Source of the DNA: Escherichia coli
Lineage (GTDB): Bacteria; Pseudomonadota; Gammaproteobacteria; Enterobacterales; Enterobacteriaceae
Direction: 5' to 3' (one strand)
Length of the DNA: 64,000 nucleotides
NCBI RefSeq assembly: GCF_003334405.1
Contig: NZ_QOWM01000008.1
Shown: positions 1 to 64,000 of the stretch, in pieces
How the letters are laid out: every line of letters begins with the position of its first letter
How positions within the stretch are numbered: the first letter of the stretch is position 1
Notes under the pieces: generated by a model
What the model was told of the DNA's origin: nothing
Seen by the model: the letters and a program-made list of their open reading frames with translations, nothing else
Databases searched by the model: none
Position numbers and translations under genes: made by a program

Positions 1-102
1 AATCTGCCGCATTACCCGTTCCCCGGCGGGCGCACGCTGCGTGTGCCGTTTACCGCGATGGGCGCGGCGTATTACAGCCTGCGCGATCGTCTGGGCGTTT
101 AA
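1..102 (+). CDS. puuB: 3' end of gamma-glutamylputrescine oxidase gene (partial, C-terminal 33 codons)
   Basis: Open frame from window start ending ...RDRLGV* at 100-102; sits immediately upstream of puuE as in the puu cluster. Confidence 0.55.
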   Translation, partial: NLPHYPFPGGRTLRVPFTAMGAAYYSLRDRLGV

Positions 103-139
103 TTTCCGATTAACCGTGAAGAGTCAAAAGGTGTGAAAC

Positions 140-1405
140 ATGAGCAACAATGAATTCCATCAGCGTCGTCTTTCTGCCACTCCGCGCGGGGTTGGCGTGA
201 TGTGTAACTTCTTCGCCCAGTCGGCTGAAAACGCCACGCTGAAGGATGTTGAGGGCAACGAGTACATCGATTTCGCCGCAGGCATTGCGGTGCTGAATAC
301 CGGACATCGCCACCCTGATCTGGTCGCGGCGGTGGAGCAGCAACTGCAACAGTTTACCCACACCGCGTATCAGATTGTGCCGTATGAAAGCTACGTCACC
401 CTGGCGGAGAAAATCAACGCCCTTGCCCCGGTGAGCGGGCAGGCCAAAACCGCGTTCTTCACCACCGGTGCGGAAGCGGTGGAAAACGCGGTGAAAATTG
501 CTCGCGCCCATACCGGACGCCCTGGCGTGATTGCGTTTAGCGGCGGCTTTCACGGTCGTACGTATATGACCATGGCGCTGACCGGAAAAGTTGCGCCGTA
601 CAAAATCGGCTTCGGCCCGTTCCCTGGTTCGGTGTATCACGTACCTTATCCGTCAGATTTACACGGCATTTCAACACAGGACTCCCTCGACGCCATCGAA
701 CGCTTGTTTAAATCAGACATCGAAGCGAAGCAGGTGGCGGCGATTATTTTCGAACCGGTGCAGGGCGAGGGCGGTTTCAACGTTGCGCCAAAAGAGCTGG
801 TTGCCGCTATTCGCCGCCTGTGCGACGAGCACGGTATTGTGATGATTGCTGATGAAGTGCAAAGCGGCTTTGCGCGTACCGGTAAGCTGTTTGCCATGGA
901 TCATTACGCCGATAAGCCGGATTTAATGACGATGGCGAAAAGCCTCGCGGGCGGGATGCCGCTTTCGGGCGTGGTCGGTAACGCGAATATTATGGACGCA
1001 CCCGCGCCGGGCGGGCTTGGCGGCACCTACGCCGGTAACCCGCTGGCGGTGGCTGCCGCGCACGCGGTGCTCAACATTATCGACAAAGAATCACTCTGCG
1101 AACGCGCGAATCAACTGGGCCAGCGTCTCAAAAACACGTTGATTGATGCCAAAGAAAGCGTTCCGGCCATTGCTGCGGTACGCGGCCTGGGGTCGATGAT
1201 TGCGGTAGAGTTTAACGATCCGCAAACGGGCGAGCCGTCAGCGGCGATTGCACAGAAAATCCAGCAACGCGCGCTGGCGCAGGGGCTGCTCCTGCTGACC
1301 TGTGGCGCATACGGCAACGTGATTCGCTTCCTGTATCCGCTGACCATCCCGGATGCGCAATTCGATGCGGCAATGAAAATTTTGCAGGATGCGCTGAGCG
1401 ATTAA
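140..1405 (+). CDS. puuE: 4-aminobutyrate aminotransferase (class III PLP aminotransferase)
   Basis: 421-aa ORF; recognised sequence MSNNEFHQRRLSATPRGVG...; position next to pspF. Confidence 0.9.
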   Translation: MSNNEFHQRRLSATPRGVGVMCNFFAQSAENATLKDVEGNEYIDFAAGIAVLNTGHRHPDLVAAVEQQLQQFTHTAYQIVPYESYVTLAEKINALAPVSGQAKTAFFTTGAEAVENAVKIARAHTGRPGVIAFSGGFHGRTYMTMALTGKVAPYKIGFGPFPGSVYHVPYPSDLHGISTQDSLDAIERLFKSDIEAKQVAAIIFEPVQGEGGFNVAPKELVAAIRRLCDEHGIVMIADEVQSGFARTGKLFAMDHYADKPDLMTMAKSLAGGMPLSGVVGNANIMDAPAPGGLGGTYAGNPLAVAAAHAVLNIIDKESLCERANQLGQRLKNTLIDAKESVPAIAAVRGLGSMIAVEFNDPQTGEPSAAIAQKIQQRALAQGLLLLTCGAYGNVIRFLYPLTIPDAQFDAAMKILQDALSD

Positions 1406-1422
1406 TAGCCCAAGGCAATAAT

Positions 1423-1507
1423 GTCTGATGCGCTGCGCTTATCAGGCCTGCAAACGACGTATTGATTATGTATGCCGAATAAAGCATTCACGCCGCATCC
1501 GGCAAGT
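1423..1507. repeat. REP (repetitive extragenic palindromic) elements in puuE-pspF intergenic region
   Basis: GC-rich imperfect palindromes of REP type (gatgcgctgcgcttatcaggcctg ... cgccgcatccggcaag). Confidence 0.5.
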
Positions 1508-1524
1508 TGTATTGCTCAACTTCG

Positions 1525-2502
1525 CTAAATCTGGTGCTTTTTCAACAACGCGCGGAACTGATGATAAGTTAACCCCAGTAATTCAGCCGCGCGCTTCTGG
1601 TTATATTTCCCTTGTTGCAAACTGAGTTGCAGCAACTCTTTTTCCTGCTGCATCTGAAACTCACGTAAATCCAGCGGCAGTGTTGGAAGCGAGGTGGTTT
1701 CTGAAACGGCGATAGCGTCTTCAGGCGGACGCCGTTTAAAGGGATCAATAATGATGTCATCAAGCGGATAATCGCTGGTGCCGTGGCGATACACTGAACG
1801 TTCCACCACGTTTTTCAATTCACGAATATTTCCCGGCCAACGATAATTCAGCAATGTTTCTCTGGCGCGCTCCGTAAACCCCGGGAACAGAGGCAGCTTG
1901 ATTTCCCGACACATCTGGATGGCAAAGTATTCTGCCATCAACATTATGTCGCTTTCGCGCTCGCGCAGTGGTGGCAGTTGTACAACATCAAAAGCCAGTC
2001 GGTCGAGCAGGTCAGCGCGAAAAGTGCCTTCATTGACCATCGCCGGGAGATCGGCATTCGTCGCGCATACCAACCGCACATTCACCTGCAATGGCTGGCT
2101 GCCGCCAACGCGCTCCAGTTCACCGTACTCAATCACGCGCAATAATTTCTCCTGCACCATCATCGGTGCCGTAGCGAGTTCATCAAGAAATAGCGTACCG
2201 CCGTCGGCACGTTCAAATCTCCCTGGATGACGTTTTTGCGCACCGGTAAACGCCCCCGCTTCGTGACCAAACAGTTCGGAATCCAGCAGATTTTCATTTA
2301 ACGCCGCGCAGTTAAGGGAAATAAACGGCCCTTGCCAACGGGAGGAGAGATAATGCAGGCGGCTGGCAATCAGCTCTTTACCGGTGCCGCGTTCGCCGAT
2401 GATGAGCACCGGTTTGTCCAGCGGTGCGAGATGCGAAACCTGTTCCAGCACTTCGAGAAAGCTGTTCGCCTCACCAAGTAAATTATCTTTGTATTCTGCC
2501 AT
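1525..2502 (-). CDS. pspF: sigma54-dependent transcriptional activator of the psp operon
   Basis: ORF 1525-2517; start taken at MAEYKD (325 aa); AAA+ enhancer-binding domain with GERGTGKE and C-terminal HTH; divergent from pspA. Confidence 0.9.
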   Translation of the reverse strand: MAEYKDNLLGEANSFLEVLEQVSHLAPLDKPVLIIGERGTGKELIASRLHYLSSRWQGPFISLNCAALNENLLDSELFGHEAGAFTGAQKRHPGRFERADGGTLFLDELATAPMMVQEKLLRVIEYGELERVGGSQPLQVNVRLVCATNADLPAMVNEGTFRADLLDRLAFDVVQLPPLRERESDIMLMAEYFAIQMCREIKLPLFPGFTERARETLLNYRWPGNIRELKNVVERSVYRHGTSDYPLDDIIIDPFKRRPPEDAIAVSETTSLPTLPLDLREFQMQQEKELLQLSLQQGKYNQKRAAELLGLTYHQFRALLKKHQI

Positions 2503-2596
2503 GATGAAATTCGCCACTTGTTAGTGTAATTCGCTAACTCATCCTGGCATGTTGCTGTTGATTCTTCAATCAGATCTTTATAAATCAAAAAGATAA

Positions 2597-3337
<741 letters not shown>

Positions 3338-3390
3338 TAACATCCAGGCGGCGTCCGAACGCGCCGCCGCTCATCGTCTAAGGAGTACTT

Positions 3391-3615
3391 ATGAGCGCGC
3401 TATTTCTGGCTATTCCGTTAACCATTTTTGTGCTGTTTGTTTTACCGATCTGGTTATGGCTGCATTACAGCAATCGTTCTGGTCGCAGTGAATTGTCGCA
3501 AAGTGAGCAGCAGCGATTAGCGCAACTGGCTGATGAAGCAAAACGGATGCGCGAACGTATTCAGGCGCTGGAATCTATTCTTGATGCAGAACATCCGAAC
3601 TGGAGGGATCGCTAA
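3391..3615 (+). CDS. pspB: phage shock protein B
   Basis: 74-aa single-TM protein; operon position. Confidence 0.9.
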   Translation: MSALFLAIPLTIFVLFVLPIWLWLHYSNRSGRSELSQSEQQRLAQLADEAKRMRERIQALESILDAEHPNWRDR

Positions 3616-3974
3616 TGGCGGGCATTAATCTCAATAAAAAATTATGGCGTATTCCACAGCAGGGCATGGTCCGCGGCGTCTGCGCCGGGATTGCCAACTA
3701 TTTTGATGTACCGGTAAAACTGGTGCGTATCCTGGTGGTGCTGTCGATTTTCTTCGGTCTGGCGCTGTTTACCCTGGTTGCTTACATCATTTTGTCATTT
3801 GCGCTTGATCCAATGCCGGACAACATGGCCTTTGGTGAGCAGCTACCTTCCAGCAGCGAATTGCTGGATGAAGTCGACCGTGAACTGGCGGCAAGTGAAA
3901 CGCGTTTACGCGAGATGGAACGTTATGTCACTTCCGATACTTTCACGTTACGTAGCCGTTTCCGTCAACTGTGA
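3615..3974 (+). CDS. pspC: phage shock protein C
   Basis: 119-aa ORF overlapping pspB stop (ATGG/TAATGG coupling). Confidence 0.9.
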
Positions 3975-3982
3975 GGAAAGTT

Positions 3983-4204
3983 ATGAATACTCGCTGGCAA
4001 CAGGCCGGGCAAAAGGTAAAGCCTGGTTTCAAATTAGCAGGCAAGCTGGTACTTCTTACCGCACTGCGCTATGGCCCGGCGGGTGTGGCGGGCTGGGCGA
4101 TAAAATCAGTTGCTCGCCGACCGCTGAAAATGTTGCTGGCTGTGGCGCTGGAACCGCTGTTAAGTCGGGCTGCTAATAAACTGGCACAGCGTTATAAAAG
4201 GTGA
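3983..4204 (+). CDS. pspD: phage shock protein D
   Basis: ORF 3971-4204; start taken at MNTRWQQ (73 aa). Confidence 0.8.
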
Positions 4205-4278
4205 GGGGAGTTTCGCAAAAATTGTTAAATCTCAGGCGTATAATGGATGGCAATTTTCATCCATAGAAGGACGCTTAC

Positions 4279-4593
4279 ATGTTTAAAAAAGGCTTACTTG
4301 CTCTGGCACTGGTGTTTTCACTGCCCGTTTTCGCCGCTGAACACTGGATCGATGTTCGTGTTCCAGAGCAGTATCAGCAAGAGCACGTTCAGGGGGCCAT
4401 CAATATTCCCCTGAAGGAAGTGAAAGAGCGCATTGCCACCGCCGTTCCGGATAAAAACGACACCGTGAAAGTGTATTGCAATGCCGGACGCCAGTCAGGG
4501 CAAGCAAAAGAGATCCTTAGCGAGATGGGATATACCCACGTTGAGAACGCCGGTGGCCTGAAAGACATCGCAATGCCGAAGGTCAAAGGTTAA
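4279..4593 (+). CDS. pspE: thiosulfate sulfurtransferase (periplasmic rhodanese)
   Basis: 104-aa ORF with signal peptide and rhodanese active-site CNAGRQS. Confidence 0.9.
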   Translation: MFKKGLLALALVFSLPVFAAEHWIDVRVPEQYQQEHVQGAINIPLKEVKERIATAVPDKNDTVKVYCNAGRQSGQAKEILSEMGYTHVENAGGLKDIAMPKVKG

Positions 4594-4608
4594 AAGAATT
4601 CACCATGA

Positions 4609-4634
4609 GCGGCGCTTATGCGCCGTTTTTTTTT
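4609..4634 (+). terminator. rho-independent terminator after pspE
   Basis: GC stem gcggcgc-ttat-gcgccg followed by T9 run. Confidence 0.65.
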
Positions 4635-4805
4635 CTGTCACACCTTATTTACATCCCCATAGATTATTTGCGTCAGCTCACAAATACGCTTTTTCCCTGG
4701 TAAAAAATGATTTCCTGCGTGACTAAAACCCTTGTGCTCAATTGACAGTTTATTTTCTGCGGAGTAGTCTCTCGTTTCATGGGACCGCTACCACGGAAAG
4801 GCAAC

Positions 4806-6485
4806 ATGAAACAGAAAATTACGGATTACCTGGACGAAATCTACGGTGGAACATTTACCGCAACTCATTTACAGAAACTTGTAACGCGTCTTGAGAGTGC
4901 GAAACGATTAATTACACAGCGACGTAAAAAACACTGGGATGAAAGTGATGTCGTGTTAATTACCTATGCCGATCAATTTCACAGCAATGATTTAAAACCA
5001 TTACCCACATTTAATCAGTTTTACCATCAATGGCTGCAAAGCATTTTTTCACATGTTCATTTGTTGCCGTTTTATCCATGGTCATCTGATGATGGCTTTT
5101 CGGTAATTGATTATCATCAGGTCGCCAGTGAAGCGGGGGAGTGGCAGGATATTCAGCAACTCGGTGAATGCAGTCATTTAATGTTTGATTTTGTCTGCAA
5201 CCATATGTCGGCAAAAAGTGAATGGTTTAAAAACTATTTACAACAGCATCCAGGTTTTGAAGATTTTTTTATTGCCGTTGACCCGCAAACCGATCTCAGC
5301 GCCGTCACTCGCCCGCGTGCGTTACCGTTATTAACGCCATTCCAGATGCGCGATCATTCAACGCGCCATTTATGGACCACCTTTAGTGACGATCAAATTG
5401 ACCTGAATTACCGTAGCCCTGAAGTGTTGCTGGCGATGGTGGATGTTTTACTCTGTTACCTTGCGAAAGGTGCTGAGTATGTCCGCCTGGATGCCGTTGG
5501 CTTTATGTGGAAAGAGCCGGGAACAAGCTGCATCCATCTGGAAAAAACACATCTGATTATCAAACTGTTACGGTCGATTATTGATAACGTTGCGCCAGGT
5601 ACAGTGATCATTACCGAGACCAATGTTCCGCATAAAGACAACATTGCTTACTTTGGCGCAGGCGATGACGAAGCACATATGGTGTACCAGTTCTCGCTGC
5701 CGCCACTGGTGCTGCATGCGGTGCAAAAACAGAACGTTGAGGCGCTTTGTGCGTGGGCGCAAAACCTGACACTACCTTCCAGCAACACCACCTGGTTTAA
5801 CTTCCTCGCCTCTCACGATGGCATCGGGCTAAACCCGCTACGGGGCTTGTTGCCTGAAAGCGAAATATTAGAGCTGGTCGAGGCGTTACAGCAGGAAGGT
5901 GCATTAGTAAACTGGAAAAATAATCCCGACGGTACACGCAGTCCGTATGAAATAAATGTGACCTATATGGATGCGTTAAGCCGCCGTGAGAGTAGCGATG
6001 AAGAACGTTGCGCCAGGTTTATCCTTGCCCATGCGATTTTGTTAAGTTTCCCCGGTGTGCCAGCGATATATATTCAAAGTATTCTTGGCTCGCGTAATGA
6101 TTACGCAGGTGTCGAAAAAATCGGATATAACCGTGCGATTAACCGTAAAAAATATCACAGTAAAGAGATAACCCGAGAACTGAACGATGAAGCTACATTA
6201 AGGCATGCGGTATATCATGAGTTGTCGCGTTTAATTACACTTCGTCGCAGCCATAACGAGTTTCATCCGGATAATAATTTTACCATTGATACGATTAATT
6301 CATCCGTAATGCGTATTCAAAGAAGTAACGCTGATGGTAATTGTCTGACTGGATTGTTTAATGTCAGTAAAAATATTCAGCATGTAAATATTACTAATCT
6401 GCATGGTCGGGATCTGATTAGTGAAGTTGATATATTGGGTAATGAAATAACGCTGCGCCCCTGGCAGGTTATGTGGATTAAATAA
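4806..6485 (+). CDS. ycjM: GH13 sucrose-phosphorylase-like enzyme (glucosylglycerate phosphorylase)
   Basis: ORF 4779-6485; start taken at MKQKITDYLDEIYGG (559 aa); first gene of ycj sugar cluster. Confidence 0.85.
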   Translation: MKQKITDYLDEIYGGTFTATHLQKLVTRLESAKRLITQRRKKHWDESDVVLITYADQFHSNDLKPLPTFNQFYHQWLQSIFSHVHLLPFYPWSSDDGFSVIDYHQVASEAGEWQDIQQLGECSHLMFDFVCNHMSAKSEWFKNYLQQHPGFEDFFIAVDPQTDLSAVTRPRALPLLTPFQMRDHSTRHLWTTFSDDQIDLNYRSPEVLLAMVDVLLCYLAKGAEYVRLDAVGFMWKEPGTSCIHLEKTHLIIKLLRSIIDNVAPGTVIITETNVPHKDNIAYFGAGDDEAHMVYQFSLPPLVLHAVQKQNVEALCAWAQNLTLPSSNTTWFNFLASHDGIGLNPLRGLLPESEILELVEALQQEGALVNWKNNPDGTRSPYEINVTYMDALSRRESSDEERCARFILAHAILLSFPGVPAIYIQSILGSRNDYAGVEKIGYNRAINRKKYHSKEITRELNDEATLRHAVYHELSRLITLRRSHNEFHPDNNFTIDTINSSVMRIQRSNADGNCLTGLFNVSKNIQHVNITNLHGRDLISEVDILGNEITLRPWQVMWIK

Positions 6486-6498
6486 AAAGGAACATCTC

Positions 6499-7791
6499 AT
6501 GATTAAATCAAAAATCGTGCTGTTATCAGCACTGGTTTCATGCGCCCTGATTTCAGGCTGTAAAGAAGAAAATAAAACGAATGTATCCATCGAATTTATG
6601 CATTCTTCGGTGGAGCAGGAGCGCCAGGCCGTTATCAGTAAATTGATTGCCCGTTTTGAAAAAGAAAACCCTGGCATCACCGTTAAGCAAGTGCCCGTGG
6701 AAGAAGATGCCTATAACACTAAAGTCATTACTCTTTCACGTAGCGGTTCGCTGCCGGAAGTGATCGAAACCAGCCATGACTACGCCAAAGTGATGGACAA
6801 AGAGCAGCTTATCGATCGCAAAGCGGTTGCCACAGTCATCAGCAACGTTGGTGAAGGCGCGTTTTACGATGGCGTACTGCGTATTGTGCGTACCGAAGAT
6901 GGTAGCGCATGGACCGGTGTTCCTGTCAGCGCCTGGATTGGCGGTATCTGGTATCGCAAAGATGTGCTGGCAAAAGCGGGGCTTGAGGAGCCGAAAAACT
7001 GGCAACAGCTGCTGGACGTTGCACAGAAACTGAATGACCCGGCGAATAAAAAATACGGCATTGCGCTGCCTACAGCAGAAAGCGTGTTGACGGAACAATC
7101 CTTCTCCCAGTTTGCGTTATCCAACCAGGCTAACGTCTTTAACGCCGAAGGCAAAATCACCCTTGATACACCAGAGATGATGCAGGCACTGACCTATTAC
7201 CGCGACCTTGCTGCCAACACTATGCCGGGTTCTAACGACATCATGGAAGTGAAAGACGCCTTTATGAACGGCACCGCGCCGATGGCGATTTACTCCACCT
7301 ATATCCTTCCGGCTGTGATTAAAGAAGGCGACCCGAAAAACGTCGGTTTCGTGGTGCCAACCGAGAAAAACTCTGCGGTCTACGGCATGTTGACCTCGCT
7401 GACCATTACCGCCGGGCAAAAGACCGAAGAGACGGAAGCAGCAGAAAAATTTGTCACCTTTATGGAGCAGGCAGACAACATTGCCGACTGGGTGATGATG
7501 TCGCCAGGTGCTGCGCTGCCGGTGAATAAAGCGGTGGTGACTACCGCCACCTGGAAAGACAACGACGTTATTAAGGCGCTGGGTGAACTACCGAATCAGC
7601 TAATCGGTGAACTGCCAAATATTCAGGTTTTTGGCGCAGTAGGGGATAAAAACTTTACCCGCATGGGTGATGTGACGGGTTCTGGCGTGGTGAGTTCAAT
7701 GGTGCATAACGTCACCGTGGGTAAAGCCGATCTCTCTACTACGCTGCAAGCGAGCCAGAAAAAACTGGATGAACTGATCGAACAGCACTAA
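6499..7791 (+). CDS. ycjN: ABC transporter periplasmic sugar-binding protein
   Basis: 430-aa ORF with lipoprotein-type signal (LISGC). Confidence 0.85.
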   Translation: MIKSKIVLLSALVSCALISGCKEENKTNVSIEFMHSSVEQERQAVISKLIARFEKENPGITVKQVPVEEDAYNTKVITLSRSGSLPEVIETSHDYAKVMDKEQLIDRKAVATVISNVGEGAFYDGVLRIVRTEDGSAWTGVPVSAWIGGIWYRKDVLAKAGLEEPKNWQQLLDVAQKLNDPANKKYGIALPTAESVLTEQSFSQFALSNQANVFNAEGKITLDTPEMMQALTYYRDLAANTMPGSNDIMEVKDAFMNGTAPMAIYSTYILPAVIKEGDPKNVGFVVPTEKNSAVYGMLTSLTITAGQKTEETEAAEKFVTFMEQADNIADWVMMSPGAALPVNKAVVTTATWKDNDVIKALGELPNQLIGELPNIQVFGAVGDKNFTRMGDVTGSGVVSSMVHNVTVGKADLSTTLQASQKKLDELIEQH

Positions 7792-7811
7792 ACCCAGGAC
7801 AGGAATCCGCA

Positions 7812-8693
7812 ATGAACAGGCTTTTTTCAGGTCGTTCCGATATGCCCTTTGCGCTGCTGCTTCTCGCGCCCAGCTTATTACTGCTGGGCGGTCTGGTGGC
7901 GTGGCCGATGGTGTCGAATATCGAAATCAGTTTTTTACGTCTGCCGCTCAATCCCAACATCGAGTCAACGTTTGTTGGGGTGAGCAACTATGTGCGTATC
8001 CTCTCCGATCCCGGCTTCTGGCATTCGCTGTGGATGACGGTCTGGTATACCGCGCTGGTGGTGGCGGGCAGCACCGTGCTCGGGCTGGCGGTGGCGATGT
8101 TTTTCAACCGCGAGTTCCGCCTGCGCAAAACCGCGCGTTCGCTGGTGATCCTCTCCTACGTAACGCCGTCCATTTCGCTGGTGTTCGCCTGGAAATACAT
8201 GTTCAACAACGGCTACGGCATTGTTAACTACCTCGGCGTCGATCTTCTGCATCTCTATGAGCAGGCACCGCTGTGGTTCGATAATCCGGGCAGTAGCTTT
8301 GTGCTGGTGGTGCTGTTCGCCATCTGGCGCTACTTCCCGTATGCCTTTATCTCGTTTCTGGCGATTTTGCAGACCATCGACAAATCGCTGTACGAAGCGG
8401 CAGAGATGGATGGCGCTAATGCCTGGCAACGGTTTCGTATCGTCACGCTGCCCGCAATTATGCCGGTCCTGGCGACGGTGGTGACACTGCGCACCATCTG
8501 GATGTTCTACATGTTCGCGGATGTTTATTTGCTGACGACCAAGGTCGATATTCTCGGTGTATATCTCTACAAAACCGCCTTTGCCTTTAATGATTTAGGA
8601 AAAGCGGCGGCGATCTCGGTGGTGCTCTTCATCATTATTTTCGCTGTCATTCTGCTGACCAGGAAACGGGTGAACCTCAATGGCAACAAATAA
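7812..8693 (+). CDS. ycjO: ABC transporter permease
   Basis: 293-aa polytopic membrane ORF. Confidence 0.85.
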   Translation: MNRLFSGRSDMPFALLLLAPSLLLLGGLVAWPMVSNIEISFLRLPLNPNIESTFVGVSNYVRILSDPGFWHSLWMTVWYTALVVAGSTVLGLAVAMFFNREFRLRKTARSLVILSYVTPSISLVFAWKYMFNNGYGIVNYLGVDLLHLYEQAPLWFDNPGSSFVLVVLFAIWRYFPYAFISFLAILQTIDKSLYEAAEMDGANAWQRFRIVTLPAIMPVLATVVTLRTIWMFYMFADVYLLTTKVDILGVYLYKTAFAFNDLGKAAAISVVLFIIIFAVILLTRKRVNLNGNK

Positions 8694-9522
8694 ACGCACA
8701 CTCAGTCGCATCGGTTTTTACTGCGAGCTGGCGCTGTTTCTCATCATCACGCTGTTTCCATTTTTTGTGATGCTGATGACCTCGTTCAAGGGCGCGAAAG
8801 AGGCGATCTCACTGCATCCTACGCTGCTGCCGCAGCAGTGGACGCTGGAGCATTACGTCGACATTTTTAACCCGATGATTTTCCCGTTTGTCGACTACTT
8901 CCGTAACAGTCTGGTGGTGTCTGTGGTTTCATCCGTGGTGGCGGTATTCCTCGGCATTCTTGGGGCTTACGCGCTTTCCCGCCTGCGCTTTAAAGGTCGG
9001 ATGACCATCAACGCCAGCTTTTACACGGTGTATATGTTCTCTGGCATTTTGCTGGTGGTGCCGCTTTTCAAAATCATCACCGCGCTTGGCATTTACGACA
9101 CTGAGATGGCGCTGATCATCACCATGGTGACGCAAACTCTGCCCACCGCCGTGTTTATGCTGAAAAGCTACTTCGACACCATCCCCGATGAGATCGAAGA
9201 AGCGGCGATGATGGATGGCCTCAACCGTCTGCAAATTATCTTCCGCATCACCGTGCCGTTGGCGATGTCCGGGCTGATATCCGTGTTCGTCTACTGCTTT
9301 ATGGTGGCGTGGAACGACTATCTGTTTGCGTCGATTTTCCTCTCCAGCGCCAGCAATTTCACCTTACCGGTGGGCCTGAACGCGCTGTTCAGTACGCCAG
9401 ATTACATCTGGGGACGGATGATGGCGGCCTCACTGGTGACCGCATTGCCGGTGGTGATTATGTATGCGCTTTCGGAACGTTTTATTAAGAGTGGTTTGAC
9501 CGCCGGTGGCGTGAAGGGCTAA
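8680..9522 (+). CDS. ycjP: ABC transporter permease
   Basis: 280-aa polytopic membrane ORF overlapping ycjO end. Confidence 0.85.
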   Translation: MATNKRTLSRIGFYCELALFLIITLFPFFVMLMTSFKGAKEAISLHPTLLPQQWTLEHYVDIFNPMIFPFVDYFRNSLVVSVVSSVVAVFLGILGAYALSRLRFKGRMTINASFYTVYMFSGILLVVPLFKIITALGIYDTEMALIITMVTQTLPTAVFMLKSYFDTIPDEIEEAAMMDGLNRLQIIFRITVPLAMSGLISVFVYCFMVAWNDYLFASIFLSSASNFTLPVGLNALFSTPDYIWGRMMAASLVTALPVVIMYALSERFIKSGLTAGGVKG

Positions 9523-9552
9523 AGCGGCCAGTTTCTTTACAAGGAGTTTTAA

Positions 9553-10605
9553 ATGAAAAAGTTAGTAGCCACAGCACCGCGTGTTGCTGCGCTGGTTGAG
9601 TATGAAGATCGGGCGATTTTAGCTAATGAAGTGAAGATCCGCGTGCGTTTCGGCGCACCGAAACACGGAACGGAAGTGGTCGACTTCCGCGCCGCCAGCC
9701 CGTTTATTGATGAAGACTTTAACGGCGAATGGCAGATGTTCACTCCGCGTCCGGCAGATGCGCCGCGCGGCATTGAGTTTGGCAAATTCCAGCTTGGCAA
9801 CATGGTGGTTGGCGACATTATCGAGTGCGGCAGCGACGTTACCGACTACGCGGTGGGCGACAGCGTATGCGGCTACGGCCCGCTCTCCGAGACGGTCATC
9901 ATTAACGCAGTGAATAACTACAAGCTGCGCAAAATGCCGCAAGGCAGCTCCTGGAAAAACGCCGTCTGCTACGACCCGGCGCAGTTTGCCATGAGCGGCG
10001 TGCGCGATGCCAACGTGCGCGTAGGGGATTTTGTGGTGGTGGTAGGGCTTGGCGCAATCGGTCAAATTGCCATCCAACTGGCTAAACGCGCTGGCGCTTC
10101 TGTGGTGATTGGCGTCGATCCTATCGCCCATCGCTGTGATATTGCCCGTCGCCACGGCGCGGATTTCTGCCTTAACCCCATCGGCACTGATGTAGGTAAA
10201 GAGATCAAAACGCTGACCGGCAAGCAGGGTGCCGATGTGATTATCGAAACCAGCGGCTACGCCGACGCGCTGCAATCGGCGCTCCGCGGTCTGGCTTATG
10301 GCGGCACCATCTCCTATGTCGCGTTTGCCAAGCCGTTTGCCGAAGGTTTTAACCTCGGACGCGAAGCGCATTTCAATAACGCCAAAATTGTCTTCTCTCG
10401 CGCGTGCAGCGAACCGAACCCGGATTATCCGCGCTGGAGCCGCAAGCGTATTGAAGAAACCTGTTGGGAACTGCTGATGAACGGTTATCTCAATTGCGAA
10501 GATTTAATCGACCCGGTGGTGACCTTTGCCAATAGCCCGGAAAGCTATATGCAGTATGTCGACCAGCATCCGGAACAGAGCATCAAAATGGGCGTTACGT
10601 TTTAA
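9553..10605 (+). CDS. ycjQ: zinc-type alcohol/sugar dehydrogenase
   Basis: 350-aa ORF with GLGAIGQ Rossmann motif. Confidence 0.85.
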   Translation: MKKLVATAPRVAALVEYEDRAILANEVKIRVRFGAPKHGTEVVDFRAASPFIDEDFNGEWQMFTPRPADAPRGIEFGKFQLGNMVVGDIIECGSDVTDYAVGDSVCGYGPLSETVIINAVNNYKLRKMPQGSSWKNAVCYDPAQFAMSGVRDANVRVGDFVVVVGLGAIGQIAIQLAKRAGASVVIGVDPIAHRCDIARRHGADFCLNPIGTDVGKEIKTLTGKQGADVIIETSGYADALQSALRGLAYGGTISYVAFAKPFAEGFNLGREAHFNNAKIVFSRACSEPNPDYPRWSRKRIEETCWELLMNGYLNCEDLIDPVVTFANSPESYMQYVDQHPEQSIKMGVTF

Positions 10606-10623
10606 TTCAAAGGAATGAAAAAA

Positions 10624-11412
10624 ATGAAAATCGGCACACAGAATCAGGCGTTCTTTCCGGAAAACATTCTGGAGAAATTTCGTTATATCAAAGAGATGGG
10701 CTTCGATGGTTTTGAGATTGACGGCAAACTGCTGGTTAACAACATCGAAGAAGTCAAAGCGGCGATCAAAGAAACCGGTTTACCGGTGACCACCGCCTGC
10801 GGTGGCTATGACGGATGGATTGGCGACTTTATCGAAGAGCGTCGTCTTAATGGCTTAAAGCAGATCGAGCGCATTCTCGAAGCGCTGGCAGAAGTGGGCG
10901 GTAAAGGCATCGTCGTTCCGGCTGCGTGGGGCATGTTTACCTTCCGCTTACCGCCGATGACCTCGCCGCGTAGCCTGGACGGCGACCGCAAAATGGTGAG
11001 TGATTCCCTGCGCGTACTGGAACAGGTCGCCGCGCGTACCGGAACCGTGGTGTATCTCGAACCGTTAAACCGCTATCAGGATCATATGATCAACACCCTC
11101 GCCGATGCCCGCCGTTACATCGTCGAAAACGATCTTAAACATGTACAGATTATCGGCGATTTCTATCACATGAATATCGAAGAAGATAACCTGGCGCAGG
11201 CGCTGCATGACAACCGCGACCTGCTCGGTCATGTGCATATTGCGGATAACCATCGCTACCAGCCGGGCAGCGGCACCCTGGATTTCCACGCGCTGTTTGA
11301 ACAGCTGCGCGCGGATAACTATCAGGGCTATGTAGTGTACGAAGGGCGTATCCGGGCGGAAGATCCTGCCCAGGCGTACCGTGATTCGTTGGCCTGGTTG
11401 CGTACCTGCTAA
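10624..11412 (+). CDS. ycjR: sugar phosphate isomerase/epimerase (TIM-barrel xylose-isomerase-like)
   Basis: ORF 10615-11412; start taken at MKIGTQNQ (262 aa). Confidence 0.8.
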   Translation: MKIGTQNQAFFPENILEKFRYIKEMGFDGFEIDGKLLVNNIEEVKAAIKETGLPVTTACGGYDGWIGDFIEERRLNGLKQIERILEALAEVGGKGIVVPAAWGMFTFRLPPMTSPRSLDGDRKMVSDSLRVLEQVAARTGTVVYLEPLNRYQDHMINTLADARRYIVENDLKHVQIIGDFYHMNIEEDNLAQALHDNRDLLGHVHIADNHRYQPGSGTLDFHALFEQLRADNYQGYVVYEGRIRAEDPAQAYRDSLAWLRTC

Positions 11413-11421
11413 GAGGTCTTT

Positions 11422-24486: not shown

Positions 24487-25189
24487 GATGCCAGCGCAGC
24501 AAGTTTGCCATCGCAAAGAGATATTTTTCGCTGGCTTCGTCGGAGGAGATGGGCGGAAACTCTGCGGTGATGCAATGCAAGTTCAGATCTGCACACCAAC
24601 TGCCGAAAGAGCCAGGCGTTTCATAACCGACGCTGGTTACCAGAGGCAATTCAAACGCCTGAGCCAGCCATTCGCCTAATTCGCTGTGTCTGGGATCTTC
24701 AATACAGGCCAGTGGATCGTGGAATGAGACCACCCAGGCAGGTTGAATGCGGTGTATAAGCTGGCACAGCGCCTGGGTTTCAGGTTCGGAGCCAGGTTTG
24801 TCACCTGTCAGTAATACGACATCGCGTTCTTCAGCGGCGCTGTTCCAGCGATAAACGGTTTCACCTTCCTTCCAGTTCGCCGCCGGAAAGTTTCTGTTTA
24901 AATCCACACCATTAGCATTGGCCCGTAACCCCAACTGGCAGCCGTCAGGATTCACACACAGCACCACATGATGACGGCGCAAAGAAGGTGTCAACGTCCG
25001 CAGAGCACAGGAGAGCGTGACGACCGAAGAGTTTTCATCACCGTGAGTGCCAGCCAGAATCAAACCACTTTCGCGGCTGGCTGCAGGGGCAGGAAACCAG
25101 ATTAACGGCGCGCCCAATAATGAACGTCCGTAATGTTCTGTTCCGGGCGGAAATGCGCCGCGTTCGGCGCGTGGGCGGGTTACGGTCAT
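24461..25189 (-). CDS. mpaA: murein peptide amidase A (zinc carboxypeptidase-like)
   Basis: ORF 24461-25249; start taken at MTVTRPRAERG (242 aa). Confidence 0.85.
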
Positions 25190-25270
25190 GATCGTCTCTG
25201 GTTCAGGAAGTATTACAGGCAGTGTTGTGCAAATTTTGCGGATTATCAAATCCTTTTCTTCAACGCTATG

Positions 25271-25453
25271 TCATCGATCTTGTATCACTTTTTTGCCGGA
25301 AGTTGTTTGCATTTTATTAGTTGGATAGGGTTTGTGGATTTTTGCTGGCTGACGGGCAAATAAAGTTTGTTTAATGGTTTGCTTATCTGCCAGTTGATTA
25401 ATCACATGGCGGGCTATCTGACCGCCAGCACCAAGAATCAGTACATTTTTCAT
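25271..25453 (-). pseudogene. ymjC: N-terminal fragment of NAD(P)-binding Rossmann protein
   Basis: 60-codon ORF with GAGGQIA dinucleotide-binding motif that stops prematurely. Confidence 0.6.
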
Positions 25454-25458
25454 GAAAA

Positions 25459-25524
25459 TTATCCCAGATTATTGGCAGCAATATGCCAGTCCATATCACT
25501 ATTGCGGATTTGAATATGTTTCAT
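25459..25524 (-). CDS. ymjD: very small ORF (21 aa) between ycjY and ymjC
   Basis: ATG overlaps ycjY stop by 1 nt; MKHIQIRNSDMDWHIAANNLG; not supported beyond operon context. Confidence 0.3.
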   Translation of the reverse strand: MKHIQIRNSDMDWHIAANNLG

Positions 25525-26444
25525 TACAGAGTTTCCTCAAAGAACGGAGCTAATACTGAAATTGCTTCAGCCACATAGGCTTTGCCGTCATAAAGATCCA
25601 TATGGTTTGCGCCTTCAACAATGTGATAGCGTTTATCCTGGCTTGATGCTCGATCGTACAGGTCGTCACTCATCCATTTGCTCCCTGCCTGGCTGCCCGC
25701 CACAATCTGCGTCGGCTGAGTCAGGTACACTTCCGCCATATGGTAAGCATCATAGGTAATAATCTGGTTAAGGCTGCGCAAAGTAGCGTAACCCGGTGCT
25801 GTTGGATACTGCGCGCGAGGGGTGTGGTAATACTCCCAGGCCTGACGCAGTTCTTCGTTCGGCGCATCGGACTCCTTCATTGGTGCCAGTGGCATAATGG
25901 CGTATTCTCCGCTGCTAATATCGCTGGTTCTGGCGTTTGAACCCGCTTCAACGTATGGCAGGGCATCAATAGATTTCACATTGTTTTCCCAACCATTACG
26001 GAATATCGAACCAATATTGACCGCACTAACGGTACCGATGGCCTTGATGCGGCGATCCTGAATTGCAGCATTGGCTGTATATCCTGCACCGGCACAAATT
26101 CCCATCGCACCAATTCGGGTATTGTCGACATAAGAAAGCGTTGTCAGGTAATCAATCACGGCACTGATGTCTTCAGTACGAATGTATGGGTTTTCTAACT
26201 GACGCGGCTCGCCGCCACTTTCACCTTGATAAGATGCGTCATAAGCAATAGTGACAAATCCCTTTTCCGCCAGTTTTTTGGCATAGGTTCCGGCCGTTTG
26301 TTCTTTAACGCCCCCACCTGGGTGAGATAACACAATTGCCTGATACTGACGGGTTTCATCAAATTTTGGAGGGAAATAGATCACTGCAGACAAAGAGATG
26401 GTTGGATTATTGCTGTTAGTGAAGCTGACTTTATTATTCATCAT
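25524..26444 (-). CDS. ycjY: alpha/beta hydrolase (peptidase S9/dienelactone-hydrolase-like)
   Basis: ORF 25524-26456; start taken 4 codons in (306 aa). Confidence 0.85.
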   Translation of the reverse strand: MMNNKVSFTNSNNPTISLSAVIYFPPKFDETRQYQAIVLSHPGGGVKEQTAGTYAKKLAEKGFVTIAYDASYQGESGGEPRQLENPYIRTEDISAVIDYLTTLSYVDNTRIGAMGICAGAGYTANAAIQDRRIKAIGTVSAVNIGSIFRNGWENNVKSIDALPYVEAGSNARTSDISSGEYAIMPLAPMKESDAPNEELRQAWEYYHTPRAQYPTAPGYATLRSLNQIITYDAYHMAEVYLTQPTQIVAGSQAGSKWMSDDLYDRASSQDKRYHIVEGANHMDLYDGKAYVAEAISVLAPFFEETL

Positions 26445-26581
26445 TCCGTTCCTCATGGAGTTGTCGGTTCGTTTTAACGGTTGGTGATATCACTATAGAT
26501 ATTGATCATTAAGTTGATTAGACCCAAAATCATGATTAGACCTATCATTTAAATGATTAATAGATTGCATGGAGATACTGA

Positions 26582-27481
26582 ATGAAGCGTGAAGAAATCG
26601 CTGATCTGATGGCGTTTGTCGTCGTTGCAGAGGAGCGTAGCTTCACTCGTGCAGCAGCCCGCCTGAGCATGGCGCAGTCAGCTTTAAGCCAGATAGTGCG
26701 TCGTATAGAAGAACGATTGGGATTGCGGCTTCTGACGCGAACCACGCGCAGCGTTGTTCCAACTGAAGCGGGCGAGCATCTTTTGTCTGTTCTTGGCCCT
26801 ATGTTGCATGACATAGATTCAGCCATGGCATCCCTGAGCGATCTGCAGAACCGCCCATCCGGGACAATACGTATTACTACTGTAGAACATGCAGCAAAAA
26901 CGATATTGTTACCAGCAATGCGCACATTCCTGAAATCGCATCCTGAAATTGATATTCAGCTCACCATTGATTATGGTTTGACCGATGTCGTTTCTGAACG
27001 TTTTGATGCAGGCGTCCGTCTGGGTGGGGAGATGGATAAAGATATGATCGCCATTCGAATCGGGCCAGATATACCAATGGCTATTGTTGGCTCACCGGAT
27101 TATTTTTCTCGCCGAAGTGTTCCAACGTCAGTGTCACAATTAATAGATCATCAGGCAATTAATTTGTATCTTCCCACATCGGGTACAGCAAATCGCTGGA
27201 GATTAATACGCGGTGGACGTGAAGTTCGTGTTCGCATGGAAGGTCAGCTTTTACTGAATACGATAGACCTGATCATTGATGCTGCAATTGATGGGCATGG
27301 ATTGGCGTATCTACCTTATGATCAGGTTGAGCGGGCTATTAAAGAAAAAAAACTGATACGTGTTTTGGATAAATTCACACCAGATTTACCCGGTTATCAC
27401 CTGTACTATCCACACCGTCGACATGCTGGCTCGGCATTCTCATTATTTATAGATAGGCTGAAGTATAAAGGTGCTGTTTAG
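26582..27481 (+). CDS. pgrR: LysR-family regulator (peptidoglycan-recycling regulator)
   Basis: 299-aa ORF with N-terminal LysR HTH; also called ycjZ. Confidence 0.85.
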   Translation: MKREEIADLMAFVVVAEERSFTRAAARLSMAQSALSQIVRRIEERLGLRLLTRTTRSVVPTEAGEHLLSVLGPMLHDIDSAMASLSDLQNRPSGTIRITTVEHAAKTILLPAMRTFLKSHPEIDIQLTIDYGLTDVVSERFDAGVRLGGEMDKDMIAIRIGPDIPMAIVGSPDYFSRRSVPTSVSQLIDHQAINLYLPTSGTANRWRLIRGGREVRVRMEGQLLLNTIDLIIDAAIDGHGLAYLPYDQVERAIKEKKLIRVLDKFTPDLPGYHLYYPHRRHAGSAFSLFIDRLKYKGAV

Positions 27482-27817
27482 CACTACTTGCTGATACATT
27501 AATTTAATTCTTCTCTTAACGTATTCTCAGTTCCTTTCAACGTTTTGGTCATTTTTTATTCTTCGTACAATGGCGACAGATGCTGATTATGATACCGAAA
27601 ACGGGTTTGAACGTGCGAAGCCCGAACGTAGTGTTCGGAGTTCTATGTGCTTTACCGCATTTTGGAGACTATTATTTACACTAAATCTGATTTGATATAT
27701 TGATACTTAAAACATTTGATGCTTCCTTTGTCACTTTTTTGATGGAAGTTGTTTGCATTTCTTTAAGGCGAAACAAATAATTACGCATCAATTTTAATGT
27801 CGGTTAGAGGGAAACTT

Positions 27818-29431
27818 ATGAAGCACTCTGTTTCAGTCACGTGTTGTGCGCTGTTGGTCAGCAGCATTTCTCTTTCGTATGCTGCAGAAGTTCCGAGCGG
27901 CACAGTACTGGCAGAGAAGCAGGAGCTGGTGCGCCACATTAAAGATGAGCCTGCGTCGCTGGATCCCGCTAAAGCCGTGGGCCTGCCAGAGATTCAGGTC
28001 ATTCGCGATCTGTTTGAAGGTCTGGTGAATCAGAACGAAAAAGGGGAGATTGTCCCCGGCGTTGCGACTCAGTGGAAAAGTAATGACAACCGTATCTGGA
28101 CTTTTACCCTGCGCGATAACGCAAAATGGGCGGATGGCACACCGGTAACGGCGCAAGATTTTGTCTACAGCTGGCAACGTCTGGTGGACCCAAAAACATT
28201 GTCGCCATTTGCATGGTTTGCCGCGCTGGCGGGAATCAACAACGCACAGGCGATTATTGATGGTAAAGCTACGCCTGACCAGCTTGGCGTCACCGCAGTT
28301 GATGCCCATACTTTGAAAATTCAGCTTGATAAACCGTTGCCGTGGTTTGTGAATTTAACCGCTAACTTTGCCTTCTTCCCGGTGCAAAAAGCCAACGTAG
28401 AAAGCGGTAAAGAGTGGACGAAACCCGGAAATCTGATCGGCAATGGCGCTTATGTTCTTAAAGAGCGCGTAGTCAATGAAAAACTGGTCGTGGTACCGAA
28501 TACCCATTATTGGGATAACGCCAAAACGGTACTGCAAAAAGTGACCTTCCTGCCAATTAATCAGGAATCCGCAGCCACTAAGCGTTACCTCGCGGGGGAT
28601 ATTGATATCACCGAATCCTTCCCGAAAAATATGTATCAGAAGCTGTTGAAGGATATTCCGGGGCAGGTTTATACGCCGCCGCAGCTCGGGACCTATTATT
28701 ATGCGTTTAACACGCAAAAAGGGCCGACGGCAGATCAGCGCGTTCGTCTGGCATTAAGTATGACGATAGATCGCCGCCTGATGACCGAAAAAGTATTAGG
28801 GACGGGCGAAAAGCCAGCGTGGCATTTTACACCAGATGTTACCGCGGGATTTACGCCGGAACCTTCGCCGTTTGAACAAATGAGTCAGGAAGAACTGAAT
28901 GCGCAGGCAAAAACTTTGTTGAGCGCAGCTGGTTATGGTCCGCAAAAACCGCTGAAGCTGACGCTTTTGTATAACACTTCAGAAAACCATCAAAAAATTG
29001 CGATTGCTGTAGCATCGATGTGGAAAAAGAACCTTGGCGTAGATGTTAAATTGCAAAATCAGGAATGGAAAACCTATATCGATAGCCGTAACACCGGCAA
29101 TTTTGATGTTATCCGCGCCTCGTGGGTGGGGGATTATAATGAACCCTCCACTTTCCTGACATTATTAACGTCAACGCATTCAGGAAATATTTCACGCTTT
29201 AACAATCCGGCATATGACAAAGTTCTGGCCCAGGCATCGACGGAAAATACCGTTAAAGCGCGTAATGCCGATTACAACGCGGCAGAAAAAATCCTCATGG
29301 AGCAAGCACCGATTGCACCAATTTATCAATATACCAATGGACGATTAATCAAGCCGTGGCTGAAAGGTTATCCCATTAATAATCCTGAAGATGTGGCGTA
29401 CAGTCGGACTATGTATATTGTGAAGCATTGA
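27818..29431 (+). CDS. mppA: periplasmic murein tripeptide-binding protein
   Basis: ORF 27797-29431; start taken at MKHSVSVTCC (537 aa); OppA paralog with signal peptide. Confidence 0.9.
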   Translation: MKHSVSVTCCALLVSSISLSYAAEVPSGTVLAEKQELVRHIKDEPASLDPAKAVGLPEIQVIRDLFEGLVNQNEKGEIVPGVATQWKSNDNRIWTFTLRDNAKWADGTPVTAQDFVYSWQRLVDPKTLSPFAWFAALAGINNAQAIIDGKATPDQLGVTAVDAHTLKIQLDKPLPWFVNLTANFAFFPVQKANVESGKEWTKPGNLIGNGAYVLKERVVNEKLVVVPNTHYWDNAKTVLQKVTFLPINQESAATKRYLAGDIDITESFPKNMYQKLLKDIPGQVYTPPQLGTYYYAFNTQKGPTADQRVRLALSMTIDRRLMTEKVLGTGEKPAWHFTPDVTAGFTPEPSPFEQMSQEELNAQAKTLLSAAGYGPQKPLKLTLLYNTSENHQKIAIAVASMWKKNLGVDVKLQNQEWKTYIDSRNTGNFDVIRASWVGDYNEPSTFLTLLTSTHSGNISRFNNPAYDKVLAQASTENTVKARNADYNAAEKILMEQAPIAPIYQYTNGRLIKPWLKGYPINNPEDVAYSRTMYIVKH

Positions 29432-29481
29432 TGTGATGGGAACTGGCGTTACCCTTGTGCATAACGCCAGTGATGTCTGAT

Positions 29482-30513
29482 TTAGCGACCCTGTTCCGGC
29501 GGTGTAATGTTATCCATATACAGCGTCTGGCTGGGGAAGGCAAAGTCCGCGCCGTGTGACTGTACAATATCGATAATCTTCAAATAAACGTCTTGCTGTG
29601 CAGCAAGCCATTCAGCCCATACCGTGGTTTTGGTAAAGCAATAAACCATAATATTCAATGAAGAGTCAGCAAACTGGTTGAAATAAACCAGTAAGGTTTG
29701 TCGCTGGTCGATGGCCGGGTGATTTTTCAGCATCTCACGTACAGCTTCGACAATAACGCCCACTTTTGCCGCATCCTCATAACGTAAACCAATGGTCGTG
29801 GTAATGCGGCGGTTGGTCATTCGTCCTGGGTTTTCTACGCTGATCGACGAAAACAGCGAGTTCGGTACGTACAATGGACGATTATCAAAGGTCGTAATTT
29901 TGGTAATTCGCCAGCCAATTTCCGCTACTGTACCTTCGATATTTCTGTCCGGTGAACGGATCCAGTCGCCAATACTGAAAGGACGGTCGAAATAGAGCAT
30001 AATCCCGGAAAAGAAGTTACTCAGAATATCTTTACCGGCCATACCGACAGCCAGACCACCAATACCACCAAAGGTCAGCAAGCCAGAAAGGCTCATGCCG
30101 AAATGTTCGCCATAAAGCAGAACAAGCACCACAATAATGGTGATTTTGATGATACGCGACATAATCCGCGCACTGGTGATATCGCGACCTTTTTTAATCT
30201 GCTGTTTTTCAAACTGATTAATCAGCAGAAATAGCTTAATCGTCAGAATAACCGCAATCAGGGACGTACAGATAAAATCGATAACGCCTGGGGTGATAAA
30301 TTTGAGTTTATAGTTTTCTATAACATAATTAATAATGCTACCAACAGCACTGATAATTATGGTGTAGATTAAAAATTGCACCGCATGGAATAAAAATCCT
30401 TTTCTTTTACGATTTCCACGGCGAAACCAAAAGCTCATCAGAATCAATGCTGCGCAGCTACCGAAAATAATGACCAGATTAAGCGCATTATTTGTAAACA
30501 GTTCAGCGATCAT
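29482..30513 (-). CDS. ynaI: MscS-family low-conductance mechanosensitive channel
   Basis: 343-aa ORF with N-terminal TM helices and MscS core. Confidence 0.85.
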
Positions 30514-30756
30514 TGTTTTATCAGGCTCCTCCAGATAATTGTCGTCATGCCGGAAACCCCTGGCGGGGCTATTTTACCGCGACAATTCATTCAGATCATC
30601 AATAGTCAGGGAAGGAAGTAGCAACATTAGCTAACTAATCAATGCGTTGATTGTAAATCCAGCTAAGAGGTGAGGTTTTCAGAGCAGACAACGGTGAAAT
30701 GTCATGGTATTGTTACGTTTAGGTAACAAGAAATTTGTCTGCACAAGGATTACATC

Positions 30757-31014
30757 ATGATTATGGCGAAACTGAAGTCAGCGAAAGGGAAGAAATTTCT
30801 CTTTGGTTTGTTGGCGGTTTTCATTATTGCGGCGTCGGTTGTGACTCGCGCGACCATCGGCGGCGTTATAGAACAGTACAATATTCCGCTGTCTGAGTGG
30901 ACGACATCAATGTATGTGATTCAGTCATCGATGATTTTTGTTTATAGCCTGGTCTTTACTGTGTTGCTGGCAATCCCGTTGGGAATTTATTTCCTTGGCG
31001 GCGAAGAGCAGTAA
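30757..31014 (+). CDS. ynaJ: small inner-membrane protein (DUF2534)
   Basis: 85-aa ORF with two hydrophobic helices. Confidence 0.8.
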   Translation: MIMAKLKSAKGKKFLFGLLAVFIIAASVVTRATIGGVIEQYNIPLSEWTTSMYVIQSSMIFVYSLVFTVLLAIPLGIYFLGGEEQ

Positions 31015-31024
31015 GTAAAAAATA

Positions 31025-31048
31025 GGCCCGATAACTCGGGCCTTGTCA
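31025..31048. terminator. bidirectional terminator between ynaJ and uspE
   Basis: Hairpin ggcccg-ataact-cgggcc. Confidence 0.55.
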
Positions 31049-31063
31049 GTTATTGAAGAGTCG

Positions 31064-32014
31064 TTAATCGTCTTCTTCGTCATCCAGTTCAACGGGTGTC
31101 TGATACTGGTCAGGTTTAATGACCAGCAGGTCGCAGCGAAGATGATCAATCACCTGTTCCGCCGTGTTGCCGAGGAATGCTGCTGAAATACCGGTGCGTC
31201 CTACCGTGCCCAGAACCACAATCCCCGCCTGTAAGTGCTCCGCCAAATCAGGAATCACCTCTTCTGGCAGACCTTTTTCTACGTGCGTCATGTTTTCATT
31301 AATGCCGAATTTCTGCCGCAGGGCTTTCATTGCCAGCAAATGTTGCCCACGAATGGCATCGTTATAAACGCTCGGGTCAAATTCCGGCAGTTCAATCGCG
31401 ATATTAATTGGCGTTACCGGATAAGCGCCAACCAGATGAACTTCGGTATGGTTGACTTGTTCTGCCAGTTCGATCGTCTCTTTGACCAGTTTTTCATTGA
31501 GCGCATTATGATACGGCTCTTCACTGGCGAGATTCACCGCCACCAGCGCCTTGCCTCCTTCCGGCCACGGCTGGTCTTTCACCATCCACACCGGGCTTGG
31601 GCATTTGCGTAACAGATGCCAGTCCGTTGGCGTAAAAATCACCGCTTCCAGACGGTCATGTTGGTGCGCCATTTTTAGCACCAAATCGTGTCCGCCGCTG
31701 ATCACTTCCTGAATGATGGCTTCGAAAGGACGGTTATGCCAGACCACTTTAATTTCAATGGGAACGCCAGCATTGAGATAATATTTTGCCTGCTCGTGGA
31801 TCCAGGCTGTACGCTGGCTGATGACGCCCTGACGCATAGCGGTACGTTCGTCCGGGGAGAGCAGGGTGGTCATTTCGTATGAGAAGTCATAGATCGGCAA
31901 AAAGGCTTTAATTTTGCCACCAATCCGTTGATGTAAATAAACAGCTCGCCGCAATGCTGGTTGGTCGTCCTGGTTAGGATCGATAACAACGAGCATGTTC
32001 TGATACATAGCCAT
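31064..32014 (-). CDS. uspE: tandem-domain universal stress protein E
   Basis: ORF 31064-32041; start taken at [10 protein letters not shown] (316 aa). Confidence 0.9.
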
Positions 32015-32165
32015 ACAGGGTCTCCTTACAACAACTGTCAACGCAGTTTGTAATTAAAAGATTAACCCATATCTGGTGAATGAAACAGTGATGAACCTTC
32101 TGCCAGATCAATAAATCAGAAAAATTTAATGATATGACAGAAGGATAGTGAGTTATGCGGAAAAA

Positions 32166-32918
32166 TCAGGCAACGTTACGCGTATGACCAGCAAGCTGGG
32201 CCAGCGCATCGTTATTTTCGATGGTGATGTATTTACCTTTGACTGCCAGCATGCCGCTTTTCTGGAAGCGACCCAGCAGACGGCTGATGGTTTCTACCGT
32301 CAGGCCCAGATAGTTACCGATATCGCCACGAGTCATCGTCAGGCGGAATTCACGAGGGGAGAAGCCGCGTTGGGCAAAACGACGGGACAGGTTGTAGATG
32401 AATGCAGCCAGACGTTCCTCGGCATTTTTCTTCGACAACAGCAGGATCATGTCCTGATCGCCTTTGATTTCACCGCTCATCAGACGCATCATCTGCTGAC
32501 GCAGATTCGGCATTTTACCGGACAAATCGTCCAGCGTTTCGAACGGGATTTCACATACCATCGAGGTTTCCAGCGCCTGCGCGAAGCTCGGGTGATGGCC
32601 GCTGCCGATGGCGTCAAATCCCACCAGGTCGCCTGCTAAATGGAAACCAGTGATTTGCTCGTCGCCTTGCTCAGTGATGGTATAACTTTTAATCGTACCG
32701 GAGCGGATGGCATAAAGCGATTTAAGTTCATCACCAGCCTTAAACAGCGTCTGGCCTTTCTGAATAGGCTTCTTCCGCTCAATGATATTATCAAGCTGAT
32801 CAAGCTCATGTTCGTTGAGTGTGAACGGGATGCAAAGCTGGCTGATGCTGCAATCCTGGCAATGGATAGCACAACCGCCAGACTGAATGCGCCGTATAAT
32901 TCGCTTTTCCGGGATCAT
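32166..32918 (-). CDS. fnr: global anaerobic regulator FNR (CRP family, [4Fe-4S])
   Basis: ORF 32166-32975; start taken at [23 protein letters not shown] (250 aa). Confidence 0.95.
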
Positions 32919-32937
32919 AGGTCTGCTCAAGCCGTAA

Positions 32938-32951
32938 TTGATATTTGTCAA
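32938..32951. promoter_or_regulatory. FNR box in fnr promoter (negative autoregulation)
   Basis: TTGATatttGTCAA matches FNR consensus TTGAT-N4-ATCAA; 20-33 bp upstream of fnr start. Confidence 0.65.
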
Positions 32952-33112
32952 TTTTAACATCTTTTTAGGGAGCAAGTAAGTCTAAGCAAACCTTAACAGC
33001 AGAGAATTCCGATATTAGATGTAAATATATGTCTATCTATTTGAAAACCCTTAAGTTGTTAAGGGTAACTTTACATAAAAGTGTGAACAAGCTGGCACAA
33101 ATTGTTTAATGT

Positions 33113-33628
33113 TTACAGCAAAAGATAACCTTCATGGCGCAATAACCACTCTTTTCGCTGAACTCCGCCTGCATATCCGGTCATGGTGCCGTTTCGGCCA
33201 ATAACCCGATGGCAAGGTACGACGATGCTGATGGGATTCGATCCGTTTGCCGCACCAACGGCACGCGCCGCGCCAGGACGGCCCAATTGCTCAGCCAGTT
33301 GGCCGTAATGCATTACCTGCCCGCAGGGGATAGTGCGTAGTGTTTTCCAGACTTCGCGCTGAAATGGCGTCCCCCCCGTAGCAGTGGGAAGCGTATCAAT
33401 AATGCTAAGATTACCGGCAAAATATTCACGAAGCTTGTCGCTTAAACCGCCTGGATTGGTGGCAGAAATGCGCTCATAGCCTTCTTTGCGATAATGGATG
33501 TCCAGCAGCTGCACCATGCGTTCGCTGTACTCTTCCCATTCAACCGCCCGCAGGCGAAATTGCTCATCGCAAATCACCCACAGTGGACCCAGTGGCGTGG
33601 CAATTTTTTCTTCAAGTAATCTCAGCAT
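33113..33628 (-). CDS. ogt: O6-methylguanine-DNA methyltransferase
   Basis: 171-aa ORF with PCHRV active-site motif. Confidence 0.9.
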
Positions 33629-33638
33629 CCGTTCTCTC

Positions 33639-35165
33639 TTAAGACAAACGTGGGTAAATACCCGGACCTATCGGCAGACCGACAAGATACCACGCCAGCA
33701 ACATCAGCAGCCATACCACCAAAAAGATAAGTGGATAGGGCAAGACTAACGAATAGTAAGTACCCAGTTTCGCGTCTGGTTTGTAGCGTTGCAGGAATCC
33801 AAGAAACAGTGGAACAAAAGGAGATACCGGCGCTAAAGGCAATACGGATGAGTCGGCAATACGAAAGAGGATTTGCGCAAATGCCGGGTGAAAGCCAAGT
33901 AGCATAAACATTGGTACGAAAATGGGGGCAAGAATCGACCAGATTGCGGAACCGCTGGCAATAAACATGCATAAGAAAGAGGAAAGCAACGCCAGACCGA
34001 CAAACGCCGGGATGCCGCTAAGCCCTGAACTTTCCAGTATATCGGTCAGCCCCACGGCGATGAATTTCCCCATGTTGCTCCAGTTAAACATGGCGACAAA
34101 TTGGGCGAGGGGAAAAACCATCACGATAAATCCCGCCATCTCTTTCATCGGTTCAATCATTAAATGCGGTAAATCCGCCTGACGTCGAATTGTGCGGGTA
34201 GCGATGCCATAAGCCAGCGAGACAACAAAGAAAAAAAGAATGATCAGTGGCACGATACCTTTAATAAAGGGTGATGGCATCACGGTGTGATTAATCGGAT
34301 CGCGCAATATCCCGTTTTGCGGGATCACCATCAGCGCAATCGCAGCAATAAAAAGTAGCGATACGACACCTGCTATGCGTAAACCAAAACGCTGACTTTC
34401 GGTCAATGTCTGCAGTTTCTCATCGCTGTTTCCCTGCCATTGACCTAACCGTGGCTCGATGATTTTGTCGGTTATCAGGCCGCCAACAATCGTCAGTACG
34501 ACTACGGAGCTGGCCATAAAATACCAGTTATCAATTACACTGACGTGCATTTGCGGATTGAACGCAGCTGCCGCTTCCGTGCTGATCCCCGACAGCAACA
34601 CGTCGGTTGTGACAATCAGTAAATTAGCCGTAAAGCCGCAACCTACGCCTGCAATGGCAGCCAGTAAACCTGCAACTGGATGCCTGCCCACCGCCAGAAA
34701 AATCAGCGCACCCATCGGTGGCATGATCACTAACGCCGCATCGGAAGAAATGTGGCTGAAAAAAGCAATAAACAGCACCATATAACTTGCGTAGCGGGCA
34801 TTAACATGCGATGCCATTTTAACCATTAGTGCTGGCAGTAAGCCGACGCGCTCCGCCAGACCGGCACCTAAAACCAGCGCCAGGATCGCACCAAGTGGAG
34901 CAAAACCGCTAAAGTTTTTAATAACATTGGGTAAAAACCAGTGTAATCCTTCCACACTGAGCAGGTTTTTCACCACGACCGGCGTACCATCGGTCGGGTT
35001 TTTCGCACTGACGCCAAAGGCCGACAAAATTGCCGTCGTCACCATGAGTACGATAATCAAATAGATAAAGAGCAGAAAAGGATGGGGAACCTTGTTACCA
35101 ATTCTTTCGACCCAGCCATAGAGCTTCCCGGATTGGGAGGACGACGGTATGGATGACATACTCAT
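33639..35165 (-). CDS. abgT: p-aminobenzoyl-glutamate transporter (AbgT family)
   Basis: ORF 33639-35171; start taken at MSMSSIPSS (508 aa). Confidence 0.85.
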
Positions 35166-35201
35166 GGGCATTCCTCGGTTGTTGTGTTTGCGTTGTTGTT
35201 G

Positions 35202-36647
35202 TTATTTTAAAGGTGACGGTGTCACGTTTTTCGGGATAGGGCAGTGATACGGTTGCGTGTCCGTTACTTGCTGATGCTCTTGTTGGCATTCTTGCAATAG
35301 CCCTGAATCAAGGAAGAGATTGACTGTGGTTGCTGCCATAGTTTTCGCCGCCAGCAGCATTCCTTTATGAGCAATAGATGTTCGCCCCTGGCTAACCAGT
35401 TGCCACGTATGTAGCGGTGTACCGACGGCAAAACAGGGGCTGAAACACTGGGCAACAGGCAGTTTCCAACTGACGTCGCCGACATCAGTCGATGCCGCAA
35501 GCACGTTATCGGTGGCGGCATATGGAGCGACTTCATTCGCCAGTACCGTTTCACGATGACGTAGTGCAAAAACCTTGCCGTTTTCGCCACCGGTTGCGGC
35601 GATATTATTCAGACTGTTTTGCCGATCGTTGGAGGTGAGCGTAGCCTGAATTTGTTTCGCAAAAGCCAGTTCTTCGGAGTTCCATTCCGGGGTACCAAAA
35701 TGGGATAGGGCCTGGTACATGGCATTTTCTAAGGTGCGATTCGGGAGATAACTGGAACAGGCTTTGTCGAAGCGGCATTCAACCGTGGTTTCGGTCATCA
35801 ATGCCGCACCTTCGGCGATTTTGGCGACCCGATCATAAATATGCTGCACGTCGGTCATTTCGGGGGCGCGGATAAGATAAAGCACTTCTGCCTGCGCCTG
35901 GACCACGTTGGGCGAGATCCCGCCGCTATTTGTGATGGCATAGTGTACGCGCGCTTTTTCAATAATATGTTCGTTGAGGAAGTTGGTGCCAGTGGTCATC
36001 AACGTTACGGCATCAAGGGCGCTGCGTCCCAAATGAGGGGAATTCGCGGCATGTGCTGCGATCCCTTTAAAGCGCCATGATGCCTGAATGTTTGCCAGCG
36101 TGCGGGTATTGAACATACCGGCAAAGGCTTCCGGGTGCCAGGTGAGTGCCGCATCCACATCATCAAATACCCCCTCGCGAACCATGAACGTTTTACCCGA
36201 GCCGCCTTCTTCGCCAGGACAACCATAAAAGCGCACCGTGCCGCCTTGCCCATATTGTTCCAGCCATTTCTTGACGGCTATTGCAGCGGCAAAGGCGGCG
36301 GTTCCCAGCAAATTGTGTCCGCAACCGTGACCATTTTCACCGGGCGTCACGGATGTAGGTTGCGCGCAACCTGCTTGCTGACTTAAACCTGCCAGGGCGT
36401 CATATTCTCCCAGCAGGGCGATAACCGGTTTGCCTTGACCAAACGAAGCAATAAAGGCATTTGGGATATTGCCTACGTTGCGGGTAACGGTGAAGCCTGC
36501 AGATTCCAGCGCCGAAGCCAGATGCTCCGCTGACCAGAACTCTTCAAAACGTGTTTCTGGATGATCCCAGATTTGATCGGCAATATCGGTATAACGTTGG
36601 CGATCGGCTTCAATCGCATCGTCGATAAAACGATAGATTTCCTGCAT
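35202..36647 (-). CDS. abgB: p-aminobenzoyl-glutamate hydrolase subunit B (M20 peptidase family)
   Basis: 481-aa ORF. Confidence 0.85.
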   Translation of the reverse strand: MQEIYRFIDDAIEADRQRYTDIADQIWDHPETRFEEFWSAEHLASALESAGFTVTRNVGNIPNAFIASFGQGKPVIALLGEYDALAGLSQQAGCAQPTSVTPGENGHGCGHNLLGTAAFAAAIAVKKWLEQYGQGGTVRFYGCPGEEGGSGKTFMVREGVFDDVDAALTWHPEAFAGMFNTRTLANIQASWRFKGIAAHAANSPHLGRSALDAVTLMTTGTNFLNEHIIEKARVHYAITNSGGISPNVVQAQAEVLYLIRAPEMTDVQHIYDRVAKIAEGAALMTETTVECRFDKACSSYLPNRTLENAMYQALSHFGTPEWNSEELAFAKQIQATLTSNDRQNSLNNIAATGGENGKVFALRHRETVLANEVAPYAATDNVLAASTDVGDVSWKLPVAQCFSPCFAVGTPLHTWQLVSQGRTSIAHKGMLLAAKTMAATTVNLFLDSGLLQECQQEHQQVTDTQPYHCPIPKNVTPSPLK

Positions 36648-37957
36648 CAGATACCTCGCGTCCAGGGAAAATTGAGCGCGGTGCGCGCCAGCGTTTCGAC
36701 GGCAATAGCGAGAACCTGCTCGTCAAAATCGAATTTTTCGTTGTGATGACCTGCCGCCAGCTGTGTGCCAAACACCACGTAGGAGGCTTGCCCTTGATGT
36801 TGCTGCACGCGGGCCATCATTAATGTGGCATCTTCGGAACCCGCAGGCGCTTCAACACGTTCAATGGCCTGATTGACCCCCGCGACCTGAGCCGCCTGAC
36901 TTTGCAACCATGCGACCCATTGCGGCGAAGGAGAACTGGCGGTAGCTGCACCCATCAGACGAGTTTCAACGCCGACACCATACATGGTTGCTGCGCCCTG
37001 AATCGCTTGTTGTGCACGGTCAAAAACATATTGATTAATGACGTCGCTGGCCCCGCGTGTTTCCACTTTCAGCAACGCCGAGGCAGGAACAACGTTACGA
37101 CCGCTTCCTGCCTGCATAACGCCCACGTTTACTCTGGAAGCTCCTTCGCTGTGCGGGGCGATTGCATGCAGTGCAAGAGTGGCTTGTGCTGCCGCCAACA
37201 AGGCATTGTGACCGTCTTCTGGTTTTGCGCCTGCGTGAGCGGCGGTACCGGTGAAGTGCGCGTCAAATTTGGTGGTTGCCATAAAATTATCACTGCCGCA
37301 CACCACGGTGCCCGCAGGTACGCCAGTGCCAATGTGCACGGCAGTAAAATAATCAACATCATCTACGACACCTGCATCGACCATCGCCCGCGCGCCACGC
37401 GTACCTTCCTCTGCAGGCTGAAAAATCAGTTTGATGACGCCATGTAGTCCGGACTCGAACTGTTTAAGGGTATGCGCCAGCCCAAGCCCAATGGCGGTAT
37501 GTCCATCATGACCACAGGCATGCATCATTCCGGCGTTACATGACGCAAAACCGTCGCGGTAGGGGCGATGGCTGACATCCTGCTCTTCACTGAGATCCAG
37601 CGCGTCCGTATCGACACGGAAAGCCATCACCGGACCGGGGCGACCGGTATCCAGGGTGGCGACGATACCAGTGAAACCACCTTCAAAAGCCGCAATCCAT
37701 TGTGCTAGCGCACCCTGTTGACGAGCGCGCTCGAATTCGCGTTGTAGAGTGAATTCATCAGGTAATCCCATCCGGCTACTTTCATTAACTACTTCGCGAC
37801 CCAGCGCCAGTGAATAGCCGAGCTGGTGCAATTCTTCCGCAACAAGGGTGGCAGTGCGGAATTCCACCCAGCCAGACTCTGCATAGTGATGAAAATCACG
37901 TCGCCAGTGCGATAATTTTGGGGCAAGCGAATTAACAAATTGATTCAAAGACTCCAT
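36647..37957 (-). CDS. abgA: p-aminobenzoyl-glutamate hydrolase subunit A (M20 peptidase family)
   Basis: ORF 36647-37972; start taken at MESLNQFVNS (436 aa); start of abgB overlaps its stop. Confidence 0.85.
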   Translation of the reverse strand: MESLNQFVNSLAPKLSHWRRDFHHYAESGWVEFRTATLVAEELHQLGYSLALGREVVNESSRMGLPDEFTLQREFERARQQGALAQWIAAFEGGFTGIVATLDTGRPGPVMAFRVDTDALDLSEEQDVSHRPYRDGFASCNAGMMHACGHDGHTAIGLGLAHTLKQFESGLHGVIKLIFQPAEEGTRGARAMVDAGVVDDVDYFTAVHIGTGVPAGTVVCGSDNFMATTKFDAHFTGTAAHAGAKPEDGHNALLAAAQATLALHAIAPHSEGASRVNVGVMQAGSGRNVVPASALLKVETRGASDVINQYVFDRAQQAIQGAATMYGVGVETRLMGAATASSPSPQWVAWLQSQAAQVAGVNQAIERVEAPAGSEDATLMMARVQQHQGQASYVVFGTQLAAGHHNEKFDFDEQVLAIAVETLARTALNFPWTRGI

Positions 37958-38132
37958 AACCTTTCCCGTCATCAGTAAAAAGTGTGACCCGGTTCACGTA
38001 GCGATAGTTTTTACTTATCACTAACTGATTTTTCACAGTTTTAACCGTTCATAAATTACCCTGACACAATCATCTGCATTAAAGTAGATGCCAGTTTCTT
38101 TGGTCTGATAAATAACGGTTATCGGTGGCGTC

Positions 38133-39041
38133 ATGGCTTTTCAGGTAAAAATTCATCAAATTCGGGCTTTTGTTGAAGTGGCTCGTCAGGGCAGCATTCG
38201 CGGAGCGAGCCGAATGTTGAATATGTCGCAACCGGCACTGAGTAAATCTATTCAGGAGCTAGAAGAAGGGTTAGCGGCGCAACTCTTTTTTCGCCGTAGT
38301 AAAGGCGTGACGTTAACTGATGCCGGTGAAAGTTTTTATCAGCACGCCAGTCTAATTCTTGAAGAGCTGCGCGCAGCCCAAGAGGATATTCGCCAACGAC
38401 AAGGGCAACTGGCAGGGCAGATTAATATCGGCATGGGGGCCAGTATTTCCCGCAGTCTGATGCCAGCTGTCATATCTCGTTTTCATCAGCAGCATCCGCA
38501 GGTAAAAGTACGCATTATGGAAGGGCAACTGGTGTCGATGATTAATGAATTGCGTCAGGGAGAATTGGATTTCACCATCAATACCTATTATCAGGGACCG
38601 TACGACCACGAATTTACTTTTGAGAAATTACTGGAAAAGCAATTCGCGATCTTTTGCCGCCCGGGACACCCCGCCATTGGTGCCCGTTCGATCAAACAGT
38701 TACTGGATTACAGCTGGACAATGCCGACGCCACACGGCAGCTACTACAAACAGTTGAGTGAATTGCTTGACGATCAGGCGCAAACGCCACAGGTCGGTGT
38801 AGTCTGCGAGACGTTCTCAGCCTGTATCAGTCTGGTGGCAAAAAGCGATTTTCTCAGCATACTGCCTGAAGAAATGGGCTGCGATCCCTTGCACGGACAG
38901 GGGCTGGTGATGTTGCCGGTTAGCGAAATTTTACCGAAAGCGGCCTATTATTTGATTCAGCGGCGTGATAGTCGCCAGACACCACTGACCGCGTCATTAA
39001 TCACGCAATTCCGGCGAGAATGCGGCTATCTGCAAAGTTAA
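38133..39041 (+). CDS. abgR: LysR-family regulator of abg operon
   Basis: 302-aa ORF divergent from abgA. Confidence 0.9.
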   Translation: MAFQVKIHQIRAFVEVARQGSIRGASRMLNMSQPALSKSIQELEEGLAAQLFFRRSKGVTLTDAGESFYQHASLILEELRAAQEDIRQRQGQLAGQINIGMGASISRSLMPAVISRFHQQHPQVKVRIMEGQLVSMINELRQGELDFTINTYYQGPYDHEFTFEKLLEKQFAIFCRPGHPAIGARSIKQLLDYSWTMPTPHGSYYKQLSELLDDQAQTPQVGVVCETFSACISLVAKSDFLSILPEEMGCDPLHGQGLVMLPVSEILPKAAYYLIQRRDSRQTPLTASLITQFRRECGYLQS

Positions 39042-39047
39042 AACTGC

Positions 39048-39144
39048 ATAAAAAAATAGAGTCTGTCGACATCCGCCAGACTCTACAGTACACACAGCAG
39101 TGCATCCGCGTCTTAAATCCGGCATTGTCTCCTCTGCGCCGGTG
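39048..39144 (-). ncRNA. mcaS: small regulatory RNA McaS (IsrA)
   Basis: Minus-strand transcript would read ACCGGCGCAGAGGAGACAAUGCCGGAUUUAAGACGCGGAUG...GAGUCUGGCGGAUGUCGACAGACUCUAUUUUUUU: several GGA motifs, terminal hairpin and U-run; abgR-smrA intergenic location matches known mcaS locus; ends approximate. Confidence 0.6.
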
Positions 39145-39370
39145 ACTGTGTTATAACGGTTTTAACCTTTAGTTGCCAATTTTCTTCAGTGACAGATTTC
39201 ACGAAAATATAAGTTACATTATTAATATCGTGAATGAATAATCATGCATAAGTATTTTGCTTAAAATATCGGCAATATTTGGAACTTATTACTGGAAATT
39301 TGGGTAATACGTTGTTGGACCGACCCGGTCTGGTTATCATATCGCGCTCTTAATTGCGGGAGGATGTAAC

Positions 39371-39934
39371 ATGAACCTTGACGACAAATCGCTGTTTCTT
39401 GACGCCATGGAAGATGTCCAGCCGCTGAAACGTGCTACCGATGTCCACTGGCATCCAACGCGTAACCAACGTGCGCCGCAGCGTATCGACACGCTGCAGC
39501 TTGATAATTTCCTCACCACCGGATTTCTCGACATCATCCCACTAAGTCAGCCGCTGGAGTTTCGGCGGGAAGGGTTGCAACATGGGGTGCTGGATAAGCT
39601 GCGCAGTGGTAAATATCCGCAACAGGCGAGCCTGAATCTTTTGCGCCAGCCGGTGGAAGAGTGCCGCAAAATGGTGTTCAGTTTTATTCAACAAGCCCTG
39701 GCGGATGGTTTGCGTAACGTGCTGATTATTCATGGTAAAGGGCGGGATGATAAATCGCATGCCAATATTGTCCGCAGCTATGTGGCGCGCTGGCTGACCG
39801 AATTTGATGATGTTCAGGCATATTGCACCGCGCTACCGCATCATGGCGGCAGCGGGGCGTGTTACGTCGCACTACGTAAAACGGCGCAGGCGAAGCAAGA
39901 AAACTGGGAGCGCCACGCTAAGCGCAGTCGTTGA
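39371..39934 (+). CDS. smrA: Smr-domain endonuclease
   Basis: 187-aa ORF with C-terminal Smr domain (LIIHGKG); also called ydaL. Confidence 0.85.
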   Translation: MNLDDKSLFLDAMEDVQPLKRATDVHWHPTRNQRAPQRIDTLQLDNFLTTGFLDIIPLSQPLEFRREGLQHGVLDKLRSGKYPQQASLNLLRQPVEECRKMVFSFIQQALADGLRNVLIIHGKGRDDKSHANIVRSYVARWLTEFDDVQAYCTALPHHGGSGACYVALRKTAQAKQENWERHAKRSR

Positions 39935-39954
39935 TCTCGAGACGCATCCGCGGC

Positions 39955-41187
39955 TTATGCCGCCAGCACGCGGTTGCGTCCATCATTTTTCGCCCGATAC
40001 AAAGCATCATCAACGCGTTTAAACAGTTCATCGATGCTTTCATTTCCTTCGTGATGCGCCACACCAATGCTGACGGTAAAGCGTGGTAAGCCCGAAATAC
40101 TCACTTTTGCCACGCTTACGCGGATAGTTTCAGCCAGCGAAAGCGCGGTATCCAGTGGGGTTCTTGGTAGCAATAAGACAAACTCTTCGCCTCCCCAACG
40201 AAACACCAAATCGCCTTTGCGAGCGCAACTTTCGAGGGTGCGGGCGAGGGCGCATAACACCTCATCACCTTTAGAATGCCCATAGAGATCGTTAATGTGT
40301 TTAAAACGATCGGTGTCGATGAGCAACAAGCTGTAATCCTGAGCGATGGCGAGATGCTGCATTTGGCCTGGTTCCGTAATGTGATAAAACTGTCGCCGAT
40401 TCAGTAATCCGGTCATCGCGTCATGGTGAGCAGCATGTTCCAGCTGCTCCTCCAGCCGTTTTTGCTCAGTAATATCATGCACAATACATAACATGAGCTT
40501 GTCGCCATAAATTTCAATCGGTCCGGCATAGGTCTGCACATGACGAGTCGAACCATCCGCCAGTTTATGAACAAAATTCAAAGGTTTATGACCACCGGGT
40601 AAATGCGAGATTTCATGCATGATAGGCATGACGCGACGCCCGAGCATATTTATTTCCCAGGTATGTTTCTGGCACATCGTTTCATGGTTATAACCATAGA
40701 AATTGAGCGCGGCGAGGTTAGCATCGACGATTTGTCCATCTCGTGACGGGTCAATCAACAACATTGGTGCAGAGTTAGTCAGAAAAAAGCGCGCATAAAA
40801 ACCTTGTTTTTTGCGCTGATAATTTGCCGAGCGACTGGCTTTTAAACCCAGCGTTGCCGGCGCTTCGATACCTTCGAAAATAATCACCGGTTCTGTTTCT
40901 GTCAGCTTTCGCAAAACAAGCCGACAGCTCAATGCTGTTTCCTCTTCTTTACGCTGAACAGTGAGGATTTCGATAATATCGTGTTGGTTTTGCAGATCGG
41001 AGAGGTATTTCGGCAGTTCTTTTTGTGAGGAGACGGAATAGGGTCCGGTTCGTAGCTGACTAAACGTGAGGTCTTGCATCAACAGTTTCGCCGCGCTATT
41101 GGCATAAATTAACTGTTCCTCAAAGGGCGAAACGATCCAGACAGGACTGGTGAGTAAGTCCAGGGTATTGAAGTTGTGCGTAATCAT
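39955..41187 (-). CDS. dgcM: diguanylate cyclase with PAS domains
   Basis: ORF 39955-41247; start taken at MITHNFNTLD (410 aa); GGEEF motif present (RWGGEEFVLL); also called ydaM. Confidence 0.85.
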   Translation of the reverse strand: MITHNFNTLDLLTSPVWIVSPFEEQLIYANSAAKLLMQDLTFSQLRTGPYSVSSQKELPKYLSDLQNQHDIIEILTVQRKEEETALSCRLVLRKLTETEPVIIFEGIEAPATLGLKASRSANYQRKKQGFYARFFLTNSAPMLLIDPSRDGQIVDANLAALNFYGYNHETMCQKHTWEINMLGRRVMPIMHEISHLPGGHKPLNFVHKLADGSTRHVQTYAGPIEIYGDKLMLCIVHDITEQKRLEEQLEHAAHHDAMTGLLNRRQFYHITEPGQMQHLAIAQDYSLLLIDTDRFKHINDLYGHSKGDEVLCALARTLESCARKGDLVFRWGGEEFVLLLPRTPLDTALSLAETIRVSVAKVSISGLPRFTVSIGVAHHEGNESIDELFKRVDDALYRAKNDGRNRVLAA

Positions 41188-41420
41188 TGAGATCCCGTTA
41201 TTTTTATCAATTTTTGTTGCTATCCGATCGCAAAAAAGCCACGTCATATGATCAGATAATTCTGATAATGATAGACGCTATTTAACACTTCACACGGTTT
41301 GTATACGGAAAAGCATTTTGCTTTTTGTATTCAATTTAGACAGAATTTTATTAATCATTTCAGGGTAATGGGGTGATGAGATGTTGCGTAACAGGGCCAG
41401 AAGGCTAGACTACAAAATAA

Positions 41421-42425
<1,005 letters not shown>

Positions 42426-42471
42426 CAAAAGCAATTTTTCCGGCTGTCTGTATACAAAAACGCCGCAAAGT

Positions 42472-42485
42472 TTGAGCGAAGTCAA
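42472..42485 (+). promoter_or_regulatory. FNR box of fnrS promoter (class II, centred about -42)
   Basis: TTGAGcgaaGTCAA; centre is 42.5 bp upstream of inferred fnrS 5' end. Confidence 0.6.
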
Positions 42486-42520
42486 TAAACTCTCTACCCA
42501 TTCAGGGCAATATCTCTCTT

Positions 42521-42642
42521 GCAGGTGAATGCAACGTCAAGCGATGGGCGTTGCGCTCCATATTGTCTTACTTCCTTTTTTGAATTACTGCATAGCACAA
42601 TTGATTCGTACGACGCCGACTTTGATGAGTCGGCTTTTTTTT
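42521..42642 (+). ncRNA. fnrS: FNR-activated small RNA FnrS
   Basis: Recognised sequence GCAGGUGAAUGCAACGUCAAGCGAUGGGCG...; ends in hairpin gacgccgac-tttgatgagt-cggc plus U8; zntB-dbpA intergenic. Confidence 0.7.
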
Positions 42643-42902
42643 GCCTGTTATTTATCAGCGTCTACCCTTTAAGAGTCCACCCAATGACCAGAGGGAAATA
42701 TGACGACACTTATTTATTTGCAAATTCCTGTCCCTGAACCGATTCCTGGCGATCCTGTTCCAGTGCCCGATCCGATCCCTCGCCCGCAACCCATGCCTGA
42801 CCCACCACCCGATGAAGAACCGATTAAATTGTCGCATCGTGAGCGTAGATCTGCGAGGATACGCGCCTGCTAACTTTGCGTCGATGACCACGAGAATAGA
42901 TT

Positions 42903-44276
42903 GTGACCGCTTTTTCTACCCTGAATGTTTTGCCTCCCGCCCAACTCACGAACCTTAATGAGTTGGGTTATTTAACCATGACGCCGGTGCAGGCCGCCGC
43001 GCTTCCGGCGATCCTTGCCGGAAAAGATGTTCGCGTGCAGGCGAAAACCGGCAGCGGCAAAACGGCGGCTTTTGGCCTCGGCTTGTTACAGCAAATTGAT
43101 GCGTCGCTATTTCAAACCCAGGCTTTAGTGCTGTGTCCTACGCGTGAACTGGCGGATCAGGTGGCAGGTGAATTGCGTCGGCTGGCGCGTTTTCTGCCAA
43201 ATACCAAAATTTTGACGTTGTGCGGTGGTCAACCGTTCGGTATGCAGCGTGATTCGTTGCAACATGCGCCGCATATTATCGTGGCAACGCCGGGGCGTTT
43301 GCTGGATCACCTGCAAAAAGGCACGGTATCACTGGATGCGTTGAATACGCTGGTGATGGATGAGGCCGACCGCATGCTGGATATGGGATTTAGCGATGCC
43401 ATTGATGATGTCATCCGTTTTGCGCCTGCATCTCGACAGACGCTTCTGTTTTCGGCAACCTGGCCGGAAGCCATCGCTGCAATCAGCGGACGAGTGCAAC
43501 GCGATCCTTTGGCGATTGAAATTGACTCAACAGATGCTTTGCCACCCATTGAACAACAATTTTATGAGACATCCAGCAAAGGCAAAATTCCTCTGTTGCA
43601 ACGGTTATTAAGCTTGCATCAGCCATCCTCTTGCGTGGTGTTTTGCAATACCAAAAAAGATTGCCAGGCTGTCTGCGACGCGCTGAATGAAGTAGGGCAA
43701 AGTGCATTGTCATTACACGGCGATTTGGAGCAACGCGATCGCGATCAGACCCTGGTACGTTTTGCTAACGGTAGCGCCCGTGTACTGGTCGCGACTGATG
43801 TTGCTGCGCGTGGTCTGGATATTAAATCGCTTGAGCTGGTGGTGAACTTTGAGCTGGCGTGGGACCCTGAAGTTCATGTACATCGCATCGGTCGTACAGC
43901 TCGTGCAGGAAATAGCGGTCTGGCGATCAGTTTCTGTGCTCCGGAAGAAGCACAGCGGGCCAATATCATTTCTGACATGTTGCAGATAAAACTTAACTGG
44001 CAAACGCCGCCAGCTAATAGTTCCATTGCGACGCTGGAAGCAGAAATGGCAACGTTGTGTATCGATGGCGGGAAAAAAGCCAAAATGCGCCCGGGTGATG
44101 TATTAGGTGCACTGACAGGAGATATCGGGCTTGATGGCGCAGATATTGGCAAAATCGCCGTGCATCCGGCGCATGTCTATGTCGCGGTCCGTCAGGCTGT
44201 TGCTCATAAAGCATGGAAACAGTTACAGGGCGGGAAGATTAAAGGAAAAACGTGCCGGGTGCGGTTATTAAAATAA
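42903..44276 (+). CDS. dbpA: ATP-dependent DEAD-box RNA helicase (23S rRNA-specific)
   Basis: 457-aa ORF with GTG start; Walker A AKTGSGKT, DEAD box VMDEAD, SAT motif. Confidence 0.9.
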   Translation: MTAFSTLNVLPPAQLTNLNELGYLTMTPVQAAALPAILAGKDVRVQAKTGSGKTAAFGLGLLQQIDASLFQTQALVLCPTRELADQVAGELRRLARFLPNTKILTLCGGQPFGMQRDSLQHAPHIIVATPGRLLDHLQKGTVSLDALNTLVMDEADRMLDMGFSDAIDDVIRFAPASRQTLLFSATWPEAIAAISGRVQRDPLAIEIDSTDALPPIEQQFYETSSKGKIPLLQRLLSLHQPSSCVVFCNTKKDCQAVCDALNEVGQSALSLHGDLEQRDRDQTLVRFANGSARVLVATDVAARGLDIKSLELVVNFELAWDPEVHVHRIGRTARAGNSGLAISFCAPEEAQRANIISDMLQIKLNWQTPPANSSIATLEAEMATLCIDGGKKAKMRPGDVLGALTGDIGLDGADIGKIAVHPAHVYVAVRQAVAHKAWKQLQGGKIKGKTCRVRLLK

Positions 44277-44322
44277 TGAAATGTTGAATTGCCGGGTGCA
44301 AGAGTAAACATCTTATTCGGGA

Positions 44323-44400
44323 TTGCCGGATGCGACGCTGGCCGCGTCTTATCCGGCCTCCATAAGAGTAGCCCGATACGCTTGCGCATCGGGCGCTATC
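44323..44400. repeat. REP elements between dbpA and ttcA
   Basis: gccggatgcgacgctggccgcgtcttatccggcc palindromic units. Confidence 0.55.
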
Positions 44401-44404
44401 CTGG

Positions 44405-45340
44405 TTATTTCACTTCAACCACATTCAGCCGTAACTCATCCAACTGATTTTCATCTTCTTCTGGCTGCCAGCACGCCGGTTGTAGTGGGATCTCTTCGCG
44501 ATCAAACGCCAGATCACCCCCGTTAACCACTTCAGAACCGTGGGTGATGCCTTTGAAATCGAACAGGTTGGTATCGCACAGATGCGACGGCACCACATTC
44601 TGCATCGCGCTGAACATCGTCTCGATACGCCCTGGATAACGTTTATCCCAGTCACGCAACATGTCAGCAATCACCTGACGTTGCAGGTTAGGCTGTGAAC
44701 CGCACAGGTTGCACGGAATAATCGGGAACGCTTTTGCATCGGCAAATCGCTGAATATCTTTCTCGCGGCAGTAGGCCAGCGGACGAATAACGATATGTTT
44801 GCCATCATCGCTCATCAGTTTCGGAGGCATACCTTTCATCTTACCGCCGTAGAACATATTTAAGAACAACGTTTGCAGGATATCGTCACGATGGTGACCC
44901 AACGCGATCTTCGTCGCCCCCAGTTCCGTTGCGGTACGATAAAGGATACCGCGACGAAGGCGAGAACACAGTGAGCAAGTGGTTTTGCCCTCTGGAATCT
45001 TCTCTTTCACGATACCGTAAGTATTCTCTTCAACAATCTTGTACTCAACGCCCAGCTTTTCAAGATACTCGGGCAGAACGTGTTCCGGGAAGCCCGGTTG
45101 CTTTTGATCGAGGTTAACAGCCACCAGCGAAAAATTGATTGGCGCGCTTTGCTGCAAATTGCGCAGAATCTCCAGCATGGTATAGCTGTCTTTACCCCCG
45201 GAGAGGCAAACCATGATGCGATCGCCTTCTTCAATCATATTGAAGTCAGCAATGGCTTCGCCCACGTTACGACGCAGACGTTTTTGTAATTTGTTCAGAT
45301 TGTATATCTCTTTCTTCGTATTCTTTTGATTTTCTTGCAT
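44405..45340 (-). CDS. ttcA: tRNA-cytidine(32) 2-sulfurtransferase
   Basis: 311-aa ORF with PP-loop SGGKDS and CxxC motifs; known Rac integration target. Confidence 0.9.
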
Positions 45341-45391
45341 TATTTCAGTTCTCTGGTACTAAATGGGGCAAATTGGGGGCAAACTTTGCAA

Positions 45392-46627
45392 CTACGATAA
45401 CCGCGCATTCAACATAGCTACCTGTTCGTCGTTCATGTCATCAATCCACATACCGTAAATTTCATACACCATCTGCGCAGTTTCATGCCCCATCTGGCTG
45501 GCTATAAATGCCGGGTTCGCTCCTGCCGTCAACAGCCAGCAGGCAAAAGTATGTCGCGTATGGTACGGATTACGGCGGCGAATACCAGCACGTTTTACTG
45601 CTGCATTCCATCTCGCACCCAAACTGCTTACCGAGTAATAAGGTTTCTGTTTTCCGTTACACATCCTGGGCATGAAAACAAAATGCAGTTTTTGCTTTTC
45701 GGTTCTGCCGTACTCCCGATGATAAAAAGTGATTTCGCTTTTGCGATGATGCCCGGTCAGTTTGTATTGCTCCTTCAGTGCTTCAAGAGCTGGCTGTAGT
45801 AATGTTACCGTCCGGATCCCGGCATTTGTTTTTGGGGGACCGAACATATCAAGTATCGTCAGGTTTCTTCTGACATTCACAATTCCCTTCTCGAAATCCA
45901 CATCCTCCCACGCCAGAGCAGCCAGTTCCCCGTGACGAAGCCCGGAGTAAACGGCAAATTTCCACAAGTTCTGGCTCTGTCCTTTTTCACTTTCCATTAA
46001 TGCATTGAATTCTGTTTTAGATAACGGATCAGGCTTTATTCTGTTTCGCTGTAATTTTTTTACTCCTTCAAATGGTTTGGTTGATATAAATCCCGACTGA
46101 TACGCAAAACGTAACAACGAACAGAGCAGGGCGATATAGTTATCAACTGTGCGCACGGTTCTTCCTTTTTTGTTGGATCTTGGATTATCCAGGTAAAGCG
46201 TTTCTCCATGCAGCAGTTCATTCCGGTAGTTTAAGATATCGCTATAACGAATATGTGATATAGATGTACTCTCACAAATTATTATCCTGAGTGTTTTTAA
46301 TTGTGATTTCGTTTTCTTCATTGTGTTTGTTGTTAACTCTGTCTCTTTAATTTTTGTCCAGATATCACAAAGCTCCCCGAACGTTTTTATGACCCTCGTT
46401 GTCACCATTTTTGCCCCAGTGCTGGACTGGGGAAAACGTCTTAAATACTCAAATTCACCGGAGTTGATTTCATGAACTATCAACGCTCTTAAATTCCCGG
46501 CATTTTTAATGTTACTGTTAGTAACCTCCCAGCCTTTCAATGTTTCCCGACATCGTTTTCCTCGAAACATGAACCAGATGCGAATGTATTTACCTCGAAT
46601 CTCGACACCTGTTGGTAATTTAGACAT
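45392..46627 (-). CDS. intR: Rac prophage tyrosine integrase
   Basis: 411-aa ORF MSKLPTGVEIRGKYIRIWF... with C-terminal R..HxxR..Y catalytic region. Confidence 0.9.
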   Translation of the reverse strand: MSKLPTGVEIRGKYIRIWFMFRGKRCRETLKGWEVTNSNIKNAGNLRALIVHEINSGEFEYLRRFPQSSTGAKMVTTRVIKTFGELCDIWTKIKETELTTNTMKKTKSQLKTLRIIICESTSISHIRYSDILNYRNELLHGETLYLDNPRSNKKGRTVRTVDNYIALLCSLLRFAYQSGFISTKPFEGVKKLQRNRIKPDPLSKTEFNALMESEKGQSQNLWKFAVYSGLRHGELAALAWEDVDFEKGIVNVRRNLTILDMFGPPKTNAGIRTVTLLQPALEALKEQYKLTGHHRKSEITFYHREYGRTEKQKLHFVFMPRMCNGKQKPYYSVSSLGARWNAAVKRAGIRRRNPYHTRHTFACWLLTAGANPAFIASQMGHETAQMVYEIYGMWIDDMNDEQVAMLNARLS

Positions 46628-46628
46628 A

Positions 46629-46844
46629 TCATGAGTCTTTGATAAACTGATTTATCTTTGGATAGTTGTACCAGATAATCCCTCGCTTACTGTCTGGCTT
46701 CCCTAAAGGAGATACTCGTTTGAAGTGGAAGCCTTCCACCCAACAGTTCTGGCGGTATGCTTCAATTTGTCTGGCCCCCAGACCAGTGCGAAGCATCAGG
46801 CCGTATTCAACCATCCACTCTTCATTAAAGATTACTTGTGCCAT
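46629..46844 (-). CDS. xisR: prophage excisionase
   Basis: ORF 46629-46868; start taken at [10 protein letters not shown] (71 aa); lies directly upstream of intR; also called ydaQ. Confidence 0.8.
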
Positions 46845-46943
46845 CGCATCACCTCTGGCAGGCGCCAATGTTAGACTGAAATTGACGCCCGATGTTGATT
46901 ATTAATAATCAGCTATGAAGTTTTAATTTGAATACAATGCAAT

Positions 46944-47144
46944 TCACGACGACTGAAGTTTCTCGCAATTAAAATTTATCAGTTTTACTTTCTGCTCTCT
47001 GGAACCGCCTGCTTCTTTTTTACCTGAGAGCATTTTTTCGCATTCTGATTTGGTTAATTTTGTTTTTGAGTACCTTGTCCAGTTAGTAGGAGTGCCACCT
47101 TCCTTTTCAATAGTGGCGGTAATTTTATACATGAACACCTCCAT
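46944..47144 (-). CDS. ydaC: Rac prophage small protein YdaC-like
   Basis: ORF 46944-47204; start uncertain (M at codon 21 or 25). Confidence 0.5.
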   Translation of the reverse strand: MEVFMYKITATIEKEGGTPTNWTRYSKTKLTKSECEKMLSGKKEAGGSREQKVKLINFNCEKLQSS

Positions 47145-47319
47145 TATTATTTCCAGTGGTTCGTTTATTCCATCGTTCGAGTGCTTCTTTTTCACTTCCA
47201 CCATAGCCGGTTCGGGATTCGCATCCGTTACACTTCGCGCGGTAATATCCTGAAATGGCTTTTACCGTTACTGATAGACAACCACAAAAAGGGCATGGTT
47301 TGACTTTTTCATACCGCAT
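47125..47319 (-). CDS. ralR: restriction-alleviation protein Lar/RalR (toxin of RalR/RalA type I TA)
   Basis: ORF 47125-47334; start taken at MRYEKVKPCPFCG (64 aa); CxxC...CxxC zinc-ribbon. Confidence 0.75.
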   Translation of the reverse strand: MRYEKVKPCPFCGCLSVTVKAISGYYRAKCNGCESRTGYGGSEKEALERWNKRTTGNNNGGVHV

Positions 47320-47382
47320 TGTCTTTTCTCTCATAAAATAAAATTTTGTGATGGCGGTGAGGCTACACCGCCAAAGTCAATA

Positions 47383-48435
47383 TCAGGAGCCGATATATTC
47401 TGGTTTCATATCTGTCAGTGTCGTTTTATACGCCTCATATAATTCACCCAGATGTGGCCGGGCAGCATTCAGCGTATTTTCCAGAGCAGTAAATTTTTGT
47501 TCTGCTTCTGGATCACTTGAAGAAGGTAGGTCATTTATCATCTTCTCGATACGGGCAATAGCATTGAGACGGTGATGACGCTGAACCACTTTTCCTTTAA
47601 GTTCCGTATAGAGAGCGCCAAGTGTATTTTTATGATCTTCCACTTCCTGGCGAAGTGCTGTTGTTTCCCCGGTGCTTTGTGCCTGCTCAATACGTTCACG
47701 GAAAGCATCGATCCAGTTTTCCCCGGCATCCTGCTCAATAATTGTTGTTTCACGTTCAGCGCGGCAAGCGGAAGTGTTTTTATGTTCCTGAACCGGATTA
47801 ATGATTTTTTCCTGTGGCTCGTCCAGTTCGTCCCTGGTGTACACTCCAAGAATCACTTCGGGGCAATAAAGGCGCGCCCAGCGTTTCAGCGCCAGATAGG
47901 CAAGCTGCTGGCGAGGATCGTCGGCCCATAGCGTTGAGTTACGTGTTCTGGCCTGCGCCAGAAGTAATTCCAGTACGCGTGGTTTACTTTCGCCGCGTAG
48001 TGTTGCCTGGACACGAACACCGATCCCGTTTTCATCGGCCAGCTTCCAGCCAGGTACACGATATTCTTTCCCTTTGTCGCTCTTCCTGATTTCAAATTTC
48101 CCGATAATTTTTTCCCACGGCCCGAACCAGTCATATTCAATACGCCCGGTTAGCGGCCCACGAGTACTGATTACGGCATTAACCAGTTGCGCTTCATATC
48201 CGAGCACACCATTCACAACGAAAGTTTTCTGAGCTACTGCGTAAGGGTTCATTTGCCACTGCATCGCCTGCATGGTGATGGCCATGCAGTCTGATGGATT
48301 TCCCCGGAGGTGTTCCGGTACAGTAGCCATGCCGGAAGCCATTACCTGGGAAAATGTCTGAATTGCAGCCAGGGACTGAGGGCTGAAAACCGCAACATTA
48401 GAGTTAATATTTTCTTGTTGAGTTAATTCGTTCAT
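47383..48435 (-). CDS. RecT-family single-strand annealing protein (divergent from K-12 RecT)
   Basis: 350-aa ORF immediately downstream of the recE-like gene; C-terminal region resembles RecT core (LWADDPRQQLAYLALKRWARLY); identity to K-12 RecT not evident. Confidence 0.6.
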   Translation of the reverse strand: MNELTQQENINSNVAVFSPQSLAAIQTFSQVMASGMATVPEHLRGNPSDCMAITMQAMQWQMNPYAVAQKTFVVNGVLGYEAQLVNAVISTRGPLTGRIEYDWFGPWEKIIGKFEIRKSDKGKEYRVPGWKLADENGIGVRVQATLRGESKPRVLELLLAQARTRNSTLWADDPRQQLAYLALKRWARLYCPEVILGVYTRDELDEPQEKIINPVQEHKNTSACRAERETTIIEQDAGENWIDAFRERIEQAQSTGETTALRQEVEDHKNTLGALYTELKGKVVQRHHRLNAIARIEKMINDLPSSSDPEAEQKFTALENTLNAARPHLGELYEAYKTTLTDMKPEYIGS

Positions 48436-48446
48436 TGTGTCCTTCC

Positions 48447-51400
48447 TCAGATGCTCAGTGCTTCAAGACGACGAAGATCAAAGTCGTTTAATTCGTCGGT
48501 ATAACTTTCGGTAATCGGTGCTGGCCAGTTGTTTGTCTCCAGGGCTTCGTTTATCTGGCGTAGCGTCCGGCGATATTCCTGTCGACCAAGTTCCAGGAGT
48601 TCCTGCGAGGCTTCCACGACTGCCACCCAGTGATAGCCAGCATCTTTGTTGACGAAGATCCAGAAAAATTTGTCCAGGTTTGCCACATCGCAATACATTG
48701 CGGCGCTGAGATGATAATCACGTTCAATAATTTCACGGTGCAGGCGATCTTTAAGTCGTTCCTGTCGCACATAACCGAGGCTGACTGACTTCACGTCAGC
48801 GCAAATGCTTTCGTATGGCAGCCGGATTTCGATATCAGGACGGACCCTGATTTCCAGCCCGGTTTCTTCATCAAACCCGAAATAGCTGATTTCAGATTTG
48901 CGATCCGGGTGGTTGAGTAACCTTGCTGCATCGGTATTGTTTTGTAGTGCCGCGTGAATATTTTTTGCCTGTTCATACATATCCGGACTGATAAACGTTT
49001 TCCCGGCGTTTTCTTCTTGCTGGCGTTTTTGCCAGTCCTCCAGAGTCACCAGTTCCGGGCGAATTTGCCGTGCGATTTCGGTTAATTGCTCTTTTGTGCC
49101 ACTGATGTTGTAAGGCAAAGATTTAGCACGTTCTTTTTTTGCTAGTTCTGGGGCTACAGTTTCAATTTGATCCAGAAGCTGCTCCCGTGCTCCACTGGTT
49201 TTCAACAGAGGAGGGAGGCTTGCGTTGTATTCTTTAATACAGGCTTTCATTGCTGATGCTGTGTGTTTTTCCCCCTCAGGAATACGCCGAAATTCCACCG
49301 GAAGCGAACCGTAAAGGATGCCTGTTTCTTCGGCCCCGGCACTTACAGACAGTGGCTGTATAAGAGTGCTGTTGTAGCTTTCGATCCACTCTTTCATCTG
49401 CTCTGGTGTCATCAGTGCTGGCAGACTGGCATTGTGTTTTTTAATGATGGCGATCAGTTCGTTAGAAGTAGTAACCACATATTCAGGAACCGGTACCGGA
49501 ATGGCATATTCATCAGCGAATTTATCCGTTTCCAGAACATAGCTGTGAATGATCCGCCCACGCAGCAGTGCATCACTTTCCTCGTTCGGAATAGTTCCGG
49601 CAATGTGCCGTCCATGGTAATACATCAGGCTGATACGGGCATCCTTCAGCATCGTGCTGCTTATTCCGTTGGCGGAGTGATAAACCTCGTTCGGGAGGTT
49701 TTCATAGCGGCCAGGCTCGAAATATGACGGCCACATGATTTCAGTTGCTACAGGAGCTGACGCTTCACCAGTTTCATCACTGCAATCACGATGCGGATCG
49801 CTGCCAGCATTCTCATTGTGCGGATGTTCAGCGCCTTCCATTTCCTCCGGATCATTTTCCTTAGCTTCAACCTGACTCTCTTCATCGAATGTTTCCTGGT
49901 ATGTTGCGTCGCCCATCACCGCACCACAGTCAGGGCAGTTATCCCCGCCAGTCTGGCCGCAGGCATTGCAGGCTATTTCCGGTTCCTGTTGCACTACTGG
50001 CTCAGGTTGATTCATATCCGGGCTGGTTTTTTCCGTTTCTGGCTGGTTCTGGTACACACAATCGCGAGTCTGGATCCCCTTTACCCATTTCGGATCGTCT
50101 GGGTCGCTAATTCCGTCAACAAATTCACCACGTGATGCAGCAAGCAATTTATCGGCATCGACAGGATTTTTTGATGGAATGTTTTTCCGGGCTTCATGGA
50201 GTTCTGCCCGCAGTTCCTGATATTTCGCATCAACAGAATTTACCTGTGACTGAGCATCCAGCGGCTGCGTGTCCTGATGATGTTCAGTTGCGTCCGGTTC
50301 CATTGTTTCAGCCTCTCCCTGTTCAACTGCCGTTGTTCCAGATGGTTGCGGTTTTTCTTCATCATCCTGTTTTCCTTCTTCTGTTACTCGCTGCGGCATC
50401 GGGGCAGAGGAGCGACCGCAGGCAATATCCACGATTTCCGGATCAGGGTTGGCATGATCGGTTTCAGTCAGTACTTTGTTCAGATATTCAGTGACGTGCG
50501 CGGGGATGACCTCGATCCCAATTGGTGCTTCTTTTACGGACGCAACCACGATGGCGCGGGAATAATCCAGCCCGCCAGGCATGGTGATGAATTTGTCGCG
50601 GAAAACAGAAAAGGGCGGTTTATTTTCAGCGATAATTTCCTCAATGCGTTTAGCGTGTGCCGGATGAAGGTTATAGATGTCCAGATCCATTGAACGGGCC
50701 AGTACGCCAGTGGCTACGTCGCGCGCCAGTGACGTCAGATCGTGTACGAAACCTTCGCCGCGATCGGTGAGGTTTCCGCCGCCAGCATTAGCACCGGAAG
50801 CCGTGCGAGTGATGTGTGAAACACGATTACCCTTCATCCACTCTTTTGTCAGCAGTCCTCGATCGGTGTAGTCAGCGTTCAGGTATGCTTCGAAAAAAGC
50901 AGTTATCAGTCCCAGGTTTGAATTACCAGGATTAGGGAAAACTTTGTCAGTGTCACGAACCAGTTTGTGGAGTTCGCGAATTTCCAGCGGGTCGAGCAGG
51001 CTGGTTTTGTGGGAAACAGCCAGGGCAGTAACAGCCGGTAGTTCTTCAGCCCGAGCAATGTGTAATGCCTGGAGTCCGTCGCGTGAAACGTGCGTTACCG
51101 GTTTTTCGCTGCCGTGTTGAGCAAGCCAACGAATGGGCAGTTCCTGGCCAGAAATTGGGAGTAGCATATTCTCCTCAATCTCAGTCATGTCTTCGCCGTT
51201 GACGTTGGTATTGCCTTGATAGTGAGCGTTGTCTGGTGCTGCTCCCGGTTTTAGTTCCCATGTCATGGAGTCTTTGCTGAGTTGATAGCGTTCACTCCAG
51301 GTAAAATCGATCTCACCTTCAGCGGGCAGGTCATTAACGACAGGAAAATTCGTGGCAACAGCTTTAAAATAGCTGCTCAGTTTTTTACCTGACTTAACGA

Positions 51401-51518
51401 TCAGGTAGTCCAGAGTGGCACAGGTCGATTCAAAATCGTTGCTTGCCCACAGGACGACGTCAGGTTCACCGGATGATTTTTTCGCTTTCCGTAACAGGAA
51501 GAGTGGTTTTGTGCTCAT
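48447..51518 (-). CDS. recE: exodeoxyribonuclease VIII (RecE-like 5'-3' exonuclease), 1023 aa
   Basis: Long ORF with acidic low-complexity centre and conserved C-terminal nuclease region; position between racC and recT. Confidence 0.7.
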
Positions 51519-51619
51519 TGTTTTTTAACCTCAACTCAGATTAAAATTCGTTTTGTTCAGTGAATGATCTTGCCGGATACACACTGTTCATAGCCTGCGC
51601 CATACGCAGGCTATTTCTT

Positions 51620-51895
51620 TCAGATTTCACCTTTTAATTTCATTGCAATTAGAGTTGCCAGAAATTCGGCTTTTTTTTCTGTGGGCAGATTCTTTCCGAT
51701 ATGCACCAGGCACATTTTTTTGACACCTTCATCAAGTGTTTTTACGTTGCCTGATGGACCATCGATATCAACCACAGTGAATGGGGTTTCTTTATTTTCT
51801 GTTTTAATTACGTAGCCAATGCGCTTTCCTTCCAGATTCACCTCGTGAACAATGTCATCGGTAGTTACAACAGTGGCTTCATAATTGGTAATCAT
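51620..51895 (-). CDS. racC: Rac prophage protein RacC
   Basis: ORF 51620-51943; start taken at MITNYEATVVTTDDIVHEV (91 aa). Confidence 0.8.
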   Translation of the reverse strand: MITNYEATVVTTDDIVHEVNLEGKRIGYVIKTENKETPFTVVDIDGPSGNVKTLDEGVKKMCLVHIGKNLPTEKKAEFLATLIAMKLKGEI

Positions 51896-51969
51896 GTTTT
51901 TCTCCTTAATTAAGGTTGAGCGAATACCTGCCATTTCTGGCATAAATTCAGTTTCGAATAGTCAATTAA

Positions 51970-52140
51970 TTAAAGTTCATGTGCCATCTGGTCTTTTTCG
52001 GCACAAGCTTCACTGCAATATTTTCTCGGTTCGTCTTTTGATAAAATCCCGTGCATGAAGTGAAGCATTCTTTCAATAGCTTTGCTTTCTTCAACGTCTT
52101 TTTTGCAAAGGTGGTAAGCACATTTTATTTTCTTAGTCAT
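51970..52140 (-). CDS. ydaE: small zinc-binding protein YdaE (56 aa)
   Basis: My translation: [14 protein letters not shown]...KYCSEACAEKDQMAHEL with two Cys pairs; ATG overlaps kilR stop (ATGA); not in the supplied ORF track (below size cut-off). Confidence 0.65.
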   Translation of the reverse strand: MTKKIKCAYHLCKKDVEESKAIERMLHFMHGILSKDEPRKYCSEACAEKDQMAHEL

Positions 52141-52361
52141 CACCATGACTCCGCCTTTACAGGTAAACCATCACGACCGAGGAAGACTTTAATCATGCGG
52201 TCAGTAATGCATGTTTTTGTGGTCAGGTTACGAATATATAGTTTTCGCTTTTTAATATTGTTTGCCGAGGCAATATATGTCCGGCCTTCATGAAGAACAT
52301 AATCGCCAGGAGTCACACACTGACGTGGTATTTCATCAGTTCCGAAGTGATGTGCAATCAT
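52140..52361 (-). CDS. kilR: FtsZ inhibitor KilR
   Basis: ORF 52140-52373; start taken at [14 protein letters not shown] (73 aa). Confidence 0.8.
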
Positions 52362-52802
52362 AATTATCTCCATTTTTACAAATGAACTTTGTTGATGCGG
52401 TGCCTGGTGCCTCCAGGTGACTGCAACCAGTTAACAATTACAGTCGGCTTTCCCACCCAAACCAATAAGGACTAACATGACTTTTAACTGTGCCACGTGC
52501 GCTTAGCCGCATTCACCGCATCACAAAATTCACTTTAAAAAGGGCGGACATCAGCCGAACTTCAAGAAAAAAACTGATGCCGCCAGGACTACACACAGCA
52601 ATGTCGTTATTTACAACCGGAGGCGCACTCCCACCATTTAAATTTAACAGACAAGACCGACTCTTTATGGATATCGGAAATGCGCCTTCGTGTTGTGCCC
52701 GGTTTTATTTCACCACCTCCGGGCTTCGGTGGTCTCGGCTATACCCCTACAGCGAGAGCTTGTGTTAACATTTCAATACCCTTACAGTTGAGAGTTATTG
52801 AT

Positions 52803-53291
52803 ATGTTGGATGTATTTACTCCATTGTTGAAACTTTTTGCTAACGAGCCACTCGAAAGACTTATGTATACGATTATCATTTTTGGTCTCACTCTCTGGCT
52901 GATACCGAAAGAGTTTACTGTCGCATTCAATGCTTATACTGAAATACCTTGGCTCTTTCAGATTATCGTTTTTGCCTTTTCTTTCGTGGTCGCCATTTCC
53001 TTCTCAAGATTGCGAGCACATATTCAAAAGCATTATTCATTACTACCAGAGCAACGAGTATTGCTTCGTTTATCTGAGAAAGAAATCGCTGTATTTAAAG
53101 ATTTCCTTAAAACAGGAAATCTTATTATCACTTCTCCTTGCCGTAACCCGGTTATGAAAAAATTAGAACGGAAGGGCATCATTCAACATCAGAGTGATAG
53201 CGCAAACTGTTCTTATTATCTCGTCACCGAAAAATACTCCCATTTTATGAAGTTATTCTGGAACAGCAGGAGTAGACGTTTTAATCGTTAG
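52803..53291 (+). CDS. sieB: superinfection exclusion protein B
   Basis: ORF 52680-53291; start taken at MLDVFTPLLKLF (162 aa); two hydrophobic helices. Confidence 0.8.
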   Translation: MLDVFTPLLKLFANEPLERLMYTIIIFGLTLWLIPKEFTVAFNAYTEIPWLFQIIVFAFSFVVAISFSRLRAHIQKHYSLLPEQRVLLRLSEKEIAVFKDFLKTGNLIITSPCRNPVMKKLERKGIIQHQSDSANCSYYLVTEKYSHFMKLFWNSRSRRFNR

Positions 53292-53443
53292 CTTACTGTG
53301 TGCTTCTCCAACCATCGGCGCGCACCAGTTTCGGTTTTAAATGTTTTGCTTTTGGTATACGTCATGGCAGTGAACGTTCCATCCTGGTTGGGGAACACGC
53401 CGCACACCAGGGATTCGTTGTTGCCGAGGTCGATTTTTTGCAT
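53288..53443 (-). CDS. ydaF: Rac prophage small protein (51 aa)
   Basis: My translation MQKIDLGNNESLVCGVFPNQDGTFTAMTYTKSKTF...; convergent with sieB (4-nt overlap). Confidence 0.55.
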   Translation of the reverse strand: MQKIDLGNNESLVCGVFPNQDGTFTAMTYTKSKTFKTETGARRWLEKHTVS

Positions 53444-53453
53444 TTTGCGAATC

Positions 53454-53588
53454 TCACATCTTGTTGCTACGTATAGCGACTTCTGCCTGCCAGAGATCCC
53501 AGTCGTTGCTGCGTAAAGCCTGCACAGCCTGGTTGTAAGTGATACCGCAACAATCCATCAAATACTGAACTACTTCGTAATGCACCAT
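53454..53588 (-). CDS. ydaG: Rac prophage small protein (44 aa)
   Basis: ORF 53454-53660; start taken at MVHYEVVQYLMDCCGITYNQ. Confidence 0.55.
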   Translation of the reverse strand: MVHYEVVQYLMDCCGITYNQAVQALRSNDWDLWQAEVAIRSNKM

Positions 53589-54059
53589 CTTATCTATCCC
53601 CTTAACGCCGGGTGTACAAATTTTGCGTTCAGCGGAAAACCTGGTACCGGGAAGAACCACTTAGCGGCAGCTATCGGGAATCGCCTGCTGAAAGACGGTC
53701 AGACAGTGATTGTGGTTACCGTGGCTGATGTTATGAGTGCCCTGCACGCCAGCTATGACGACGGGCAGTCAGGCGAAAAATTTTTGCGGGAACTGTGCGA
53801 AGTGGATCTGCTGGTTCTTGATGAAATTGGCATTCAGCGCGAGACGAAAAACGAGCAGGTGGTACTGCACCAGATTGTTGATCGCCGGACAGCGTCGATG
53901 CGCAGCGTGGGGATGCTGACAAACCTGAACTATGAGGCCATGAAAACATTGCTTGGCGAGCGGATTATGGATCGCATGACCATGAACGGCGGGCGATGGG
54001 TGAATTTCAACTGGGAGAGCTGGCGTCCGAATGTCGTCCAGCCAGGAATTGCGAAGTAA
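53580..54059 (+). pseudogene. ydaV: 5'-truncated DnaC-like helicase loader (YdaV-like)
   Basis: ORF matches DnaC only from the Walker A box onward (FSGKPGTGKNHLAAAIG ... DLLVLDEIG); about 90-100 N-terminal codons absent; upstream sequence is the ydaG start. Confidence 0.65.
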
Positions 54060-54081
54060 TTTTTACCGGGAGAAAAATTTA

Positions 54082-54843
54082 ATGGAGACTGTTTTTGACG
54101 TACTGAAAGCAATGGGAAAAGCCACATCCATAGAACTTGCTGCGCGACTTGATATCAGTCGTGAAGAAGTGCTGAACGAACTATGGGAACTGAAAAAGGC
54201 TGGTTTCGTTGATAAAAGCGCGTACACCTGGCGTGTGGCTGATAACAACGTTCAGCAGGAACAGCCAGCGCCGGCAGAACTGCCGGAAGAAACTACCACG
54301 GCAACAGTCGCGAAAATTTCAGAGAGCGATTTAACTGCGACGATTGAACAACGTGGACCACAAACGGCGGATGAGCTGGCTACATTGTTTGGTACCACAT
54401 CACGCAAAGTGGCTTCAACGCTGGCAATGGCAATCAGCAAAGGTCGTCTGCTTCGCGTAAATCAGGGCGGTAAATTTCGTTACTGCATACCGGGCGATAA
54501 TTTACCAGCAGAGCCGAAAGCAGCATCGGTAGCGGAAACTGCTGGTAAGGCCTTTCCTCAGCCCGCAGGTGTTGCGTTACCAGTACAGGAGGCTGCAACA
54601 CAGGAAGATATTAAAACAGAAACTGTGGCGGACATTGTGCAGTCGCTGCCATCGTTTACTGAAACGCGAGCGGATGACCTGGTTTTACCATCACTGCATA
54701 TGGCAAACCGCGAACTGCGTCGGGCGAAAAATCATGTCCAGAAGTGGGAGCGTGTCTGCGCCGCGCTGCGGGAGCTGAACAAGCACAGGGATATTGTACG
54801 ACAGATTACTGATTCTTCCCGCCATGTTGCATCGGAAAAGTGA
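54082..54843 (+). CDS. prophage protein, YdaW/DUF1627-like (winged-helix N-terminus)
   Basis: ORF 54031-54843; start taken at [16 protein letters not shown] after GAGAAA SD. Confidence 0.55.
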
Positions 54844-54858
54844 TTGCCGGAGGCACCT

Positions 54859-55281
54859 ATGGCAAAAGTATTTACACCAGAAGAGCGGGAAAAAATTAAA
54901 GGGCAGGTTGTTGAACTTGTACGTCTGAGCGGTCGCGAGACGTTACGGGCTCTGGAGGCTAAAACCGGTGCATCAAGGTATTACATAAGCACTCTCGCCA
55001 GAGAACTGGTCGCCAGTGGTGATGTTTACAATTCAGGCTACGGATTATTCCCGTCTGAGCAGGCGCGTAAAGACTGGCAAAACGCCCGCAAAAAACTATC
55101 AAGGGCAAAGGTGAAGAAACCGGTTGTGGTTGATCCTGACCTTATCTGGTCATTACCAGACGGAGAAATACGCCGTTACGACAGGCGTCTGAACATAATC
55201 TGTCGCGAGTGCCTGAAGAGAGAAGTTATGCAGCGTGTACTTGCGTTCTACCATGGAAATATTCAGGAGGTTGTGTGGTGA
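54859..55281 (+). CDS. hypothetical prophage protein (140 aa)
   Basis: ORF 54844-55281; ATG 6 nt after GGAGG; no recognised domain. Confidence 0.5.
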   Translation: MAKVFTPEEREKIKGQVVELVRLSGRETLRALEAKTGASRYYISTLARELVASGDVYNSGYGLFPSEQARKDWQNARKKLSRAKVKKPVVVDPDLIWSLPDGEIRRYDRRLNIICRECLKREVMQRVLAFYHGNIQEVVW

Positions 55282-55455
55282 ACAAGATTAACTATCCGTG
55301 GGTAGTCGCTGTCAATGCTTTACTTGCTGAAGTTCGGGCGGGCGCATTTAACGATCTTTGCGCGGAACAACTTCGTACGCATGAATAATTAAGTTAGCAC
55401 TGTAAATAAAATTTAATCCTTAGCCGGAGGTATTTCTGCACCCTCATAAAATCAG

Positions 55456-55487
55456 GAAACCGCCCGAAAGGGCGGTGGTTTCATTGT
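55456..55487. terminator. hairpin terminator at 3' end of the two-gene AT-rich operon
   Basis: accgccc-gaaa-gggcggt stem-loop directly after stop codon of the 184-aa gene. Confidence 0.6.
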
Positions 55488-56042
55488 TTAACTATCTAAT
55501 ATTGTGCTAAATCTTTTTATAACCATCAAGAATGTTACTACGGTAAAAAAGAAGGATGAGTATGCTAAATAACTGATTATGTAAGCAGGGGTTGCGAAAT
55601 ACCATTTTTTTAATTCACTTGGGGTTTCTGGGAGAAAATATATTGCAACCGAAAAAATAACTAACGCTACAGATGTTAATATAGCATAAGAAACATTGTG
55701 ACATAATTGCTCATATACGGTTTTATTATTATTTAAAATTATTAGATTTGAACGTGGTTTGTTGTTTTCCTCAATGTCTGAAATTTTAAATACAGTTTTT
55801 TGTTTTTGATCGTAGATCATAATAACCGCGCTCATTAACAGTGCGGTAGTAATTGCTCCAAAGTTAACAAAAACAGATGCGATAGAGGTTTTCATTATCC
55901 CATAGGTAAAACATATGATTAATGATAATGTAAGAGGAATAATGAAGTGTATTGCGATGTCTTCGAGTAAAATATTTCCGCGTTGATCCGACATTGTTGT
56001 GTAATGTTTTTTTATTACACTCATTACGTTAATCTTGTTCAT
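55488..56042 (-). CDS. four-helix integral membrane protein (184 aa), candidate RexB-like effector
   Basis: Four hydrophobic segments (about 22 residues each); ATG overlaps upstream stop (ATGA); SD GGGGGA; very low GC. Confidence 0.6.
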   Translation of the reverse strand: MNKINVMSVIKKHYTTMSDQRGNILLEDIAIHFIIPLTLSLIICFTYGIMKTSIASVFVNFGAITTALLMSAVIMIYDQKQKTVFKISDIEENNKPRSNLIILNNNKTVYEQLCHNVSYAILTSVALVIFSVAIYFLPETPSELKKWYFATPAYIISYLAYSSFFFTVVTFLMVIKRFSTILDS

Positions 56043-56971
56043 ATTTTTAATCCCCCATTACCACTATGTAACTCACTTAGTATATCATTCGCAATGATTT
56101 TAACAGTGTCATGAAGTGCTTTAAGATCGGGGATTCCTGTAGATGCGTTTATGTTTAAGTCGTTATCATCTAATTCGGCAGAAATTCCTTTTCTTAAGAT
56201 GGTGTCGTAATTAAAAATGACTGTTCTATTGCCTAATTGTAAACTAACTTTTATTGCGTCACACTTATCTTCAATTATTTCTATTATATTTCCTAGTTTT
56301 TTGTCTTTTAAGTCTTTAAAACTACCAAATACGCCTTGATTTGCTTTTATTACCAAATCGGTTTTGATGTTTGTTTTGTTATTTCCGAATGAATCCGTGA
56401 TGTCCTTTGGTGCTTTGTAACCTTGGGCTTTTATTTGTTTTAATTCTGAATCAAGGATGTGTTGGGGGATTTTTTTGTGGCAAAGAGGATTGATTCTCGC
56501 TTCAAGTTTATATTTTGTTTTCAAGTGGTCTAGTAATGCATCAGAGAGTGTGCTGCGAGCAGAAATATTGTCATTAGCGTGAAATGCTATAATCCCTTCT
56601 TCTAAATTGTCTGGCAAAAATATTAAAATGTAACGCTGTTTGAGAGTTACATCGTTGATAGTTGTTGTATAACGTATTTTAGTAAGTTTATCGTCTTTTA
56701 TTTCACTGCTCTCACCATATTTCCCAACCTTTACATATCCATATATTACTTGGTTTTGAGCATCAAAGGTGAGTGATGTGTGTTGTTCAAGAGAAACCTT
56801 TGTTTTCGAGAGACCAAATTCAATAGGTGTGTTTTTATAGCTATTAAAATACTCAACAAATAATTCATATGCTGTTTTTTTATCGCTTAAACCTAGGTTG
56901 TTTAGTCTTTTGCTGGTTCGGCTGCCCTTGTGGGTTAACACACGGAATGAATAGAAGTTAACGCTGTGCAT
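56039..56971 (-). CDS. soluble 310-aa protein of unknown function, candidate RexA-like sensor
   Basis: ORF with AAGGA SD; Lys/Asn-rich, low GC; N-terminus MHSVNFYSFRVLTHKGSRTSKRLNNL resembles lambda RexA N-terminus as I recall it (unverified). Confidence 0.55.
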   Translation of the reverse strand: MHSVNFYSFRVLTHKGSRTSKRLNNLGLSDKKTAYELFVEYFNSYKNTPIEFGLSKTKVSLEQHTSLTFDAQNQVIYGYVKVGKYGESSEIKDDKLTKIRYTTTINDVTLKQRYILIFLPDNLEEGIIAFHANDNISARSTLSDALLDHLKTKYKLEARINPLCHKKIPQHILDSELKQIKAQGYKAPKDITDSFGNNKTNIKTDLVIKANQGVFGSFKDLKDKKLGNIIEIIEDKCDAIKVSLQLGNRTVIFNYDTILRKGISAELDDNDLNINASTGIPDLKALHDTVKIIANDILSELHSGNGGLKI

Positions 56972-57338
56972 GAAAAGTCCTTTTGAACATATAGGAATAT
57001 ATTAGAGCATGAATGTGTGCAATGCATAAAAGAAAAAGCTACCGCAAGGCGACTCCACCCACAGATAGCTCTTAATTGATTGTTTGTAAAAAATAATACA
57101 TTAATTATCTTCTGTGTAAAGAGGGAAACAGCCTTAGGGTAAGGGACACGAGTTGGGGGGATTGGTGAAATTTGCGTTGAGGATAAAACGATTTGCGGGA
57201 AAAGGATAGTTAAGTAGAATTGCTGCGGGTGCTTGAGGCTGTCTGCCTCGGGCATGAACACCAAAGGCAGATAGAGAAAAGCCCCAGTTAACATTACGCG
57301 TCCGGCAAGACGCTTAACATTAATCTGAGGCCACATCT

Positions 57339-64000: not shown

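Follow-up and report, generated by a model that had tools for sequence, protein, structure and literature searches.

Target duplications left by insertion sequences and transposons are 2–14 bp long, exact, and lie beside an element that carries inverted repeats and a transposase, and direct repeats of tens of base pairs are typical of integrase-mediated insertion. A further route for the entry of foreign DNA, homology-facilitated illegitimate recombination, is known from natural transformation in Acinetobacter, Pseudomonas stutzeri and Streptococcus pneumoniae. The mpaA-mppA locus of Escherichia coli, analysed here within a 64-kb stretch of the chromosome (the window), resembles islets with flanking direct repeats: two same-orientation copies of the target surround horizontally acquired DNA, an empty-site allele with one copy occurs in the same species and in its relatives, and the repeats would be able to mediate loss of the insert. 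Unlike such islets, the E. coli locus lacks mobility genes, terminal inverted repeats and a tRNA target, and unlike the target duplications of insertion sequences and transposons its repeat is far longer (37 bp) and its copies differ at 4–5 positions. We consider it likely that 37 bp of the old divergent promoter spacer of mpaA and mppA were duplicated when, on the way to E. coli, a cassette was inserted there. On this reading the repeat is genuine but an unremarkable scar of insertion, and its interpretation as a PgrR operator is not supported.

The initial annotation had described a 30-bp direct repeat with 28 identical positions in a shared orientation, and this description was confirmed, TCACTTTTTTGCCGGAAGTTGTTTGCATTT being located at 25285–25314 and TCACTTTTTTGATGGAAGTTGTTTGCATTT at 27731–27760; the position previously given for the right copy was exact, while that for the left copy was off by one. 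The similarity grows leftwards to 37 nucleotides and ends there, with 32/37 positions identical in K-12 and 33/37 (89%) in strain 20KM0223N. The mismatches (4–5 positions) all fall within the 5′ 20 nucleotides, where the right copy has diverged from the left (TCCTTTGTCAC...GAT versus TCTTGTATCAC...GCC), and the 17-nucleotide core is identical. The repeat had also been placed correctly relative to the genes: the ATG of mppA (27818) lies 57 bp beyond the end of the right copy, and the left copy begins 96 bp from the mpaA start codon (25189), inside annotated ymjC. The coordinates of these and other features are collected in Table 1.

It is extremely improbable that the two copies resemble each other by coincidence, belong to a generic interspersed repeat family or stem from duplication of a short coding sequence (MQTTS...). 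It is true that both copies start with ATG on the minus strand inside open reading frames, where they read ATGCAAACAACTTCC as the initial annotation had stated, but this reading is without coding significance. In the left copy ATGCAAACAACTTCC shares the reading frame of the final ymjC codons (...NKMQTTSGKKVIQDR), a read-through tail of a pseudogene truncated by deletion; in the right copy it lies inside a spurious 36-aa frame which has a TTG start and runs antisense through a promoter. The two frames share just five codons from the repeat core and then differ. No match to the repeat at three or fewer mismatches arose in 100 dinucleotide-preserving shuffles of the window, and at seven or fewer mismatches the two copies are the only sites in the window. 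The 37-mer occurs at a median of two places per genome, with a maximum of four, in the 5,419 complete E. coli genomes, so it is not the generic repeat that had been named as a refuting finding. The REP/BIME, ERIC/IRU, box C and RSA repeat families were rejected on account of this low copy number and the lack of a palindromic or hairpin unit, the folding energies of the copies being no better than those of shuffles (z +0.07 to +1.19). An RNA element was rejected on the same folding result and because no Rfam family overlaps either copy.

Table 1. Positions of the duplicated segment, the inserted cassette and the candidate promoters in the window
Feature	Position	Strand	Basis or remarks
Left (mpaA-side) copy, 37-nt duplicated spacer segment	25278..25314	+	pairwise identity, shuffles
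Right (mppA-side) copy, 37-nt duplicated spacer segment	27724..27760	+	pairwise identity, shuffles
Inserted cassette, K-12 form, 2409 bp	25315..27723		absent from outgroups
ymjC′, SDR N-terminal fragment	25271–25453	minus	part of K-12 cassette
ymjD	25459–25524	minus	cassette gene
ycjY hydrolase	25524–26444	minus	cassette gene
pgrR	26582–27481	plus	cassette gene
queH (epoxyqueuosine reductase) internal remnant	27579..27653	+	inside unannotated 41-aa ORF 27570–27695
K-12 665-bp deletion junction	25314..25316		deletion equivalent to L002 2355–3019; 1-nt (T) microhomology
Candidate sigma-70 mppA promoter	27753..27781	+	−35 TTGCAT 27753–27758, 17-nt spacer, −10 AATAAT 27776–27781
Candidate mpaA promoter	25221..25249	-	−35 TTGATA 25249–25244, 17 nt, −10 AACACT 25226–25221

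In a synteny sample of 80 mpaA loci from different species, mpaA and mppA were found to be adjacent and divergent in 72, with the copy placed by the conserved −35 anchor in 71 of these, and the 30-mer, where recognisable, occurs once per locus. Four of the 80 loci were too short upstream to be scored, although two of them are plainly adjacent by sequence; Escherichia sp. E1V33 (L007) bears the cassette, two Salmonella subspecies carry a different island in the spacer, and at one locus (L058) no mppA lies within 8 kb of mpaA. The outgroups with a single copy comprise E. albertii, E. whittamii, the cryptic Escherichia clades, Citrobacter, Enterobacter, Leclercia, Kluyvera and Klebsiella, the spacer measuring 182 bp in the Escherichia species and clades named and 183–192 bp in the other genera. 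This single-copy spacer of 182–192 bp is the ancestral state across Enterobacteriaceae. Since mpaA and mppA adjoin around one motif in the outgroups, ymjC-ycjY-pgrR constitutes an insertion into the spacer, which answers the question of whether ycjY-pgrR is an insertion for which the initial annotation had advised a comparison of the locus across Enterobacteriaceae. The scar of a duplication or insertion, one of the two explanations it had offered, is likewise upheld by the single-copy spacers of the outgroups and by a cassette that is bracketed by a duplicated piece of its target. The two copies border the cassette exactly, and the length of the empty site is accounted for by a left flank of 88, one copy of 42 and a right flank of 52 (182 in all). 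The single copies of the outgroups look like the left copy (GCC), which is identical to that of empty-site E. coli and of Escherichia sp. MOD1-EC7003; the consensus of the genus, TCTTTTATCAC, is intermediate between left and right copies of E. coli.

The cassette that entered this spacer would have comprised ymjC (an SDR gene), ycjY with or without a second alpha/beta-hydrolase gene, the LysR-type gene pgrR and a now-decayed queH. Fuller forms are present in E. coli, where L002 carries the SDR gene, ycjY and pgrR, and L003 the SDR gene, two hydrolase genes and pgrR within 3953 bp between the copies. The core of the latter (L003 2443–6064) is 79% identical at the nucleotide level to a larger module of the layout LysR<->hydrolase-hydrolase-SDR(-adh_short-OYE), which occurs in islands of Citrobacter koseri and other enterics. 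The 88 bp beside the left copy and the 242 bp beside the right copy have no match in this C. koseri/enteric module, and the SDR homologues at 91–92% represent the same E. coli locus, so that no intermediate or donor arrangement was found. The 242 bp from pgrR to the right copy form a decayed spacer. The queH remnant inside this spacer is called a partial QueH pseudogene by PGAP in other E. coli; it gives a weak match to the Pfam QueH model (i-Evalue 0.011, model positions 60–91 of 175) and none in NCBIfam. Judged from these alleles, the cassette is foreign and decaying, with stepwise deletions leading from L003 through L002 to K-12 and with queH reduced to a fragment.

The last of these steps, a deletion of 665 bp, took the 3′ two-thirds of the SDR gene together with 165 bp downstream. 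Its left end abuts the left copy, its junction coincides within 1 nt with the original junction of spacer and cassette, and the identical junction is present in Escherichia sp. E1V33. As many E. coli have kept the SDR gene whole, at 212 aa, alongside both repeats (L002 and L003), the duplication was not the source of the ymjC fragment, contrary to what had been suggested; the truncation is the later deletion. The last 13 codons and the stop of annotated ymjC are the left copy read on the minus strand, and the 60-aa YmjC annotation may be corrected in that these codons are probably read-through of a promoter fossil.

A flanking duplication of 37 bp is unusually long for a simple target-site duplication. 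An origin from an insertion sequence or transposon was rejected, as the repeat is imperfect at this length and is accompanied by neither terminal inverted repeats nor a transposase reading frame between the copies; no integrase, transposase or terminal inverted repeat was detected at the insert ends or between the copies in K-12, L002 and L003. The candidate origins of the duplication are one-sided homologous recombination with illegitimate joining of incoming DNA, Campbell-type integration of a circle, and repair of a staggered break. Through the duplication mpaA and mppA would each have retained a complete upstream region despite the insertion. Homology-facilitated illegitimate recombination is offered as a proposed, rather than a demonstrated, mechanism. 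It would fit the lack of mobility genes, the microhomology of approximately 1 nt, the duplicated anchor stretch and the donor-type differences in the right copy. Unlike the expectation for this process, no donor with the cassette beside an mppA-type promoter was found, and the sliding-window divergence of mppA from the sister clade (L005) is flat with no clear donor tract. Since differences at 4–5 of 37 positions exceed the expectation for an origin inside E. coli sensu stricto, the duplication may have been formed in, or imported from, another lineage.

The bracketing of the cassette by direct repeats of 37 nt that share an identical core of 17 nt is as found in integrase islands, and the segment ending ...TTTGCATTT might accordingly be regarded as a preferred site of recombination or integration, the repeats being attL/attR-like remnants of an element whose mobility genes were lost. 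Three independent rearrangements end within 1–2 nt after GCATTT: the junction of the cassette in E. coli, the 665-bp deletion of K-12 and, in Salmonella enterica subsp. diarizonae, the junction of the cdtABC island on the side of mpaA. Homologues of the cassette are located in C. koseri islands with AlpA-like and replicase genes. We nonetheless regard this as very unlikely. At the E. coli locus there are neither terminal inverted repeats nor genes for an integrase, an excisionase or a tRNA; the copies enclose only the SDR gene, the hydrolase gene(s), the LysR-type gene and the queH fragment, and the target of insertion is a promoter spacer and not a tRNA gene. The Salmonella island is without a second copy of the motif and has its mppA-side junction elsewhere, the breakpoints of the K-12 deletion are out of register with a common core, and other lineages have undergone indels or replacements at other points in the spacer (L014 and L058). 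The coincident endpoints are, moreover, explicable by selection that keeps the mpaA upstream region intact. Homology of the E. coli right copy with a 12-mer, CTTTTTTGATGG, which is also found upstream of S. diarizonae mppA was rejected, and the shared 12-mer was treated as chance because BLAST revealed no extended similarity; for the context in S. enterica subsp. enterica, the search for MpaA homologues returned no separate Salmonella cluster. A broader proposition, that the block ending TTTGCATTT is a recurrent breakpoint or integration hot spot (used independently by the E. coli cassette and the cdtABC islet of Salmonella arizonae/diarizonae) and/or the operator of a conserved regulator of murein-peptide recycling duplicated to both genes, is in our estimate unlikely.

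The preferred explanation, duplication of a promoter-spacer piece upon insertion, derives further support from the candidate promoters of the two genes. The hexamers assigned to mppA recur as TTGC[AT][AT]-17-AATAAT, without any change in spacing, in 75/75 single-copy spacers drawn from many genera, and a 46-mer over this promoter is identical in 5136/5417 E. coli genomes (95%); the predicted transcription start is near 27788, and a promoter scan reads the element as TTTGCA-18-AATAAT (27752–27781). For mpaA, hexamers of the form TTGAT[TAC]-17-AACACT, also invariantly spaced, were present in 69 of the 75 single-copy spacers and fall in conserved alignment blocks, although they match the consensus weakly and were missed by the promoter scan. 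Both assignments are thus candidates resting on conservation. On these assignments the duplicated piece would span the candidate mppA promoter from approximately −65 to −29, including the −35 TTGCAT and a conserved T-rich block upstream of it. The right copy contributes the −35 hexamer and about 30 nt upstream and, joined to the conserved −10 AATAAT, probably forms the functional upstream half of that promoter. With TTGCAT 17 nt before AATAAT and a T-tract at about −50, the segment resembles a sigma-70 promoter with UP-like A/T-rich upstream sequence, and the arrangement is that of a divergent promoter in which mpaA has its own conserved pair of hexamers on the opposite strand. The candidate mpaA promoter is located in the spacer retained on the mpaA side and does not overlap the repeat, which occupies about −64 to −100 relative to the predicted mpaA start. 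Literature searches on the mppA promoter and transcription start and on ymjC/ymjD yielded nothing about the repeat.

The left copy retains the TTGCAT hexamer at 25307–25312 and, unlike a sigma-70 promoter, has no −10 downstream of it, so that it is not a promoter. Its 37-mer is identical in 3708/5419 E. coli genomes (68%), and 32% of genomes differ from K-12 in this copy versus 5% in the right promoter, the variants including T-tract indels and −35 mutations such as TTGTAT in L094 and L095. In view of the missing −10 and the greater polymorphism, the left copy would appear to be a decaying fossil of the mppA promoter, which may serve at most as distal upstream sequence for mpaA. Its 5′ 20 nucleotides are invariant in 10 sampled occupied loci, which leaves room for a retained function.

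This invariance could also indicate that both copies are maintained as sites for one factor that co-regulates mpaA and mppA, either PgrR or an older regulator of murein-peptide recycling, the duplication having provided mpaA and mppA each with a copy of an operator that they once shared. The blocks ATATCA[A/C]nTTT...AAG...TTGCAT are conserved across genera just upstream of the mppA −35. Both copies contain an ACTT-N9-AAGT dyad, perfect in Escherichia and the C. freundii group, which is of the T-N11-A type of LysR operators and lies at about −57 to −41, a frequent binding position of LysR-type activators. The dyad is, however, not conserved outside Escherichia and Citrobacter (a mean of 2.2/4 complementary positions), and the left copy is polymorphic, as described above. 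We therefore hold a factor acting on both copies to be rather doubtful, although some conserved factor could bind the ancestral block.

As regards PgrR itself, the shared operator offered as one of two explanations in the initial annotation finds no support. Control of ycjY-ymjDC-mpaA and ycjG has been reported for PgrR (PMC5934670), and at this locus the published genomic-SELEX target list names the ycjY/ycjZ (ycjY/pgrR) spacer and not the regions upstream of mppA or mpaA. From our reading of the sequence, the repeat has only a 7-mer in common with the ycjY-pgrR spacer, as expected by chance. The motif is kept in genera for which no pgrR orthologue was found in the fetched mpaA loci; motif and regulator do not co-occur across genomes, and the motif therefore predates PgrR at the locus and did not evolve as its site. 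Unlike the PgrR site in the ycjY/pgrR spacer, the dyad of the repeat is older than pgrR at this position.

These findings date and delimit the arrival of pgrR-ycjY-ymjC in E. coli, and they present PgrR, a described regulator of peptidoglycan recycling, as a recent horizontally acquired insert between genes it reportedly controls rather than as an ancestral component. Current understanding is not overturned by this explanation of the repeat. A short duplicated piece of promoter would have let an insertion enter a divergent promoter without silencing either gene, and the duplicate would then become a recombination arm for transfer or loss of the cassette. Empty, full and decayed alleles form a natural set for assessing the effect of the cassette on the murein-peptide genes, and the mppA and mpaA promoter predictions are testable.

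The empty site of 182 bp with one hybrid copy is present in 174/5,426 complete E. coli genomes; in the representative L001 the copy is of left type on its 5′ side, followed by the right flank. By flank distances these alleles form a deep separate lineage of two haplotypes 1.2% apart and at least 2% from the nearest occupied allele, and the E. coli-specific mppA 5′UTR is common to empty and occupied alleles. The empty site in E. coli may be ancestral or may have arisen by deletion between the repeats; recombination in the 17-nt identical core would yield exactly this hybrid copy. The repeat copies and the spacer arms would have supplied homology for later recombination. In Escherichia sp. E1V33 the flanks are 76–90% identical to those of K-12, the cassette is 95–100% identical and the right copy is a mosaic, which is consistent with transfer of the whole cassette into a whittamii/marmotae-clade Escherichia with one crossover within the right copy.

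Comparison of the locus within and beyond Escherichia coli clearly points to an evolutionary origin for the direct repeat: the upstream half of the candidate mppA promoter was duplicated, and its two copies enclose a decaying cassette acquired by horizontal transfer, a familiar kind of insertion scar. The gene order in this region of K-12 is tpx-ycjG-mpaA-ymjC-ymjD-ycjY-pgrR-mppA-ynaI. The 30-bp pair with two mismatches described in the initial annotation is real, although its left copy begins one base further left than had been given. A search of the window allowing up to seven mismatches still returned just two sites, and none of 100 shuffled windows yielded a match to the 30-mer at up to three mismatches. 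Leftward extension by 7 nt produces 37-nt copies that are identical at 32 of 37 positions in K-12 and at 33 of 37 (89%) in another strain, and whose outer flanks are unrelated. Per genome, the median number of places with the 37-mer is two and the maximum four (n = 5,419 complete E. coli genomes); this copy number marks a locus-specific pair and rules out a dispersed repeat. No Rfam family overlapped either copy, and neither strand of either copy folded better than shuffled sequence.

Features of the mpaA-mppA region (positions in the window unless a locus, L, is named)
Feature	Position	Strand	Remarks
30-mer TCACTTTTTTGCCGGAAGTTGTTTGCATTT	25285-25314		partner with two mismatches at 27731-27760
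37-nt left copy	25278-25314		mpaA side
37-nt right copy	27724-27760		mppA side
Conserved blocks, mpaA side			GGCAGTGTTGTGCAAA, ATCAAAT; alignment of 75 spacers
Conserved blocks, mppA side			ATATCA(A/C)nTTT, AAG, TTTGCATTT, GAAACAAATAATTAC; alignment of 75 spacers
Candidate mppA promoter pair	27752-27781		consensus promoter scan
GAAACAAATAATTAC block	27766-27790		at proposed mppA -10
Unannotated 41-aa ORF (MATDADYDTENGFERAKPERSVRSSMCF...)	27570-27695	+	internal queH remnant, pgrR-mppA spacer
Fullest form of locus	L003		mpaA and left copy, then genes for an SDR-family oxidoreductase (212 aa) and two alpha/beta-hydrolases, pgrR in divergent orientation, right copy and mppA
Second form	L002		one hydrolase gene gone
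K-12 form			further 665 bp absent (L002 2355-3019)
Fourth form	L001		cassette absent; 182 bp between mpaA and mppA; single motif copy
Cassette core	L003 2443-6064		compared with six-gene module
Imported cassette	L007 5400-8010		Escherichia sp. E1V33
IS421	L004 4855-6331		E. coli MDR_56
cdt-like islet	L025 5449-7677		Salmonella enterica subsp. arizonae
2612-aa ORF locus	L058 44-7882		'Citrobacter sp. 18056'

The direction of change was deduced from one genome per species, scanned with MpaA and with neighbouring genes mapped by tblastn. mpaA and mppA lie side by side in divergent orientation in E. albertii, E. whittamii, three cryptic-clade Escherichia, Citrobacter, Enterobacter and Leclercia, and likewise in Lelliottia, Kluyvera, Klebsiella, Pluralibacter, Kosakonia and others, at a distance of 182-192 bp in 14 directly read spacers and of up to approximately 320 bp in a few other genera. 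A conserved -35 anchor marked a copy at the motif position in 71 of 72 species loci with this arrangement, the 30-mer, where recognisable, occurring once per locus, and the cassette was encountered in only one of the non-coli loci scanned, that of Escherichia sp. E1V33. This distribution argues that the ymjC-ycjY-pgrR block was evidently inserted into an old divergent spacer, of which the repeat is a duplicated piece, as one of the two origins initially proposed had it; pgrR is accordingly to be viewed as a late arrival. The outgroup copy is of the left type (…TTTTTTGCC…), and TCTTTTATCAC, the genus consensus over the initial 11 nt, differs by one change from the left copy of E. coli and by one to two from its right copy, distances that fit divergence of both from one ancestor.

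Four forms of the locus exist among E. coli genomes (see table). The deletion that defines the K-12 form takes the 3' two-thirds of the SDR gene together with 165 bp downstream of it, and its junction (gcattt|tattag) lies at most one base from the right edge of the left copy, so that the truncated ymjC ORF runs through this copy and terminates in the repeat-derived ...NKMQTTSGKKVIQDR. The MQTTS peptide noted in ymjC is explained by this read-through, and the ymjC fragment is a product of the deletion rather than, as first suggested, of the duplication or insertion. The left end of the deletion falls within 1 nt of the original spacer/cassette junction (25314-25316). IS elements have struck the locus repeatedly in other strains: an IS421 copy substitutes for the cassette and the mppA 5' end in one, and others carry ISVsa5-family (IS4-like) and IS1A insertions.

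What the duplicated piece contains can be read from the aligned single-copy spacers. TTGC[AT][AT], exactly 17 nt and AATAAT are present in 75 of 75, ending 31-59 nt before the mppA ATG, while TTGAT[TAC]-17-AACACT is present on the opposite strand in 69 of 75, ending 30-38 nt before the mpaA ATG; the consensus scan of the window recovers the mppA pair. We infer that the 37-nt segment corresponds approximately to positions -65 to -29 of a candidate mppA promoter, comprising the -35 hexamer and a conserved T-rich upstream block, and to approximately -64 to -100 from the predicted mpaA start. Relative to the left copy the insert would then separate the -35 from the -10, and relative to the right copy it would lie upstream of -65. 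In this arrangement the right copy, joined to the -10, would restore a complete mppA promoter, the left copy retaining an unpartnered -35. The GAAACAAATAATTAC block and, near mpaA, GGCAGTGTTGTGCAAA are near-invariant from Escherichia to Klebsiella, and conservation beyond the need of a -10 hexamer alone hints at additional regulatory contacts.

Variation among E. coli genomes is consistent with the right side holding a working promoter and the left side being under relaxed constraint. Of 5,417 genomes, 5,136 have an identical right-side 46-mer (the 3' half of the right copy plus the -10), and only 3,708 of 5,419 an identical left 37-mer, a comparison that is not base-for-base; the 5' 30-mer of the left copy is identical in 4,511 of 5,410. 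Left-copy variants include changes in T-tract length and TTGCAT to TTGTAT in the orphan -35 of two loci (L094, L095). Right-copy variation is confined to the 5' 20 nt in all sampled loci except L096, whose core carries a single change that spares the -35.

The other proposal, a shared operator possibly bound by PgrR, is unsupported, because at this locus the motif is older than pgrR, the left copy drifts, the ACTT-N9-AAGT dyad is imperfect outside Escherichia and the C. freundii group, and the SELEX list for PgrR names ycjY/ycjZ at this locus but neither the mppA nor the mpaA upstream region (PMC5934670). Some conserved factor may bind the ATATCA...AAG block that precedes the mppA -35, which would concern the right copy and the ancestral single copy.

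The cassette is of foreign origin, lacks mobility genes and has eroded stepwise; no integrase, transposase or terminal inverted repeats were found at the E. coli locus. Its core has 79% nucleotide identity to a LysR<->hydrolase-hydrolase-SDR-adh_short-OYE module, of which it is evidently a cut-down version, stopping at the adh_short gene start. This module occupies variable regions in Citrobacter koseri, adjoining AlpA-like and replicase genes, and adjoins Pycsar- or CBASS-type genes in three other NCBI assemblies. The six-gene module (L086-L091) comprises LysR, divergent from two hydrolases, an NmrA-type SDR, an adh_short SDR and an OYE flavin oxidoreductase; one copy is the neighbour of the AlpA-like and replicase genes, and others adjoin proBA beside Pycsar/CBASS-type defence genes. 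The 242-bp spacer between pgrR and the right copy includes an internal fragment of queH (epoxyqueuosine reductase), a partial pseudogene in other E. coli according to PGAP, with a weak Pfam QueH match (i-Evalue 0.011); its 41-aa ORF is open in three diverged alleles. The annotation of ymjC, the queH fragment and promoter predictions stand to gain from these findings.

In E1V33, whittamii/marmotae-type flanks (76-90% identical to K-12) enclose a K-12-type cassette (95-100%) with the same ymjC deletion junction, implying transfer of an already-deleted allele. One switch point falls in the spacer next to mpaA and the other within the right copy, which is of E. coli right type in its 5' part and native in its 3' part; this clearly indicates inter-clade transfer with the right crossover within the 37-nt repeat, the spacer arms, repeat included, thereby acting as homology that moves the cassette between lineages. 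The right copy's four to five differences seem numerous for an event confined to E. coli sensu stricto; insertion may have occurred in another lineage, followed by import through the flanks as in E1V33. Alternatively, one-sided homologous and illegitimate joining may have involved donor DNA bearing its own mppA upstream version; a search of cassette relatives found no such arrangement, and sliding-window divergence no donor tract in mppA.

The empty-site junction is present in 174 of 5,426 E. coli genomes, its 182 bp consisting of 88 bp left of the repeat, 42 nt (the repeat as reported in one comparison) and 52 bp on the right. Two left-flank haplotypes, 1.2% apart, occur among empty alleles, and the closest occupied allele found differs from them by 2% or more, suggesting an old allele class; an E. 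coli-specific mppA 5'UTR is common to empty and occupied alleles. The single copy is a hybrid, which would fit a crossover in the 17-nt identical core and equally an uninterrupted ancestor. The conclusion of insertion with a duplicated piece stands whether the empty site is a retained ancestor or a secondary deletion.

Three rearrangements stop within 1-2 nt after GCATTT: the insertion of the cassette, the 665-bp deletion in K-12 and, at its mpaA-side end, a cdtABC islet in Salmonella diarizonae. The shared endpoints may reflect selection sparing the mpaA upstream region or a local hot spot, the latter improbable given that other lineages break the spacer elsewhere. The islet (3.1-3.4 kb, three ORFs in cdtA/cdtB/cdtC order) occupies the spacer in subsp. 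arizonae and diarizonae (L027), and the product of its middle ORF belongs to the CdtB family (NCBIfam NF011787, E 1e-113). On the mpaA side, the junction of the L027 islet directly follows the conserved TTGCATTT block, at the E. coli cassette junction point. The conserved mppA -10 block is absent from the islet loci, implying that the mppA upstream region was replaced there. Elsewhere, a 2612-aa ORF adjoins the mpaA-side spacer of 'Citrobacter sp. 18056', with no mppA within 8 kb, C. koseri (L014) has an insertion of approximately 50 bp within the spacer, and cryptic Escherichia (L006, L009 and L013) carry approximately 3.2 kb of extra DNA between ynaI and mppA.

Follow-up and report, generated by a model that had tools for sequence, protein, structure and literature searches.

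The fnrS gene with its class II FNR site and the autoregulatory FNR site of fnr in a 64-kb stretch of Escherichia coli DNA

The segment at positions 42472-42642 of the window, as we call the whole 64,000-nucleotide stretch of E. coli DNA that was analyzed, raises two questions: whether it is the known small RNA gene fnrS under an FNR-dependent class II promoter, and whether a second, similar box 9.6 kb away belongs to the negatively autoregulated promoter of fnr itself. Both are almost certainly the case. The gene, its FNR site and the fnr operator are textbook biology and no discovery; the sequence-only reading that drew attention to the segment had labelled it known biology, and the label is apt. 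The locus therefore serves as a positive control only, in which a known sRNA, its activator site and the operator of its regulator were placed to the base from sequence alone. FNR occupancy and regulation (PMC3688515), and FNR control and Hfq dependence of the RNA (PMC11572966), are taken from the literature.

Identity and genomic setting of fnrS

The annotated ncRNA gene fnrS of MG1655 (b4699, NC_000913.3 1409129-1409250) aligned to 42521-42642 on the plus strand with 122 of 122 nt identical. When the whole window was scanned against Rfam, RF01796 (FnrS) was found at 42521-42638 (+); it scored 134.8 bits, where the gathering score of the family is 60, and the match covered the covariance model end to end (positions 1-119). 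The sequence-only reading had named the gene fnrS and had offered alignment to the annotated gene as the way to check the name; both the alignment, free of mismatches over 122 nt, and the covariance model confirm it. Complete conservation across species begins at exactly 42521, which is the annotated 5′ end and +1, and this boundary, the b4699 identity and the RF01796 match together place the 122-nt FnrS small regulatory RNA at 42521-42642 (+). In its sequence, its position between zntB and ynaL/dbpA, its 5′ stem-loop, U-rich linker and terminator, and its upstream FNR site, the gene is the same as K-12 fnrS, and no difference was found within it.

The gene order is dgcM, ynaN, zntB, fnrS, ynaL, dbpA, ttcA and then a Rac-type prophage. 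Thus fnrS lies downstream of zntB/ydaN and upstream of ynaL and dbpA, and zntB ends 96 bp before it. MG1655 and the window are colinear here, with 12 mismatches in 14.7 kb, and the 321-bp region around fnrS is exactly alike in the two. Eight of the 12 differences are clustered at 45299-45325, the ttcA/prophage junction. The window is without the K-12 copy of IS5F, which in MG1655 lies upstream of ynaJ and is missing at about 30392-30630.

Of 5426 complete E. coli genomes, 5393 contain the 321-bp fnrS region. With a 63-bp promoter query, 2584 genomes were 100% identical and 2672, i.e., about half, carried 1-3 differences; the one variant genome that was inspected has a T-to-C change at -4 (42517), outside the box. 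Six of 5403 matches to the fnrS region were on plasmid-labelled records. In E. coli strain MEW (NZ_CM192120.1) the T-run of the fnrS terminator is interrupted, at the equivalent of window position 42641, by an IS200C copy, which leaves six T and separates fnrS from ynaL. No fnrS feature was annotated among the 20 RefSeq E. coli matches listed, where the promoter-only query returned "none" and the longer query returned zntB and ynaL; MG1655, by contrast, carries the ncRNA feature fnrS.

The class II FNR site and its conservation across Enterobacterales

From 42472 to 42642 the segment consists of TTGAGCGAAGTCAA, 35 bases that include CAATAT, the RNA beginning GCAGGTGAATGCAACG and finally a GC-rich hairpin followed by eight T, the last of them at 42642. 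The FNR binding site of the fnrS promoter, TTGAGCGAAGTCAA (42472-42485, +), was assigned from its sequence, its agreement with 8 of the 10 positions of TTGAT-N4-ATCAA and its conservation, and it has an intact TTGA-N6-TCAA core. By direct count its centre (42478.5) lies 42.5 bp upstream of +1 (42521), a class II activator position. The invariant A at 42509 and T at 42513, each 99% conserved, define the -10 hexamer CAATAT (42508-42513, +), the first base of which is 29.5 bp from the centre of the box. With the hexamer so predicted, the spacing is that of canonical class II geometry (site at -41.5, -10 from -12). The centre is numbered -42.5 and not the textbook -41.5 because the -10 and the start are separated by one more base than in most such promoters. 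A simple scan of 42300-42800 found no sigma-70-type promoter with a -35 element, and the -35 slot, six bases located 17 bp upstream of the -10, is ATAAAC (2 of 6 matches). The absence of a -35 element is expected for an activator-dependent promoter.

These positions agree with published data. An FNR ChIP-seq peak, direct activation and one site at -42.5 are reported for fnrS (b4699) (PMC3688515, Table 1), where Durand and Storz (2010) and Boysen et al. (2010) are quoted for the expression evidence. The site is within the -41.5 ± 4 window used in that study, in which 19 of 23 FNR-activated promoters of known start have their sites. The sequence-only reading had proposed a class II site centred 42.5 bp upstream of the 5′ end of the RNA; our count gives that distance to the base, the published value is equal, and the 29.5 bp to the -10 bears out the class. 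Its statement that both boxes match TTGAT-N4-ATCAA holds as a near match with the core kept, but neither box is perfect (8/10 at fnrS, 9/10 at fnr).

The fnrS promoter resembles the class II FNR promoters narG, dmsA and nirB (-41.5) in having a single site over the -35 region, no good -35 element and 29.5 bp from the centre of the site to the -10. It differs from them in that the centre is numbered -42.5, that its site matches 8/10 where theirs are near-perfect, and that it carries conserved non-consensus letters, namely the G that is fifth in the left half-site and, within the spacer, a C and an A.

A degenerate pattern that lay within the sRNA and excluded the promoter was used to scan a collection of species-representative genomes. 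This gave 120 loci, all in Enterobacterales (Escherichia, Salmonella, Citrobacter, Enterobacter, Klebsiella, Serratia, Yersinia, Dickeya, Pectobacterium, Erwinia, Pantoea, Edwardsiella, Hafnia, Photorhabdus, Arsenophonus, Sodalis and others). Enough flank was available in 118 sequences (117 loci and the window), 117 of them distinct. All 117 distinct promoters have an FNR-type box that matches 8-9 of the 10 positions, and 116 of them hold it in one register relative to the sRNA start; in the remaining one, from Yersinia artesiana, the register is shifted by 1 nt. The exact TTGA-N6-TCAA core occurs in the window's register in 85 of the 118 sequences, and most of the remainder have CTGATC..ATCAA, mainly in Pantoea, Erwinia and relatives. 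At the left half-site, TTGA accounts for ∼71% of the 117 distinct promoters, with CTGA mainly in Erwiniaceae, TTGC in a few and ATGA in one, and the right half-site is TCAA in essentially all of them. The ten consensus columns average ∼1.7 bits, compared with ∼0.1 bit in the flanks. Such a footprint of 117 promoters is an unusually clean view of the constrained positions, and it could guide promoter-tuning or biosensor work.

Upstream of +1 the conserved positions form four islands: an A-tract (-64 to -61), the box (-49 to -36), TAA (-35 to -33) and G-C-A-n-n-n-T (-14 to -8). In the A-tract (42457-42460, +), A is found in 73-94% of the 117 promoters (0.74-1.67 bits), and it may be that the C-terminal domain of the RNA polymerase alpha subunit docks on this tract, next to the FNR dimer on its upstream side. 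Positions 42457-42460, 42477, 42479 and 42507-42508, which correspond to the A-tract, the spacer C(-44) and A(-42) and the G-C before the A of the -10, are conserved in 73-99% of the 117 promoters, beyond what the FNR and -10 consensus need. We consider it possible, though rather unlikely, that the A-tract, C(-44)/A(-42) and the fixed sub-consensus TTGAG hold conserved information beyond the FNR half-sites. If so, the polymerase alpha subunit might dock at these extra positions, or a second regulatory input, so far undescribed, might act there; in either case the level of active FNR at which fnrS is switched on could be tuned. Known biology would thereby be refined, with no new system involved.

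The linkage of zntB and fnrS was found in nearly all of the ∼120 Enterobacterales loci, with the zntB stop ∼75-140 bp before +1. This arrangement, zntB being immediately upstream on the same strand, and the lack of a terminator between the zntB stop (42425) and fnrS are what one would see if FnrS were processed from the zntB 3′-UTR and were not a primary transcript. We hold such an origin to be very improbable. The activator site and the -10 are both conserved, and each keeps a constant distance from the 5′ end. The box and the sRNA are also intact in Rahnella, Rouxiella and Hafnia psychrotolerans, where zntB lies on the downstream side in convergent orientation. Moreover, fnrS is treated as a directly FNR-activated unit in the published analysis (PMC3688515). 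Read-through from zntB could add a minor longer species to the transcript made from the FNR-dependent promoter. The inverted arrangement was seen in six genomes of these three groups, where zntB ends ∼25 bp past the fnrS terminator; it is convergent yet adjacent, and the zntB-fnrS linkage thus survives inversion.

Motif counts in the window are at the level of chance. The FNR consensus with up to 2 mismatches was observed 51 times (42.3 expected), and TTGA-N6-TCAA exactly twice in 64 kb, at the fnrS and fnr boxes (1.5 expected; at least 2 in 46 of 100 shuffles), so that occurrence alone is not significant. These counts are what a chance match would give, that is, a box of no role in a promoter that is constitutive or otherwise regulated. 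Against that view, which we rate as extremely improbable, stand the near-constant register (116 of 117 distinct sequences, the last 1 nt off) amid unconserved flanks, the published ChIP-seq peak and site call at -42.5 (PMC3688515), and a promoter without a -35 element of its own. The realness of both FNR sites rests on their position, their conservation across species and the published ChIP-seq.

CRP and FNR architectures are related, with 5-bp inverted half-sites at equal spacing, and Durand and Storz reportedly saw lower FnrS levels in crp and arcA mutants. A CRP or mixed CRP/FNR site that responds mainly to carbon source is nonetheless hardly credible, because CRP-type GTGA/TCAC half-sites are found in no species (117 distinct sequences), and FNR ChIP-seq gives the site to FNR (PMC3688515).

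Structure and predicted pairing of the FnrS RNA

The minimum free energy (MFE) fold of FnrS and the Rfam structure are concordant. Both have a 5′ stem-loop (42521-42566, +), an unpaired C/U-rich stretch, CUUACUUCCUUUUUU (42567-42581, +), a small second hairpin and a Rho-independent terminator (42615-42642, +), which the terminator scan resolved into an 8-bp GC-rich stem, a 4-nt loop and T8. A terminator with such a U-tail is typical of Hfq-dependent sRNAs, and FnrS is described as an FNR-controlled, Hfq-dependent RNA that is induced on anaerobic shift and represses genes not needed anaerobically (PMC11572966). The fold is modestly more stable than shuffled sequences (z = -1.67). Of the 101 distinct sRNAs compared, 97-101 retain the stem pairs, apart from the innermost pair of the terminator, which 72 retain. 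The pairs of stem 1 are kept in 100-101 of the 101, with few two-sided changes (CG to UA, GC to AU); the search pattern lay within this stem and partly imposed its conservation, so that only its free positions are informative. Compensatory changes across species are mostly in the terminator stem (AU to GC; CG to UA to GC).

Two segments of FnrS can pair with sodB. The 5′ stem-loop contains a candidate seed at nt 1-8, GCAGGUGA, which is perfectly complementary to sodB +12 to +19; complementarity as good was found in 7 of 1000 shuffled targets. The stem-loop itself was assigned from its conserved pairs and this complementarity. FnrS nt 40-63 can pair across the Shine-Dalgarno sequence and AUG of sodB, which was equalled by 36 of 1000 shuffles. 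The C/U-rich stretch, which is highly conserved, resembles an anti-Shine-Dalgarno sequence, is unpaired in both structures and is predicted to take part in this pairing; it is a candidate seed and Hfq-binding region. Defined segments of FnrS were used here, since RNAduplex with the entire FnrS and sodB returned a structure too full of loops to be realistic. The predicted complementarity fits the published translational repression through more than one seed region. According to Durand and Storz in 2010, sodB is said to be a validated FnrS target.

That the transcript might instead be the mRNA of a small protein deserves almost no credence. The mechanical list of ORFs does contain a 47-codon frame at 42529-42672, with its ATG (42529) after AGGTGA, so that an SD-like AGGUG is just upstream. 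This frame, however, extends past the terminator, and the 122-nt RNA is thus without a stop codon. The AGGUG-AUG spacing is only ∼2 nt, the frame ends at any point from codon 3 to codon 42, or never, across the 118 species genomes because the T-run varies by 1-2 nt, and conservation tracks the RNA stems, with compensatory changes. A coding function of the 42529-42672 ORF was rejected on the grounds that no stop lies inside the RNA and that the frame is not conserved.

For FnrS as a regulatory RNA made from a class II FNR promoter, the following course of events can be proposed. By the established Fe-S chemistry of FNR, the protein would hold a [4Fe-4S] cluster in the absence of oxygen and would dimerise. 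The dimer would occupy TTGAGCGAAGTCAA at -42.5, over the missing -35 element, and, as is known or inferred from the literature on FNR, would contact sigma-70 and the alpha subunit directly and thereby recruit RNA polymerase. Transcription would then run from G 42521 to the terminator at 42615-42642 and yield the 122-nt FnrS. Together with Hfq, FnrS would pair through its 5′ end and the C/U-rich stretch with translation-initiation regions, e.g., that of sodB. Its targets would be mRNAs for functions unneeded anaerobically, the translation of which would be blocked, and FnrS would in this way widen FNR control to genes to which FNR does not bind. Since 2010 FnrS has been known as the branch of the oxygen response through which genes that FNR does not bind come under its repression.

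The fnr promoter and neighbouring features

The fnr coding sequence (32166-32918, -) was placed by the MG1655 annotation, and its 250-aa product does not differ from K-12 FNR. The fnr ATG and the fnrS +1 are 9,603 bp apart, so that the "about 10 kb" of the sequence-only reading is fair. The FNR site at 32938-32951 (-), TTGATATTTGTCAA or, on the coding strand, TTGACAAATATCAA, matches 9 of the 10 consensus positions, keeps the TTGA-N6-TCAA core and lies 20 bp upstream of the fnr ATG, where it would overlap the transcription start (-0.5). Direct repression of fnr (b1334) from a site at -0.5 has been reported (PMC3688515, Table 1); this is the same site, and the earlier designation as the autoregulatory box of fnr is supported. 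In Salmonella enterica subsp. arizonae the start-proximal site of fnr is a perfect 10/10, TTGATAAATATCAA.

On the coding strand, the fnr promoter reads ...GATGTTAAAATTGACAAATATCAATTACGG...ATG. A probable -10 hexamer, TAAAAT (32951-32956, -), was read from the sequence and is kept in Salmonella; it overlaps the FNR site by one base. It would probably occupy -12 to -7 if the fnr start is 32944, as the -0.5 position of the site implies. The simple scan, which is uninformative at fnr, called no full sigma-70 promoter there. An FNR dimer lying across the start would occlude polymerase and limit fnr transcription.

A second, weaker FNR-like site, TTAAGGGTTTTCAA on the coding strand (33041-33054, -), can be read 103 bp upstream of the first, and its counterpart in Salmonella arizonae is TTAAGTATTTTCAA. 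It was absent from the sequence-only reading, and we take it to be the -103.5 site of Mettert and Kiley 2007. The arrangement agrees with the known fnr autoregulation in that one FNR site, published as -0.5, lies 20 bp upstream of the ATG and a second, weak site 103 bp further upstream, and no difference from it was found; the E. coli start-proximal site is 9/10 and that of Salmonella arizonae 10/10. In Salmonella enterica subsp. arizonae, fnr lies ∼4.5 kb from fnrS, compared with 9.6 kb in E. coli. As fnr is near fnrS there too, the neighbourhood is kept and the intervening DNA differs in length.

The loose ends that remain are minor, and consist of the conserved promoter positions that the FNR consensus leaves unexplained and of features nearby. 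A permissive Rfam scan of 42400-43000 returned FnrS only. Downstream of fnrS lie ynaL (42700-42873) and the GTG start of dbpA (42903). YnaL, a small protein without an assigned function, has been validated (PMC6001520). Nucleotide-level conservation of the leader (42700-42915) was seen in 23 Enterobacteriaceae, with conserved blocks at about 42809-42824 and 42845-42863. YnaL-like ORFs share the core DPxPxPDPIPRPQPMPDPPPDEEPIK, an EF-P-type polyproline motif. The leader block ATCTG[AC]GAGGATACGCGC is invariant even in 7 species in which the ORF stops 5-8 nt earlier, and it is thus not conserved for coding alone. RNAalifold gave no convincing covarying structure for the ynaL-dbpA leader blocks. 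The region may be a leader ORF or leader RNA that controls the 23S rRNA helicase DbpA. Directly after the fnrS terminator, and overlapping its T-run, are TTGCCT (42641-42646) and, after a 16-nt spacer, TACCCT (42663-42668), two hexamers that are conserved across Enterobacteriaceae. TTGCCT-N16-TACCCT could be the ynaL-dbpA promoter, the -35 of which would be the tail of the fnrS terminator; the start predicted from it is near 42675.

Four other RNAs scored above their gathering scores in the Rfam scan of the window. McaS was found at 39048-39143 (-; 118.4 bits), and the Rac-type prophage contains a RalA antitoxin RNA (46948-47126, +; 212.5 bits), a sok-type antitoxin RNA (57227-57402, +; 105.2 bits) and STnc100 (60191-60377, +; 83.4 bits). 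The prophage part of the window is 100% identical not to K-12 but to strains such as 64EVA.

Follow-up and report, generated by a model that had tools for sequence, protein, structure and literature searches.

The window analysed here, a 64-kb stretch of E. coli DNA whose own numbering is used throughout, carries the gene of a RalR (Lar) toxin in the interval 46944-47380. The question raised by this locus is where the RNA that controls RalR in K-12, RalA, is encoded, and which gene it opposes. In the sequence-only reading, RalA had been expected to overlap this region as an antisense RNA and its ends had been left undefined.

The interval very probably represents the already known RalR/RalA type I toxin-antitoxin module of a Rac-type prophage, inserted at the ttcA site of the E. 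coli chromosome. Type I systems combine a toxin that is a protein with an RNA antitoxin that pairs with the toxin mRNA; at the level of sequence both partners and their complementarity were recognized, and their function is extrapolated from K-12.

Setting of the interval and placement of ralA

The interval comprises exactly ydaC/rcbA, ralR and the spacer before a recT-like gene, and sits within a run of leftward (− strand) genes. The genes in question are:

45392-46627, − strand: integrase (ORF list)
46629-46844, − strand: excisionase (ORF list)
46944-47132, − strand: ydaC/rcbA (DUF1187), 62-codon ORF encoding 62 aa plus stop (PF06688 2.4e-37, NF007283, phrog_5753)
46948-47126, + strand: ralA, 179-nt RalA sRNA, the predicted type I antitoxin (Rfam RF02694, K-12 alignment)
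47125-47319, − strand: ralR, 64-codon ORF encoding 64 aa plus stop (ORF, translation, HMM matches)
47383-48435, − strand: RecT-family gene, 350 aa
48447-51518, − strand: recE-like gene, 1023 aa

The same allele is carried by E. coli strain L73 (100% identical copy) and strain ST2747 (99.9% match). In L73 it lies between ttcA and the remaining Rac-type prophage, where Rac is also inserted in K-12, in the order ttcA-intR-xisR-DUF1187-ralR-recT-recE-...-kilR-sieB.

To place ralA, positions 45000-49000 were scanned with all Rfam families at a permissive threshold. One match was returned, RF02694 at 46948-47126 (+), with 212.5 bits (gathering score 170), an E value of 1.4e-51 and complete coverage of the model (1-179 of 179). 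The match is unique in the whole 64-kb window and is far beyond chance. The sequence-only reading had proposed aligning the known RalA to the region and had let its case depend on a RalA-like sequence being there; one is present, and the alignment to the annotated K-12 ralA (b4714) was gap-free and identical at 171 of 179 positions. The layout of b4714, b1347 and b1348 in K-12 is that of the window, with ralA inside rcbA/ydaC on the opposite strand. Within the 48 nt upstream of the RalA start, a single base differs from K-12, at −2.

RalA is fully antisense to codons 3-62 of ydaC/rcbA and lies immediately 3′ of ralR, convergent with it; the two genes share 2 nt within the ralR stop codon, as in K-12. 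The expectation that RalA would be found in this region therefore held, in that its gene lies inside the interval at the counterpart of its K-12 coordinates. The expected orientation did not: RalA is not antisense to ralR, with which it has only the 2-nt stop-codon overlap in common, but to the downstream ydaC/rcbA. Because the NCBI pipeline leaves ralA unannotated in the 100%-identical L73, the gene is easily overlooked.

The RalR/RalA module was found in 1922 of 5426 complete E. coli genomes, about a third. For comparison of alleles, 83 related loci were assembled, which gave 49 distinct alleles of the region at 88-100% identity. A genome scan at species level with RalR returned only two real loci; such single-protein patterns reach close relatives only. 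A further "RalR" at 78% identity in L089 (Logan ERR3578271) was dropped as a bisulfite-like artefact, with G→A changes throughout and 22% GC. This contig from a public assembly is presumably bisulfite-treated E. coli DNA, and it gives a spurious divergent "RalR" and "DUF1187" in the protein database.

The toxin gene and its upstream region

The translation of ralR (MRYEKVKPCPFCGCLSVTVKAISGYYRAKCNGCESRTGYGGSEKEALERWNKRTTGNNNGGVHV) was identical to K-12 RalR at 61 of 64 residues, the substitutions being D4E, N5K and P15L. It scored 158.6 bits with NCBIfam NF007260 (RalR equivalog, cut-off 113) and also matched TIGR03655 (Lar family) and Pfam PF14354 (Lar_restr_allev, 2.5e-13), with weak matches to zinc-ribbon Pfam families. 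The four cysteines of the zinc-ribbon-type motif (C9, C12, C30, C33) are all present, as is K52, the residue whose K52Q change inactivates K-12 RalR (PMC4041452). The earlier assignment of 47125-47319 as a zinc-ribbon, Lar-family DNase toxin gene is borne out by the cysteines and by the NF007260 and PF14354 matches; the DNase activity and toxicity of the product are predicted from its likeness to K-12 RalR. PGAP gives ralR identical coordinates in L73.

Among 25 alleles, ralR had a pN/pS of 0.09. Its variable sites numbered 10, 4 and 24 at codon positions 1, 2 and 3, and its synonymous divergence was 0.14. P15L (codon 15, 47275-47277), next to the first Cys-x-x-Cys knuckle, was seen in 1 of 49 distinct alleles. 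A second in-frame ATG occurs five codons 5′ of the ralR start (47320-47334, − strand; MREKT-MRYEK), and K-12 has a counterpart four codons upstream (MRKI-MRYDN).

ralR lies in a long operon, and a consensus scan of the − strand over the 5 kb preceding it found no sigma-70-like promoter. The RecT-family neighbour of ralR (350 aa) had no BLASTP similarity to K-12 RecT (E 0.37), and the recE-like ORF encodes 1023 aa vs 866 aa in K-12 (lengths compared only). The ralR-ydaC-xisR-intR cassette is thus joined to a different recombinase gene than in K-12, and matches running across the junction between cassette and recombinase were found in only 144 of 1930 genomes. The spacer at this junction contains:

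47352-47373, − strand: hairpin in the recT-ralR spacer, 8-bp GC-rich stem, 5′ of ralR on the mRNA strand (fold)

Two spacer types that otherwise diverge both keep the stem arms (UGGCGGUG...CACCGCCA), with unlike loops, and the hairpin marks the point where similarity to K-12 stops. An uncertain part of the system, it may represent a mosaic junction, a terminator of partial effect or a structure at the 5′ end of the mRNA.

Promoter, fold and terminator of RalA

The features of the RNA gene outside the pairing element are:

46933-46938, + strand: candidate −10 box of ralA, TACAAT, 9 nt upstream of the start G46948 (read from the sequence)
46949-46986, + strand: RalA 5′ stem-loop, RalA 2-39 (Rfam consensus structure, fold)
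47093-47126, + strand: RalA terminator of the intrinsic (Rho-independent) type, with a 6-bp GC-rich stem UGCCAC/GUGGCG, a 14-nt loop and then GUAAUUUU

The start at G46948 follows from K-12, where mapping placed the RalA 5′ end at a G that precedes a 16-nt repeat by 62 nt (PMC4041452, Guo et al. 2014). TACAAT at 46933-46938 is the probable −10 of ralA, and the box reads TACAAT or TATAAT in 48 of 49 alleles. Neither reading of the sequence nor a consensus promoter scan gave a convincing −35 for ralA. The candidate returned by the consensus scan, TTGACG-16-AATAAT at 46882-46909, is unlikely to be the ralA promoter: its −35 is not conserved, and its distance upstream of the mapped start is about 38 nt too long.

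The terminator sequence is that of K-12 and fits the published description, in which a 14-nt loop on a short GC-rich stem is followed by four U's to give a 179-nt RNA (PMC4041452). The consensus terminator scan returned nothing for RalA because the 14-nt loop exceeds the limit of the scan. With a fold of −7.8 kcal/mol, the terminator is not thermodynamically distinctive; nor is the 5′ stem-loop, which is weak (−3.9 kcal/mol, z −0.2) and still forms with the G3-U38 pair of K-12 replaced by a C-U mismatch. The minimum free energy of the whole RNA was no more stable than that of shuffled sequence (z +0.2).

When the Rfam structure was laid over 30 distinct RalA alleles, 95% of cells were paired and nearly all pairs were invariant; one pair had a change on both sides. 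The helix 97-101/112-116 (helix 5) is broken in most alleles, including that of the window, with 78% of its cells paired. These data lend the published RalA fold no thermodynamic and no clear covariation support.

Predicted pairing of RalA with ralR

The predicted pairing involves two segments:

47010-47025, + strand: pairing element, RalA 63-78, UGCUUCUUUUUUACCU (K-12 identity); the first 11 nt form the contiguous core
47182-47197, − strand: RalA target in ralR mRNA, CDS nt 123-138, AAGUGAAAAAGAAGCA (codons S-E-K-E-A)

Between these segments there are 14 Watson-Crick pairs, one G-U pair and one mismatch, with 11 pairs contiguous, and the best ungapped 16-mer of RalA against the ralR mRNA likewise had 15 pairs, 14 of them Watson-Crick. 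Element and target are both identical to K-12, and the element begins 62 nt after the transcription start, as mapped there (PMC4041452). As the element is a low-complexity U-run facing an A-run, composition-matched shuffles also produced an 11-nt complementary run, in 1.75% of cases. Whole-molecule RNAduplex energies for RalA against ralR were set aside, as they described meaningless full-length duplexes no better than those of shuffles, and were replaced by contiguous and ungapped complementarity.

In 46 of 49 alleles neither the 11-nt core nor its target varied. In one divergent allele T63A in RalA is accompanied by the matching A138T in ralR, whereas another has T63A alone; the compensated change is suggestive, weak evidence for pairing. 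A75C, present in about 40% of alleles, shortens the pairing to the core.

In K-12, protection is weakened when the repeat carries point mutations and returns when ralR is mutated to match (PMC4041452). RalA has been seen there by primer extension and qRT-PCR (PMC4041452) and was found by RNA-seq in all 8 K-12 conditions (PMC12266141). Hfq is required, and RalR protein drops while ralR mRNA does not (PMC4041452); among type I systems, Hfq dependence has been reported for ralR/ralA alone, which also showed no site of RNase III cleavage (PMC6212723).

By analogy with these experiments, RalA of the window would be made from its own promoter, with TACAAT at 46933-46938 as the probable −10, and would be transcribed convergently towards ralR from inside and opposite ydaC/rcbA. 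Hfq would bind and stabilize it, as in K-12 (Guo et al. 2014), and through its 16-nt element it would act in trans on the ralR mRNA, so that the non-specific DNase is held in check. The same DNA also encodes a real protein, YdaC/RcbA (DUF1187), on the other strand.

The protein gene opposite RalA

ydaC was called non-coding in the 2014 RalA paper (PMC4041452). Citing Felczak & Kaguni 2012, that paper notes that the earlier work which named rcbA had not settled whether its product is RNA or protein (PMC4041452). In the window the ydaC start codon overlaps the ralR end (ATGTATAA), and the ydaC ORF was intact in 49 of 49 alleles. Variable sites at codon positions 1, 2 and 3 numbered 11, 6 and 26. 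Pooled pN/pS was 0.09 in the ydaC frame, equal to that of ralR; four other frames gave 1.9-2.6, and the antisense frame whose third positions coincide with those of ydaC gave 0.30. These patterns argue that ydaC/rcbA is a bona fide protein-coding gene sharing its DNA with RalA.

Conservation within the family points the same way. The Salmonella enterica YdaC orthologue is a 63% identical protein (pS 0.72, saturated; pN 0.22), and an exhaustive HMMER search gave 82 cluster representatives of DUF1187, many full-length at 40-60% identity, in which W18 is invariant and Y2, I4, K10, G12, C31, F54 and C56 are nearly so. An apparent confinement of DUF1187 to E. coli and Shigella, obtained with a word-index protein search, was discarded as an index artefact, the search having missed the 63% Salmonella orthologue and the breadth of the 82 HMMER representatives. 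The AlphaFold model of YdaC is a β-β-α-β fold (pLDDT 79.7) with two conserved cysteines; Foldseek comparison with the PDB gave no significant match; the top-ranked entry, the UDG inhibitor p56 of a phage, reached E 0.59 and is no more than a lead. The YdaC of the window is 62 aa vs 69 aa in K-12 and carries V43G (codon 43, 47004-47006), found in 1 of 49 distinct alleles.

RalA substitutions track the codon periodicity of ydaC. No RalA-specific constraint was detectable, because synonymous sites diverge no less in ydaC (0.16) than in ralR (0.14). Most of the sequence conservation of RalA is accounted for by coding constraint on YdaC/RcbA.

Absence and loss of the pairing element

The Rac-like locus of Salmonella enterica (L088, 2501-2898) has the order recE-recT-ralR-DUF1187-xis-int. 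Its ralR (61 aa) and DUF1187 gene (64 aa) are set apart by a 17-nt spacer with no overlap, and an extra 138-aa ORF follows. The antisense strand of this DUF1187 gene scored 29.7 bits on the RalA model, and nothing resembling the seed-target pairing was found in the locus.

Within E. coli, one allele carries a 12-nt deletion (RalA nt about 59-70), by which 8 of the 11 core seed bases are lost and ydaC stays in frame. The loci with this deletion are:

L066, 1694-1860, − strand: seed-deletion locus
L086 and L087, about 1477-1643, + strand: seed-deletion loci

At least 12 complete E. coli genomes, which come from several hosts, contain the deletion junction at 100% identity; strains with the deletion include KCJ3K291 (NZ_CP054407.1) and CEC15 (NZ_CP133657.1). 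Two of the genomes were inspected, and both have an annotated, intact ralR with the nucleotide sequence of the K-12 allele whose toxicity was shown by experiment. Because seed-deleted genomes keep an intact ralR (two inspected), the pairing element appears not to be indispensable at native expression. An addiction-like module would require an antitoxin that cannot be lost, and 8 of the 11 core seed bases are missing from at least 12 genomes, a point that concerns physiology and not the identity of the locus. On sequence comparison, then, the pairing of RalA with ralR appears to be clade-specific and naturally dispensable. Its dispensability fits a ralR that lies in a long operon with no σ70-like promoter detected within 5 kb upstream.

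Alternative explanations

RalA might act mainly as a cis-antisense regulator of ydaC/rcbA, to which its 16-nt pairing with ralR would be secondary; it could keep ydaC from being translated or change how stable a ralR-ydaC co-transcript is. The geometry suits such a role, with RalA wholly inside ydaC on the opposite strand and perfectly complementary to codons 3-62, from 4 nt after the start codon, of a gene that is genuine, coding and under selection. The overlap of the ralR end with the ydaC start (ATGTATAA) suggests co-transcription and coupling, and the seed has been lost in nature with ralR intact and ydaC in frame. We nevertheless consider this unlikely, since K-12 RalA supplied in trans neutralized a plasmid carrying ralR alone, compensatory mutations restored protection (PMC4041452), and K-12 ralR/ralA, being without detected RNase III cleavage, gives no sign of an extended duplex (PMC6212723). 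The Rfam match might instead be a mere reverse-complement shadow of the ydaC CDS, with ralR silent in a repressed early-left operon so that this strain needs no functional antitoxin RNA. All detectable constraint on the RalA region is indeed codon-periodic, neither clear structural covariation nor a thermodynamic signal accompanies it, seed-deletion lineages exist in which ralR was intact in the two checked, and no sigma-70-like − strand promoter was detected in the 5 kb upstream of ralR. RalA has, however, been detected as an RNA in K-12 (PMC4041452; RNA-seq, PMC12266141). From 48 nt upstream through most of RalA the window is identical to K-12 except at base −2, the −10 box is conserved, and one allele combines changes in seed and target that compensate each other. 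A shadow of ydaC is therefore very improbable.

The YdaC/RcbA protein might itself counteract RalR, instead of or besides the RNA. RcbA was named for reducing chromosome double-strand breaks, according to the passage in which Guo et al. cite Felczak & Kaguni 2012 (PMC4041452), and its gene sits, probably translationally coupled, behind that of a DNase. The protein is under purifying selection, and in the Salmonella locus, which lacks the RNA seed pairing, it is conserved beside ralR. Yet in K-12 neither a stop at ydaC codon 9 nor mutation of the start codon abolished protection (PMC4041452), distant DUF1187 genes occur with no Lar/RalR neighbour, and the protein has no significant structural similarity to known antitoxins; we give this explanation the least credence of those considered. 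None of these points changes the identity of the locus, which we continue to read as the RalR/RalA module. It is conceivable, although doubtful, that RcbA predates the pairing of RalA with ralR and that RalA is primarily a cis-antisense RNA of rcbA, whose short low-complexity match to ralR was gained in the E. coli Rac clade, because the protein is conserved in Salmonella and the pairing is not, and because the element is dispensable in E. coli lineages that keep the toxin.

Comparison with known systems

The closest relative of the module is RalR/RalA of K-12 Rac (ralR b1348, ralA b4714), which shares the site (ttcA-intR), the gene order, the strands and the 2-nt overlap. RalA is 95.5% identical between the two, with no difference in seed, target, promoter-proximal region or terminator. 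The differences are eight substitutions in RalA (a predicted internal helix is disrupted by two of them), D4E, N5K and P15L in RalR, V43G and the shorter YdaC (62 vs 69 aa), and the non-similar RecT-family gene.

TisB, ShoB and ZorO are toxins of another kind, namely small membrane peptides. In comparison with TisB/IstR-1, ShoB/OhsC and ZorO/OrzO, RalR would be a soluble zinc-ribbon DNase and RalA would pair inside the CDS, at nt 123-138. What these systems have in common with RalR/RalA is an sRNA with short pairing (10-25 nt), encoded beside and not opposite the toxin ORF (PMC4041452). RalR is by sequence a member of the Lar family, the Lar/Ral restriction-alleviation proteins of lambdoid phages (PF14354, TIGR03655, phrog_599). 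K-12 RalR, however, showed DNase toxicity and no restriction alleviation, and lambda Ral is only 24% identical to it (Guo et al., PMC4041452).

A second type I toxin-antitoxin locus was seen in the same prophage region, with an Rfam sok match at 57227-57402 (+; 105 bits) and beside it a Hok-like ORF of 51 aa at 57397-57552 (+; MKQQKAMLITLIVICLTVIVTVLVTRKDLCEVRIRTDQTEVAVFTAYELGE). Sok is a true cis-antisense RNA and Hok a membrane toxin. The hok/sok system stands as another type I system of the same window, and RNase III cleavage has been detected for it (PMC6212723). Other Rfam sRNA matches at the gathering threshold were McaS at 39048-39143 (−), FnrS at 42521-42638 (+) and STnc100 at 60191-60377 (+); McaS and FnrS lie outside the prophage, on the chromosomal side.

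Implications

RalR/RalA was already known; what is added here is evidence that ydaC/rcbA encodes a protein and that the pairing of RalA with ralR is apparently clade-specific and dispensable. The annotation of the interval is completed by placing ralA to the base, at 46948-47126 (+). A single stretch of DNA is put to two uses, one strand encoding an sRNA and the opposite one a small protein that is conserved, and a deletion or mutation described as one of "ralA" or of "rcbA" hits both genes. The textbook view, in which ydaC is not a gene and RalA exists to check RalR, may be incomplete. This bears on how firmly RalR/RalA is to be counted as a canonical type I toxin-antitoxin system: were RalA primarily the cis-antisense RNA of rcbA, RalR/RalA would not be an addiction-type module at native expression.

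Follow-up and report, generated by a model that had tools for sequence, protein, structure and literature searches.

[quoted passage not shown] A K-12 deletion running from sieB to ydaU with kilR intact is viable, ydaS was never found without racR in 154 genomes, and it is already published that racR and ydaS are lost together across genomes (PMC5700373). Within the Rac switch, YdaS and YdaT are best understood as equivalents of Cro and CII (PMC5917428); the CP-933P homologue of YdaT is described, in work cited in PMC11014345, as non-toxic. When RacR is depleted, the expression of ydaG, ydaF, kilR, ydaE and racC rises 40-70-fold, xisR/intR are also upregulated, and the prophage excises or undergoes internal deletions (PMC11014345). 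All these toxicity and essentiality data concern the racR/ydaS type of K-12, and not the DicA-like module whose loss is reported here.

The locus that we analysed lies in a 64-kb stretch of E. coli DNA, hereafter called the window. With a probability of about 0.88, we consider that one 2,608-bp deletion between two copies of CCGGGTG, in a cryptic Rac-type prophage integrated at ttcA, removed the switch together with the replication-initiation module and left an inert remnant. The engineered K-12 deletions are viable and, like this one, take out the repressor along with the divergent cro/cII-like genes and the intergenic control sequences (PMC5700373). However, those are laboratory constructs of the racR/ydaS type, one of which spans sieB to ydaU with kilR intact (PMC5700373), whereas the deletion in the window is natural, has microhomology at its ends and affects a DicA-like type; moreover, it reaches ydaV and spares sieB, ydaF and ydaG.

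The Rac-type prophage beside ttcA

The prophage occupies 45.3-64 kb of the window, beside ttcA, and is visible from attL to trkG. Its minus strand carries intR, xisR, ralR, recT, recE, a racC-like gene, ydaE and kilR, in this order. We assign it to the Rac type from the ttcA site, the presence of intR/xisR, ralR/RalA, recT/recE, kilR, sieB, ydaF and ydaG in the K-12 order, and the trkG cargo. The window is collinear with the 64EVA prophage and with K-12 Rac. The latter is found at the same ttcA-side site with the same gene order, and is 99.9% identical from recE to ydaG and 98.2% identical over the 3' part of ydaV plus ydaW. It is likewise cryptic, its lysis region being followed at once by trkG; in the window, the lysis cassette also runs straight into trkG (from about 63025 onward), with no virion genes between them. 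Judging from this layout, the element was already cryptic before the deletion, and the question of its remaining ability to replicate therefore matters little.

The remnant keeps other genes of its own. Across the prophage, Rfam detected only RalA, sok and STnc100, all above the gathering score, and nothing at the junction. Since RalA was found, as was sok beside hok, two toxin-antitoxin pairs are still intact in the remnant. The recT-family ORF next to recE has 350 codons. Between the Ren-like gene and hok/sok lies a cassette of two genes coding for 310-aa and 184-aa products, the second of which looks membrane-embedded; both belong to PHROGs of unknown function only (phrog_15676 and phrog_15250), and no Pfam or PADLOC match was obtained for the cassette. 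Strain 7/2 carries a different pair in the same slot (a 167-aa hypothetical protein and a KilA-N protein), and this interval looks like a variable slot of the moron or defence type. The Rz-like lysis gene of 64EVA that aligns with 62423-62887 of the window is listed as a pseudogene interrupted by an internal stop. 64EVA also contains an IS421 insertion whose site is empty in the window; the alignment blocks overlap there by 12 bp, which is consistent with a target-site duplication. In this prophage, one structural change is thus private to 64EVA (the insertion) and one to the window clone (the deletion).

The deletion junction and the truncated ydaV gene

The breakpoint was mapped by ungapped alignments to K-12 MG1655 (NC_000913.3, Rac region) and to strain 7/2, and by megablast against 64EVA. 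Homology on the left is unbroken through 53614 and homology on the right begins at 53608, the seven shared bases being CCGGGTG. In the undeleted genomes (K-12, 7/2 and 64EVA), one copy of this heptamer precedes the ydaG start by about 20 nt and a second is found at ydaV codons 99-101. The comparisons with 64EVA and with K-12 give the same breakpoint, with blocks that overlap at 53608-53614. The first-pass annotation, made from the sequence of the window alone, had suggested mapping the breakpoint and looking for microhomology, and the alignments reveal a clean one of 7 bp. The locus thus has the marks of a deletion between short direct repeats: the repeat at both ends of the undeleted form, a single copy at the junction, and no foreign sequence there (IS end, scar or att-like site). 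This evidence is structural rather than statistical, since it consists of base-by-base alignment to undeleted relatives and of three independent assemblies with an identical junction.

In E. coli deletion spectra, such a signature at the kilobase scale is attributed to slippage or to microhomology-mediated joining. The classical lacI spectrum, which Albertini and colleagues reportedly described in 1982, is one of spontaneous short-homology deletions; as in the window, kilobase-scale stretches are lost between two short direct repeats and one copy is kept, with no notable difference between the two cases. We propose that the two CCGGGTG repeats recombined illegitimately, which would have produced one spontaneous deletion of 2,608 bp with one copy left behind. 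As for the recombination mechanism, we infer it from its product, and the sequence fits slipped-strand as well as microhomology/end joining.

Table 1. Features of the window and of the segment deleted from it. Positions refer to the window, or to the 64EVA locus where this is stated.
Feature	Position	Strand	Basis or remark
RalA (ralR antitoxin)	46948-47126		Rfam, above gathering score
recE, 1023 codons	48447-51518	-	866 codons in K-12 (2601-nt CDS)
sieB (superinfection exclusion B), intact; borders the junction region on the left	52803-53291	+	ORF; counterpart of annotated sieB in K-12, 7/2 and 64EVA; Pfam SieB
ydaF (DUF1391), intact	53288-53443	-	ORF; annotated ydaF in relatives; Pfam DUF1391
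ydaG, coding sequence intact, 44 aa	53454-53588	-	tblastn, 44/44 aa identical to K-12 YdaG
Extended ydaG frame, 68 codons, GTG start	53454-53660	-	equivalent of the longer 64EVA ydaG; enters antisense ydaV'
Chimeric 159-codon ORF, ydaV pseudogene	53580-54059	+	first 10 codons from ydaG antisense and leader, then YdaV residues 100-248
Remnant of native ydaG upstream region, 19 nt (26 nt with microhomology)	53589-53607	-	left-register alignment to K-12 and 7/2
Deletion junction, single retained copy of 7-bp CCGGGTG	53608-53614		alignments to undeleted relatives
DUF1627 gene, intact (full-length form of K-12 'ydaW')	54082-54843	+	253/253 identical to strain 7/2 protein; Pfam DUF1627
Stretch absent from K-12 Rac, 7,911 bp	54532-62442		K-12 locus 7201-7202; blocks overlap by 2 bp
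DUF977 / Ren-like exclusion gene, intact	54859-55281	+	95% identical to 7/2 DUF977 protein; phrog_142 'Ren-like exclusion protein', E = 1.5e-41
Cassette of 310-aa and 184-aa genes	55488-56971	-	PHROGs
sok	57227-57402		Rfam, above gathering score
hok ORF, 51 codons	57397-57552		adjoins sok
Empty site of the 64EVA IS421 insertion	57564-57575		alignment to 64EVA
STnc100	60191-60377		Rfam, above gathering score
Region aligning with the Rz-like gene of 64EVA	62423-62887		alignment to 64EVA
Match to residues 150-186 of K-12 'ydaW'	62442-62552		Rz region
Deleted segment, 2,608 bp	64EVA locus 8616-11223		equivalent interval in K-12 coordinates, 2,802 bp
Segment: most of the ydaG-repressor intergenic region	within 64EVA locus 8616-11223		64EVA and 7/2 annotations
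Segment: operator-like sites between repressor and ydaG	64EVA locus 8762, 8786		spacing 24 bp
Segment: DicA-like helix-turn-helix repressor, 139 aa	64EVA		NCBIfam
Segment: operator-like sites between repressor and cro-like genes	64EVA locus 9289, 9322, 9346		
Segment: Cro-like gene, 84 aa	64EVA		annotation
Segment: ydaT	64EVA		PHROGs 'CII-like transcriptional activator'
Segment: O-like replication initiator, 262 aa	64EVA		PHROGs replication initiation protein
Segment: ydaV codons 1-99	64EVA		alignment

The short upstream remnant of ydaG retains a Shine-Dalgarno-like AAGGGGA and, with its 19-26 nt, has room for a Shine-Dalgarno sequence, not for a promoter; the rest of the intergenic region, about 240-310 bp with the OL-like operators, is deleted. 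As the first reading had it, the ydaG start codon abuts the DnaC-like ORF: the two overlap by 9 nt on opposite strands, with the ATG of the ORF inside ydaG, and coordinates and content are as then described. In 64EVA, PGAP gives a longer version of ydaG, of 59 codons, that starts in the segment deleted from the window. Because the equivalent extended frame of the window enters antisense ydaV', automated annotation may call a spurious YdaG with an altered N-terminus.

The DnaC-like ORF is a chimera. Its residues 1-10 (MHHLIYPLNA) are unlike any YdaV sequence, and residues 11-159 correspond to residues 100-248 (of 248) of the full-length YdaV of 64EVA and K-12; tblastn gives 98.7% over YdaV residues 97-248, a range that takes in junction-derived codons. 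The Walker A motif GKPGTGKN is found at ORF residues 19-26, 8 residues past the breakpoint, which agrees with the earlier description of an ORF starting essentially at this motif, and the AAA+ core is kept with Walker A and the downstream motifs. The same description had the N-terminal third of DnaC/YdaV missing; the truncation is there, but its extent, 99 of the 248 residues (40%), is slightly above a third. We also looked further upstream for a start codon that could restore the complete DnaC-like gene; the frame is closed by a stop 21 codons before the ATG, and thus no overlooked start can give such a gene.

A protein was counted as a helicase loader when its whole-protein score exceeded the curated cut-off and its match covered the full 248-position profile (NF009043; NF005931 for DnaC). 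Against NCBIfam PRK12377 (NF009043), the window ORF scored 306.3 bits for a cut-off of 389, over profile positions 97-248 only, whereas the intact YdaV of 64EVA scored 507 bits over positions 1-248. With its score below the cut-off and its partial profile, the window ORF falls outside the DnaC/YdaV-type AAA+ helicase loaders. Intact YdaV (248 aa) can be aligned over its whole length with the DnaC of E. coli in 6QEL and 6QEM (6QEL: residues 2-241), and its residues 2-57 align with the isolated DnaC N-terminal chain of 6KZA. Lacking YdaV residues 1-99, the ORF has lost what is, by homology with DnaC, the DnaB-binding N-terminal region. No ribosome-binding site or Shine-Dalgarno motif is recognisable before its ATG. 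We therefore regard the 159-codon ORF, devoid of the N-terminal helicase-binding region, of a recognisable ribosome-binding site and of a predicted promoter, as a pseudogene, and the annotation of 53580-54059 should read pseudogene fragment, not ATP-binding protein.

The lost immunity and replication module

The closest complete genome is that of 64EVA (NZ_CP138399.1), from which the window differs by 8 substitutions and 1 gap in the 19 kb of prophage that flank the deletion. Its alignment with the window forms three collinear blocks, separated by the 2,608-bp segment and by the IS421 copy, both of which are present in 64EVA only. The deletion, its exact endpoints and its content are thus read directly from the comparison. 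A complete lambdoid immunity region (repressor, operators, cro and cII analogue) lies inside the deleted interval in 64EVA and is absent from the window. The undeleted relatives confirm what the first-pass annotation had proposed, that an immunity/replication block between ydaG and the DnaC-like gene is gone. It had named the missing genes as racR, ydaS, ydaT, ydaU and full-length ydaV. None of them was found in the 64-kb window, where tblastn with the repressor, Cro/YdaS, YdaT and O/YdaU proteins (K-12 and 7/2 versions) gave a best E value of 0.07; however, the block that was lost is not the racR/ydaS/ydaU set of K-12. The 64EVA repressor and Cro-like proteins share only HTH-level similarity with RacR and YdaS, and the O-like protein matches YdaU in its C-terminal half only (81%); YdaT and YdaV of 64EVA are 94% and 99.6% identical to the K-12 proteins. 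By these protein comparisons, the lost module is heteroimmune to the K-12 racR/ydaS type.

Clusters of a 15-bp near-palindrome, TGTAC-N5-GTWCA, lie on either side of the 64EVA repressor gene (Table 1). The 23-kb locus contains 10 strand-matches to this motif for 1.8 expected, an enrichment that is partly circular and indicative only, because the motif was derived from the counted sequence. All five operator-like sites fall within the deleted interval, and the prophage of the window shows no operator-like cluster, only chance-level matches, none of them in the early region. Promoter-like hexamers in both directions overlap the OR-like cluster of 64EVA. At the OL-like cluster, a search for a leftward PL with a strong sigma-70 consensus gave at best 8/12 matches. 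Such a layout is indicative of the OL/OR arrangement expected of a lambdoid switch, the promoter locations being predicted ones. Near the junction, no promoter-like site appeared on either strand in a scan that was overall at or below chance, and from the end of sieB to 55459 the plus strand has no predicted terminator.

According to our proposal, the deletion would have taken, to the left, the OL-like operator cluster with the leftward early promoter region and the DicA-like repressor gene, and, to the right, the OR-like cluster with its divergent promoters, the cro-like gene, ydaT, the O-like initiator gene and 99 codons of ydaV. The genes ydaG-ydaF-kilR-recET-xis-int on one side and the DUF1627/Ren-like genes on the other would have lost their early promoters. 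Since a shortage of RacR induces the leftward genes and excision, a stable repressor-less prophage must also have lost its leftward promoter. The first-pass annotation had foreseen a stable prophage without repressor; the repressor is indeed gone, but the operators and promoters on both sides of its gene were deleted as well, and the stability of the remnant would depend on the loss of the early promoters as much as on that of the toxic genes. The cell would tolerate the absence of the repressor because the promoters it controlled, the operators and the toxic regulators were deleted with it. The remnant should then no longer be derepressible, replicate from its own origin or kill its host through induction. 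The most likely state is thus an element with no induction or origin replication, no derepression of kilR/recET, and a promoterless ydaV'-DUF1627-Ren-like stretch. The DUF1627 gene is now cut off from any PR-like promoter, and the genes flanking the junction are presumably silent. Any trans-acting repressor encoded elsewhere in the genome, beyond the window, would have no operators left to bind.

Distribution of the allele and decay of Rac prophages

A look-up of the exact 159-aa product retrieved GCA_024592615.1 (contig JANJGO010000003.1, 162.7 kb) and the Logan assemblies ERR3469010 and ERR1948962, whose contigs are 100% identical to the window, junction included, over 12.5, 7.2 and 2.8 kb, respectively; 9 samples are reported for the junction-carrying contigs. 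The junction is therefore present in the Logan assemblies of at least two sequencing runs and in one NCBI draft assembly. Its identity in three independent assemblies excludes an assembly artefact and means that several isolates have inherited the allele. Among 5,426 complete E. coli genomes, none carries this junction, the sole short-gap match, PSS-07, being a different deletion, and 450 of them carry the intact segment in full. The exact 47-nt junction had no match in 100,044 species-representative genomes, a scan that says little because few E. coli are among them. The exact ORF is found on only 4-6 contigs, compared with hundreds for the common full-length alleles. To the left of the prophage, 15.3 kb of chromosome are 100% identical to 64EVA, PK5074 and L73, all three of which keep the 2,608-bp segment. 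Flanks of about 100% identity in strains that carry the segment place the deletion as a recent event within one clone. The deletion is thus real, recent and clone-limited; that it arose recently and was passed on to several isolates is read directly from these comparisons.

Other Rac copies have lost other parts. K-12 Rac keeps its immunity/replication block, whereas the window lost one of another immunity type; conversely, K-12 lacks 7,911 bp that are kept in the window, comprising the C-terminus of DUF1627, the Ren-like gene, the cassette, hok/sok, the DUF1367, YbcO-like, Q-like DUF1133 and TolA-like genes, the holin and the lysozyme. This K-12 deletion explains why K-12 'ydaW' is a chimera, with residues 1-151 from DUF1627 and residues 150-186 from the Rz region. 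In PSS-07 (NZ_AP027673.1; locus 5248-5727), an independent 1.9-kb deletion joins ydaS codon 22 to the middle of ydaV with a 6-bp overlap. On the right it ends 34 bp away from the breakpoint of the window, and PGAP flags the product as an ATP-binding protein without N-terminus. Unlike the window, PSS-07 has the immunity type of K-12, and it retains racR, the control region and ydaS up to codon 22; what it lost is ydaS'-ydaT-ydaU-'ydaV. The PSS-07 prophage also carries a recT'/'recE deletion. Taken together, the alignments of the window, K-12 and PSS-07 show what is the rule for Rac copies, namely decay by independent short-homology deletions in different lineages.

The same deletion could have been positively selected, as an escape from lethal derepression following a mutation, titration or an incoming regulator, and not have spread by neutral decay. 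We hold this to be possible but clearly less probable than decay. Lowering RacR in K-12 is lethal or induces filaments, and the survivors show Rac excision or 'larger deletions within the Rac locus' (PMC11014345); racR deletions were recovered only with ydaS or ydaS-ydaT (PMC5700373); and the PSS-07 deletion arose independently, with its neighbouring right end and with racR kept. Yet selection and drift are inseparable by sequence alone, the allele is rare by the counts given above, and the toxicity data come from K-12, not from this immunity type. A selective advantage of another kind seems improbable. The deletion placed sieB about 300 bp upstream of the ydaV'-DUF1627-Ren-like stretch and, as no plus-strand terminator precedes 55459, read-through from the lysogen-expressed sieB promoter could reach the Ren-like gene. 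It may in this way drive the Ren-like gene and DUF1627 constitutively, as a rewired superinfection-exclusion operon selected for phage defence; a related and equally doubtful idea is that ydaV may be a deletion hot spot, with two independent ends no more than 34 bp apart.

Even less probable is an expressed ORF with a function of its own, for example in interfering with helicase loading or with the replication of incoming phages. Its frame is open over 159 codons with Walker A and the AAA+ core intact, and sieB read-through could also transcribe it, but its ATG arose by chance from antisense ydaG, with neither an upstream Shine-Dalgarno motif nor a predicted promoter; the homologue of the DnaB-binding N-terminus is missing, the score is under the family cut-off, and an open frame is an ordinary leftover of an in-frame or near-terminal deletion. 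An assembly artefact, through a collapsed or mis-joined contig, has a negligible probability: it has in its favour only that no complete genome in the collection carries the junction, whereas three independently assembled data sets agree at 100% identity over 2.8-12.5 kb and the ends share just 7 bp, which is no repeat long enough for a collapse. Hardly more credible is an ancestral short form into which an immunity module was inserted in other strains, given that the ORF begins mid-gene with the full gene collinear with DnaC, that the breakpoint lies inside coding sequence, that the long form has the 7-bp repeat at both ends, as a deletion predicts, and that the closest relatives all carry it. 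The identical junction of the three assemblies and the truncated reading frame led us to reject these last two explanations.

We therefore retain the single spontaneous deletion in an already cryptic Rac prophage. The allele had not been listed before, but the process, ordinary prophage decay, is well known, and the consequences of the deletion were already anticipated by the published viable engineered deletions and by the co-loss of racR and ydaS. The element is best described as a Rac remnant without immunity and replication functions, a distinction that matters little beyond annotation. The 47-nt junction is a marker for tracking one E. coli clone. Finally, the locus is a natural counterpart of the engineered K-12 deletions, which show that a prophage can do without its repressor when the functions under its control have been lost.

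Follow-up and report, generated by a model that had tools for sequence, protein, structure and literature searches.

RexAB of phage lambda was reportedly the first abortive-infection system to be observed; how Rex senses infection and how RexA gates RexB are reportedly questions of 70 years' standing. The lambda system (PF15969; PADLOC models PDLC02339 and PDLC02340; structure 8TWQ) is a linked operon of two co-oriented genes in a temperate phage, located directly 3′ of the CI repressor, with the second gene encoding RexB, a small inner-membrane protein with four transmembrane (TM) helices. Kiwa is also a membrane and soluble pair, consisting of a four-TM protein and a DNA-binding protein of ~310 aa. 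The Rex-like systems described so far number only five (PMC12894663), and the immunity location downstream of CI is not universal amongst accepted examples (PMC11077077). In the actinobacteriophage pairs Sbash gp30/gp31, CarolAnn gp44/gp43 and Butters gp30/gp31, a RexA-like cytoplasmic protein is combined with a membrane protein in varied orientations and at varied distances from the repressor, with the RexA homologues forming dimers and showing non-specific DNA binding (PMC11077077, PMC12894663). In the Butters pair, effector function resides in the RexA-like gp30, which the membrane protein gp31 sequesters (PMC12894663). RexABpp of Pseudomonas putida prophage P1 (PP_5643/PP_5644), in which RexApp matches RexA with an HHpred probability of 98 %, demonstrates experimentally that pairs this divergent are capable of anti-phage defence and of membrane damage (PMC12894663).

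A gene pair of the same general architecture, two co-oriented and linked genes with the membrane protein encoded second, is present in the window, i.e. the whole 64 000 nt stretch of Escherichia coli DNA analysed herein. The preliminary description of this DNA had reported two minus-strand ORFs coupled by an ATGA, each with a Shine–Dalgarno (SD) sequence, followed directly by a hairpin terminator and more AT-rich than their flanks, and all of these features are borne out. Gene A (56039–56971, minus strand) encodes a soluble protein of 310 aa and gene B (55488–56042, minus strand) a membrane protein of 184 aa, both as given in the ORF list, with the ATGA at 56039–56042 on the same strand containing both the A stop codon and the B start codon, an arrangement that points to translational coupling. 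An SD-like AAGGA (56978–56982, minus strand) lies 6 nt 5′ of the ATG of A, and is the same in a second E. coli allele of the pair; its counterpart for B, GGGGGA (56051–56056, minus strand), lies 8 nt 5′ of the ATG, within the 3′ end of A. Beginning 12 nt past the stop of B is a terminator-like hairpin with a T-rich tail (55448–55476, minus strand), the hairpin itself, ACCGCCC-TTTC-GGGCGGT (55459–55476), having a 7 bp stem with six GC pairs and a loop of 4 nt; a terminator scan calls it on both strands. Approximately 120 nt 5′ of A is a candidate sigma-70 promoter, TTTACA-16-TATTAT (57093–57120, minus strand), proposed on a consensus match only (10 of 12 positions). The diverged second allele has the same two hexamers, and a promoter scan found such sites to be no more numerous in this region than in shuffled sequences. 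The GC content is 0.31–0.35 over 55400–57000, compared with 0.48–0.54 in the flanks.

The DNA further upstream is not as had been supposed. Approximately 1 kb of non-coding, AT-rich sequence had been described 5′ of the pair; this region in fact harbours hok/sok, a type I toxin–antitoxin locus with a GC content of 0.44–0.49. The Rfam match to sok (57227–57402, 105 bits) lies only ~255 bp from the start of A, and the Hok ORF follows at 57397–57552 on the plus strand, as given in the ORF list. Due to the presence of this locus, the claim of recent acquisition next to 1 kb of non-coding DNA is inaccurate, and the notion of the upstream stretch as an AT-rich regulatory desert can be discarded.

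The element carrying the pair is a Rac-like lambdoid prophage inserted at ttcA, for which the annotated record of strain KV7 is 100 % identical. This record confirms the earlier placement of the pair between a replication remnant and the nin/Q region, as it lies between replication genes (DUF1627/DUF977) and nin/Q-like genes (DUF1367, DUF1364, DUF1133). Within the window, its neighbours are the DUF977 gene on one side and hok on the other, and it is antisense to the early-right genes. Unlike lambda rexAB, the pair resides outside the immunity region, on the opposite strand, in the interval from the replication genes to hok and nin. Carriage within E. coli is patchy and rare, with 37 of 5426 genomes harbouring the pair as one of two alleles (74 % identical), always in the same slot, compared with 3406 genomes that possess the neighbouring DUF977 gene. 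Between the two alleles, A displays a dN/dS of 0.05, indicative of strong purifying selection, and both proteins are conserved across the Enterobacterales and further afield. For these reasons A and B can be regarded as real genes, and chance ORFs or pseudogenes are ruled out.

Protein A is basic, with a pI of 8.97 (RexA, 8.61), and is longer than RexA by 31 residues. It is predicted to adopt a fold of the RexA/RdgC type, with a beta-sheet domain (residues 1–165), an inserted alpha/beta region (~165–265) and a C-terminal helix (283–301), and a structural search with the predicted model returned RexA as the best match. The model has a mean pLDDT of 70, with the inserted domain (165–260) falling below 50. 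The order of secondary-structure elements (approximately eight strands and two helices, then four strands and four to five helices, then the C-terminal helix) parallels that of RexA, with its split globular domain, its dimerisation insert and its helix alpha8. The model of A has the split globular domain typical of RexA, in which an antiparallel beta-sheet with flanking helices is closed by a C-terminal helix (residues 1–139 and 248–279 in RexA). The four strands and four to five helices modelled at the collinear 165–265, with pLDDT <50, may correspond to the domain through which RexA forms a homodimer, a four-stranded sheet with four helices. A greedy profile–profile alignment is full-length and collinear (A 3–301 with RexA 2–274), and positions the invariant INPL(C)H of A on the RexA hinge IEPLMRG, and DLVIK on DIVIKPK. 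The DNA-clamp fold of the A model is shared with RdgC (PF04381; 2OWL) and IML3/CHL4/CENP-N; RdgC differs from A in having no membrane partner.

At the level of sequence, no homology to RexA could be detected. Neither PF15969 (RexA) nor PF04381 (RdgC) matches any of 55 diverse members of the A family, Pfam giving no such hit even at E ≤ 10 for A or for these relatives, and A is unmatched at E ≤ 1 by the PADLOC RexA model PDLC02339, for which lambda RexA, as control, scores 9e-110. Comparison by hhalign of a wide A profile with a 30-sequence RexA profile yields a probability of 3 %, to be set against the 98 % reported from HHpred for RexApp, and none of the hhalign comparisons of A with RexA or of B with RexB (narrow, wide and profile-versus-profile; 0.2–3 %) is significant. 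Local HMM cross-searches scored below 10 bits, HMM searches of PDB sequences with A did not find 8TWQ, and nothing usable was returned for A or B from PADLOC, NCBIfam, Pfam or PDB sequences with either single-sequence or profile queries. Matches of A to sHSP and HPF amongst PDB sequences (E 0.003–0.01) cover 60–75 residues of the low-confidence domain, and were set aside as compositional. With regard to the N-terminal resemblance to RexA noted in the preliminary description, the letters given there for RexA are correct, but the similarity is not statistically significant by sequence.

Protein B, which exceeds RexB by 40 residues, has four TM helices (~29–47, 58–76, 119–137 and 155–175), hydropathy and an AF2 model (pLDDT 87) agreeing on the four hydrophobic helices originally proposed. 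The N-terminus, rich in K, a charged loop of 37 residues (77–113) and the KRF C-terminus are predicted to lie in the cytoplasm. TM2 contains an invariant motif, V59-NFGAITTALLM-70, and the residues conserved across the wider family are N60, G62, T66, Q79, N116, K176 and R177. Hydropathy places four TM segments in RexB as well; such a topology is common amongst proteins. The 37-residue loop and the invariant motif are features of B rather than of RexB, and comparisons between the two proteins revealed no relationship: B is unmatched at E ≤ 1 by the PADLOC RexB model PDLC02340 (control lambda RexB, 9e-61), hhalign gives probabilities of 0.3–0.6 %, and a Foldseek search of the B model against PDB and BFVD produced nothing at E < 0.1, with only generic helical bundles returned and RexB outside the top 50.

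Beyond E. coli, the A family comprises at least 591 cluster representatives (50 % identity) from Gamma- and Betaproteobacteria, each labelled hypothetical. In all 14 loci examined, which represent ~12 distinct settings, a homologue of B directly follows that of A, and in the homologous loci L003, L006–L009 and L014–L019 the two genes either overlap by 4–17 nt or are separated by a gap of ≤4 nt. A search for related loci using the B alignment found only four genome loci. The settings include lambdoid, Mu-like and Pf prophages and small plasmids; the pair also occurs on a plasmid-like contig that encodes ParA/ArdC, next to an integrase and within a toxin–antitoxin islet. On small mobilisable Col-type plasmids (5 kb) the pair is the main cargo, and one small plasmid that harbours it also has a RelE/ParE toxin–antitoxin system. 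A distant member in an Ignatzschineria prophage is arranged as a CI-like repressor gene followed by A and B, with Cro divergent, which is the cI-rexA-rexB layout of lambda. One prophage contains a true RdgC gene in addition to the pair. In the Pf phage PfAC16, the pair occupies the accessory slot that holds a Retron in PfAC01a, Gabija in PfAC02b and Kiwa in PfAC02a (PMC11878078). No model for the family exists in Pfam, NCBIfam or PADLOC; in PHROGs, A and B match just two families, both of unknown function (that of B being PHROG 15250), and neither the accessions nor the PHROG identifiers turned up in the literature covered or in the supplements to DefensePredictor.

The termini of RexBpp, as read from primers (MLIGQLANP... 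and ...GYKLQE), lack the motifs of the B family, and the start of RexApp obtained in the same way, MHRTATFV, is only a faint echo of the MHxVxxYxFR of the A family, with MHRT beginning no A-family member listed. None of the viral and metagenome contigs searched contained a 22-mer taken from a RexABpp primer. The actinobacteriophage pairs, compared here by description, differ from A/B in having actinobacterial hosts and demonstrated phenotypes.

Considered together, the pair most likely represents, with moderate confidence, a two-component abortive-infection or exclusion system of the RexAB type, carried by the Rac-like prophage as a cargo operon (moron) that would be expressed in the lysogen. 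The comparison with RexA/RexB made in the preliminary description holds in part: the predicted fold of A has RexA as its top match, B has four TM helices, the genes are coupled and the two proteins co-occur, whereas profile searches against RexA/RexB and defence families found no similarity, and the predicted structure of B matches neither RexB nor anything else in PDB or BFVD. Location within mobile elements and defence hotspots, and strict co-occurrence of A with B over wide divergence, also favour the Rex-type reading. More tentatively, A/B may define a large family, as yet without a name, of two-gene immunity modules resembling Rex, with at least 591 A clusters distributed over lambdoid, Mu-like and filamentous prophages and small plasmids, in which kinship to RexA exists at the level of fold only and the membrane effector is distinct, with an invariant helix of the form VNFGAI(T/F)TALL.

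Using lambda RexAB and RexABpp of P. putida as models, we infer that A dimerises, binds DNA and contacts B, that B has channel activity and that the pair confers an anti-phage phenotype. Cytoplasmic A, with its predicted RexA/RdgC-type fold, would probably dimerise via the central alpha/beta domain and clamp DNA, or nucleoprotein intermediates of phage replication or recombination, thereby sensing the infecting phage and activating B. The latter, a four-TM inner-membrane protein and probably an oligomer, may line a channel with the invariant polar face of TM2 (N60, T65/T66), with its charged loop and KRF tail providing a docking surface for A. Once active, B would dissipate membrane potential or integrity, such that the cell arrests and the infection is aborted.

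The roles could conceivably be reversed, in the manner of Kiwa or Butters, with B as a membrane sensor or anchor that holds A inactive or detects envelope perturbation, and A, as the effector, binding phage DNA as it enters or replicates and blocking replication or recombination with no killing of the cell. The predicted fold of A is that of the DNA-clamping proteins RexA, RdgC and IML3/CHL4, the Butters pair offers a precedent for a sequestered RexA-like effector, and the composition of Kiwa, a four-TM and a ~310-aa DNA-binding protein, is close to that of A/B. This alternative is nevertheless unlikely, as the invariant polar residues of TM2 fit a channel or effector better than a passive anchor. 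Kiwa itself was rejected as an identity for the pair, there being no match to KwaA/KwaB in PADLOC or to DUF4868 in Pfam, and the soluble gene coming first, the reverse of kwaA-kwaB.

That the pair does not serve in defence at all is distinctly unlikely. A would then be an RdgC/RexA-like DNA-binding protein working for the prophage, modulating RecA and recombination or biasing lysis versus lysogeny, with B as an accessory membrane partner; in keeping with this, the effect of RexA on the lambda switch does not require RexB, RdgC keeps RecA in check (PMC11077077), and the pair is adjacent to the replication module here and, in one prophage, immediately after CI. Such a role leaves the obligate coupling to a membrane protein unexplained, and sits poorly with carriage in settings that lack a lambdoid switch (5 kb Col plasmids, a filamentous Pf phage and a chromosomal toxin–antitoxin islet), with the prophage that already possesses RdgC, and with rarity amongst like prophages (37 of 5426 genomes, against 3406 with DUF977). 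Very unlikely is an addiction or toxin–antitoxin-like module that stabilises the mobile element, with B a membrane toxin checked by A, or an exclusion block, where B would stop DNA entry like SieB or Imm under regulation by A. Small hydrophobic proteins are frequent toxins, and the pair is both the principal cargo on small mobilisable plasmids and a neighbour of hok/sok here and of other toxin–antitoxin genes elsewhere; A, however, at 310 aa and with a predicted DNA-clamp fold, is far above the typical size of an antitoxin, a plasmid that carries the pair is already equipped with RelE/ParE, and placement in the Pf defence slot better suits immunity. The addiction alternative overlaps with the RexAB-type reading, as systems of this type behave like conditional toxins.

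Should the family reading be correct, RexAB-type defence would be a widespread class and not a curiosity of five examples. Due to the lack of a Pfam, NCBIfam or PADLOC model and the label of hypothetical, current tools find no defence cargo at this position in any prophage, Pf phage or small plasmid carrying the pair, an annotation gap that the family would close. On the same condition, the E. coli pair would give tractable access, as a second model, to the sensing of infection by Rex and the gating of its membrane partner; as the A/B family shares the same predicted sensor fold and is found in an E. coli host, the Rex questions could be testable by comparison. Phage panels and genetics are most easily carried out in E. 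coli, and B is highly conserved, with N60, T65/T66 and K176/R177 as its candidate functional residues.

The operon comprises two minus-strand ORFs, A (56039-56971, 310 aa) and B (55488-56042, 184 aa), encoding a soluble and a membrane protein, respectively. Both are present as set out in the preliminary description, whose account of their layout is borne out by the sequence: the stop codon of A and the start codon of B overlap within ATGA, as in translationally coupled genes, and Shine-Dalgarno-like motifs precede each ATG on the minus strand, AAGGA by 6 nt for A and GGGGGA by 8 nt for B. A terminator scan likewise returns the hairpin proposed after B, which is GC-rich, has a 7-bp stem (55459-55476) and is accompanied by a T-rich tail 12 nt past the B stop. 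Windowed GC content is 0.31-0.35 across the operon versus 0.48-0.54 in both flanks, in keeping with its reported AT-richness. Upstream of A, the supposed 1 kb of non-coding AT-rich DNA has a GC content of 0.44-0.49 and contains a complete hok/sok type I toxin-antitoxin locus of the hokD/relF type (57227-57640, plus strand). This locus lies directly upstream of A and divergent from it, and consists of a sok RNA (57227-57402; 105 bits, Rfam) and a 51-aa Hok ORF (57397-57552, plus strand). Within the approximately 255 bp separating A from sok, a promoter scan identifies a single promoter-like site by consensus match, TTTACA-16-TATTAT (57120-57093, minus strand).

A and B are real genes. Close relatives form 37 clusters for A and 44 for B, all from Enterobacterales. 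A 1.6-kb contig (QFQM01000595) of a "Flavobacterium psychrophilum" MAG encodes a B homologue 71% identical to that of E. coli; the contig is most likely enterobacterial and mis-binned, not from a member of the Bacteroidota. Two alleles of the pair exist in E. coli, with approximately 74% DNA identity and 74-78% protein identity, and A is under strong purifying selection (dN/dS of 0.05 between them). Over the 300 bp upstream of A, the alleles share approximately 92% identity (window 56950-57260 against 8461-8775 of the second allele locus, L020) versus approximately 74% across the ORFs, and this segment includes both promoter-like hexamers, the Shine-Dalgarno motif and the first codons. So sharp an identity boundary suggests either cassette replacement between conserved flanks or strong conservation of a regulatory region.

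E. coli KV7 has a sequence identical to the window; there the pair resides within a Rac-like prophage at ttcA, between replication-module genes (ydaV, DUF1627, DUF977) and hok, DUF1367, DUF1364 and DUF1133, and is annotated antisense to these neighbours; this matches the position previously suggested, between a replication remnant and the nin/Q region. The pair is present in 37 of the 5,426 complete genomes of E. coli, invariably on the chromosome and at one place within lambdoid prophages (DUF977 | B<-A | hokD). The DUF977 gene occurs in 3,406 of these genomes, and window 55400-58000, which covers hok with its flanking DNA, finds matches in 4,813 when used as a query. The slot after DUF977 (equivalent to window 55300-57000, approximately) is variable in related lambdoid and Rac-like prophages (L024-L027), harbouring a Dcm methyltransferase with an ATP-binding protein (ATPase), QueH, a BCCT transporter or small ORFs. 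Three of the strains with the identical cassette (L73, PK5074 and 64EVA) have an IS4-like element, IS421, between hok and DUF1367 (2547-3659 of the L73 locus, L028), with A/B left intact.

Beyond E. coli, a profile search of 1.84 billion proteins with A yields 591 representatives (50% clusters) at E ≤ 1e-3, nearly all of 300-330 aa, with named members from Halomonas/Vreelandella, Zymobacter, Ignatzschineria and Chromobacterium all annotated "hypothetical". At every locus examined, the next gene after A encodes a B homologue of 166-201 aa, the two overlapping slightly or separated by a short gap. These settings are mobile and accessory: a lambdoid prophage of Serratia, where the slot is that of E. 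coli but the pair runs in the direction of its neighbours; a plasmid-like Yersinia contig that also has ParA/ParG and ArdC; an integrase-adjacent site; Chromobacterium and Zymobacter prophages, as tail-gene morons; a Vreelandella islet that also holds PIN, HicB and ParE genes; and 5-kb mobilisable Col-type plasmids of Serratia, Klebsiella and Kluyvera. A Klebsiella variicola plasmid matches A in four pieces, and may hold a disrupted copy. In the Pseudomonas filamentous phage PfAC16 (L018), the homologues ORF1/ORF2 (412-1883; A 23% identical, A/B overlap 4 nt) occupy an accessory slot left of the repressor, which in sibling phages holds a Retron (PfAC01a) or Gabija (PfAC02b) (L022, L023); a published survey also lists Kiwa, ShosTA, Avs and IetAS there, and scores the PfAC16 genes as hypothetical (PMC11878078).

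Neither protein has a match in Pfam, NCBIfam, PADLOC or PDB sequence searches, 55 A-family members lack a Pfam match, and ten distant members have no PADLOC and no meaningful NCBIfam match. PHROGs assigns A and B to two families, both of unknown function, and neither the literature nor the defence databases and curated families searched (PADLOC and NCBIfam) name the pair. The PADLOC negative carries weight, as the RexA and RexB models there recover the lambda proteins strongly (9e-110 and 9e-61). Profile comparison of A or B with lambda RexA/RexB by hhalign, including a comparison of a wide A profile (135 sequences) with a RexA family profile of approximately 30 sequences, likewise gives probabilities of only 0.2-3%. 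The most permissive alignment nonetheless runs collinearly over the full length (A 3-301 with RexA 2-274), pairing the invariant L-E-A-R-I-N-P-L-C-H of A with the RexA hinge V-Q-I-E-P-L-M-R-G140, and D-L-V-I-K with D-I-V-I-K-P-K; it is suggestive, not significant.

Structural predictions add to this picture. The AF2 model of A (mean pLDDT 70) is confident at 1-165 and 265-300 and poor at 165-260, and displays a beta-rich domain, an inserted domain of four strands and four to five helices, and a C-terminal helix. This order would fit the split globular domain, dimerisation domain and alpha8 of RexA, although the inserted part is that modelled poorly. For B, hydropathy and AF2 (four long helices, pLDDT 87) agree on the four hydrophobic helices proposed earlier, and hydropathy gives RexB four TM segments too; a Foldseek search with the B model returns neither RexB nor any other specific match. 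In TM2, B has an invariant V-N-F-G-A-I-T-T-A-L-L-M and at its C-terminus a conserved K-R-F, whilst N60, G62, T66, Q79, N116, K176 and R177 are at least 90% conserved even after distant partners are added.

The claim of a RexA/RexB-type system stands in architecture and, for A, predicted fold, but not in sequence or in the fold of B. As A/B falls outside the sequence definitions of RexA, RexB, RdgC and Kiwa, yet shares the Rex-type architecture and, in A, the predicted fold, it is classed as a variant of the Rex type, in which B looks like a distinct effector lineage. The best-supported reading, favoured somewhat above even, is a RexAB-type abortive-infection module: A, perhaps as a dimer, would bind and sense DNA or nucleoprotein through its RexA fold, and B, gated by A, would compromise and depolarise the membrane, protecting against infection. 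Shown directly are the layout of the two genes, their inheritance as a pair, the selection on them, their placement at hotspots and the predicted fold. Lambda RexAB and RexABpp, a validated Rex-like pair of a P. putida prophage, offer functional precedents by analogy; over the N-terminus, the part compared, the primer-derived MHRTATFV of RexApp only faintly resembles the MHxVxxYxFR of the A family. The lambda order cI-rexA-rexB recurs in an Ignatzschineria indica prophage (L017, 9216-11450): there A/B directly follows a CI-like S24 repressor in the same orientation, and Cro is divergent. A genuine Pfam RdgC is encoded in the early region of this prophage as well (4519-5424), such that two RdgC-fold proteins coexist.

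The roles could instead be reversed, with B sensing and A acting as in Kiwa or phage Butters, which seems unlikely. Less probable again is a phage-intrinsic, RdgC/RexA-like regulatory role. On small Col-type plasmids (hits H54, H55 and the 5.7-kb p2 of Serratia proteamaculans, L019, 604-2057), A/B is the main cargo and sits beside a RelE/ParE toxin-antitoxin pair; that A/B itself serves addiction or entry exclusion is the least probable reading. The KV7 prophage (L001), to which the window corresponds, is rich in other conflict genes (sieB, ralR, kilR, ydaT and hok, plus tolA-like fragments close to the lysis genes), so A/B would be one exclusion or toxin module among several that it carries.
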